A stretch of DNA of 64,000 nt from Adineta vaga (Eukaryota; Animalia; Rotifera). The stretch is from assembly GCA_021613535.1 (NCBI GenBank), contig CP075497.1, positions 9,176,001 to 9,240,000 on the forward strand. The letters are read 5' to 3'. The position numbers and the translations under genes were made by a program. Shown piece after piece: positions 1 to 64,000 of the stretch. Each line of letters begins with the position of its first letter. Position 1 is the stretch's first letter. The notes beneath the pieces are model-generated. The model ran no database searches and was not told where the DNA came from. It saw only the letters and a list, made by a program, of their open reading frames with translations.

Positions 1-3000
1 CCAAATCTAAAAGAAAAGAAAAATATTTAAAAAATAATTAGCAGTTATAACTCTAATCTGAAATTTTTACTTTGAATTAAACAGAATTGATTGATCAGTG
101 ACAAGTGATGGATCAGTAACTACAAGTGAATGATCATCAAATTTTTTCGTCGTTGGAAATCTAAATTTAGCCATTTGAATTTCTGTATCTGTCAAGCCAC
201 CGTGTGTAATTCGCGCATAGCCAACACTAAAAATCATTCTCTTCTTCCCAACAATCATAATAAAATTCTGATTTACCGAATCAAATTTTTATATAGAATA
301 TATTCACACCATCGATCGTGATCAGTTGAATCAATGTCATTTGCAGCTGAAGTTAACGTACGATAGTCTCGACTAAATGGTTCCGATGTTACATAACCAA
401 GAAATACGAGTGGATTAGTACTATAAATAGAATAAAATTCTTCAGATATTTTCACTTTGGAAAAAAAACAAGAGTTAAACCTATTTTGCATAATTTCTCG
501 TAATTTTTCTGCTTGCATTTTTCGATCTAAATCATCTCGATCATTGCCCATATGAACAATAAGTACATCAACTAATTTGCTTGCTGTTTGAATAGTAGCA
601 AGTATAGCTGGCGCAAGTTCACCTATACTCATGAAATATATATCTTCATTTTTGTTTCCTTCAAGAAATTTACCTTCAGGTGACGGTAATAGATAATGAA
701 CTGATCGTACAATTGGATATTTTGAAAGAATAATACATCTAAATGAAGATGTAAAGTTTCGAAGACTTATGCAAATCAATTTTACCCCCAAGTATGATCT
801 TTTGTTGATGGACCAAAATCTGTGAACATATGTAATTTTTCTCCTAAATATGATGTTAAATCATTATTTCCAAAGAATGGTTTCGCTGTATCTGTTTCCA
901 AGAGACCAATAACATCCGCATCTAAATCGACAGATTGTATAAGAAATATCAACATATCTTATTTACTAGTGTCCGCAAGAACAGATGCAGCACGATCCAA
1001 ACTTGGTCGAGCATCATTATCATAACCAAAGTGTACTGTCCAAATAGCGGCAGAGATATGTGTCGGCTATTTTGAAGAAAACAAAATTCATACATTAAGA
1101 TGTAAAAAAAAGGAAGAATGACGTACATCTTCTGCTAGACGTAATGATTTGGATGGTAAAGCAAGAAAACGTGAAAATGTACCAGCACAAGCAATTATAA
1201 ATGCAATACCAAATACTAAATTGTAGAAAATTGCTATTTTTTTCGTCATGAATAAAATTTCAATATTCTTACATGACCAAATTCGACGATTCGGTAAACT
1301 GATTGATGAAACATATCCACGTATATATGTTCCTAAATTAGGTTCTAAATACAGACTTATTAGAATTGATTGATAATAGATTTTAGAGAAGAATTTTACT
1401 TGCAGTATAAACACCAAAATAGATACCAAGAAAATTGAAAAATACAAGAACATGCGATGTTTCCCGTGTTAATGTTCCACCAAATGGAACAAAATTATAT
1501 GCACTTGTCCAAACAGCATAGAGAACTTGCAGGATATATACAAAAGCAGCAGTAAAAACGATACGTGAGGAAAGACCACGAGCTATCTTATCAAATATTA
1601 ATGGAGTAACTGATCCGATAAATAAACTCAAAGCAAATCCACCTATTCAATCAAATTCGACAAAAAAAAAGAAGTGACATAAATCAACAAAAAAAGTTGT
1701 CTTATTACCAGCAAATGAAATATTTCCACGACTGAAATATAATAAACCATAGCCAACAAATCCGATTGATGCCCACCATCGATTAGTAACAATACTAAGA
1801 CGATTGATTATCAAAACACCACAGAACAAACCGATCCAAATAAGAAGCCTGTTAGAAGAAAAAATAAAGTATTTCTTTTCATTTTTCATTAAAAGCTCTT
1901 GTCATTTACCCAAAAGGAATAGGTTCCGGTGCTTGTTCTGGAAAACCATTTGAAGCCCATCGACTAACTACCGAAAGATCACCAAATACCCAATGAAGAT
2001 TAAATAATAAACTACCAAATCCAATGGCAAGTAATAGCCAATTTGGTTGTAGAACATTTTCACGTGGTAATGAACGTAATGGATTAAATCCTAGAATTAT
2101 TAATCAAATAACAAGTTTCATTCTATATTCAATTCATAGAAACATGATAGAAATATCGAAAAACTTACCAAGTGTCGAGGATGGTGAATTTGTCGTAAGT
2201 GATAATGATGGAAGTAATTGCCACATTGTATTATCTATAAAAATGCTCAAACTTTCTCGAAATATTAAAAAAGATCTCATACCACGTGCAAATTGATCAA
2301 AAATTATCACGATTCCAATTAGAACATGTACTATATTTGCAGTAACACCTGACCAAGCTGGCATCATACTTGAAAAACAAACACGTAAACTGAGAAAGAA
2401 AAATAGACTAATTGTCAATGTCCAAACAATAATTGATCTAAAATCATAAAGAATTTTCTTGATCTTTTTCTTGGCAGCATTTAATAAATATTCTGTACCT
2501 ATAAGGATGATAGCGTGCACTAAGACTTGTACAAAGATCAATCATAGTAGCACTAGTACCAAATGAAAGTATTAATAATCGAAGAACAGGATTTTCGAAT
2601 TGAAATGATAACAAACTAATAATCATAATTATACGAGTTATTAATTTACCCACAGTACTCTATAATTAAAAGACAAAGAAAATGAAAGTGATTTATAAAA
2701 GAAGATCAAATACATACTTCAGCAATATTATTAACGAATGAAAAACTAAGTATAATTGGACTTGCTAAAGAAAGTATTAATACTTCATATCCATCAATAG
2801 CTAGTTTAACCATTGGAAAGAACATTACCATTGGACCAATACCAAAGAAGATTGTCCAAAAAATATATGCTAAATAAATTCATTCATTTCAAATAATAAA
2901 GATATGAAATAGAATCAATCATACCAAAATATAATTCCCACATGAAGATACGTGAAAATCTCTTATCCATAATATCTCGTATATCAGTTGGAATCTTTTG

Positions 3001-3135
3001 TATATCACCGAATTCATAATTTTCCGTTACTTGTTTTCGTTTTTTAACGAACATTTTATCTTTTTCTTGTTCTAAAGTTTGATTACTACTTTCACTTGAC
3101 TTCTCTTGTCGTGAACGAATTGTATTCTCATCCAT
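1..3135 (-). CDS. CWH43: PGAP2-interacting protein / CWH43-like GPI lipid-remodelling protein (multi-exon, 3' end runs off the window)
   Basis: Spliced exons give [20 protein letters not shown] and [29 protein letters not shown] in the multi-TM part. The C-terminal EEP-like domain gives [31 protein letters not shown] and [16 protein letters not shown], all typical of CWH43/PGAP2IP. Confidence 0.9.
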
Positions 3136-5507
3136 CTAAAACAAAGCAATTGATATTTAATCAATGAAGCGAAACTAAAAAGAAGAAGCTTAGAATTGTT
3201 TTAATATAAGCAAATATTCATTCAAATGATTCTCTTCATCATTGAAATTGAAATCCAAATAATAATATATGGACCATCAAAAAGAACTTACAGATATGTA
3301 TGAAATGATTTCAACTAGAAAATTTGCTTTTTTTGGTTTTTATTCAAATGAATCATTTTTATTCATTTTTTTGTCATGATTGAAAATAAGCGACATCTGT
3401 TCGGGATGTAAAAGGAACAATTAATATACGATTATAAAGAAATTCTTTTCATATGTCTTCTATAAAAGAAGATATGCTTCATTTTTTAATATATTCTATG
3501 AATGATAATCTTATTTCATACTTATAATCATGATCTTAATCTGCGATCTCTATTACATTTCTCTTGATATTCTAATAGTTAGTACTGTTAAGATCATATA
3601 TCTATTAATTATTTCTCTTAAAATATAACACTTGTTTGATGAAAAAAAGTCTTTTTTATGACATTTACGGAATGTGTAGCTAATTCTTACATACACATAA
3701 AGTTAATGAACAAGGAAGTTTTCGTGACAATAACTTGTTCTTCTCTTCTTGCAATATAATCGGATACCCTGATTCAAATGACATATAAGTTAGATTAAAA
3801 GGTTATCATCGTTCAACTTGAACATCTTCAAGAAATAAGAACCAAACTATAAATAGCTATTGTAAATTCAATACTCAACAAATCCTCTTAGAGTAAAAAC
3901 CATTGTTGACTATACATCATATACGTCATATTAAGATTGGTTTTTCTCTCGTTCTATGTAAAAAGATTTCTATTTTCAACGGTTTGGAATTTTGATGATG
4001 AGAAAAACAAGATTTTTTTCACAGCTATAAGATTGATTAACTATCTAATCATGGCATTCCACTGTGTATTGTTATTATATTATCGATAAAACGACAACCA
4101 ATTTTCCTCAATATTACAAGGTCTATCTAATATTATCATCGCAAAAGAAAAAAAATCGTTAATAGAATTTATTATGGACTCATATTTCTCTTTCTATTAG
4201 TATAATCATTCGAAATCTCTTTACTCAAGAATGACAATCCATATAAATATATTTATATGTGAATAAATTGTTCATAGAGTGTATCAAATAGTTACAATGA
4301 TTTGCTTTTTTCTACTCTTATATAGAACTGGTTATTTACATTTAGAAAATATTCATTCTCTCAAGAAAGAACTGAGTGACACTCAGCATAGTTTACTTGT
4401 CAATCATTTGTAGATCTCATCAAATGGGTTTTTTTCTCTACGTTTTGCACTCGTAAATAGATTCACTTACATAGTCGACGTATTATCACACTAGATAGGG
4501 ATAATAAAAATCTAATAAATAGGAACTTAGTTGGATTTTTATCGTTTGTATTTGTTGATTTATCGAGCTTCCTTAATCAGCGATCGGTTGATTATATTAT
4601 TGTTTTTCTTAATTCAGCATTACACAGATTAGAACTATGAAGAATCAATTAATATCAATAACTATCCTGAAAGTCGTTTTCTTAACATTGACACGTTAAA
4701 ATGTCAAACAAAACGAATTAGACAATGAAAGTAGCTAGATCTATGTTTATTAAGTATGACAGGAAAACCACTGTCAACTCATGTTTCTTTCGATTTCTAT
4801 AACTCAAAAGTAATGATGAGAAGTTCACTTGATAAAGATGCGATTAGTCCTCGTAAATGACGCATTGTCTTTAGAGAACTCACACAGTTTTCTTCTTCTT
4901 TTTGTTCTTCTTCTCGTCAACTTCTAGTCATTTTTCTTTATTAAAATGTTTTATATTCCATCCTCATTCTATCTGACTACCGGCGGCTATTCTTGAAAGA
5001 AAACGCCAAATAGAAATGTGAATAGATGTGTAACTAAGCTAGCACTGATCACTGAGATAGTTCAGTGAAAACTAATGTGAACAATTCGAGAGACCGTTTT
5101 CTTTTATGGTATTATTTATTAAATGTGATGATGAGTGTTTATATTTACGTTATGATACATTTAAGATATCGTCCCGTCTTAACGCTATTTCATTCATTCA
5201 TATTGTTTCGTTCATGATTGATTGATTACGAACTATTCAGTGAGCAAAAAGAAAACCGACGGTCTGACAAAATATAAAACTAATTTGTTGATTAAATAAC
5301 AATGTTATGAATAGAAAATCTTCTATATGGAAGAAAAGAAGAAAAAAAAGAACTAGTTCGAGTCTCTAAAACTATCTATCTATATTCTCTTTGATTTATT
5401 TATGATATGTGAGCAAGCAGAAAATTCTCAGATCACTTTAGTAAATATATAAATAACGAAGTTTTCTTTTTTTTGTATAGATAGATAAATCAGTTGAATT
5501 GCAATGA

Positions 5508-8500
5508 ATGGGCACCAAATCATTTCGATTATCTCTTGTTCTTATCCTATTTTCAACTGTTTATCTTGATAATTCTTCGTTTCCTCATCAGAATGTTAAT
5601 CATCAAGGTATTATTCTTCGAAGTTTATTTACACATTTACATTATCCATCTGTACATTTTGCTCTTAAACAAGTCAATTCACAATTATTATCTCAAATTA
5701 ATCGTGAATTTTATTTCAACGAAACAGAAGGAATGATCAAAGTAAATGATTTCAATTGAAAAAAGAAAAATGAATATCACGAGAAAATCTTTCTATTTCT
5801 AGTGTGATGTAGGTACTGGTATCAAAACATTCTTTGACATGCTCAATCAATCTTCATCATTAACTGTTGTATTTACGGATACATGTCAGAATGTGCTTAG
5901 TTATATCTCAGAAACAGCAACTTATTTTCATCTACCTATTGTATGAATGTCAAAATTGTTTTGTAAAATTTTGCTCATTCTTTTTTTTTAAATATTATTT
6001 AGATTTCATTTACAGATAATGATCTTTCATTGTTAGCAAAAGATCGTTATCCATATTTTTACCATATTATACCATCAGATCATTCACATAATTTAGTACG
6101 TAAAGAACTTTTACAATATTTCAATTGGACACGATTTGGTTTGATTTATCAACATGGTTCAAAGTATACTCTGGTATGTAAAAAACATCTAATTATCAAC
6201 AATTTCATTAATTGTCAAGAAGTAGAATTTTTCATGAATGACAAGAGGATATAGCTCATCCTTCTTAAAAGTAATAGACTAAAGTTTCTGAATTCCATTC
6301 ATCAATGTCATTCATAGAAAAATTCTGTAACCAACATTTAATCTTTGTTGATACAAATAAAAGAAATTCAAACTGCGAAGTTTGAAGTACCCTTGCGGAA
6401 CTAAAAATTCACCGAAGACATGTCGACCTACTACGCTGATTACCACAGATAAGATAGTCGAATAGATCTATGTTTTTCCTCTCTCTGATTTGACGTATTA
6501 ATATATTTATATAGTCTCTTGTGTATATACTATCAAATTGATTTATAGACCTAATCGATAATCATATTCTGGTTTAGATATTAACGATGTTATAGTAGAT
6601 CGAAGTGAAATCTAACTTCTACTTATACAAGAATTGATATACAAAACAAAATATTAGCTTAATAGTAACTCAAAAACAGAAAGGAAATTTCATTTTTCTA
6701 TGATTATATTATCTCAACGGACTTACTGTTTCTGAAGTTGAGACAGTGAAAATCCGGTTAATTAGAAAAATTCATTTTGATAACATAATGCATCTAAAAT
6801 GACATGCTGTTTTGTGGTGTGAGAAGTTCATTAAATATATATTTATAGGTTGCTAATGATTTTTCGAATTTAACTGTGATGGATAAACGACAATTTGAAG
6901 TTAATTTAACACGTGGTCTCGCTTATCGTCATGGAGTAGAATGGCATGATGATAATGCAAGATATATTCAATCATTATTAAAAGATTTTAAAGTATACTT
7001 TTCATTGATTTTCAAAATAAAACTAATGTTCAATCTTTTGTTTGTTTGTTTTTTTTTATAACAGGAACGTGATGTTCGAATAATTATCGGTAATTTTAAT
7101 CAAACAATCGCTATTCATATGTTTTGTCACGTATGTCTTATGAATATTTTTCTGAAAAATTCTTATCGATTTTTGAAAAAAAAAACAAATAGGCGGCTCG
7201 TGAACATGTCTATGGATCTCGTTTCCAATGGATTATACTTGGATATCCATCGTTATCAGCATGGTGGTATGAGTCAACTGATTGTTCTCAACAAGAATTA
7301 ATTCGTGCACTCAATGGAACATTACAAACACGTGTACCACGTCTATCAATGGATAATAACGATGTATGAAAGTTTAAATTAATAAAAAAGACATGTAAAT
7401 AATCAGTTTTCATATTTTAGAATCAATCGGATTTTGTTCTAGATTATCTAAAGAATTTTTTGGATATAGAAAAAGACTACTTTGGTGGTTATGCTTATGA
7501 TACAATATGGAGTTTAGGATATCTTTATTCTTCTCAATCGTTAGATAATCAATCGAATACGGACATATTTCGACAACATTTTGAAGATATTGATTTTATT
7601 GGTGCTACTGTATGTACTGATAAAAAACGAGAAGAAAACAGTTGTTCTCATTAGAATTCAATTCTAGGGAAGAGTAAGATATGCGAATGGTGGACGAATC
7701 GGTGAAATACTTGTTGAACAATTCGTTGGTAAATAAGATTCGATTTTGTAACAAAATATTTCCAACGAAAACTTTTAGCATGTCGAATGACGCCTGATGG
7801 TACATGTACAGTTCCATGTTATGAAGAGGAAAACAATTGTGGCTTAACTGTTGTGAAAGTTTTTCTTGCTAAAAATTCGGATTCAAAAGATGATCCACCG
7901 ATTTTATATAAACTTAATCCAATTATGTGGCATGGTATGTTTTCAAATTTTCTATTACATTTATGAAGCTTTTTTTAATGATTCATTCTAGGAAATGGGC
8001 CACCACGAGATCGAACAAATCAAACCATCGAATTTCAACATGTTTATTTGTCAGTATTTATATCCATATCAATTTGTAGTGGAATTGGTTTATTTATTTC
8101 ATGTACTTTTCTCACTTTTAATATCCAATTTCGATTACATCGGTAGAGAGAAAAAAAACTTCGATAGATATTTATTCTTTTAACTCAATCTTTTGATTCT
8201 GCTTTCAGTTTCATTCGAATGTCAAGTCCATTATTGAATAATCTTATTCTATGTGGTTGTATGTTAGCTTATGCAAGTATTATTCTAATGGGAATTAATT
8301 CATCTTTATTTACAAGACAATCTTACTCAAAAATCATTATGAATATTATTTGCCCGGTAAATTGAAAGATTGATTTGTTTAATTCAAATACAATGAGAAT
8401 GTCTTTTATTTAGATTCGAGTTTGGATTTTATGTATTAGTTTTACATTAGCTTTTGGATCAATGTTTAGTAAAACTTGGCGAGTTCATTCAATATTTACG

Positions 8501-10080
8501 AATATTAATATAACAAAAAAGGTATGAAAATATTTGATATAGAAAAGCATTGAAAAATGAATATTTAGGGTATTCATGATTCACGTTTACTTGGATTAGT
8601 TGGTATTCTTCTTTTAATCGATTTAATCTTTCTAATTTCATGGCAAATATTCGATCCAATTCATCAACAATTGATTTATAATCCACCAATTCGATCAAAA
8701 GTATGATATTGGATTTTAATAGATTGTTATCATATTGAATATTTTTCTTTTAAGAATAATCCTGATATTGATATTATTCCATATCGTGAAGAATGTAAAA
8801 GTAGAAATATGAGTTTATGGTTTGTGATCTTAATTATTTACAAAGGTTTATTAATGGTAAGAGAAAATCTTTGTTCAACCAATTTTTGTTTCATTTATTG
8901 ATATTTTGAAATGAATTTAGTTCTATGGTTTATTTCTGTCATGGAAAACACGTCATGTAACAATTCCAGCATTGAATGATTCACGTTATATTGGTTTAAG
9001 TGTTTATATTGTATTCATTTGTTGTACATTAGGATCATTAGTTATCTTCATTCCATCAGAACAAATTCAATTTTCATATTTTCTTCGATCATTTTTCATT
9101 GTTACATGTACAACGGCAACTGTTTGTTTAGTATTCGTACCGAAAGTAAGTTATTCAGATTGAATTTGAGAGAATCAAAGAAACAAAGACAAATGATATT
9201 TAGATTATTGAAGTTTATCGTGATCCACATTCAAGAAAACGACAACCAAGAGTTACAAGTCGTTTTTATGAGAGAAATCATCGTCCTATGATTGTTAATA
9301 TACAACATTTAACTGCTGCTCTAACAGATAATCAAGATTTAAAATTAGTCTTAGCAATGGTATATAGTATCATATAGAATTGGGATTTAAAATTAAATCT
9401 TTGTTTTATATTTAGCAAGAACAAACGATCGCTCGTTTATTGGATGAACTAAATAATTCACAGATAAAAAAGAATACTACTACTGGTAAGAGTTCTTTTA
9501 TTAAACAGATATTCGATATTCTCTATCATTTAGATACAAATACATTTCAACTTGAACGTCTAACTATTTCTGATAAAGAACATGAAGATTCTTCAATCGA
9601 AGAAGACGATGACGATGATGATGATGAAAGTAGTATACAATCGTTCAGAAACTATCCGTAAGTAACGTTCATATATACATATCTTAGAGAATATTCTCTC
9701 TCTCTCACTTTAATACTTATTTCAGTTTAACTCAATCGAAACATGTTGCTCGTGCAGTTAGTTTATGTCTATTAAATAAAATTCAAATGAAACAATTACA
9801 TTGGCCAGAAACTGTAGGAGTCGGTCGATATTCTATTCCTTCACAGAATGATCAGTATCATTCATCATCATCGTCACCGGCAAAAAGAATTCTATTTCGA
9901 CAAACATATGAAGATTCAAGTGATACAGATAAAGAAGATGCTAGACTTTTAGAAATTGTCGAAAATAATGATTTATCATCGAATATTACACAACGTGCTT
10001 ATGATGGTTTAAGTTCACTTGATGAACATCAATTAAACGAAATGATTGAAACAGATCTTGTATCATCATCGAATGGTTAA
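5508..10080 (+). CDS. GABBR2: GABA-B receptor subunit-like class C GPCR (GABBR2-like), multi-exon
   Basis: Signal peptide, then Venus-flytrap exons (DRYPYFY, FNWTRFG, GYAYDTIW). 7TM motifs RMSSPLLNNLIL, FGSMFSKTWRVH, ALNDSRYIGLSVY and CLVFVPK are present, followed by a long C-tail. Subunit assignment is tentative. Confidence 0.85.
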
Positions 10081-10479
10081 ATTGATTTTATAATGCATGT
10101 ATAAAACTATGTATGAATATTATTTTGTTTCTATGATTAGAAAAAAAGAATATATAATATTTTAAGTAGATGAAAGAATACAATTTATATTTCAACAGAG
10201 AGAAAATTATGATTAGTTTGAGGAAACTTGATAGATGAGGTATTATCGTTGAATCTGATGGTATTAGTCACAGAAAACAGTTCTAATTATTTCTTATTCA
10301 TCTAGAGAATTTCAGATTTAATCTTTTCGTCGTTCCTGGAGAATTTCTTATTGATTAATAAATATATCGTATTTGTATTTGAATAACAAAGCGATAAACA
10401 AAATGCAATAGCAAGAACAAACGATAGACTTCTGTTCATTATCACAATATTAAAGAAAAACAATACAAATGAATTAATA

Positions 10480-11817
10480 CTAACATCCATCTTTATAGAA
10501 TTGTTCGATATCTTTGTAATAAATCATATCATTTTTTCGTAGAGTACTTAATCGTTGACATAATTCACACATTCGTATACGTTCTAATGCTTTACCATCA
10601 ATAATAATTTCATAATGTTTTCGCCATTGATGAAACATTGAAAATAAAGTTAAATTCGAATGAATTTCATTTAAATAAGATGCAAGTTTAGTCATATCTC
10701 TATCAAAATCATCGATATGAATAAAAGAATTTTTCGGTGCTAAACGAATATAATCATTTTTCACTGGTCCATATACAATCGGTATTAAACCATAATAAAA
10801 TGCCTTATAAAATTTTTCTGTTACATAATCACGACATGTATTTGATTCAAAACTTAAATAAAATTTAAATTTTAACATATAATCATATTCACATTTTGTA
10901 TATGAAGTGCATAAATGTAACGGATAATAATCAACACAACGACCGTAACCTTCAATGATTAAATTTGATGCATATTTCAAATTATAAAATAATTCTAAAC
11001 GTTTTTTCGCATGACAATTAGAAACAAACCATAGAGCACCATTTGATCGACTGAAATATTCTTTTCGAATCCAATGATGATATTCACTATCGGACAATGG
11101 TTCATTTCGTTTATTGAATAAACCATAGGAACCAATGGATACTTCACTATCTAATTTATAACTAATTGTCCAATTGAAATGAAATGATTTTAATTGTGAA
11201 TAATCAATCATTGTTGGTGGTTCATCTGACCATAGAATCCAAACAGAATTTCGTTTTGTTTCGGAACGACTTGGCATCGCAGTTCGAGATAATGGAATAT
11301 CATAAGCATGAAAGATTAATGCATCAGCTTCACGATATTTTTCATGATCACATGACCATTGACAACGATTTTTGGATGGACAAGATGGACCAAAAATACG
11401 ATCGATTGAAAATGAGCAAAATTTCTTATCACGAAAAATTGTTGTATAAAGAACGATTAAAATAGTTGAAGTTGATGATTCTTCTTTACTATTTCCACGT
11501 TGAATTTCTTTCATCCGATTCGATGATGTATCACTTTGAAGAATCTATAACAACAAAAAAGCACAATTTTCATCTACACAACAAGAATTCTTTTAGTCAA
11601 TAGTTACCTGTTCTTTAATCTGTAAGATTTCTTTAATACCATCCCATTGCACATCATCATCAATAGATATTCGATTATATTGAGAAGAAAATAGATTAGG
11701 TGTGAGAATAATACAAATCAATATACAAATAAACCATAGAACAGATAATCGTAGAATTCGAAATAATTGTCGACACCACCAAATACGAATGGGTAATGTA
11801 TGATAAGAATAATACAT
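10480..11817 (-). CDS. Alpha-1,3-fucosyltransferase (glycosyltransferase family 10), 2 exons
   Basis: Type II TM anchor, WFVSNC, the FKFYLSFESNTCRDYVTEKFY motif, and IPIVYG..APKNSFIHIDDF. Confidence 0.92.
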
Positions 11818-12561
11818 TAAACTATGCGACAATAGGGAAATAGAAGATAAAAGTACTTTTCTTCTTACGAAGTATTTCGACGTTGTCGTTAGTATTTCTT
11901 TTCTGGTTCGCTTCACTACGTCTTCAATGACGTCGATCGATCGGAAGTGCCATTAAAAAAAGAAAATGTCCCATAAGCAATACAACACACATGTAGCAAC
12001 TATCAGATCATTGATCGTACAGCATAGACATAAAGCAATACTAAGAATATATAAAAATGATTTTTCGTATAGCGTAATCGATATGCTACTTCTCGTTCTT
12101 TCTTTTCATGAAAAATTTACTTGCGTATAAAGGTTAGTTTTTTGAAATTCGATATTCAATATGAAAATGGCATTGACGTCGAACTACAAGAATTAATGAT
12201 TTTGAAAAGACTTTTAGTTTACAGGAAAATAATTCCTTTTAAAAGAAAGAAAGAAAGAAAGGGAAATCAGTTGTCAACGCACGGAAATAGAATTAAAAGT
12301 ACCGATGGATATGAATAGACATTTTATTACTTGATTACAAAGCAGTTAATTTTTTCTGCTACATAGTATAGTCAAGAAAAATGTTTTGATGTCAAAAATT
12401 TGACACATAACTGTCTAAGAAAATTACTGAATGTCAATAAAATACCGTTAGTATAAAGAAGACATTTACAAATTATCTTTCAAAGTTCTATGTTACATTC
12501 TAATAAAACTTTATATAAATGTCATATGAATAGTTAATCTTTTATGCTTTGTAATACGCAT

Positions 12562-12625
12562 TAGGGATGCACCAATTCCTGTTCTTAGGCGAGAAAGATG
12601 CCTCATTTGCGGTGTTAATAACCGC
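12562..12625 (+). repeat. Left terminal inverted repeat (64 bp)
   Basis: tagggatgcaccaattcctgttcttaggcgagaaagatgcctcatttgcggtgttaataaccgc is the reverse complement of 15712-15775 with 4 mismatches. Confidence 0.95.
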
Positions 12626-12803
12626 TGCGCCTGCCGGGTGAGTTTTCGAATTCATGCAGGAGCTCATTGTTTGTAAAACAGTGAGGTAGATTTACAAGTC
12701 GTCTGACTATCTTGATGCTAGCACTCTCTCGGTTGGACATAAAACTATTTCTGCTAATGAAAAGAAGAAAAACAAGTGTGTCAATGCACAATTTCATGCG
12801 CTA

Positions 12804-15685
12804 TTTGGTTGGTGAAATGTTCGGTCGTGCGTTAAACAATTCAAGAAAGAACTTATCATTAAACAATTGAAAACATTTCGTATACAAATAGCTGCTCTTA
12901 GTGAAACATGTGTATACGACTCTGGTGTTAAACTAGTTAATGATTATACAATGATTTACTCAGGTTTATCATCTGATAACAAGACCAGACGTGCACATGG
13001 AGTGGAAATCTGCCTTGATCAGACAGCGACAAAGGTTTGAAAGGACTGAGAATCAGAATGGAAAACAATATCTGAAAGAATTTTAAAAATTAGACTCAAA
13101 TGTTCTCAAATTAATATAACTGTTATAGCTGTGTATTCACCGATAAATCCAGCAAATACACAAATGGCTGATGATAGTGAAAAATTCTATGTAGATTTAC
13201 AAGATACCGTAAATAGAATTTCTATTGAAGACATGTTAATCATTGTGGGAGATTTCAATGCCAGAGTAGGAGAAAACAACAACATCAAAATTTACACAAT
13301 TGCATTGGAACATTTACGGTTGATAAGGAAAATCAAAATGGAACAAGATTGATTGATTACTGAGCGATTAACGATTTTATTACTTCAAACACATTTTTCA
13401 AGCATAAATTTATACATCAGACTTCCTGGATGTATCCTGGAACGAAAGTTTGGCATATGCTCGACTATACACTGGTCAACAGAAAATTTAGATCGAGTAT
13501 TGAAGATATAAGAATGCTTAGAAGTGCAGCTGGTGTCCTAGGAACTGATCATCATTTAATGCGTGTTAAAATTAAATTACATTTAAGAAGTCGAAAGAAA
13601 CAGAAGAAAACTAAATATAACATTAGTAAATTTAAAGATGCTAGAGCATCAGAATGATTTCAACGTGATCTTCATGAAACCTTATCTGAAGCATCTGATG
13701 AAACAATTAGTATTGATGAAAAATACTCATTATTCGTGGAACATCTGAAAGTACATGCAGCAAAACATTTCAAATTAAACAACAATACTAATCGAAAGAG
13801 GAAAGAATGGCTTACAGACGAAATATTACAAATCGTTGATCAGAAATCATCAGCTTTCTTAAATTAGCAAAACCATCGCGAAACCAACTTAGAAGTAAAA
13901 ACCAAAAATAGGTACAGACGTCTTAGAAAACTAGCTGAGAAGAAAATTGATGCACGTCAAATTGAATATTGAGATGAAATTTGCGAGGAGATAGAAAATT
14001 CTATTAAACTGAATGATTCAGCAATTGCTTTTTCTATCATAAGACCTTCGCGTGGTGGAAGTAAACGAGTAGAAAATATGCCAATCAAAGATAGGAACGG
14101 AAAACTACTGTTAAATTCAACTGATCGGCTAGAACGATGGCGCGAATACTTTGATGGATTATTTAACGTACTATCAACAGTTGATCAAAAACTTATTGAT
14201 GAAATTCAAATTGGTACATTATCTGAAGAAGAAGCAAAGAGGCAAAATGCTAAACCATCAATAGAAGAAGTAAGAAGAGCATTATCTCAAATGAAATCAA
14301 GAAAAGCACCAGGAAATGATGAAGTAACAGCTGATCTTTTGAAAGCTGGGAGAGAGCCAGTTATTCGTTGGCTCTATGGAATATTTGATGACATATAGAA
14401 AAATGAAGTGATGGTGCAAGATTGGAATTTAGCTATCCTTATCAGATTATACAAGAAAGGAGAAAAATAAATATGTGATAATTATAGAGGAATTTCATTG
14501 TTGAATGTAACTAGTAAAATATTTACTCGTATTCGGAACATGATGGATCATCAACTATTAGAAGCACAATCTGGTTTTCGGACACAAAGATCATCTATTG
14601 ACCAAATATACATATTAAACATTATAATGGAAAAACGCAGGGAATTTAACAAATCATCATTCATGTATTTCATTGACATTACAAAGACTGATGACTCCGT
14701 CAATCGTGATCTTTTGTGGAGAGTATGCCGTAAGTATGGTATTTCAGAAAAACTTGATAATCTATTTAAAATGTTATATAATAACTCAAAGGCAAAAGTA
14801 AGAATTGAAGGTGAATTATCAGATAGTTTCTTGATTGAAACTGGAGTTCAACAAGGTGGAATACCATCACCAATCCTGTTTAACATTTTATTTGATTTTA
14901 TCATTAGAAAAGTTAGAGAAGAGGTTGGTGTTACAGGTGTCAAATTCTCATATGGTAGCAATGATTTCTTTCATGCTAAACGGGAAAGCTATGAAAACTT
15001 TAATATTTTGACATTACTTTATGCTGATGGTCTTGTGGCTATGTGTGAAACAGCATCTGATCTAATAACATTCATTCGTGCGTTTGAAAAAGTGACTTAA
15101 GAATATGGATTGACAATGAGTGTTAAAAAAACATCTATTATGACCTTACAGAAGTTTGCGGAAGATCAAAATCGAAAGATTATAAAACAGAACGAAGTGG
15201 TCTTTACTGATATTGACATCAAAATTCGAAATCAAAAAGTAGAAACTGTTGATTCTTTTACGTACTTAGGCTGCAACATCACCAGAGATCAGAAATCAGA
15301 TAGCGAAATTAATGCAAGATTAACCTAAGCTGCCACTGCATTTAATATGTTGAGACATGTGATATGGAACCGAAAAACCGTCTCAATTAAATCAAGACTA
15401 CGAGTTTTTAGTGCTTGTGTTCTCCCGGTTTTACTCTATGGAAGCGAAACGTGGTCAATTATCGGTCAACATGAACGTAGAATTGCTACGTTTTATATGA
15501 AATGTTTACGTAGAAACAGATTGAGGTGGATCGGACATGCAAACCAGATGGTGAACAGTAATGATGAACCATCAATGGTGAAAAAGATTACATTTTCATA
15601 TTTCCCGGAAGAGAAAAGATCTCGAAACATCGGTATAAGAAAAAGACGGGAAGATAAAATTCAAACATCGCCAATTCTCTACTAA
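12804..15685 (+). pseudogene. Disrupted APE-endonuclease + reverse transcriptase ORF of an RTE-like LINE
   Basis: APE motifs: (W)NVR, ALSET, VYSP, GDFNARVG, LDY, TDH. RT motifs: KAPGND, NYRGISLL, QSGFR, GVQQG..SPILFN, LYADG (degenerate YADD), FTYLG, LLYGSETW, RLRWIGH. Many in-frame stops and frameshifts. Confidence 0.93.
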
Positions 15686-15711
15686 AAATATGGAAGACTA
15701 GGCAGGAATTG

Positions 15712-15775
15712 GCGGTTATTAACACCGCAAATGAGGCATCTTTATCGCCTAAAAACAGGAAATGGTGCACCCCTA
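15712..15775 (-). repeat. Right terminal inverted repeat (64 bp)
   Basis: gcggttattaacaccgcaaatgaggcatctttatcgcctaaaaacaggaaatggtgcaccccta pairs with 12562-12625. Confidence 0.95.
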
Positions 15776-17500
15776 TACGTCATATCGATCGAAAAGTTCT
15801 CTTCTTTGGAAACTACAAGGACAATGTCTCCTTTTCTTATTTAACTAACATCTAATGAAAATAAATTTTCTTGACAGATGTCATGTTTATAGATAATCCA
15901 ATCTTTCGGCTTGTTACTTCAATTCATTATGTGCGACATGATGTTCAGAGAAAACTGACTAGGGAATATGATGATTAAAAAAAGAGAGTACATTTCATAA
16001 AGCTTTGTTTTTTATCATAAAAACTGTTGTTGATAAGATAATTAAAGGTTTTTTCTTACTGTACACTGTCTACATGAGAAAATAATTTTCTTCTTTTATC
16101 TCTATAGTAAAATATAAAACAAAAACTATTAACTATACTTAATATTCGTGTGATACCATTAAAACAAATACTTCGTTTTTCCACATTTACTTTCATTATT
16201 TCTGATCTAAGTTAATATATTACTATTCTTCCTATTTGTATACATGTAGATATTTAACCTCCCAAGAAATGATTATTACAGACGAAAAGATTAGAAAATA
16301 TCCGATTTATCATGGTCGATTAAGCATATTATAACAATTCTCTCTTATATATGAATAACAATACTTTAATAATAAATAATCGATATGGTTCATTTCACTT
16401 CTGCTTATGTATTGATAGAGATTTAACTGTAGGGCTATATGAAGGTTTTTTCTTTTCTTCTCCATTCTTATACATTATAATCGTAAAAAATACTACAAGG
16501 GAAAAGTGAATGCCATCAATATGCATATTTTAAGTAATAAAAGAATTAGTCTTTTTAACGACATAGTAAACGTCATAAATATGAGTTTTTTTTAAAGGTT
16601 TTGACGTGCATTTATTTTCAGTCTGATCGGTTAAGTATTCGTAGGAATGTTTGTTCGTTAGAGAATACTCACTAAATTATTCTAAGTTCTAATGTAAAAA
16701 GGAATAAATTCAAGTTTTACAATAAATACCGTATGACATACAATGATGTGAAAAGAACAGAATCCGATGTATTTCTCCATCAGTATACAAAAAAATCCGA
16801 GAATATTCTACACAGCTGGAAAGATTATCTTGATCAGCTTACTTTTGTCTATGATTTAATATGATCAAACAAATATTCCGTATGAATATACATCAATTTC
16901 TGACGAAAAAATCCTCTCCTTTTCATCATATTTATTAATTTTAGACAGAATGACAACTCTGGAAGTTAATACATCTGTCTGTCAGATTGAGATGTTTGCT
17001 TCGATTCACTTCAAATAATTCAATTTTTATTTCATGTAACTAATCAATGAATGGTTAGTTATAGAATGACACTATTTATTACTCTTTCTCTTGATTCAAA
17101 AAGAAAAATATCATTTCCATCTATCTATGTTCTACGTACCAATCGAAGAGTGAAGGAAAGTTAATTAGTTATACAATAAATATAACCATCTCGTAAATAA
17201 GCATTCATCTTACGTGAATGAATATCAACTGAAAATTATACTTCGATTACATTTACAGAACGAAATGTACTCGATTCTTTGATTACTTTTATTCATTCAC
17301 TGTTTGAATAGTAAGCATTATTAGCATAGATGAAGAAGAAGTAAGTTATTTTTCAATTACATTTCAATTCAAACGATCGTTGATATTTATTCTCGAATCA
17401 TATTCAGATATTCGATAATTAATTGTCAACAATTTCATCAATGATCAAAAAAGCAAAAGATCTTATGTCAAACATAAAAATAGAAGTGTTCGTTGATATT

Positions 17501-19520
17501 CTATTTATCAACGTCATCGTCATCATTCGTATTTGTATGACATAAACCAAAATATTCAATTTGAATAAATGTTCTCGTTTGACAACGTTCATAATGTAAT
17601 TGACAACGATTAATATATTGTCTTTTATTATCACCACAAAATAATTCAAATGGACAAGACTTCATTGTTTCATCGAGATGACAATTAATACAAACAGGAT
17701 AATGATATTTATCTTGTGTTTGAACACATGTTTCATTTACTTGACATAAATTCTTTTGACATCGACGATTCAATCGGCAAGGTCCATGATATGCCAATTG
17801 TCTTGGTTGATTTAACATTAAAGAATTTGACAAATGACAATGATTGACAAATGTTTTACCATATGTATCACAAACAGGTGAAAAACCGGTACAATTTCGT
17901 TGACGTGATATACAATGTGGTTTAGGAGTCATAATACAAATTTCATTATCAGAAAAGCAACGTGATACCAATGAACAATTGTTTACACATGGACCAAAAT
18001 AATCGATTTCAACGTTTTCAATATCGAGTTGTTTCGTACATAATTCAAATAGAATTTCACATATATTTGCGTATGTAAAACCCGTTTTTAAACATATTGG
18101 ACCAAGATAATCAGATTGAAGAATATGACATTGAATGTTCGAACAATTCGGTGCATATTGTTGAGAAATATTAAATAATTGTTCGATTAAAGATGGAAGA
18201 TTGAAACGAATTTTTGGATGATATGAACTATTTTGAATTGGATTACAATAAGATCGATTGAATAAATCAATAGGACTTCGTGTAACAACATGACGAGATT
18301 GCCAATGAGTCATCGTGGATGTTTGAATTGTTGTTCGATTCGTAACTGGTGGTGGAGATACAGCATTTGAAGCATTAGTTATTAACATTGATAAAGTTGT
18401 AGATGAAAACTACATGCGGAAAAAAAATCAAGTAGGAAAGATGCGAAGAATATATGTTACTTACTGTACTATTAATTTCTCGTTTTAATCGTGTTTGAAT
18501 AGTCGTTGTATATTTTGATTTCATAAATTGTTGATGTGATCGTTTTGTTGAAGGATATTGTATAAATTGATTCGTTTTATTATCAAATCTATTTGTCCAT
18601 GATTGAAAAAGACTTTGTCGTCCATAAAATGCTTTACAGTAATGTTCAGTTATTCCATCTTCCATTTGACATAATTGATTCGTACGTATTCGATTGATCA
18701 TTAATGGTAATGAACATGAACCACAGAGTGGAGCATCTTGCCATTGAAGAAATTTTCCTTCACGATTCCAGTCCATACAACCAGAATTTGGACTAATATG
18801 AAAAAGAACATATTTATCATCGCGTGTCGCATATTTTAACCATTCATATTCACATCGATGACAATCATCATTAACTTTTAATAGAAAATCTTGTAAATAA
18901 GAAAATGAACGCATATAAGAATAATTCAATGGTTGATAAAAGGATGAAAAATTCAAACGTAATATATGTAAATTAGGAAGTTTGTCTAAGAGAATATTTT
19001 CATTTCCTAAATCCGTATGATCAAGAATAAGAACATGAAGACGTTTCATAATTGAACATGATGAATTATTGAAAAATTTGTCCAAACGTGGAGAAAAATG
19101 TGTTAGATGAAGATATAATAAATGATCGGATAGAATATTCAATGGACATGATATTTTCGTTAAAATTGTCGTTCGATGAAAGATTAAAAATTCAAATTTA
19201 CGAAAGATTTTCGCATAAGATTTAAGATTGAAATTTTTTATAGTTGAATCTGTTATTTCAAGTGCTGAAATATCATTTGAATATTTAAGTAAATATGGAT
19301 AAATTGTTGAAAGATTTTCTACATAACGACATGTAATCATTCGATAAAATTTCAATGTAAACTGTTTTCCACCTAGACGAATACTACATTCTGTTGAAGA
19401 TCCAAACATTGTTCGATTAACTAATCGTGTTGAGCGAGTTTCTGTATGATAAAAGATCGAATTTGAATCAATAAATGGCAAGAAGAAATTGATCAATAGA
19501 AATAATAAACAAACATTCAT
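17501..19520 (-). CDS. Secreted LRR + follistatin/Kazal (x3) protein, 2 exons
   Basis: The two track ORFs join through a phase-0 GTAAGT..TAG intron (~18463-18410), giving ..REINST|FSSTTLSMLIT... Domain order: signal peptide, LxxLxL repeats, LRRCT-like DDCHRCEYEWL, RLKR, three Kazal/FS modules, acidic tail. Confidence 0.75.
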
Positions 19521-19721
19521 GATGAAAATATTTATGAATGAATAGATGAATCAAAACAAACGATAAATCAATCGACATTTGTTTCTTCGCTTGCTGTTCT
19601 TCTCAACAGTTGTCTATAGTACAAAATATTTCAACAGATCATATTACTCAAGTCTTGAAAGGAAAAGAAATTACGAAACATCCTCACACGTTCGAGAAAA
19701 GAAAAAGAGGCAGACAATTAA

Positions 19722-20390
19722 TTAAATTTTCGATTTCGTCAATAAACAAAGTACAAGTAAGAGATAAAACAAAGGAGAATTTCGACTAGCAAAAGAAAAT
19801 GGACGTTTTGTAGAACTGATCAATGTAAAATTTGATCGTTTAGCAAGAATTAATTTCGATGATTTTCTTCGTTGATCATACGCATGTCGAGAATATTTTT
19901 GTACATGTAAAGTTAGCTTCATATTTTGTGTATAACACAATCCATCGAAACGTTGATCTAAACCATCGAATTGGCCAGATGATGTTGAAATAAAATAATA
20001 ATAATGTCCATCTTGAAATTCAGGTAGATGCGGATAAGGTAAATAATTCGATACGGATAATGTATAGATCAATCGTTGTGTATCAAATGGTTTATTACAT
20101 TTAATTAATGGAATATAATTTGTTGTATTACAATGATAATAATCATTTTCATTAACAAGATAAAGTGTATTATATTCAATATGAGAATTCAATTGTTCAT
20201 CATCATAGAAAGGACAAATAAAATCAAGTAAATCTCCGAGATAGACGGTTAGATATTCTGATGAATGAAAAAGTCTATTGGAAGAATTCCAATAGATTTG
20301 TAAGTGTTGTCGATGATGACGATGATTTGAAAAACAGATAATTGACATTGAATAAAGAATCAATGTAATAAATATAGATATTAATGACAT
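19722..20390 (-). CDS. Ephrin (GPI-anchored, ephrin-A-type), single coding exon
   Basis: IYWNSSN, GDLLDFICP, YTL/YLV..Y..C, PEFQDGHYYYFISTS and GLC..QNMKL match the ephrin receptor-binding domain. Signal peptide and hydrophobic C-terminal GPI signal are present. Confidence 0.9.
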   Translation of the reverse strand: MSLISIFITLILYSMSIICFSNHRHHRQHLQIYWNSSNRLFHSSEYLTVYLGDLLDFICPFYDDEQLNSHIEYNTLYLVNENDYYHCNTTNYIPLIKCNKPFDTQRLIYTLSVSNYLPYPHLPEFQDGHYYYFISTSSGQFDGLDQRFDGLCYTQNMKLTLHVQKYSRHAYDQRRKSSKLILAKRSNFTLISSTKRPFSFASRNSPLFYLLLVLCLLTKSKI

Positions 20391-22214
20391 GTGAAATAAT
20401 GAGACATCGATTAATGTCAATATCTGAAGAAGTAAAAGAAAAAAAAATGATGTTGATTGAGATGTAAGTCATATTTACATATGCACGAGTTAGGAATTAT
20501 ATAATCATGACAAAAAAAAACTCGAAAGAGAAATTCTAACGTTTATCATAGAATAAACATTATAGTACATGTTTGATAGACTTGCATTCTTCTTGCATGC
20601 TTAGTTGATCGAAGTATGTATATGTATATATGTGATCATTCGTTAACTCAAGGACATGTCTTATTCAGTGATTTCATCATAGAATAGATAGATTACCGTG
20701 AATGAATAAGTGCTTTTGTATTTTTATTAATCTGAAATAAGAAGATGAAATTAATGTTAAATCTAATTCGAATATGATATTGAAGTGAACAATATATATA
20801 TATATATACATATGAAGGTTATAACGACTGAACGAATTTTCAAGTCTTCATTCGATGAAAGATTCATTTTCTTTTTATTCTGGCATCTACCTGTGATATT
20901 ACATTCATATGCTTTGTCAATGACACGTAAAGCATGTTTAACTTTAATTTCATTAAAAAACTTTCTGTTTTCTTTCTCTCTCTGTTCGACAATCTTTCAT
21001 TTTAATTCAGATTTTAAATAATAAAGCATTTAAAATAAATGTCATACATTACCTTTCATCTCAAGTTCCACTAATATTCGATGAAGAAAAAGAAGAGGAA
21101 AAAAATAAGGTGTCACCCTAGATTTCTTCTCCAGTTCAATTATCATCAAGAGACAAGTGAGAGGCAAAGAAACAAAAAATTGAAAGATTCTCTACTTAAA
21201 TAGTAAAGTGAAGAAACAAAAAGCAACTTTTATGTGTTCATTCATTCACCATGATGTTTGGTCGTTTTATATTCCATCTTTCATCAGTATTCACATTATT
21301 GAATGGATTCACGCATCATCTCTTTATTTATGTAATCTTTCTATTATTATGTCAGTTCATTTATTTTAGATTTTATAAGTAAATTTTGTCATATATTGTT
21401 TCAAATAGAAGAAAATGTACTTGAAAAGGAAGAGAAATACATTATCGTTCTTATGGGTGGGGCAAAAGTTTTGCATTGATTTTGTTTTTGATGCCGTATT
21501 GTCATTGAATGTCATAGAGATTTAATTCATTTTTTGTTAGAAAAAGTGAAGTGTTCAGTACAAAAGTATATAGAAGATTTATACTAGAAATGTTTTCATA
21601 GAGTAAGAGAAATTTTAGACTACAAGACATCAAAAACCTCTTCCGCAATGTTTCTGAGAGTAGAAGAACTTTTATAGAATGAGACAGGTTATCTTTTTTA
21701 TTCTTTGGATTCGAGTTTTATAAATAAAAGAGAGAGTACTACTAATACGCAAAGCAAGAACTTTCCCCGCATGATTTAGAAGACTTGAGATCCTTATATT
21801 ATTGTTAAGCCAGAATCACGAATATTTATATCATTCGAAAGCTTTTTTTCCAAAGAACATATTTTTTAACTATAATACTCAAAAGCATCAAACATAAATA
21901 ATAAAAAGCTTAAGAAATGTTTTTTTGAATACAAAAATTTGCACTAAAGTTGTAGAAGAGGTTTCTTTCACTCTATGAAAACACTTCTAGTATAAATCTT
22001 CTATATATTTTTGTACTGGACACTTCGCTCTTTCTAACAAAGAACGAATTAAATCTCTATGACACCCTATGACAGCACGGCATCGAAAATAAAATTAATA
22101 AAAAACTTTTGCCCCATCCGTTACATTAAAAAGACAGTTCATGTTTTCTTTTTAACTAGCACAAGATTCATAGCATCATTTTTTTATAGATCTTATTTTT
22201 GTGCAAACATATTA

Positions 22215-23135
22215 ATGAATACATTCGGTAATCAAGCGGGTAAATTAACAGATCGATTGAATCGACGACGGCAAATACGTTATAAAAATAGCTTAGATAA
22301 AAATTCTATTGATAGATTGGATAGGATATCACTCAAAGATAGTCCAACAACAACACGGTCACTTGATCGAATATCATTAGATTTATCAGCTTCATCAGCG
22401 AGTTTTAAAAGTCCCGAATTAAAATCTACCGACAACTTCGATACAAAACAAAATAATGCATTTACTGATTCTAAATATTTGTTAGAACAATCCATAAAAA
22501 GTCAATCTTTAGAGCCAATCAATGAAAGAGAAATATTAGCTGAATCGTTATCGACGCCAAAACAACAAACACTTTCAACTGAAAAAATCGTTCCAACAAT
22601 GATTTCTCCTAAAACAATTGAACAAGATTCAGTTTCAGGCAATTTACCTCCGGTGATTCCTCCTCGAACAATAAAACAATATCATCCAATTGAATCCGAA
22701 ATCGATACACATTCCCATTCTTATCCCATTGAAGTACCTTCTTCGCCCAGATTGCCTCCCATCATCACTCCTCGAACTAGTCACAAACCAAATTCATTTG
22801 AAACAACCACTCATGAACCTTCGATTGTAAATCGTATCCATGATCTTTCTCAAACTTCTTTAGATTATCCATCGAGTGATCCACAAACTGCAACTTATGA
22901 TCAACAAAAACATTTCAATTTTCCTCTGAGTTATTATACACCGATGGCACGTTCAACATCCGAACAAATCGTATCCATGAGTGAAGATCGAAGCAGATCA
23001 ATTACCGCACGATTTACCAAACAAAATTTTCATCCACTTTCCTATATATTTAGTAAACGTATGATTGATACTGGATTTACAAGTGCATCATCCCTTTATT
23101 CCGAACAATCACAACACAAAACTGTTTGGGATTGA
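22215..23135 (+). CDS. Uncharacterised Ser/Pro/Thr-rich protein
   Basis: Long stop-free frame (22059-23135) in AT-rich DNA. A splice acceptor at ~22189 precedes the likely ATG at 22215. No recognisable domain. Confidence 0.6.
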   Translation: MNTFGNQAGKLTDRLNRRRQIRYKNSLDKNSIDRLDRISLKDSPTTTRSLDRISLDLSASSASFKSPELKSTDNFDTKQNNAFTDSKYLLEQSIKSQSLEPINEREILAESLSTPKQQTLSTEKIVPTMISPKTIEQDSVSGNLPPVIPPRTIKQYHPIESEIDTHSHSYPIEVPSSPRLPPIITPRTSHKPNSFETTTHEPSIVNRIHDLSQTSLDYPSSDPQTATYDQQKHFNFPLSYYTPMARSTSEQIVSMSEDRSRSITARFTKQNFHPLSYIFSKRMIDTGFTSASSLYSEQSQHKTVWD

Positions 23136-23299
23136 ACAAAACGAAGTTCTGCCTTTTTTTCACATTGAACACATTCATTCCTAACAATCCATAAAAAATG
23201 TATATATTATTAAATTTGAAAGCAAATAAAAAATATTTACTTCATTTTCTTTACTATTCTAAAAGATCAATAAATAAATATATAGATTGAACAATTTTC

Positions 23300-24973
23300 T
23301 CAAACAATATTTACTTTCAATTCAGATGAATGACTTCTAACAAATATTTGATTTTAAAGTCAAACATTTTTACCAACAGAAAACTTACTCCATATCTGCG
23401 GTCATTATACTTGCTTTATCACTCGAATTTTCACTAGTTTTTCGAACTAGATCAAGTGGATTAATGTGATGATTATAGACTTTTGGTTTATCATAAACAA
23501 TCATTCCATTCGAAGCAGTATCTACTCAATAAATTAGTTACGTATGAAAAGTTAATCTTCAATGTTCGATACCTTGAACAATCAGATGAACTGTATATTT
23601 AGCCATTCCTAATTGATTCGCTGATGTACAAATAACATTGTCATAATTTTTATAAGTTACATGTAACCAACAACATCGTTTTGAACACCAAACAAACGTT
23701 GTTTGTTTTGATTGAATACTCATCGACCATGAATATATTGGATAGGGTACACCATCCAAATGACAACAAATTAAATATTTAGAATTGAAATCAACATGAT
23801 ATGAATGTTCATAGATACCATCAGGAGATTTTGGAGGATCTAAAACGAACTTAATTATCTGCATATTTTTACAAAGAACATTGATAAATCGTACGAAGAA
23901 TTGTCAGTATAATTCTTTTATAGATTATCTCTTCTGTTTGACAAATATACATGCCAGAATCATTGATATCAACTGAAACTATTTTCATATCTTTCTCATA
24001 TATAGTTGGTACAGTTTTCATTAAATAATAATTATACGACAGATATGACCATTTCACAGGTAATGTTATATTTGACGGACAATGAAAATAGGCCGAATCT
24101 CCTATAAGACAAGACTTCAAAATTGAGAGATCAATGTTTGAAATACCTTCAAAAGCAATTTGATAAACATCTCGTTCATTACTATTCATTTCTAAATAAT
24201 TATTTTTCTTCAAATCTTTATCCAATAATAATGGACTATCCAAATCTACGATACTTCATTTTAATAACAAAATGACAAAAATTCAAGTAATGGAAATACT
24301 TTTTCTAAGTAATGTTTTTACTCGTATACCAACACATGTTGTATCAAGGTATAATTTACAATACAAATGTGTTGTACTTCGAATATGTTTTATAAGTAAT
24401 GCACTACGATTATAACGAACTGTTTGTTCAGTATCAATTAATTCAATAAATTCTTCATTAAATCCATAATTAAAATAAACAGGTCGACAAATAGTTAATA
24501 AATCCTCATGAAATACTGTTAATTCTGTCCAATTACGATCAATAGAACGTGCACCTATAATTTAAAAATAAACAAAATGTACATATGCATTGTTCGTTCT
24601 ATAAAATACCATTGGAGAAAATAAAAATACTACGTAATTTGGATGTAGTATTGTTCATATGACATTGATAGAAACCATCACGATTCTTATCAAATTCATT
24701 CAAACGAATTAATTTATCGTCAATAATTTCAATTTTACCATTAATTAGATACACTTTCCAATACACTACGTCATTCTTTGAATTACATTCTAATAAATAT
24801 GATTTGTCTAATGATATATACATGGAGGATGGAAATTCGGCTCCATTAAGTAATAAATCATCATCTATTGATATGAACGATGGTTATTAATCGATTCTTT
24901 GTAATCTTAACTCACTTTCTATAGCAAGAATTGTTAGAATTAATTGACATAGATAAGCAAAGATGATTGTCAT
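23300..24973 (-). CDS. Secreted multi-Ig-domain protein, ~7 exons
   Basis: Signal peptide MTIIFAYLCQLILTILAIE. Ig motifs C..W..DGFYQC, C..W..DSGMYIC and C..G.PYP.YSW..CTSANQLG. No TM segment seen. The 3' end is approximate. Confidence 0.7.
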
Positions 24974-25089
24974 TTTGAATAAAAAAAAATTTTTAAGCGC
25001 AAAATCGCTGATTATATTTATTTAAAAGAAAAAAAAGTGATATATCTGTGATAAAAGTCTTTATTCTTGATAGGTTCCTGAATATTAAA

Positions 25090-26031
25090 TCATTGAATAC
25101 AATTGTCTTCATCATTAAGATTTAATATTAATTTATAATCCGTTGTTAGTTCATCATCATTATCAATTTCATTGGTTTTGATTTGGATACGTGATGGAAA
25201 TGACATAGTAACAAGAAGATAAATAATAATTAATAGAAAAGCATTACCAGCTAAATGATATGCATATGACATAGTTAATAATGATACTGATCGATGTGAC
25301 TCGGTTTCCCAAACAAATAATGGATTAGTTGTTTTTGGCCATAATACAAAAGCTGCTTGAATAAACCAAGTACCTTGAATTAATGCAAAATAACTGCGTG
25401 AAACAATTAACCAAAAATTATGTGGACTATAACATTCGGCTAATGCACTGATCATTGAACAGATGATGGTTAAACCAAGTAATTGATGTATATGAGCATC
25501 AATCATATTGCGAGCATGTAAATGAAAAACCATCATTACACCTTCAATAGCAAAAGCTAGAAAACCCATGACTTGTGTAATACGTTTGGGAAGAGGAACT
25601 TTGAAATGAACAAGAATTTCAATCCATGCACCAAGAAAAAAACCGAAAAGCATCGCAGTATGATGTGCATTTTCATCTCCAATATGAGGTCTTGGTTGGG
25701 AATCATAACCGGTAATCAATTCAATAGAAAAATGAATTGTTGTTATTAAAACTTTAAGAATACTTTCAATAGGTGCTTGCCGAAGAGTTTTACTTGGTAA
25801 ACAATAACATGAATATGTTGTTGAACCTCGAAATTTAACTGATGGTTTTGTTTGAACATCTGTTTCATTAACAAGTGAGTTTAGATATTTTATACAATTA
25901 TTAACATGCCACCATAACGCAAATAAAACGAAAAAGATACCTATAGAAAGGAAAATTCGAGATCAGATTATAATGAAAGAAACAATTCTTCGGATCATAC
26001 CAGGTGCAATATGTCCAATCCACGTACCCAT
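25090..26031 (-). CDS. TMEM45: Transmembrane protein 45 family
   Basis: MGTWIGHIAPG start, NAHHTAM, AFAIEG..FHLHAR..D.HIH.LL and QGTWFIQ..FVL. Confidence 0.88.
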
Positions 26032-26417
26032 TTTTTCAAATCTATAATAGATTATATGAGTAAAAAAAACAACAACACTAAATATATATATGTTAGAAAA
26101 AAGATGCATAGTTTGATACTACTTCATTAAATTTTGATGCCAAAAGGAAAGGAAGAAGAAAAACCGTTATCATTAGATAAACCACTATAAATATATCGTA
26201 TCATGACACATGAAATACTAAAATCTTTTCGCACATTCTTTTAATTGACTCTTGTTAATCATCGGATATTGATTGAACTGGTTTGATATCTAGTACATTG
26301 AAAAACTAACTATACCTACAAAAGTCTAATGATGCTAATACATCTATGTTTGTTTATTTATACTTATTTTTGAGCGACATGATGACGATGCAGAAAACAA
26401 AGTACGAATAGTTTCAC

Positions 26418-26451
26418 CGTTCTTAAAGAACGAGAACGAGAACGAGCCCTA
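26418..26451 (-). repeat. Solo MITE/hAT-like terminus (TAGGGCTCGTTCTCGTTCTCGTTC...)
   Basis: (GAACGA)3 repeat ending in gcccta, with the short palindrome cgttcttaaagaacg. No partner end was found in the window. Confidence 0.4.
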
Positions 26452-27764
26452 TAGGTAATAATCTTTCTCGCACAAATGCATTTTAACAGAGATATTATGA
26501 TTGAGTACAAATGAAGTAAAAAACTCACATTTAATGAGGAATTGATGAATTTGGAAATATCTTGAAAGATTAGATTACAAAAGATTATCAAGAGAAGAAA
26601 TATGAATCATTTTAAATACAAGGAAATCAAATATTTGAAATAATCGTATCGAATGACTTGCTAAGAAAAATGTCTTAGCCGGACGGTTATTTTTACTAAT
26701 CATGTCAATTATTACTGATGAGAATGATACAGTGGTTTTTCCTCATTCTATAGACGATAATGATACCCATTAAAGAATAATGACAGAAGAGAACGTAAAG
26801 ATGCAGAATATTTTTAGTTCTTTGTATGACTCGGATAAACAAGTGACAAAATCTGAAAATAGATTATCATTTACACAATGCTCTGCATCGTATTAAATCT
26901 GATGAAATTATAAAAGGAACTACACCAAAATGAACTTCTTTATTCGTACCTAACGTCTTTCGAAACACGACATCTTTTTGCAATTACTCAACTGTCAGTT
27001 TCACAAACTAAAGTATTAATCATATTGTTACAATGCAAATAATTCAACTTTTCCTTCTCAATCGAAAATTCTCAAATTTCATTACATTTTTGTATTATTT
27101 ATTATGCTCTTGTATTTTATAGAAAAAAATTCAATTGATACATGCCTACAGAGAAATTGCAATATTTGTTAAACATTTCCTGCTGTGATTGAAGCGTAGA
27201 TGTCATTGTATCATATAATGCATACAATATAAAATAGGGAACAATTTCGTATAAATAACTTCTGATTATGTGCCATCATAGAAAATATCTAGTTTACTTT
27301 ATTCATATTTTATGTGAGAGCGATGTGAAGAAAACCTCAGATTACTGATCACACAATACTGCTGAACGTCACACTTATGTTGAACTCTCTGCACCTCCAA
27401 CTTTGGTTACATCACTGCATCGACTTTGAATGACACTTATTCAAAATTTGAATAGATACTAAAAACACTTTTTGGTACTAATAAAATACTGAGAGCAAAA
27501 AAGCCTACTTATGTTCATAACAGAAATTCAGTACAAAAAAACATAAGAGTTTTGTATACTTATCAACTACTCGAAATATAAATGGATAGAAGATGCTCTT
27601 CTCCATGATCATGCTTCTAAAGTTCAATGGAAAATAATATATCGCCTCCTTTCTTCTAGTCATAAATATGAATATTATTCTAAATTTCATTGTATGACCT
27701 TTTCCATATATTTCTCATTGTTTTATTATCATCATTTTTCCTTAAATATTTTCGTCACTTCGAA

Positions 27765-28957
27765 ATGATCCAATTCTTAGTAATCTATTCGTTTTTATAC
27801 GCACATTGCCTTTGTGTATCATTTGGTACAGTACGAAGAGCTCGGTTTACCAGTGTCAATCAATTAAACAGTGATACAATTTGGCTCAATAATCAATCAT
27901 CTTCACAAGAATGCTTATGTACAGTCTTAAGGTCGTACAATAATACTTTTCTTTTCAATAGTTATACAAATGGTTCTTGCCATTTATTCTTCTCATTACC
28001 GTATACTTATAGAATGGAATTTCACATAAATTCTACTACTATTCTGTTGAAATCATTACCACCGATAAATCAAGCACCATGTTGTTCAAATCTATCTTGG
28101 CTAATGTCACGGATAAAAAATTCAAGTTTACCAATCGTGACTTTATCTCAACCTACATATCTTGTTATCGATGATCTCGATTATTTAGCAGTTATTTCTT
28201 ATAATAATAAATTATATCGATATAATCGAACCTCAATGATATCTGTAACATCGAAAGTAATTGCAGCACAATGTATGTCAATTAGTTATTACAAACAACA
28301 ATATTTTGTTGGTATGAGAAATAAATATAGATGATTTCATTTTGAATTTATTAATCTTTCTTAGGTTGTGGTACGAGTGCAACTTCAAGATTATATGTTT
28401 TCTCAACAACAACATTAGCATTCATTACAAATATTACAGTTGCTAGTGAACCACGTGATGTAGTTTTTATCCGCAATGGAACTGTTATGCTCGTTTCTTT
28501 AGCCGGTACAGATCAGATCGCATTCTATAATGTTATCTCATCAACATCCTATATATTAACAAATACAATCAGTGCACCCTATACACCTTACAATCTGTAT
28601 CGTATCAATGATACATTCTTATATATGACTAGTATGACTGCTAATATAGGAATATATACACTTCGATATAATGGAACAACAAATGGTTGGATATGGAATT
28701 CTGTTTCTCAAACTAATTCAGGAACCAGTTCTAATTTTCAAACAACATTTGATGCTTGTGGTCGAATGTGGATATCTGTAAAAGGATTTGGTATACGTAT
28801 ATATGATTCAACAGGAACAAAATCACTTTATAATTGGACATTATCAAGTGGATTGAATACTATTGCATTGACGCAAACTTTTGATTTATATGCAGCAGAT
28901 TTCATAAACGGTCAAATTTTAAGTTATCGATCCCGTATAGATCAATGTACATCCTAA
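27765..28957 (+). CDS. Secreted protein: PAN/apple-like N-terminal module + beta-propeller (NHL/YVTN-like) repeats, 2 exons
   Basis: Signal peptide, then QECLC..FNSY.NGSCHLF and PCCSNL.WL. Propeller blades P.YLVID, PRDVVF and TTFDACGRMWIS..G.GIRIYD. Intron at ~28312-28364. Confidence 0.7.
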
Positions 28958-29160
28958 GACTAATATTGATCTGCCATGTTTTTCGATTGATATATATATA
29001 TATATGACTATCAATCTAAATGATAATAAATTTTGCTTAAAAAACGAAAATATGTTAATATGCAGCGAAAACCCGCACTAAAAAATGCTTTAAAAATATT
29101 TATAAGAAAGCACATACTGCTAAGGAAAAACATTTCGTTATAAAATTGCATGGAAAAAAA

Positions 29161-30701
29161 CTACGCTTTTATATGACCTTTGGAAAATAATTGTATTCGT
29201 TGTTCTGATCGAAGATTTCGTGGTTTTAAACGTTCACTAAAATAAAAGATTAATATACAAGAATGTTATGAATAGGATTATTTACGATAATAATGACTCC
29301 CGATTCGCTGTTTCAAAACGGGTTGTTGTGGAAGAAAAGGCAATATTTCGACGTTTAGATCGTTTACGTTTATCAGCTATTGTTTCATCTCTAACTGGTG
29401 AAACAAGATTATATCGACCCACACCTATAGTCTGAATAAACATCAATAATAAAGAATAGAATATTGGGAAAATATCAATATACTTGATTGCCACCTATGC
29501 TTGTAAATGAACGCTTATCATTTCTTGATGAAGAGGTATTAAATGGTATTTTTTTCTGATGAAAATCTTGTTGTTCCCATGGTCGTGTAATTCCATAAGC
29601 ACCTGGTCCAGGAAAATCAACATTTTTTGGTTCGAGACCTTTATTTCCATTCGAAAATGAAACATTAGACAAAATAATCATGTAAAAATCGACTACCTGG
29701 ATGATCAATTGATACTCGATCTGTTGGTTTCTTTTGAAATCTACTTAATTTACTAAATGTTCCATGTTTTGTTTTACTCAATAAATGTGTTGATGATATA
29801 GAATCAGGAAAATTCTTTGATGGAAAATCAGGTGATAAATCCCATCGATCGAGAACAGCATGATGTCCAGTTGATATAGGTGCTGAACGACTTGTTGTAA
29901 ATAATTGATACGGACCTTTTTCACTAACACGTTTTTCAAGTAGTTCATCAATAGAACTTTTGATATTATATGTTCCTGGACCAATTTTTGAACCCTAAAA
30001 GATTTTGAAAAGCGAAAATATCATTAAGCAGTGTCTTATCCTTTGATTTGTTCAATACTTCAAGAGGTAATGTCCTTAGACCTTTGTTCCAATCAAATGA
30101 TGGAACATTCGTTCCCTGTTTCCTACGTTTTTCTTCAAGTTTTTCATCGGGAATACCATATGCACCCGGTGGTGGTGCTCGATTCTATTTTAAAAAATAC
30201 GGATCATTACTATAAAAATTTGAGATGCATTGTTACTAACCAGATTTTCTTTGGGAAATCGAGGAGTTAATTGATCCAATGCACCTCGTGCACAATGTGG
30301 TCGTCGATCAGCTTCAGTTAAAAAATCATTAACGGGATAAGCACCTGGACCAATACGTCTTTCTGTTTCTTTTTGTTTATCATACGTTTCTTTAAAAGAT
30401 GAATGAGGAATCTTTGCCATCTGTTCCGTATACAATGCATGTTGCCAATTAGGACCTCTCGTACGTTTTTCTAGATTTTTTTCACTAAAATCACCGTATT
30501 GCATCAAATTGTAAGAACCTGGTCCAACATATGGTGAGCTTTGCAGTTGCATACTAGTTAACAATTCGGGATGCATTCCAATTGTTTGGAATCTAAGTTT
30601 TAAATACTTCAAAAACAAAGTTGATTAACAAAAAAGTCATACCTAGCTATTTGGCTTGAAAATGCCAATGAAGAAGGTTTAGCAACATCGGCAGTAGCCA
30701 T
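29161..30701 (-). CDS. SHIPPO/STPGR-repeat ciliary microtubule-associated protein (LEXM/CIMAP2-like)
   Basis: Repeated (P/V/I)GPG[AST]Y motifs and AFSSTTTRF in a multi-exon gene. Confidence 0.75.
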
Positions 30702-31225
30702 TTTATATGAATAGATCAACTAAAAATTTTGATATTTTTTTTTCGTTGTAACAAATTTTTTCTACTACGAAAAGTCAATATGTTTTTCTTTATTATACTT
30801 CATCTGAGTATGTAGTTAACATTATTTTCTTTTCTTTCTTCATGTAATCAAAAACACATAGTTACAACGTTGACAAATAACAGTTCTTTACACAGGTAGT
30901 TTTACCATTACAATGTTGGTTACAATAACACTTGCCTCCTATTTTATCGCTCTCTATCAACAGTACTTATTCTCACTGCATAACTGCTCTAGACATTTAC
31001 ATGCATGTTCATTTGTTAAATAAACAAAGTACTCAATCTATACCTAAGTCCGATATATGTTCACTTTACAGTTTGGCAAATCATATATGATGAAGAGACT
31101 TTGAGCATGTTCAAAATGTACCATATCTTATGGAAATTGGTTTGAGAGATGTGACTTTTGTAGTTTTATTCTCTTTATAAACGGTATTTTCATATAAAAA
31201 AAAATAACAACAAGAACAATAATGA

Positions 31226-31501
31226 TCATCGATCTGGTTCTTCATCCCATGGTCGTTGAATTCGTTTTTGTTCCCATCCATCTAAACTTTGATTTTTAAC
31301 CATGTGTTCATATTCTTCTTCTAATGTTGTTGGTTCAACATAGTCCAGACCTTTTTCTTTGATTTCATCACGTGAATATGTTTTTACATGATGTCGTCGA
31401 CGATCATAACGTACCCATGTTGCACTACGTAATGTTACATAAATAACACCCATTAATGCAATATATGGAAGAAAGTTTTTCACGAAACGATTATTAATCA
31501 T
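31226..31501 (-). CDS. COX16: Cytochrome c oxidase assembly protein COX16
   Basis: MINNRFVKNFLPYIALMGVIYVTLRSATWVRYD..TTLEEEYE..DGWEQKRIQRPWDE matches the COX16 pattern (TM segment, RYD, LE.EYE, RPWE). The first ATG in frame is at 31501. Confidence 0.85.
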   Translation of the reverse strand: MINNRFVKNFLPYIALMGVIYVTLRSATWVRYDRRRHHVKTYSRDEIKEKGLDYVEPTTLEEEYEHMVKNQSLDGWEQKRIQRPWDEEPDR

Positions 31502-31964
31502 AGATTGATCTGTTTTATGTTTAAACAAATGAATTCTTCGATTTCTGCAAGATCTTTTTTTGCAAAGGAATGTAGAGCAAAACCAAAGAGAAGTTGTTTT
31601 TTTAATTGTAAACGTTCGTAAAGATGGCGAGCAAGAATATGATATTCGGCTTGATCTTTTCCAAGAAGTGATTTTATTGAATACACTGGAGATGAATCTT
31701 CGTTTAAATTAACGTCACGACGGACAAGAACCTAGAGAATTATCATCTTGAAATAGATGAATTTGAAATATCTCGTAACTTACTAAACTTCCAACTTTTC
31801 CAAATTGTGTCACCGATATGAAAAGTTTGTTATCGAAATTACTTATAACAAGATCAGTAACGTGATTGTTTAATGTTGTTTGTGCCTAAAGATTAGAAAT
31901 TATTGAAAAATAACAAAGAATTTATTATTCTTACGGTATGTGTTTGTGGAAATTTAGAATCCAT
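31498..31964 (-). CDS. PSMG3: Proteasome assembly chaperone 3 (PAC3), 3 exons
   Basis: MDSKFPQTHT|AQTTLNNHVTDLVISNFDNKLFISVTQFGKVGSL|VLV..PVYSIKSLLGKD..HILARHL. The VTQFGK.G.L and K.LLG.D motifs are characteristic of PAC3. Confidence 0.88.
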
Positions 31965-32584
31965 TATACATGACGAAAGAGAAAAGTTTCGTGTAGGTAA
32001 GTAAGTGATGTATGTATTTAAAATTTAGATAGAAAAAATTGCCAATCCAAAAAGATGATTTATAGATGGTGCTACATACCTTTTCAAAATCTCTTCCAGT
32101 ATAGTGTAACAAAGCAAGGAAATATAATTACATAGTTGGTTATTTCGATAGATACATATGTCTAGATGCAGATGATGAAGTTCTGGAGCATGGTGCTAGT
32201 GATATACCTACTATTCAGTATCTATTGAAATTATCTATCAACACTTAAAAAACACATCTGATGGATGTAGTCGTAAAGTTGATCAACATTATCAAGAAAA
32301 CAATACTATTCCTAATTCTTCTTCCAAAAACAAAATTGAAACGCAAACTATCATCAGCCGCACATAAACGATACAATCAAAACTGTAGTATAAGACATTG
32401 AAGAAAGCATTTACAATTTTGAAATTGTATGTCTAGTCAACACCACCATTATTAATGTTTATTTTCTCTCCTTCGATATACATTTGTTGTTGGTTTTTGA
32501 CTTCCTAACTTTTCAGTACTAATCGTGATACATGTTCAGATTTCTCTGCTATTCGAAAAATAAACAAAACTGATTCTTTTTTTC

Positions 32585-33230
32585 TTATTGTTTATTTATT
32601 TCTACAAGCGTTGTCTTGATGTCAAGAATCTTATCCACAACATCACATTCAATGATTTCTAGAATGACGGACTGTCCTAATTTGAAGACAAAATTCTGAT
32701 AAAGAGGTGGTATTGTTTCACGATGAAATGATGCATTGAAACGACTGTGTATCAAGCAAGCTAAAAGACATCAATAGAAATATGAAAGAAAAAAAACGTT
32801 TTATTTTAATTCAGTTTTTACCAATATGTTTTTTTCCAAGTTTTGATACAATTGCACGAACACGATGACCACGTTCTGGTACAAACAAAACAAAATTAAG
32901 TTTCACAGGTATCCACAATGTTGGATTATCTTGAAATGTTTGTGCAGTATTGGATAGAAAATGAATCTTTCCAATAGCTAATAGAAATCCGTTCAATCTT
33001 ACATAAAACAAAAAAAGAAATCTTTTTTTCAAAAATTTTCTACTCTATAGAATGATTTACTTTTTAGCAAGTTCATTTGAACTTTCTTCAAGTATTTTCT
33101 TAATTCCTGTTTTACTTTTTCCAAGTTGACTGGGTGGTAATGGTAAAAGAATCTTTTGAGATCGATGTTCTAAACATGAATGTTTATCATTTACAAGTGG
33201 TAGAACATCATTTAGTTTATATAAATTCAT
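32585..33230 (-). CDS. POLR1F: RNA polymerase I subunit RPA43
   Basis: LPLPPSQLG..KTGI, LNGFLLA..KI, FVLFVPERG, V.KLGKKHI.CLIH.RFNAS. The 3' end is uncertain: stop at 32585 if unspliced, or a short extra exon near 32516-32548. Confidence 0.82.
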
Positions 33231-33350
33231 GATTGTCCTTCTTCTTGAATCTAGAAAAAAAAATCAGAATTAAATGCTTTTTTTATTCATATGAAATCAA
33301 AGAACATGGAATTTATTTAACAAGAAAAATACATTATGTTTTCTTCGCTT

Positions 33351-33626
33351 TCAATGAGTCGTAACACGTTGAAAACCAATTAATTTATCTGGATCTTGAT
33401 AGAGCCATGCATCGGCTGTCAATGTTTGAATATTTTCTCTGATCTTCTGTAAATGTTGAGAATGTAATTCTTTTTCAGTTTCCGAACGATAAAATTGCGT
33501 GGCATTTTCTAATTCAATCGTCGTTAAAATCATTCCATTGTTACTTGTTGTTGTGCCTGTTGTCATTGGTGGTTCAACAGTTGGAACATATGGAGATTGA
33601 AATAATGCTTTACGACTTGCATCCAT
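33351..33626 (-). CDS. ANAPC16: Anaphase-promoting complex subunit 16
   Basis: N-terminal RKALF and C-terminal L.AD.W.Y...DKLIGF match the APC16 signature (RKALF ... LEADEWRF..IEQLLGF). Confidence 0.78.
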   Translation of the reverse strand: MDASRKALFQSPYVPTVEPPMTTGTTTSNNGMILTTIELENATQFYRSETEKELHSQHLQKIRENIQTLTADAWLYQDPDKLIGFQRVTTH

Positions 33627-33901
33627 CTGAAATGAAAACTCAATAGGAAACGTTTTCTTAAAAAGAAAATTCGTTCGATATATTTTCGAAATAGTATTCG
33701 TTAATTATTGTTGAGTTTCTTATATACAATCTTCTTTCGAAGTGCATATTTTGTTCATTAAGATTTGATCTTCTAATGAATAAAATATGACAAGAAAAAT
33801 CTACTATTTTTACTAATCGATCAGATGCCTACGAGAAAAATGAACGAGTGATAAAAACAAAAAATGTATAACAAAAGAAGAAACATCAATTTTTATCGAG
33901 T

Positions 33902-34705
33902 TTAAAAGAGTATTTTTGATCGTTCACAATATGCACCCCACCATATTAATCCGAAAACAATAGCAGCAAAGAATTCACTTGGTAACCATGGACCATAACT
34001 TGCATCCTAATACAAGAAAAAAAACAAGACTATTTTGATAAAGACTAATTTATTTCCTTACCGAATGGTTTAATTCTACTTCACCAAATGGTTTAACTGC
34101 TTTAATAGCATCATCAGTACGAGCCTTTTAAATATATATCTTTTTATTTCAATATCTTTGTTCTATTTAAAAACAACTTACTTTACGTAAAGCAGAATAT
34201 GAATCTTCATCATATAATTTGACTGATGTACGTCCATTAGCTAATTGTTTATGAGTAGAAGCAGCAACACCAATCTATAATAAAAGAAATATTATTTTCT
34301 TCTCCTATTCATTTCATATTCATACATAATATTTTCCAGGTGACGACGTCGATTGAGCACATGGAACAACTTGTCCAACAATATCAGCATAGAGATTATT
34401 TGGCTAAATAAGCAATGATGATGATGATGATGATATTAGTCATTTAGAGAAAACAAAAACTAACTTGTTTGCCACTTTTACATTTAATTGTAATTTCTAA
34501 TTGAGTGACTGACTCAGCAGTCAAACGAGCATCTTTCGTTGAATATGTTTTTACTTGAAACTTTGGTGATTCGCAGTTTTCACCTGTAAGCAAAATAAAG
34601 TTTTAAAGAAATAAAAAAAAAATCATTGCCTCTGTTACCAGTAATTAAAGTGATTACAGCAAATAATGGAATGATAATCGATAACATTGGGATCAAACGA
34701 AACAT
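33902..34705 (-). CDS. SSR4: Translocon-associated protein delta (TRAP-delta), multi-exon
   Basis: Signal peptide, C.SP....TYSTKDA, LYAD..G.VVP, YDEDSYSALRKA, and GPWLPSEFFAA followed by a C-terminal TM segment. Confidence 0.9.
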
Positions 34706-35044
34706 TCGATAAAACTACAAAAATTAACAACTAATCGATGCAGATGTGGCAAATCTTAGTTCATATACGTTAATGTTATGTTAAACAAATGCATACATTT
34801 TCATTGGAGAATGTCTACTTATCATAAATGATGGTCTATTTACGATAGATGGCTCGAAATTTTCTTCGAGATTATTTGAAAAAAAGGAAAAATATTTTTC
34901 AAATTTGAATATTTTAATAATCATAGTTGAGGACACAAGATGACTTTTAAATGATTGAATTAAATGAACCAATCGGTGTTCTCCACAGAAATATTGTCTG
35001 TTCCTTTTTATTTCATTTGACAATTCAATTTAATAATATTGAAC
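34706..35044. promoter_or_regulatory. Bidirectional promoter between SSR4 and SDF2
   Basis: 339 bp between divergent start codons. Confidence 0.65.
34969..34987 (+). promoter_or_regulatory. ERSE-like ER-stress response element (CCAAT-N9-CCACA)
   Basis: CCAAT cggtgttct CCACA, with the exact 9-nt spacer, 57 nt upstream of the SDF2 ATG. Confidence 0.6.
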
Positions 35045-35896
35045 ATGAGTAATCTTATTCAATGGTCAATTTTTATCTATTTACTTCAATTATCTGCGAG
35101 CAATGAAGATGTAATGACATGTGGTTCAACATTTAAATTACTTAATCAACAATCAGGTGATCGACTTCATTCGCATGATGTTAAATATGGATCGGGCAGT
35201 GGACAACAAGTAAAATATGAGATTATCTCTTTCATTTTTCTTTAAATCTTCTTCTCTTCTAGTCTGTTACAGGTACACCTAACGCCGATGATGTCAATAG
35301 TTATTGGCAAATTCGTGGAGATATTCGAAATGACTGTGAACGAGGGTAAGAAATTGAAACATGTTTTATCTCTTTTATTAAACTTCTCGTTCGGTTTTAT
35401 TGATATAGTACACCAATAAAATGTGATAGTGTAGTGCGTTTATTTCATGTAACTACTAGAAAAAATTTACATAGTCATAATTATCTATCACCATTATCGA
35501 ATAATCAAGAAGTATCAGGATATGGCGAAGATGGTGTGGGTGATGAAGGTGATCGATGGAAAGTTGATTGTACAACTAAAAACGATTTTTGGTTAAGAAA
35601 AGATCCTGTACGATTTCAACATGTTGTTACTGGAAAGTAAGATTATTTGAATGTTTCGTTCTAATCTTACGTTTCTATTTAGATATCTACATTTAACGGG
35701 TGATACTTATGGTCGACCGATTCATGGTCAAAAAGAAATTAGTTGTTATTCATATGCTAATAGTCAAAATCTCTGGAAAGTTGATGCAGGTGTCTATATA
35801 CGTCCATCTTCTGAACCATTATCATCTACGCGTGATGAAAATTCCAATAGTCATTCACAATCAACAACCACCGATCATTTTGATGATGAACTTTAG
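35045..35896 (+). CDS. SDF2: Stromal cell-derived factor 2 / SDF2L1 (MIR domains), 4 exons
   Basis: Signal peptide, TCGS..KL.N....RLHSHDVKYGSGSGQQSVT, NLHSH..SPLSNNQEVS.YG, YGRPIHGQKE, and C-terminal DDEL ER-retention signal. Confidence 0.95.
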
Positions 35897-36608
35897 AAAA
35901 GAAAAGAAAAGACGACGTTTTTCTCATTATGCTTTCATTGTTTGATAGGTTGAATTGCTTTTTATTCTCTCAAATCGTGATGATCATGATGATGCTTTTC
36001 TGTGTTTCCGTTTTGTTTATTCCTGGCTTTATTTATTTTTTAGTTTGACTTTTAAAGAACAAGATTCTAAGATACATCATCTCTTTTCTTTCAAGAATTC
36101 AAGATCATATTGTATACACTCTTAAATTTTGACATTGAACAAATGAAAATTTTTTTCTTACTTACCATGAAATTAGTTGAAAAGTATATGTAACTGTATA
36201 CAGAATAGAAGAACAAAAATTATAGACGAGTTCAACTGAAGTTATAGGTAGAAAAATCGAAATGCTTTTCATCCATCGAAGGTCGAACTTCAGTTTGATT
36301 CAACATGTTTCTTTTTGTACAAGAATATTCTCTAGTGAAGGACAAAACTATTTGAAGTATGATATAAGCTATTCATCTACTTGTCAAAGAGATCGACACA
36401 TATATGCAATTGAAATTCGTAGAATAAATAAACATCATTCTGTAATTTCACTGTATGAACAAGAACCTTGCAGTTTTTTTTCTCTTTTTACTCGTTCTTC
36501 AGATTAACTAAAAGTAAATACTTATACTTCTAATTCATTTTTTTTACATACATATATATCAGATGATTACTTACTACTAAAATATTCGTCATATTTTGTC
36601 TCACATCA

Positions 36609-38192
36609 ATGAATACAACATTCGATGTGGTATATATACTAATCCATTTTTTGCTCCTTATGTCATCATTGATTTTACTTCATAGAATTCAATTCAACAC
36701 TCCTATGACACTGTCTCAGTTAGAACTAGTCAATCCTTATCGGTACATTTCGTAGAATCAAACAAATATTGGAATATTACTCACTTTTTTTTGTATAGAA
36801 TTCAAAAACATATCGTTCATCTTCATCAATATCATTTGAAACTGAGAGTCATAGTACTTATGAAGAATTACCAACAGATTCATGGGTATGATATCATAGA
36901 CCTAGTAAAACTCTTCAATCATTAGTGCAAAGATTTCGAACTATTTTCCAAATAAAATCTCAATACATTTCTTTTAGTTAATTGATTTTGAATCAAAACT
37001 TTCCAGCGATACAATCTATGATGAGTTTAACTCAATTCCATATTGTCGATTTAATAGTTTCAATGAAGATGGACGTCATTCAGACAACTACTATCGAAAT
37101 CGTTACACTGATATTATTCCATATAATGATACACGTGTACGATTGATTCCAACCAAGGATAATCCATATGGTTATATCAATGCTTCGCATGTCAAAGTTT
37201 GGATTGTTTTTTTTTTGTTTTTCTCATCTGAAATAGTCTTATGATTAGTTTGGTATTGAAAATACAGTTTATTCATATATTGCAACAGAACTTCCTCTAT
37301 TATTGACAATTGCTGATTTCTGGCGAATGGTATTTGATTATAATGTACATGTAATTATAATGCTTCTGGATGATAATGAAATTCCATTAGGTGCAAATTA
37401 TTTTCCCAAAAATAAAGATAAAAAATATCGAACAGATGATTATGAAATTGAACTTATTTCTGAGCGAAATCATCAAGATTTTTCTCTTCGTCAGCTATCT
37501 ATCAAAGATCTTCATGGACATCAAACACGTTTAATTATTCATCTTCAATATACGATTTGGAATCAAAAACAATTACCTCTAAATACTCAATCATTTCTTA
37601 GTAAGATTGATGATATTTGTTCTTATTTAATTGTTCTATATTCGATTATTTAGAGTTTATTAATCTTGCTGATACATTTCACCGTCATTATGGCGAAGCA
37701 TATCCATGTTTAGTACATTGTACTGCTGGGTAAGAACAATAGAAATCCCATATAAAATAGTTGATGATACCAAAAATAGAAATGTGTAAGCTGAAAAATA
37801 TGTAAGAAAGATTTTATCTTCATGTTATTGAGTACATAAATTATTCTATTAGTATCAGTACTTGTTAAACGATAACTTAATTTAGTAAAACAAGACAATA
37901 ATTTTTGATTTGTCAAGATAGTAGTTATATCTTCATTATATTTTAGAATTGGTCGGACTGGAATTTTTATTCTTCTTCATTTGATGATTCAATGTATAAC
38001 ATTCAACAAAGTATAAGAATCGAAATCTTCTTCAATTTATCTTTACTTTACTTTTCATTCTAGAAAATAAGTGTAGCAAATGTATTGAAAGTCATGCGTG
38101 AATATCGAATGTCATTCATTGATCGCACACATTCGTATATTTTTGTCTATCATTGTTTGATTGATTATTTGAAATCATCACGATTAATTTAA
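36609..38192 (+). CDS. Non-receptor protein tyrosine phosphatase, PTPN14/PTPN21-like catalytic domain without FERM domain
   Basis: [49 protein letters not shown]|IGRTG, and C-terminus YLKSSRLI* as in PTPN21. The start exon is approximate. Confidence 0.82.
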
Positions 38193-40996
38193 TTAATATA
38201 CATATAAATCTATTCGATGATATAATCAACATTGTTTCATTTTGTAGCTTATCTTATGTACAATCGTTGCAGATTCAAGTAGATTAATCAAAAACTATTG
38301 TTTTTTGCTTTCTCAACGACAAAATCGAAGTGCAAATGTATGGCATTTACATTTTTATTCGCAATGTTTACGTGACGACTCGTATGAAAGCAAGTTTCAG
38401 ATTATTCTTATCTGTTGTTTTCAGTTACAAAATAATGATAATAAAATTTTCTTTTTACATGTTTTATATCATACAAAGGTATGAAGATTATACATATCCA
38501 TTTAACAAATGTATCGATTTGCTGAAAGACGATTTAATAGAATGGCAGGGGCTAGAAGTGTCTTGCCAGGTCATTATGCCCTGTATGCGCATATATAAAA
38601 AAACGATTATTGTATTTTGTATTATTGTTTACGCTTCAATATGAAAAACTAATTAAGAAAATTTGATAGTGTCTATTAGTGAGAAAAGTTTGTATCAGAA
38701 GAATTTCGTCGATTCTTTCAAGCGATTCATTTGTCAATCGTCTACAATAGAATTGATTGAATTAGAAAATACAGTCTGAGATAGATCAAGCATGATACAC
38801 TTTTGTCTAGGAATACGAGACATCTTGACATGATTTTCATCCTTTTATTCAAACAAAAATTAAATTACAATCATTGGATATAAACCAATCAGAACATTGA
38901 ATTGTACCATATTTGTGCATAAATTCTGAATATGAATCGTGATAATAGCATTTTATTCCCTGTGATCGCGACATCTGATAAAGATTTTCTTCCATTATTT
39001 ATTTTTCAGCATGAATAAAAACAATAAGTCATTATAACCACATAAACAATTTATTTTTGATCTATTAGTCTGAAGGTTAAACGCACACCATTTTCAGGTC
39101 ATAACAATCATTTTCTCAAGTTAACAAGATTTTAATTTCAAACAAGAAAAATGGTTATTAAAAACATATTTATGCAATTATAAAGAACAAAAGTAATAAA
39201 ATATCACTTCATACCAATATATAATTTGACTTAAAGCAAAATTGAATGCAGCTGCGTTGTTTATTCATAGATAATCTTAAAACGTAGTACTTATATATAA
39301 TGATCCAAAATAAAGAACTAATAGAATCATCAATCATTCGATAAGTTACTATAGGACCTTGAATGTATTACACAACAGAGCGACAAAGTTATTAAGGCCC
39401 AGAAGAGTCCAACGTGACATACGATTCGTACTCGATAAAGATTATGAATAGAATTCATATTAATTGATCAATAGTTTAGAAAGCAAAACTATATTATTAG
39501 ATCTCATTATCTATAATGAGTGTTTCCTTTGCAGTAGGAAAGAAATATATCCGATATAAATCAGATATCTTTTATATAGTATCCAATTTCTTATCTTATT
39601 TTTCTTTTCAAAACAGAGTGGATTATCAATGATTGGATTCGAGTTGAATAAATCTCTTGTTCATTCTCTATTATGACATATATATAAACACTAATGCGTA
39701 AATATATATGTGAAAACAGAGCATATCCATTAAGAGTCACTTTCTCTTTTTCTTTTTTTTTTCGTTACCTACCTAAATTAATCGATCAAGGTCGAGTATT
39801 CATTCATTGACAAGAATAAATGGTAAACGTATCTGACTATATGTAATCGAATGTCGAACAAAAAACTTAATACAATCCATCATTTTCTATTGTACATCAC
39901 TATCTTATCATTAAAAAACAGAAGAAATACGTATTAAACGATGATTAAACATATGAATAATGCCAGAGAAGCCTTGTCTGATTCTTTCAAAGAAAAAAAA
40001 AGTATCGTTTATTGTTTAGATCATCTGTTATGTTTAGAGAAATATGTGTTGACATAGAAAGAGATATAATATGTGTTGATATCTTCATATATCAGAAGTA
40101 GAATTGAATATCTACCATTGATATTTAGATATATTTATGTATGTATATATATATATCGGTACCGCCCATCGTATTCCGTCTTATATTACTATCGAAGTAA
40201 ATAGTTGTCTGACAATGAGAAGACAGTATGATGATAGATGCGTATATCTTTGATATCGGTCATGGAATACATAGAAGAATCGAGTAAAAGAACCTTCTTC
40301 ATACTGATTCACCTGACCCGATAGTAATAATAAGAACAAAATAGACACTACGTGCATATCTCAAAATATAATGAGCTAGTTCAACATGCAATCGTTCTTC
40401 GAAAGCTTGAAGAGTTCACAATAAAAATCTATATGTGCATGTGGCATGCACATGTCTATTAAATTAGTTGAAGAAGGTGTGACATAATTGAGTGTATATA
40501 TTTTTTCTATTCCGTATGAAGAAAAAAAAGAGCTCAGCATTGTTTGATCGATTGTGATATGTCATCAATTACGTATTAGAAAATTATCCAGAGTATTTTA
40601 GTTTATTACTAACGGATACACTTTACCTCGAGAATATTTACTTTTTCCATCTCTCATTGTATAAGTATAGTTCGTTCTCTATTCTTCTTTTCATCTTTCC
40701 TTTTTTTTCGATTATGGCATTAGTTAAAATCATATAACAAAAAGAAAACGAAACAATTCTTTCCCAAAGGCAATAAATCCATTCTTCGAAGATACATTAT
40801 CAACTTCAGTCTATCATACAAATCTTTCAATGACATAAACGAAGTTTCTTTTTTTTCTTTATCAAGAAATGAATCTGTTGTTTTAGTTCTTCGTGTATTT
40901 TTTAAATAATTTCCACACGCACACGTACACACGCGAAAGAAGAAAAAAAAGAGAAGGTCAAACAGTTGAATGAACAAACAAGAAAGAAGAAAAGTT

Positions 40997-40998
<2 letters not shown>

Positions 40999-41031
<33 letters not shown>
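40999..41031 (+). repeat. (CAT)11 microsatellite in the putative PIM 3' UTR
   Basis: Direct reading of the sequence. Confidence 0.9.
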
Positions 41032-41584
41032 ACACACTGTTTTTTCAAACGCAGAGCGCATGAGTTTCGAGAGCGATCTCACTGTGCAACAAATCATACA
41101 CACGCACATCTAAGAAAAACTTTGTACAAGAGAAAAGAGAAAAGAGAAAAAAAAATAATATTGCAATCGATGATACAATGTGTACTCTTTGTACATACCA
41201 CTTTTAAGTGAAACAAAAAAAAAGAAAAAGAAATATACTTGAATATATACCACTCATCTCCCTGCAAATGATAACATAACTGTTACATTGTATTCAGTAT
41301 CAAGAGAGACATGAATAAGAAGAAAAAAAAATAAAGGATACATGTTAAAAAAATAAAGAAAGAGACGAACGAATGCGCTTTTTGTCTGTACAAATAATTT
41401 CAGCTATTGTTGATATTTGATGGTAATGTTTTCTCTTCTGATATAAATGAGATTATGAAATGAAAGAAAAGATGTACATGATAGATTTGTGCATATATAC
41501 CTGCACGTCATTTGCATAGAAATAAAAAATCATTGAACTGAGACGACGGACGGAAAAGAAGAATATGAAAAGAGAAAATTATAG

Positions 41585-43450
41585 CTACAAGGAATTACCA
41601 CGAGACGAAGAACTGCCTGTAGTGGATTTTGATAGAGAATTTGAGTCCTTTAGATGATGAGAATGATTATTATGTCCAGTTATTCGACGACGTGATACTA
41701 ATGATAATGACAAGTCTCTCGATGAAGGATGTTTCAACCATTCAGATTGTAAACATTGATCTAATGTCGGTCGTTCAGATGATCTTATTGATAAACATTG
41801 TTCAATTAATTGTATACATTCTAAAATCAATCCATATATATAATTACAATGTGTTTCATTAATTAAAAAACTACGCCGATCTCTCCACTCATAGCGTGAC
41901 AAGACATTTTTCTTTTCATTTTCATTACCGTATGCACATTAACAAGAAAGCCCATAGGAGAAAAACATTTTTTTTATGTGAAAAAAACATACTATTAATT
42001 GTTAGGTCACTATGATCTACTCATTTGAATTAATTTTGTTTTTGCCTACTAGCAGAAGAGTACGTCATAAATAAAATGATTCTATTATATTTATTTATTC
42101 AAAGCTGTTGTTTCTTTTCCTCCCACGAAATGTTACATATTTTTACCTGTTGAAAGATGACTTGGAAACTGAGGTTGACATTTAATAATAGCTAAATCAT
42201 CAGCAAATGGAACATCACCACAAACTAAATCATATAAAAGTATTCCTAATGACCAAACAGTTTGTGGTAAACCAAAATATCTGCGACATGTAACCCATTC
42301 TGGTGCAGCATAGCATGTTGTACCTTGAAAATCTGTATAAATTTCATCATGTAAGAGAGCACCTGAGCCAAAATCAATTAAATATAATTGTCCTGTACGC
42401 ATATCAACAAGAAAATTTTCATCTTTAATATCTCGATGAAGAACCTATCAGACAAGAGAATAAAATTTTGAAGATATTTTCAGTTTAATATGACTTACTC
42501 CGCATGCATGTATATCTTTAAGAATTTGTAAAATTTGTTTAAAAAAATCTCGCGCTAAACGTTCGTCTAATCCACCTGAACGTTCACAAATAAAATCATA
42601 TAAATCACAACAATGTTCAGGTCGTTCAAGTACAATAACAAGTTGATCATTATGTATAAAATATTCTAACATATGTATAACATTTTTCACTTTTGCAACA
42701 CGACGTAAAAGCACAACTTCCAATGGTAATTTTCCATCAGGCTATAAATTTTAAATATTAATTTTAATAGTTTCCTGCAATCTTTCACTTACTGTGTTTA
42801 CTTCATGCACGCGTTTTCTTGATATCACTTTCAATGCCACAGGCATTCCATCTTTTTTTCGTACACCAGCATAAACGTCTGCAAAACCGCCAGAAGCAAG
42901 TTTATGAGCAATCAAATATCGTGCATGAAGGGGAGCAACTGGTGCTAAATAAATGAAAAAAAAATACATATTTTCTTCCATTGAAATGAACAAGTGTTAC
43001 TATCAGTATAATCTTATCATTAATACAAAAAACGTATGTGTAGTAAAACAAGGCAAGTGACACATCGTCGAATGTTCTTTTGTTCTATCTAACGTTGCTT
43101 TTTCATACTGGATGTCGTATTATACGAAAGACAAAAAAAAGAACCTGTCGTTTATCAATGATACGTTTCTGGTATGTATCATCCTCAACTATATTGATGA
43201 CAAGCTTATTAACGTACGAGAGAAGTGAACGCAATAGCCTATTTCTTGTTTCTTTCTTTTTTATGTACTCGTTCGCCTATGATTATCAAGTAGAATGGTA
43301 TAGTTTGAACTTACTTGAACGCGTTTTAGTTTTGGATATTGTATTAGATTGTTGTCGTTGAGCGTGAATTGTTGATTGGGATTGTTGTGGACGATGATGA
43401 TGAGGATGATGATGATGATGAGATGAGGGAGGAAGGACAAGAGTACTCAT
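41585..43450 (-). CDS. PIM: PIM-family Ser/Thr kinase, 5 exons
   Basis: [30 protein letters not shown] hinge, [47 protein letters not shown]. His-rich N-terminus. Confidence 0.93.
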
Positions 43451-43599
43451 AATGATAAAAAATGATCGTTTTATAGTTGTTGGTTTAAAAACTTCTGATG
43501 TTGTTTGTTGATCGTTTTAAAACAAGAATAGTAAAAATTCGACAGAAGAAACGCTTATCTAAAATGTCAAAGACGAAAATGTTTATTTCATCAACTAAA

Positions 43600-44330
43600 A
43601 AACGAATAAGATGATGATGATATGTGTGCGCGCGTATGTTTGTTGCGATAATGGGAGAGAAGAAAAAAATGCACTATGCATTGTCTTTTCTCCTTCTTCT
43701 TCTTCTTCTTCTTCTTCTTTTTCTCTTTTTCTTTCTTTCCTTCTCTTCTCTTTTCTGTTGCTTTCTCTCTATTGTACCTCTCTCTCTAGTTTTTTTCTTT
43801 TGTTGTACGCACGCAATCAGAGGATATTCTCATCGAAAAAGAGAAGAAGAAGAAGAAGAAAACGAGATATCTCTATCCAACAAAAACACAATAACGACGA
43901 TGCTGTTGCTGCTTACCAACCGATACGATCTACACAATCACCGTTCGCGGAAAAAAAGAAAGGCAAAGAAAAGAGAACGCGAGGTCGTATATGCGCGCGC
44001 ACGTCTATGAATGAGTTGTGCGCACACAAGCGCGGTCGAAGAAAAAGAAAAGAAAACGGCGTAATATGTTGGCAAAAGTCCAACGTAAATGTAAATGCTT
44101 GAATGAAACTAACGAGCAAATAAGCGCGTGCGCGCGTCGAAGGTTTTTTCCTTTTTTTCTCGTTTGGCTCGAAATCAAAAGAAATTGGCGAATAGCTTGT
44201 TGTTCTTTCTTTTGCGACAAGCAACGTAGGCGTCGAGAGAAGAAGAAAATATACTTTTACGTACATGCGACATCGTCGTCGGAAGAAGAAGGAGAAGATT
44301 CATCGTCAAACAATTGGTTTAATTAAAATA
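43600..44330 (-). promoter_or_regulatory. CpG/CGCG-rich 5' UTR/promoter region of the PIM kinase gene
   Basis: Clustered gcgcgc/cgcg motifs with (CTT)n and (GAA)n tracts upstream of the PIM ATG, contrasting with the AT-rich background. Confidence 0.5.
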
Positions 44331-46943
44331 AAAGAAAGATGACGACGAAACGAACGAACGACCAAGCACAAACATCTTTGCCATCATTAGACTAATTCGC
44401 GTGTGATACAGGAGATGTCTAGGACAAAATAAACAATCAGTTCTAGTAGGCGTAGAAGCAAAGAATATGCATACATATATGTGTATATACGTAAACATAT
44501 ATATATCTGAATAGATAGATACGAATGTGGAGGAGGAGGAAGAAGATGACGATGATGCTTTATTCTTCTTCTGTATATACATATATATATATATATAGAT
44601 TCCAAATAATCATAAACTGACTGAAAAGGACACGTTGTTCAAATCAAAGTTTAAACTAGACAGACAAAGAACTGTCTAGCAAATGATGAATTATGTGTAT
44701 ATAGTGTTTGTTATTCTTGGACGAAAAAGAAAATTTCATTTATCTTTCGGAGAAATCTTGTTAAACTGAAAATTCTTAACATATTATAAGCAAACAGAAG
44801 AAGAAAAAGAAGAAAAAAACATAATTCATTGTTTTGCTTAGACAGATGAAAAACATAAAACTGAAATATTTTTCTTTATGAGAATGCGTGCATATCCTCA
44901 CATAAATATAGAAAAATAATTACATGTAAAAGTGGAATGATTTACTTCTAAAGACAAAAACATAGTAATGACCTATATATGCTAACTAAAACAAGTGTTT
45001 CAAGAAGGAAAAAAAAAAGAACTTCAATACTATTATTTTTATATATAATTGTAAATGTGAAAAAATAAAAAGAGAGGCTATGTTAAGTTAGATTGTATTT
45101 ACCTAAGAACCCAATGTTTCCATCGTAAATAAATTAGCAGAAAAGAGAGAGAGAGAGAAAAGGAAGTATGGATGAGTAATCCTCTTTTTCATCAACAAAA
45201 CTAATCACGAGAATGTTTAATCGATTACGGCTATTAAGAAATTGAAAAAAATCAAATCTTCCTTCATATCCTATTTATAGTAAATATACTTTTGTTCCCA
45301 ATTGAAAATGTTCTTCATATCATAGAGGTAAAAAAAAACACATAAATACACCTTCGGCTTTTATTTTTCGCTTTATCAGTATGTCGATGTCTTTTTATTC
45401 CCTGTTCCTTTTCTATTTCTATTTCATCAAGTTGCGAAAGTTTTCAATCGGTAAAATGCGTCAATAATGACTCAAATACAACATATCAATATATATTAAT
45501 ACGCCAACACACTACAAAATGAATATACGCGCAATCAATTGAGTCAAATGATAACAATCGATTAATTTGATTGTCTTCGAAGAAAAAAAAGAAGAAAAAG
45601 CGAGTATGATAAAAAAAAAATCGATTTGTCAGTAGGAGGTTCGGCGATTCTGATAAATGATCGTCCGATATTTGATTTAAATATACGTCATATAAAGAGG
45701 GATATAAAATGTCCTCAACGTATGCACTTAAATCGGCACGTATATATTCGTCCTAAAATAGAGCGTTATCAGCTCACAATGATACGTATCAAACCTTGAA
45801 GAGGATGAATATACAGTAGCGACGGGAATAGTAGCACTACATACATGATATCGTTTTTAATGACAAAGTAATAGCAGAGAATAGAAGTGAGGGAGTCAAA
45901 ATGAGTATTACTGTATTATAGAACGATGACGGTTTTTTTTCAATGCGAGTAATCATCACAATCTATATATATATATATATACATATATAAATACGTATTG
46001 TTACTTACCTGAGTATTTTATTCAGCATATGTGTTTAATGAGTGACATACGGAGAGGAAAAAAGAAAGAATGAGTTACTCATATATTTGTCAGGAAACAA
46101 GAAAAAGATGTAAATGATGATGATGACAGTATTTCTTTCAGTATCGTATTTAGATCAACCTATAAGTTGGATGTCATCAGTATGATCGATAGATTCATTT
46201 TTTTCTTCTTCTTCCGTTATTCCCACGTTCACACGCGATTAACACCTAAGTGAGATGAAGAATATAACTGGATGAAAATTACATCAACACTTAGAATATC
46301 TCATAGAAATACAAAAAATCTCGACATCTGAAAGAATAGACAAGTGTTTGATCGGATAACTTTGATGGTAGACAATGTTTGTATGAATGTGAATAACATT
46401 GATTTAAAGATAGTAGAACTCTTATCTGATTTAGTTGAAAATATATCTAAATATGCGCTAAGATGAAATTTGATCTTGTCTTTATGAGCAAATGTGATTG
46501 ACATACAACAGATGGATATAAAAAAAAGCCTCATTGTCCAAGATTGAGAATCAACATTCCATTGATCAAATTTTTTATGTTATTTGATAATCGCAACACA
46601 TTTCTATGAAAACATGCATTTCAAGTTAAAACTAGAAATGTACTTTACAAAGCAAATCTCGGAAAAAGATTTCATTGAATTAGAATTGCGAGAAAAAATA
46701 GATTTATAATGACATGTCAAAGAAAAAGTCTTCATTTAGAAAATTGTTTCTTCATGAATGACAATGTTCATTAGACGGAAAAGTCACTACGTAGAATTCT
46801 CATATTGAAAAATTCATTGCGAAAGATTCAGGCCATGATTTTCTTGATCATGATATTTTGTTATTTTGTTCGATATTAAAGCAATGAAATTTTACACAAC
46901 TTGTTTTATTTACAGACAAAAAAATGTGTACTATGTTTATTAA

Positions 46944-48278
46944 TTAATCATCACCATCGAAACCACTCTCATCCATGAATGAAAGCAATTGTGATTTAGT
47001 CTTTTTCTTTTCATTTGAATCTACATGATGAGTTTCCTTTGTTGAAATTGATTCTGGATTCTTTCGTTTTGTTGATTTATTCGAAGCCATATCAATAATA
47101 TCTGATTTGGGAGCTGATACATCGCTTTCATCAGATTTTTCTTTTGGTTTACGAAAGAGTAGACGACCAGAAGAATCGATACATTTCTTTTCTTCTTCCG
47201 CTGAAAATAAACAAAGAATAATTTATGTTGAGAAGCTTAAAAAGTAAAAAATAGTTTCCTATCTCGTTCTGTGTGGATACGAAGACTAATCTTTTTTTTT
47301 GTGAGTGCATTTTTTAGATACTTCATGTCAAAATCATGACTCTGTCTGAACCGTTATTATCTCTACGAACAATTTTATATAAAAATGATCAACTAGATAA
47401 ATACGATGAAGTTAATAATAGTTTGATCAAATTGAAAAGTCATCAACGTTTTTTCCAGTACTATTCTTCATTTCTTAAGATATTTATAGACATTAATTTA
47501 CAAACAGTTAAATAAGTAAAATATTGTTTTTTTTCTCAAGAACTAATACTTATATTGTAACAAATTATACTTGTTTCTCGAATAAAAATTCGTTCGGAAT
47601 CGTTTTTTACTCGTTTATACTTAGAAATCATAATGAATACTTGCAGCATGAAGAACCTATTTCACGAATGAAAGAATCTTCTCATATTCATGATATAATT
47701 AATGAGGAATGAATTTCTCCATTAAATAAAACATTTTTTTTCCTGATAAAATCTAGTATACATATTTGTTCAACACGGCATTAATTTCAAGTGAAAAAGC
47801 ATGATTTTATTTCTGTTTTCTGTCGGTAAGAAATTGCAAAAGACGTAATAAACTACTTATACTCATGTTGAGATAGAAACAAGGAACTTTAATTTCTAAC
47901 TAGATCTTTATATCTACCTTCTTTTACTTTTGCCCATTCGATATCCACTTCTTCTTTACTTAAATCATTCGCCTTTAATTGCACAATTTGAGGTTTTTCA
48001 TCATCTTTTCGAGAATCTTCATCGCGTTCATTGATTTCATTGATTATATCTTTACGCTATATATAAAAAATGACGAATAAATAATTGTAAAAGCAAAATT
48101 TTACTTTATCATCAGTTGTTATGGGCGCTTGATAACCAGTGCGTTGCTTAAATTGTCGAATAAAAGCAGGCTCTTCACCTGAATTATACAAAATTTTGCC
48201 TTGCTTATTACCACCACCTCCACCACCAGCCGTTCCACCATACGATTTTTGTCTACCTCCTTGTTTACGTTTTGACAT
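46944..48278 (-). CDS. KIAA1143: KIAA1143 / DUF4604 family protein, 3 exons
   Basis: EEPAFIRQFKQRTGY, DDEKPQIVQLK..DL..EE, GRLLFRKP and C-terminal LLSF.DE. Confidence 0.85.
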
Positions 48279-48731
48279 AATGAATAATCGAAAATAGAAA
48301 ACAAAGAATATTCAATCAATATTCAAAAAAAATCAAAGAAAATCTATATGCAAATATTTATTTTCCTAGAAGACAATAGAATCTATTATTATTCATATCA
48401 ATGTACCTAAAGCATCGTAAATACAAATTCCTAGATAATGATTCAATCTATAGTATATATTCGAAGTTTGATGATGTCAAAAGTGACGTACTTTTGTTCA
48501 TGGTAATAAAACAAGAAAGATAAATAAAAATAAATCTAGTTGACTGCATTGTTCAATTATCAATAGAATCTCTCTTTTAAGAACTTAGATTGTGAAAGAA
48601 CATGAATGAATAAGCGCTTTATAATGTACAAAAATAAAAAGAAAGAATGTCGAAAGTCTTTGACATAGATCTGTTTTGCTTATTTCATGCAGCGAAAACC
48701 ATTAAAGAACTGCATTTGGAAGAGAGATAGT

Positions 48732-49966
48732 TCATCGTCTTGTTGGTCGTTTTGATGATGTCGAACTGTAGTCATCATAATCTGAATTTGAACGTTTTAA
48801 ATTTGGACGTGCACGATATGATGAATGGTAATTTCGAGAGAGACTATCTTGATGATCCATAGATGAAATACGAGCTGACGAAGATGAAAAATTTTCATCA
48901 TCTTTCGAGTGATGTATTCGACAATAATTCATATCAGATGGATATTGTTCATGTGAAGTATGTGAAGAAGATGGCATTGGATAATCGTGTGATAATGTTT
49001 GATTGTGATTTACTACAAATTAAATGTCGGAGAATGTCGATGGAAGTATGATATTTGAAGTTAATGAAAGATTTAATACGTTCAGAACAAATGTATACGT
49101 TTGAATTTTACTTACATGGTATATCATATCGTTCAGAACGAGTATTATAATCAGATGTTCGATATGTATCGGAATAAAGATCAGAACGTAGAGATGAAAC
49201 ATTTGATAGATGAGATGGTGAAGATCGGTGATGATCATGCATATATATTTCATGATTAGGATTTCGACGTCCATAATCTATTGATCGTTCATTTCGATAG
49301 GAAGAAATGACTTGTGAAGAAGCATCTCGTCTAAAACATAATTAATTATTTGAACAATCAATTCGATCGAAAACTAACCGATGAGTTGATGGTATAGATC
49401 GATTTCGTTCCATATCAAAATGTGGTGAGTGAGGAGAAGATGAAGAATAGTATGAAGATGGACGATTGGAAAGAGTTGGTTGTTCATCAAGCAATGATGA
49501 ATGCGTATTTCGGTGAATCGAAGATCGATCATACCGAGATGGTGGTGGTGATGGTGATTGTTTGTCACAATAATCCATTTGACCATTGTTTGTTCGATTA
49601 AATATTGAAGAATGAAGTAGATGTGATGATATAGGATAATTATCATTACGATAATGAGTTGATGATCCATTTCGTGATGAAACAGGACGTGAATTTAATG
49701 ATATACGTGTTGAACGATAGTTATAGTTATTATCTGGTGAGTTTGTCGAGCTAAATTTACTATTATAATCATTATCATGCGACGGATTTTCACTATAAAA
49801 AAAGTATATTGATCTTGTTTTCTTATTGCATGTCAATGTAGAGATAAGAATTTTCATACCGATAGTTTCCATGTAGAGATCGATTATCATAATGATTCTG
49901 AGTTTTTAAATCATTATTATGTCGATCACGATATCGACCACGATAACCATCACGTGAGCGTTCCAT
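48732..49966 (-). CDS. Uncharacterised Ser/Arg/His/Tyr-rich low-complexity protein, ~4 exons
   Basis: Open frames joined by short GT-AG introns, from MERSRDGYRGRYRDR to SSKRPTRR*. No domain recognised. Confidence 0.6.
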
Positions 49967-50970
49967 ACCAATAGACACTCACAAGCAAAATATGACAATC
50001 GACAAACTCATCGATTTGCATATATACATATATCTGGAACAGATGTATTAGAAGAACAGGAACTATGCTTTATTCTTTTGCATTATTATCAATGTGGATG
50101 AATAAACACCTGCCGTATCGAAAGGACAAATCGATCGAATCAATATAGACACGTTTTAGGCTATGTATTTAGGATATTTTTGTAGACACTAAAGAAAACA
50201 TTGGTTTCTTTTGTTTATGTATTTATACGTAATATCAACCAAAATCATGTATCATAGAAAAAGCCGAGAAAAATGATAAATTTCCAGTTTCTGTATATTC
50301 TTACACAACTTTTCAAAAAGTATTGATGTTTTCGAATAATATTTCCCTTGTCTATATTTAATACTAGGATCATATCAACTATTCGAGAAAAACATTTCCT
50401 TTTGCACTTAAATCTATCTAATCTTATCTTTCGGAAATGAAATAAAGAGGAACTAACTACTTCCAGCTATCAATCTTCGATAAAAATAGATGACAAGATG
50501 AGTTTTTTTTTCATATCCAAATAAAACAAAAGAAATTGAGTGTGTTTTCTACACACATAATGCTCAAATTGTATTTTTTAAAGGTAATATATATTTTTTC
50601 TCATAGTAAAAGACAATGATAGATTAGATAAAGAACGAAAGGAAAGAAAAAGAACGAAGAATCAGAGTAAGAAAATGACATTCTGTTTGAATTGGTTGTT
50701 CGTAGTTTCAAGTGAAAATAGAATGAACAGAAAAAAAGATACACACATGTTTGATGGTTTGTATATACACAAAAAAAGAATAAATTTGCATGGAAAAAGG
50801 AATTTATGTTTTTTATAAAAACAGAATTCGCGTTACAAAGTTACAGACAACAAAAGAAGACGATGTTTTATATCTGGCACACGTAATGAACAACACAAAA
50901 CTAGAGACTCTGCATGCTAAAAGAAGAAGAAGAACAACAACAACAATTGAGTGTTTAGTTTCTGTTTGAA

Positions 50971-53900
50971 TTAAGCATAAATTTTCGCTATTGAATCTGC
51001 TCCAACACTGGCCATATAAGGTTTTGATAAATGAAATGCAACATCATGTATAGATTCGTCGTCTTTCTTCTGATGAACTGTTAACTCTTGAATACAATTT
51101 TTTGTTTCAAGATTCCACAAACGTATTGAACGATCATGACCTTGAAAAGAAATTTAAAGAAGAATTCACAATGTAATTATAAATCATACTGCTAGATAGT
51201 AAACTTGATTGTTGTGGATCAATTGCTAATGATGTGACACTGTCAAGATGAGCTACCATTGATTGTATCATTCGACCTGCGCAAAAAAAAGACGAGATTT
51301 TATGGTTCTTACTTTTTCTACTATAATGAGAGTCGGTTTTCTTACCAGAATTACTATCAAAATATCGTATTTTATTATCATCATGTGCACTTATAATAAT
51401 TGCTTGTGATGGATGGCTAATAATTCTATTTATTCGATAATTTGGATCTAATGTTGAATTATCATTACCGAATTCTGTAATGATTTTTCCTGTTTCTACA
51501 TCGTAAATGACTGTTTTCAAAGAATCATATGTGGCTACAAATCGATTCGTGTCTTGCATTAACCAATCGATTGATAGGGGAATACCATCATCTAAATAGC
51601 AATGATTATTATTAAACAAGAAACTTTTTCATGGAAAAATAAAACTATGAAATTACGTGTAAATGTTGATTGTAATGGTTGAGTTAAAGTTGGATCCCAT
51701 AATCGAATTGATCCATCCGATGAACATGATAATAATTTCTGACCGCATACAACTAATTGCCAAACAGCATCTGTATGACCTTCTAACACTTTACTTAAAA
51801 CATTGGAATCTATTGAATAAACAATATTCAGGAATAAAAATTGATGTAATAAAAATGAGTCTTTATTTCATACCGTATGAATCATATGGATCAACATCAG
51901 AACTGGGAATATTCCATACAGATATAATTGAATCAAGACCTCCACTATAAAACTGTTCTCCGGATGGATTCATTGCCGCACATAGAACAGGACCACTAGA
52001 CAAAATTCAATCAATTAAATGATCTTTTTTTTCTCATTAACTTACGTATGCCGTCGAAACGTATAGATCGGTTCCAGATCTTGTGCTGTAGCTGTTGATC
52101 TAAAACAAAATCATTGATTTTGTCCTCAAAAAACTTTTTTTTTTCATCTACTTACTTTCTTAATACAGCTGCTTTCTCTAGATTCCATAATTTAAGTGTT
52201 CGATCTTCTGAACCAGTGACTACAAGTGAATCAACTGGATGAAAAGCTACACAACGTACTCCATCCAAATGACTAAATAAAATAAAAGAAAACGTTTTTT
52301 TTTCTTTGTTATTAATCCTTAGAGAATTACACATTACCTTCGTAAAATATATTTAACACTCCAAGTTTTACGAAAATCAGATGATTCATTTGTCGTATTC
52401 TAATGAGAAAAAGAATATTTGAATATAAGAAAAATAAAATAAATCTTACTTCATCTTGAGTTTCATTATCATTTAAAACTGTCACACGTGCTAATTCGTC
52501 AAGACCTTCAACGGCATTATCTCCGATAAAATTCTTACTATTTCGAAACATCATGGTATCAACCATGTCACGGTTAACTATTGAATAGAAAAAAAGGTTA
52601 ATGAGCAAAATGTCCTTTTTTATTAATCAAATACTTTGTTCATCTTCAGTATATGTTCGTTGATCTGAAGATATATCATCAGTTCCGTTATTAAGCAAAT
52701 TATTTCGATTGGATGAAGAAATTTGTATTTGTTTACCATGACGATCACGTTTATATTCTTCTTTTAAACGATTTAATCGTGATTGATCAACATCCCATTC
52801 ACTACTATTTATCTCTTTACGGGGAGAAAAAATTCAAAAATAAATTGATGAAAAAATACCAAAGAATTTGTTTTATTACCATTTGATTTCACGTCATCGA
52901 TATTCGTTGTAGTAGCAGCATCTCCACTGAGAAAATCAAATTCATGTAAAGCAGCTTCTTCACTATCAAGATCATTGAGTGTATCAAGACCAGAATTATG
53001 ATTCGTTGTACTACCATTATTAGATTTAGTTATAATACGATTAGTATCAATGTCATCATCACTAAAAGACAACGAAGTTTCATTACATTGAACTATAAAT
53101 TAATGACTACTTTGAATCTTCATCAGGTTGATCTTCTTTGAGAAAAACAAGTGAGGCAAGAACTGATTTACTTAAATCACTTGTCGCATTTTTAATTATA
53201 TTCGGAATGATTCTAAACAAATTATTATTGTTTAATATCTTATCAAAAGAATTCTTTACCTTTTTGATTCATTCATTGGTTTAATATCACCATTTAAACC
53301 GGTATTGTTATTGTTATTATTGTTATTATTATTTCCATTAAAATTTGTTTCACCTTTAATTCCAAGTAGTTTCTTAACAGCCGTTGAACGTATATCAATA
53401 ATTGTATCAACATATCCAATTTCTTTTAAATATCTAGTGAAACATATCATCATGAAAAACAGAATTCTGTTTATTTGATTAACTTACTGTCGAAGTAATT
53501 GACGACCTTGTTTGAAAGTAACACAACCACCATCAAAAGCTAAATTTGGATCATCTTTATTATCATCTAATCGAAAGAAAAACAATGAATAGTGACATTT
53601 TGATTAATGTTCGAATCAAATTTAATACCATCATCAAAATTCGGTGCTTCATTGGATGTTGATTTTTGTTCTTCTAATGGAATATTTTCAGTACCATATT
53701 TTAATTTATTGAATTTTAATCTAAACGAGAAATGTCTCATGAGACAATCGATAATTTGTTTTTCTTTTCTCATGAAAATTACGATCTATTCTCAAGGGAT
53801 GAAGTCAAACTATTAATTATTTACCTTTCTTGTTTCAAAGCGTATTCAAGCATTTTAATACGTCTGACAAGTGCATTTTTCAGATTTTCTTGTCCTTGTC

Positions 53901-54177
53901 TTTCACCCTGAAGAAAAGCAATACGTGCCTAAAATAAACGACAAAAAAACATTTCGTTTTTAGAAAAGAATTCTTCTTTGGTTTTCTCTACTTGAAATTC
54001 TGCTCGTTCAGTTTCCCATTGTTGTCGTTCAATTTCAAATCTGGTCCATTCATGTTGAAGAAAATGAAGAATGCCAGGTACTGTATACAGTGGACGCTGT
54101 GCATCAACATTAGACATGCTCGATGGACCTGATTGGGAATCTGATTGATAAGATATTTGCGTTTCACTACCGTCCAT
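50971..54177 (-). CDS. STRN: Striatin (STRIPAK WD40 scaffold), multi-exon
   Basis: YTVPGILHFLQHEWTRFEIERQQWETERAE, RIAFLQGER.GQENL, RQLLRQYLKEIGY and the WD40 repeats DPYDSYD, GHTDAVW, SAHDD.KIR, MVAHLDSVTSLA. Confidence 0.96.
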
Positions 54178-54296
54178 TCAAGTACATATCGATTAAAGAC
54201 ACAGAAGAATAAAGGTGATTTCAAGAAAACGAAAAAAAATATATAAAGAAATCTGAAATAATAATAAACATCAAGAAAATTTGTCGAACATTTTAT

Positions 54297-54816
54297 TTAA
54301 TATTGAAAACTTCTATAGGTCTGAATTTCGTCAACTATTTTTTGACATTCTTCATCATCGAGTTTACTATCTAAAGATGGAATTAATGTTTTCGCTTCAG
54401 CTGCAAGTTGTGGACAAAGATTAGCAAGTAATGCTGCTTCAAATTTATGTAAAACTGGTGTCGAATTTGTTGTTGACATACTATTGGATTGATCTTTTGG
54501 AAAAAGTAAATTTCTTACAGCACCAATTGCTTCTTTTGTTTTGAATTTACTAAATCTTTCACAATATGAAACAATATCATTGAATGCTTCAGATGATGTT
54601 ATTTCATCTTCATCATCCATTCCCGAATTTGCTTGTTGTTCTCGACGTTGCTCAAGCATTAATAAAACTTCTGATATCATCATAGGTTCAGCTTTATCAA
54701 ATTCTTTTGGAAATTTCAATTGAGCAGCATCTTCATCATCCTATAATTATACGTTTAAAAAGAGATTTTCATTGAAAAGAACGAAGAAATTGATTTACTT
54801 GATTTGGAATTGACAT
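54297..54816 (-). CDS. POLR2D: RNA polymerase II subunit RPB4, 2 exons
   Basis: EDAAQLKFPKEF, ISEV..LE, RFSKFK, LHKFE.A.LANLCP..EAKTLIPSL, RSFQY*. Confidence 0.95.
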
Positions 54817-56319
54817 TGTTAGTTATTAATTTGAAATTCTAAATGAAAGTTAAATCGACAAACAATAAACAAATAAACAATAAGAGTATAAGAAGAGAAA
54901 GGAGAAGGATCTCTTGCTTCAAGCGTTGGTATTATTAGGAATAATGATCAATGACAACTAATCAAAATTTCAAAAGTCATTTGAAATTTTTTCTTTTATT
55001 TTATCAAAAACAAAAAGATTTTATTAATCGAAAAAAAGGAATTGGATTTTTTTCTACGAAGAAAAACATTTCAGACGACATCTATTGTATAATGAATGTT
55101 TTTCAATGATATAGAGCGACATCCTCAGATCACTTGTGTAGAATTCAACTTGAAATTCCATTTCCTTCTTTCAACGCATTACAACAAGTACTTCAGATTG
55201 TTTTCTGCATGATATCTTTTAAATTTCAAATTTAAGTATACACAAGAACAGAATTAAGTAATGTTTCTATTTTTTTCTCAGAAATACTTGTCAAGGCGAT
55301 ATATAACAGAAGAATGTCATTTTTTTAAACAAGAAATCAAATGCTAATATTGATCTACATATATAGAAACGAAATGAATTAATGTAGATTTAGTTGAATA
55401 GTATTAAGGCAAAATCAAAGTAAGGATTTTATCAATTTCTTTCAAAAAAAGTATCTGGATCTCAATTTCCTTTTCATTTGTCGAATGAATAGACGTTGAC
55501 ATCATTTAATAATGTATACTATGCTAATTAATTTTGTTGAAAATATATTCACTTTTATTCTGTTTCTGACACGCATGCGCTGTCTTTTCAGAGTTAAAAA
55601 AAACGAACGAAGAAAGAAAAAAAAAGAAAAGAGGGGAAAATGCAGCTATGATAGTAATAGTGATAAACACGCAATGAAGAAAAGAGAAAAAGCCACAGTG
55701 AAAACAGATCGATACGATTATCATCATCATCAGAATACTTTTCATTTTAACTGACCTGTCTATATAGATCGTGTAAGCAAGATCAAACACAAATATACAG
55801 AAGAAAAGAAGAAAGAAACATCAAAATACATACATATATAGACAGTGAAATCAGTTTGTTATTTTTTGATGAGACAAGAAAGAAGCGAATACGGATGTGG
55901 ACATATTCTTGATGCTGTTAGAGATTTGTTTCAAAGTTACATGAGAAAGAAGAAAATAAAAGTAGAAAAGAAAAATGAACGTACATATTTTTACATGACA
56001 GAAATAAATAATAAGACGAAAAGAAATCTGTTGGCTTTGTATGTAACGTCAAGTTTGTTGGCTTTTTATTTCTTATCTAAAAGTTTTCTATTCTGCACAT
56101 ATACAAGAACGAAGAGATTTTATCCGGGTCTAAACACACTCTGCCAGGCAGTTCATAGTGGACAAGGAATTTTTCATAAATCAGATCGCAATCATCGATA
56201 ATGAACCGGGTCGGTTCACTCTGGAAACAAACAATAAAGAAGCGAAAGAAAAAGATCTACATAGACACACTGTTAAAACAGAAGAAAAAAAAGTACGTAA
56301 ACATCGATTAAGATCGATT

Positions 56320-59300
56320 TTATGATCGAGGATGATGATGTTGCTGCTGTTGCATAGTTTTATTTTGCTGAATGGAGGATGGTGAGATTCGTTGATTTAA
56401 TCCGCTATTAACAATCGATGGAGAATTTGGTCGACGAGATGGTGTTGGCGTAATTTTAGATGAAACATTACTAGCAACATTTTTCATCACAACATTAGGC
56501 GAAACATTTTCCATCGGTTCATCATCTTCGAGATCGTCACTATTAGAGCCAGCGTCATCATTCTCCTTAAAAACAAATAAATAAATTTATATATATATAA
56601 ATGGAGATTTATACTCACCACCATTTCAGGATATAATTCAACAGCTTTATCAAGTAATGATCGAGCACTTTGAGTTCGTTCAATAAAATATCTAAAAGAA
56701 AAGATAAAAATATATAATATTATATAAATAAATGTGATCTCTTACCCTTGTGACATATCATTACTAGTAACAGGTCCTTGAGACGCATAATAAGGATAAT
56801 TTGGTTGTACATTATTGTATGATCGCTAAAAATAGAATAATAATTGATGGTTCAAAATCTGTAATAGAAAGAAAAGAAGGGTATCTTTTTACTTCTAATT
56901 GTTCATGTAACCATCGTACAGCTTGTGACCAACGTTGCTTAATATCTGCATCTGTTTTTAATATATGATTTGCTTTTTCGCAACTAAAAATAGATTTTAA
57001 TTAAAGAATTTCTTAGATTTTCTAATCAATATGAAATCTTCACTTTGAAAATAATTGTACAAGAGTTTTAATACAATGATATGCTTTTTTCTGATGTGTC
57101 GATTTCGATTTTGTAAACATATCAAATAAACTTTGTGGAGTTGTTTCATATCCACAATTGGTGGTTGTTGTTGTTGTTGGTGATGGTGTTGTTGTCGTCG
57201 TTATTACTGGTGGATTAGAAGTATTGGACATTGATATACCTTTTAATGCATATAATAATCGAACTTCTTGCCAAGAATCTTCTGTTGTTAGAATTGTATA
57301 GAGTACATCAAGATGAGCACGAAAATCATATGTATGATACATTGAAAGCTATAGAATACAAAGCAATTACATTTTGAAGATTTCTATGTTTCAATTTACT
57401 AGAGTAATGATTTCATTGAGCACGATAGATGTGACTTCAGCATTTTCCCAAATAAGAAAACGAAGAAGACGAAGTGATTCTTCACAAGAACCGGAATCTT
57501 CAATAATTTTTTTGAGAAATATATCTCGTTTATAGATAATATCAGCCATTTGTTGTGGCATTGAACATATTGGATCATTATCATGTGTATAGTATGGATT
57601 TGGCAAGAGTTCCGCATCGGACTAGATTGAAAAATGATGGATTCTTATTTGAATTATTACAAAAGACAAAAAATGATTTACTTGTCGAGATTTACAATAA
57701 ATTGAAACATTGAAACAACGAATCAATGTTGAAAGTATCACAAATAATTTTGCTGGCTCACCATACCGAGGTAATGTTGAACATGATGATGATGAATTAT
57801 CATCATTAGCAAGAGTTACAAATAATGTTGGAACATTAAGACGAATTAATTGTTCACACTGAAAGGCAAAAAAGATAAATTAAAGTACATTCAAATCTGC
57901 CTATTAACTTACTTCATGCCGACCAATAGATGAATAATTAACAAAAAATTGAAAATATTGTGTAAGCATTTTAACATTATCAGGCATTTCCTTTTTTAGT
58001 AAACGTAAAACATGGTTCAGTATCGATTCTTCTACAGTTAGATAAGTTTTAATATCATCTAGTTTTAAAAAACAAATTATTTTGATAAATTTTCTTCTAC
58101 AAACGTTATCACTAACCTGTACTAATATCTATTGTTTGTTCATCTTGTCGAGAATGACTAGCTAATGCAACAAGCATTTTTCCAAATGCATTACGAATCT
58201 ATAGAAGATTATGAATTTAGATCAATATATCAATTAAAAAGTAAAATAGAAATTAACCTCAGCAGATGTACAATCAATAAGATATTCTTGAAAGCGACTA
58301 GAATGTTTAAATAAAACTTCTTCTGCTAAATAATATCGAGCTTTTTTTGACCAACGAATGCAATGTATGATCAATTCAGTCCATTCATTAGCAGGTCCAC
58401 TAGAAGAACCAAATGTATTTTTTCAAGCGAATCAAAAAATAAATGTTTTGTATTTAACAAACCGTAAAGCTTTTTTCGTTCGCCATCCAACTGAGAAAAG
58501 AAATTTTGTTGCTATCTGAACACTAACCAAAGCTAATTCTTCAATTACTTCGACAGTCTATTAAAGATTCATAGAAAATAAAATAAAAAGAAATATCAAA
58601 ATAGAATTCATTTACATTCGTCAAAGTTGATTTCTCTGCCTGTGGCTGTTGTTGTTGTTGAAAGAATGTGACAATAACTTGAACATTACTTTGAACCAAT
58701 CGTTTCATAAAATGAAAATATTCTGGACTGAAATGAATTCGATTGTGAAGGAATTTGATATTTTGTTTTCGAACACTGCGCTGAACTGATAAAGGCATTC
58801 GTTGAGTTTGATCATCTATAGACAAACATTGATATATATATATATATTTATAAAGATAAAATCATAGAATTCACATACAAAGTTGTAAACGAGATAGATC
58901 TTTTTCCAAACTATTTTCCGATTCGACTTGATCACTGGTCATTTTTTCATAGAATAAAATATATGCATTCCACCAACGACGTTGACTAGAAAAGAAACGA
59001 AGTTAAATAGAATCGTAGAAAACAAAATTGAAAGAATATTCTTACCGTTTCATAACAGGTTGATCGAATGATTGCGCTGGATAATCTCCACCAAAACATT
59101 GGGATCGAAGTTCTTCATCATCATCCATTTTACATTCATTAACATCTGTATCATCAAATTTATACCAATGTTGAGGATCTGCAGCATTCGAATCATCTCT
59201 AAAATGAAATTCAAGAAAAGGAATATGTTTCAATATTCTTGTCTTCATTTTCAAGAATAAAAACGAACTTATTCTGTACAAATGAATAATAATGACCACC

Positions 59301-62300
59301 ATTTGCTTGTCCACTGTGTACAATAATGCCAACAAGTTTGTATCGCGTGTCACCATTGTTTGTTTTCGAATCATCATCAGCACTTTCATCAATCACCGAC
59401 ATACCTGAATTCCAACTCATAAACAATGTATATGTATATCTTTCATCAATATTTACCTTCAGCTTTGGCAAGACCTTGTACTGTATATGGTTCCATATCT
59501 AATTCTCTTGGAAATTCGAAATAATCATTAAATTTTATAGGTGTTTCACGTTCCCAATCATAATCAAATCGTTTAAGTTGAATTGCAAGAATGGGTGGTA
59601 GTTTCTTGAAACAAGTTCGTTTAATTGTATCAACCTGAAAGAACAAACTTTCGTATTTTTAAATACAAATTTCAATGTTTTTCTTTTACTTTTTTATTGC
59701 ATTTCTCACAAAAATATGCATTTGGTCCATCAAGTAATTCTCCAATAACATACTGTTCAAGTGATTCTTTTAGATTTTGACTATGTCGAATATCTACACT
59801 TAATAATGTAAAATCTTCTTCGCGTGAATAACTAATGAATACGAAAACAAATTCAGATTGAAAAGAATGTATTTAGATTTTTTTTATTAAAGAAAAACTT
59901 ACCGATGTGGACAATCTTTACAAATTTTCTGGTCAGCAAATGTTCCACCTAATACTTGTGAACATATTTGTGGTAAATTTAAAGATTTTAATGCTTCATC
60001 TATACTATCAACAACAGTATTTAAGAATTCAACTGCATCGTGTTGATCACGTAAGTTCACTGGTTCACCAGAAAATCTAATCAAATCAAATATAAATCTC
60101 CTATCTTCTTCTTTTCTTGCGTAAAACATACTTGAATATTTTCCAAAAACCTCTTGGAATATAAAATTGTAATTTCGATTCAAGTAAATGTCCAAAAATC
60201 CATTGTATATGACGAAATATTTGAATATTATATTCATTTCGTTCATTGGTTGTATTTTTTGGTGATGTTTCCATTGTATTATTTGATTCTTGTTGTTTTA
60301 TCGGTGAACTCGTTGCCTGATTGTCTTTGAGAAAGAATTTCGCATCAGAAAATGAATCAAACTAAATTGAACAACTAAAAATAAAGTTAAATCAAATGAT
60401 TAACATACGTTATCACGACGTTGATCATCATCATCTGTTTCATCATCACCATGGATAGATGGAATTTTTAGAGATAATAAGGCAGAACGTAATGGACGAA
60501 TCATAAATAATTGTTGGATAACGGAATTCATATAACATGTTGCTCCGCCATTTTTTAAACCAACAAAACTACGATTTGGACGTGGACCCACAAGTGGAGC
60601 AAAATCCCATTCATTCAAACTGGAATCAGGAACTAGAATAGAAATTATTTTTACAAATCAAATTTTCTATAAACAAAAACAATGAATTACCTGTATAGAA
60701 TAGATCAGTAATATATTTATCGATTAGTTTTAAATTTTCAATACAATTTGTTCCTAAAACAACCAATAAATCAAATGCGGCTAATGTTGACATTGGTGTT
60801 TGACAAATTGCAACAGGTGGTTCTTTAAGTAAATCAAGTTCATTATCTTCCTCATTATTTGTCATTTCATTGCTCATTATTGATTGTTTTGAAAGACGTT
60901 TTCGTCGTAATAAACGAAAATTATAAAGTAATGTCGATGCTGGAAAAAGATATTGTTCAATAATTTGTTGTATTAATGATTGATCAATACCATAATAACG
61001 TTTTCGTTCACTTGTTTGAAATTGTACTAATTCTTTAGCAATATTAATATGTCCACGAAGTAAATGATCATCAACGGGTAATGTAATATGTTTTAAATAT
61101 TGTATTTCATCATCTAATTGTTGATGAATATTTGGTGGAGAAATATTTCGTGAATATGCATAAGATAATAGACGACAGAGAAGAAGAAAGAAATCAGTTG
61201 ATTGTAATGAGTAATGTTTTAAATTTTCGAATGATTTATTTAAGAATTGAAATTGTTTTTGAAGAAAAAATTGTATTAAATTTTCACATTGTCCCTGAGA
61301 ACAACGAGATGTTAAGAGAAAGATTTGTTCCGATGATGTATGACGTATAATTTGATATTGACAATAAAGTATTAAATCAATAAAAAAATATTCAAAAAAA
61401 TGTTCTTTTAACAAATTTTCTACACTTGATGGTACAAGTGATAATGAGATACATAATAATTCTAGACCTTCTCGACATGCTAATTGACTTTCATCATCTT
61501 CATCATTATCTTCATTCATATCAGATGTATCATTTGGACGAAACTAAAATGAATCAAATGAAAATTCAATCAAGATATATCTTTCTCGAATTTCACTTAC
61601 ATTTTCTTGTTTAAATGTCTGATGAATAACATTAAAATCATTCTTTAGATTCATTTCAAATGAATTTTGTTTAGAATCTGCTGCTAAACACCAAATAAGT
61701 CGAATAAATTCTTTGATATGATGATATTGTAATAAAGAATTCTTTGGAATAGGATAATCCATTCGATGTGCAATTAATGTTGTCGCTATTTTTTGTTCAA
61801 CTGACATCGATACATGTTGTTGTTCACCAACAATATTCATCACTGGTAATGGAATTGTTGGCATAATACTTAAAATCTGTTCTAAAGATTCATTAGATGG
61901 TGAAGAAACATTTCCATGAGTTGATCTTATTTGATAAATAGCAAGAATAATTAAAAGACGTTTAAGAAGATAAAGAACAATAAAATAAATTGATTTACGA
62001 GTTGCAACATCACATTGATCGGTATATTGTTTGTCTGTGAGAATATTTAGTAAACATGCTAAACCACCAGCATTTAAAAAACGAACATGTAAACCTTCAA
62101 CATGATTACTATTTTGTAAACATATTTGATGAATTTGTGCTGGTAAGAAATTGATTAATGTCGTCTTTAAATTATAAAGCATTTGTGATGGTGAAGCATG
62201 AAAATAGAAATGATTTAAACGTATTAGACATTCTTCAGCTGTTGGTTGTTCATTATTTGCAGATAGAAGAGTAAAACAACTGTTTAACGTTTTTGTTGCA

Positions 62301-64000
62301 TGAGAATCAATTGGAATTAGATCAAGAATATGTCGAGAAGTATCACGAAGACGTGTATTACCTTCTTTACAAGCTAAATCAGCGATATCAATAAGAAATT
62401 GATAGTATTCATGTTTTTGAGAAAATATCTAAATAGCAAACGTTTTGTAGATGATTTTACTTTTGAAATAGACATTTTCTTCTTACCACAGATGGTAACG
62501 AAGATTCAGCATTGATATCAATAAAATCTGAACTACGATTATGATGTGATGTTGCTGTTAAAGAATTATTATTATTATTATTGATTTCAGATTCCGACGA
62601 ACTACTTTCTCCGCTTGAACCACCATGACTTTGATGTTGAACCCAACGTGCAGTAACCGTCTAAATCAAATCAAAATGAATACATAATTATTTCTTTGTT
62701 TTGTCTTTGAAAAAGAAAAATATCGTCATACAATTCGATCACGATCATCAGTTTGTCCTAATGTTTTGTTATCATCAGTTGAATAGATAATTTCATTATT
62801 ACGATATAATTCAATGATACCATAAGCAGATTTGTATCTAAATCGAATTAATTTTCTTTTAGAATTTTCAACAAAAGATAGAAATCATACCGATTATGAA
62901 TAAATCTTCGAATATGTCCCCATGTATCGTTCGAATGAAAACCATGTTCGAAATCATCAGTTCGATTTTGTCCTGTATTTACACGAATAATTAATGTCAT
63001 TGGTCGTCCACGAAATGCTCTGAATATCAAACATAGATTTCTTTCTTTCTTTCATTCCTATTTTCTTTCTCCTTACCTTGACATGGGTAATATCGAACGT
63101 TCTTTATGATATGAATTATCACATTCCGCTAAATATTCTCTTAATACAATTAATATTCGTATTAATGCATTCAATTTATGTTGATATTCTTGTTTGGAAT
63201 CTTGTTGTGTGTACATTAATTTAACACTATCATAAACTGGACGTAGACGTTCAAAACAATCACTAATAAATGATTCATGAATACGTTTAACATCCGTTTT
63301 TAATTGTGGACTTATATTTGTATAAATTTCACGCATTAATTGAATACCACGATCAGCAACTTCATCTGAACCGTTCAAGATTAATTTCCATAAATATTCA
63401 ATTCCAACAAGATCTTCATCATTCATTAAACGAATCGAACGACGTTTTTGTTGTAATTTATTTAATTGAGCATTGACAGATTTAAAAAATCGATCGAAAC
63501 AACTGCAAAAACAAACGATATCAAGATGATTTCGAAAATTAATAAACAGTATGTGTTTCACTTACTTCATGCCGAGATCAGTTAATAAATGTGGTTCAAG
63601 TTTCATTAAATGATTTTGAAAGAAATCTTTTGCTGCTTTAGGTTCAAAATCATCTTCGTCAATAATCTAAATTATTTTTTTTTATATAAGTAAAAATTAA
63701 AGTGAAACTTGATCGTTTTCTTACTTCAGCAAACCAACGAAAACATTGTTCACGATCATTTGGATAAATAGCTTGTTCAGCTAAACAAGTCCAAATCATT
63801 TTCGAATGTTCAGCTGATAGATACAATCGTCCTTCTTTCAATGTGAACCTTCAAAAACAAATCAAATTTTCAATGTTTATATTTGAGAACAAAAAGAAAC
63901 GCGAAAATGTTTTTACTTGAGAAAATTCAATCGTTCATGTATTTGTTGATTATGATTAAATCTTCCATCAGCATAGTAATCTTCAGGTACGGAATTGATT
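56320..64000 (-). CDS. USP9X: Ubiquitin C-terminal hydrolase USP9X/fat facets-like (5' part outside the window)
   Basis: Cys box [50 protein letters not shown], His box [33 protein letters not shown]. Confidence 0.93.

Follow-up and report, generated by a model that had tools for sequence, protein, structure and literature searches.

Background

In the ORF35/ORF36 pair of KSHV, translation of ORF36 depends on a uORF that lies over the favourable start of ORF35, as has been proven by mutation (Kronstad et al. 2013, PMC3561293), and the authors give hepatitis B virus C0 as the sole earlier case of such uORF bypass. Dicistrons in which the two frames overlap by 4 nt (CG33649/DNApol-gamma35 and moi/Tgs1), as well as several 1-nt overlaps, have been annotated in Drosophila (Crosby et al. 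2015, PMC4528330 File S1), and no 'uORF' entry occurs in that file. Human bicistronic transcripts have also been described (PMC13303939). Green-algal bicistrons that use leaky scanning have weak ORF1 starts and positive spacers, with medians of 183 and 40 nt (Duenas et al. 2025, PMC11892635), and the TURBS-type pairs of caliciviruses and influenza B overlap as AUGA or UAAUG (PMC10275272, PMC5972666).

Here we analyse a stretch of 64,000 nt from the rotifer Adineta vaga (contig CP075497.1, positions 9,176,001 to 9,240,000; "the window"), in which the stop codon of PSMG3, a gene for a proteasome chaperone, and the start codon of COX16, a gene for a mitochondrial (complex IV) assembly factor, share bases on the minus strand. 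Judged by the three features that were tested, namely a conserved uORF, a strong ORF1 start and an AUG-free path to ORF2, this pair is built like ORF35/ORF36. In both systems a short out-of-frame uORF covers a strong ORF1 start, the position of the uORF is kept while its peptide is not, and ORF2 overlaps the end of ORF1, with 332 nt to be scanned in KSHV and 351 nt here. They differ in that the viral case is mutation-proven, whereas PSMG3-COX16 is a cellular, spliced, animal pair for which bypass is proposed; in the length of the uORF (11 codons in KSHV, 5 here); and in the presence in KSHV of a second uORF, whereas the extra upstream AUGs found at PSMG3-COX16 stand at no fixed place. With the Drosophila dicistrons, whose products are annotated as coming from dicistronic transcripts only, the pair has in common an animal nuclear mRNA, two unrelated ORFs and a 4-nt (or 1-nt) overlap, although other genes in another phylum are concerned. 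The overlap itself is therefore of a kind already known in animals, and its characterisation in the preliminary description of this locus as "bacterial/viral-style" and rare in animals was overstated. The algal bicistrons resemble the pair in their short, AUG-depleted ORF1 and in encoding unrelated proteins, often organelle-targeted; in contrast to them, PSMG3 has a strong start with a uORF over it, and the two ORFs overlap. Among the papers listed by a literature search, in which most subscription papers were outside reach, none dealt with this locus, with bicistrons of bdelloids or with uORF bypass in a cellular gene pair.

Results and discussion

Two genes that share four nucleotides

Once its two short introns are removed, PSMG3 encodes a protein of 121 aa that matches an Adineta vaga entry (P0066), which in turn matches PDB 2z5e (E 1.4e-7). 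The PAC3 family of Pfam (PF10178) is recognised at 31731-31501 with an E-value of 1.2e-10 and 41.9 bits, against a curated cut-off of 21.2, and the COX16 family (PF14138) at 31501-31229 with an E-value of 3e-13 and 50.3 bits, against a cut-off of 27. The minus-strand letters at the junction are ...ATC AAT CT ATG ATT AAT. Thus the 4-nt ATGA overlap reported in the preliminary description stands exactly where it was placed, and Pfam supports both genes (Table 1).

Table 1. Features of the PSMG3-COX16 locus; coordinates refer to the window
Feature	Coordinates	Strand	Remarks
Conserved upstream element	32041..32074	minus	about 75-110 nt before PSMG3 start; aligns in window and in 5 loci with coverage
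uORF, 5 codons, out-of-frame	31954..31971	minus	ATG 31971-31969, TAA 31956-31954
PSMG3 (PAC3) coding exon 1	31935..31964	minus	start context strong: purine -3, G +4
PSMG3 intron 1	31886..31934	minus	49 nt, GT..AG; joint in contigs of X1, X20, X21, X22
PSMG3 exon 2	31784..31885	minus	AUG-free
PSMG3 intron 2	31732..31783	minus	52 nt; contains ATG, unlike exons; joint in X1, X5, X20, X21, X22
PSMG3 exon 3	31498..31731	minus	AUG-free as far as COX16 start; terminal TGA; Pfam PAC3
ATGA stop/start overlap	31498..31501	minus	PSMG3 TGA 31500-31498, COX16 ATG 31501-31499
COX16 CDS	31226..31501	minus	91 aa, intronless; Pfam COX16; start context weak
3' UTR	31141..31225	minus	AATAAA 31170-31165, poly(A) tail near 31150

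Homologs of COX16 numbered 31, and the species-named ones belong to Adineta and Rotaria, which, like the PSMG3 match, marks the window as bdelloid DNA; the window's own COX16, whether read from Met1 or from Met17, was absent from the protein collection searched. The true start is Met1 rather than Met17, as had been proposed, because Met17 is variable (Ile or Val replaces it in 7 of 30 aligned sequences), because conservation extends over residues 1-16 in spite of their position past the PSMG3 stop, and because the Pfam match already begins at residue 11. This has a consequence for annotation. Among the 35 listed COX16 proteins the N-terminus is intact in 26, two are partial, and seven are called from Met17, so that these seven bdelloid sequences lack the conserved first 16 residues.

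A gene model of Rotaria socialis (P0061, 165 aa) has PSMG3 fused to the second half of COX16. No joint of this type was present in the sequencing runs examined, and the fusion is probably a prediction artefact. No longer or fused forms of COX16 were found among 18 candidates of 161-2000 aa, in a search that missed P0061 itself.

Conservation of the overlap, and possible termination-reinitiation

A metagenome scan gave 152 pattern matches, of which seven loci (L001-L007) were confirmed; L007, without upstream DNA, was left out, and the comparison below covers seven loci, i.e. the window and L001-L006. Conservation in relatives, a check that the preliminary description had itself put forward, is found throughout: ATGA stands at the COX16 start in 7/7 loci (the window and all six metagenome loci with upstream DNA), and the PSMG3 stop is the TGA of that ATGA in six of them. 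In the remaining one, L002, the PSMG3 stop comes one codon earlier and gives TAATG, a 1-nt overlap. Identity between loci at third positions ranges from 0.68 to 0.96, and a tree of the loci was unresolved. Linkage of the two genes is also backed, circumstantially, by accession numbers that lie about 20 or less apart for PSMG3 and COX16 in A. steineri, A. ricciae, R. magnacalcarata and R. socialis. Pattern matches in genome contigs (21) and viral contigs (11) yielded no confirmed COX16 relative. Taken together, PSMG3-COX16 is a real and conserved unit that is probably bicistronic.

Such an overlap suggests that ribosomes ending PSMG3 might reinitiate at the overlapping COX16 AUG, and this stop-restart was the mechanism that the preliminary description preferred. 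The two forms in which the overlap is kept, AUGA and UAAUG, are textbook forms of it, and TURBS reinitiation tolerates a weak start context (PMC10275272), such as that of COX16, where the -3 base is a pyrimidine in 6/7 loci. Residue 2 of COX16, moreover, allows an A at +4 in all 26 homologs with an intact N-terminus (Ile 19, Asn 4, Ser 2, Thr 1). Finally, in two pairs of proteins (P0035/P0014 and P0043/P0025) PSMG3 is one residue longer and COX16 one residue shorter, suggesting that the overlap shifted as a unit; this last point is weakened, however, since start and stop share bases and such a shift is automatic. What stands against stop-restart is, first, that UGGGA (TURBS motif 1), already reported missing here, occurs in 0/7 loci within the 110 nt upstream that were searched. 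Second, the loci do not agree in structure over the last 100 nt (z from -0.39 to -2.71, below -2 in two of seven loci). TURBS, moreover, requires no AUG-free ORF1, and stop-restart leaves unexplained both the uORF and the removal of AUGs at sites 120-310 nt upstream, which are described below. As the main route to COX16 we consider it quite improbable. Of the earlier proposal, the shared spliced mRNA is supported by bridging contigs and by the conserved overlap, whereas stop-restart is not the best supported way of translating it, given the conserved uORF and the AUG-free PSMG3, two features that had been missed.

Four other stop/start overlaps between frames of at least 50 codons occur in the window, none of them with an AUG-free upstream frame.

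Spliced contigs across both genes

Eight sequencing runs were examined, runs being treated as RNA where GT..AG joints and a poly(A) end pointed to it. The junction was bridged by a contig of spliced type, without a joint or a listed loose end at that place, in six of the eight (X1, X5, X6, X20, X21 and X22, from five studies). A contig over two genes, however, is not proof that they share a transcript and does not reveal where mRNAs begin, and assembly could have trimmed away an SL branch of 23 nt within exon 3. In four of the bridging runs (X1, X20, X21, X22) both PSMG3 introns were removed and the contigs included the uORF. Of the other two runs, X18 had no joints and was DNA-like, and X10 gave short pieces that did not bridge the junction, one record of depth 2 having at 31488 a loose end of 11 nt that is not SL. 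The poly(A) site is based on a T12 loose end at 31150 in X22, other contigs ending at 31151 and 31141. At the 5' side contigs ended at 32016, 32065, about 32010 (from record length) and 32123. The last of these, from X21, carries a loose end of 20 nt; read as its reverse complement, this opens with the 3'-terminal 11 nt of the rotifer spliced leader (sequence from Table 1 of PMC3795323). Between this SL-like end and 32123 there are 9 nt that are absent from the window, which likely derive from a divergent second allele holding the trans-splice acceptor. In the same region a contig of low depth from X5 stops at 32121, and the DNA-like X18 breaks between 32075 and 32139, with one arm aligned.

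One spliced mRNA with both ORFs is supported, because contigs bridge the junction, because the overlap is conserved, and because no conserved acceptor lies just before COX16, in agreement with the preliminary description, which had seen no good acceptor there. Furthermore, since the PSMG3 stop lies inside the COX16 start, every PSMG3 mRNA must extend into COX16.

One may nevertheless consider that COX16 is translated from a monocistronic mRNA of its own, arising by SL trans-splicing (for example at the exon 3 acceptor or at an AG within exon 3) or from an internal promoter. More than half of bdelloid mRNAs are SL-spliced (cited in PMC1925144). The machinery used in SL-resolved operons exists in this organism (PMC1925144, PMC3795323), and one PSMG3-COX16 contig has an SL-like 5' end. 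AGs are conserved at -34, -52, -148, -154, -196 and -230 relative to COX16, and an SL branch pruned in assembly could have been missed by the contigs. However, among the loose ends listed for the six bridging runs, neither exon 3 nor COX16 had one with SL, nor did contigs break there, and the single SL-like end listed lies upstream of both genes, while at neighbouring genes contigs do stop precisely at acceptor AGs (33628 in X21 and X22, 33252 in X21). The CAG 8 nt before the COX16 ATG, which had been suggested as an SL site, is present in the window only (1/7 loci). The pair also differs from SL-resolved operons in having no spacer, no poly(A) site and no conserved acceptor between its genes; within the COX16 coding sequence, AATAAA or ATTAAA is present in 5/7 loci at varying places, the window having none. 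On balance, we regard a separate COX16 mRNA as unlikely.

A conserved five-codon uORF over the PSMG3 start

The ATG of the uORF lies 7 nt before that of PSMG3, and its stop codon 11 nt into the PSMG3 coding sequence. Both its position and its length are identical in 7/7 loci, while the peptide varies (MYNGF, MYYGF, MHYGF, MCYGS). Of the columns from -28 to -1 five are invariant, and three of these are the ATG of the uORF; identity is 0.55 over the rest of this stretch and 0.55-0.63 across the flanks. At this upstream AUG the -3 base is a purine and the +4 base a pyrimidine. The PSMG3 AUG combines a purine at -3 with a G at +4 in 7/7 loci, and its context is called strong from these two positions. 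The uORF and COX16 share a frame, but a fusion of the two is ruled out by the 6-15 stops between them. L003 has a second upstream AUG in the third frame, 17 nt before the PSMG3 start; by reading, it opens a 14-codon uORF that ends inside PSMG3 exon 1 and that would have the same bypass effect.

Further upstream, the conserved element of Table 1 is probably the core promoter of the PSMG3-COX16 unit, and a promoter of its own fits since the neighbours upstream of PSMG3 differ between species. A CCAAT-like motif shows no enrichment in the window, where it matches 12 times for an expectation of 9.7, and an Rfam search of 31000-32600 gave no match. At the edge of the element there is a start-stop mini-uORF (ATG TAG, 32077-32072, minus strand), whose ATG is missing in the X21 allele (variant at 32075).

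Removal of AUGs from PSMG3

Across its 362 nt, spliced PSMG3 has no ATG in any frame in 7/7 loci, while its introns contain ATGs in five of them. Synonymous resampling produced a mean of 3.0-3.9 ATGs, and the probability of finding none did not exceed 1e-4 in six loci and was 1.1e-3 in L006. ATG-free windows were rare in the control frames, with 0/23 at 360 nt and 1/49 at 230 nt, these controls being 27 unannotated stop-to-stop frames of the window, some of them non-coding or antisense. PSMG3 is AUG-free because its codon choice runs against the bias of the genome. Before a G, its NAY codons (His, Asp, Asn, Tyr) end in C in 27/27 instances, which amount to 4-5 sites and not to 27 events since they are shared by descent, compared with 16/194 in the control frames and 1/41 in COX16. 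All other NAY codons of PSMG3 end in C in 7/128 instances, and 0/13 of the NAY columns without a following G are fixed as C. The signal consists of four NAY-G sites and one Ile-Cys site, common to related loci: His18 is CAC in 6/6 loci where a G follows; codons 50, 54 and 82 end in C before G in 7/7; and codon 112 is ATT before TGT in 7/7. In L006 the codon after His18 has changed to ATT, and the locus is still ATG-free.

The absence of an in-frame Met is by itself uninformative, as 30 of 137 other PAC3 proteins (149 matches, less 12 outside 100-170 aa) are also without an internal Met. The loss in bdelloids of a conserved internal Met was rejected as an explanation: the human structure entry has Met at the PAC3 motif in question, and only 15 of the same 137 proteins do.

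The distribution of the sites bears on the possibility of a separate COX16 mRNA. Exons 1-2 hold one of them, with a probability of no ATG of 0.08 (1.0 in L006), and for exon 3 this probability is about 1e-3. Since the removal is mostly in exon 3, an internal start, or an SL added at the exon 3 acceptor, would fit too: exon 3 would then be AUG-free because it is the 5' UTR of COX16. The exon 2 site and the uORF, however, would have to be left to other causes.

Plain leaky scanning would also account for an AUG-free PSMG3: 40S subunits would skip both the upstream AUG and the PSMG3 AUG and reach COX16, the uORF merely damping PSMG3. Work by Wall in 2005 reportedly described leaky scanning in flies, with AUG-free first cistrons there. 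It is the best-known route for the nuclear bicistrons of green algae (PMC11892635), and AUGs about 10 nt or less apart can raise leakage (PMC3542737). At this locus, however, two AUGs would have to be passed, one of them strong, and the context of the PSMG3 AUG, favourable at both -3 and +4 in every locus, is the opposite of the weak ORF1 context seen in algae. We think it improbable that leaky scanning alone delivers COX16.

A model of uORF bypass

Because the PSMG3 start is strong in all seven loci, a route past it is needed. To the reading that PSMG3 and COX16 are both made from one spliced mRNA by uORF bypass, which is drawn from sequence features, we assign a probability of roughly 0.6. 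Scanning 40S subunits would meet the upstream AUG first, which, given its context, would be partly leaky. Those that skip it would come upon the strong PSMG3 AUG 7 nt on and translate PSMG3. Subunits that use it would reach the uORF stop 11 nt past the PSMG3 AUG, go back to scanning, acquire a new initiator tRNA across 351 AUG-free nt, and initiate at the first AUG that they meet, that of COX16. The uORF would thus act as a divider of ribosomes between the two proteins. In the stretch to be scanned, the strongest 60-nt fold is no more than -10.5 to -13.5 kcal/mol, depending on the locus. The ATGA overlap would then serve chiefly as a compact junction at which the two genes are coupled in mutation, and not as the engine, though a minor share of stop-restart may add to it, since the overlap is conserved and the COX16 start context weak; the competing routes of translation are not mutually exclusive.

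Several points count against uORF bypass. The pyrimidine at -3 of COX16 in 6/7 loci is unexpected if scanning alone finds the COX16 AUG, the model has no need for an exact, conserved overlap, and overlapping uORFs are usually plain repressors (PMC10275272). That the uORF would be required for COX16, and would set the PSMG3:COX16 ratio from one SL-capped mRNA of a gene pair conserved across bdelloid rotifers, is a prediction to which we give about even chances.

If true, this would be a cellular and conserved example, open to easy testing, of a uORF by which translation of a second cistron is made possible; until now such a mechanism has been tied to viruses. It would also be a solution at the level of translation in an animal that possesses SL trans-splicing as well. 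Its signature, AUG-N4-AUG over the first start together with an AUG-free ORF1, could be used in re-reading animal dicistrons that are now ascribed to stop-restart, IRES or leakage.

Neighbouring genes

Upstream of the pair, positions 34720-32588 of the minus strand contain a TRAP-delta (SSR4) gene recognised by Pfam, a 91-aa intronless ORF without clear family (33626-33351) and a third gene that we take to be RPA43-like, its match to SHS2_Rpb7-N being weak (E 0.1). The contigs of these genes are about 40-70 nt apart and include the ends at acceptor AGs mentioned above. The region is a candidate SL-resolved operon, possibly continuing into PSMG3-COX16.

Downstream of COX16, a gene with a weak match to SHIPPO/PG-rich repeats (E 0.0057) is found in the window (30700-29000, minus strand) and in L005 (6230-7650). 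In L001, L002, L004 and L005 there is a conserved coding-like stretch 60-150 nt past the COX16 stop, which is not at that place in the window; it seems to be where a convergent gene of the opposite strand ends, possibly one akin to phosphoglycerate kinase, whose C-terminus it resembles. Elsewhere in the window (13973-15097, plus strand), two frames resemble, by eye, a fragment of a non-LTR retrotransposon reverse transcriptase.
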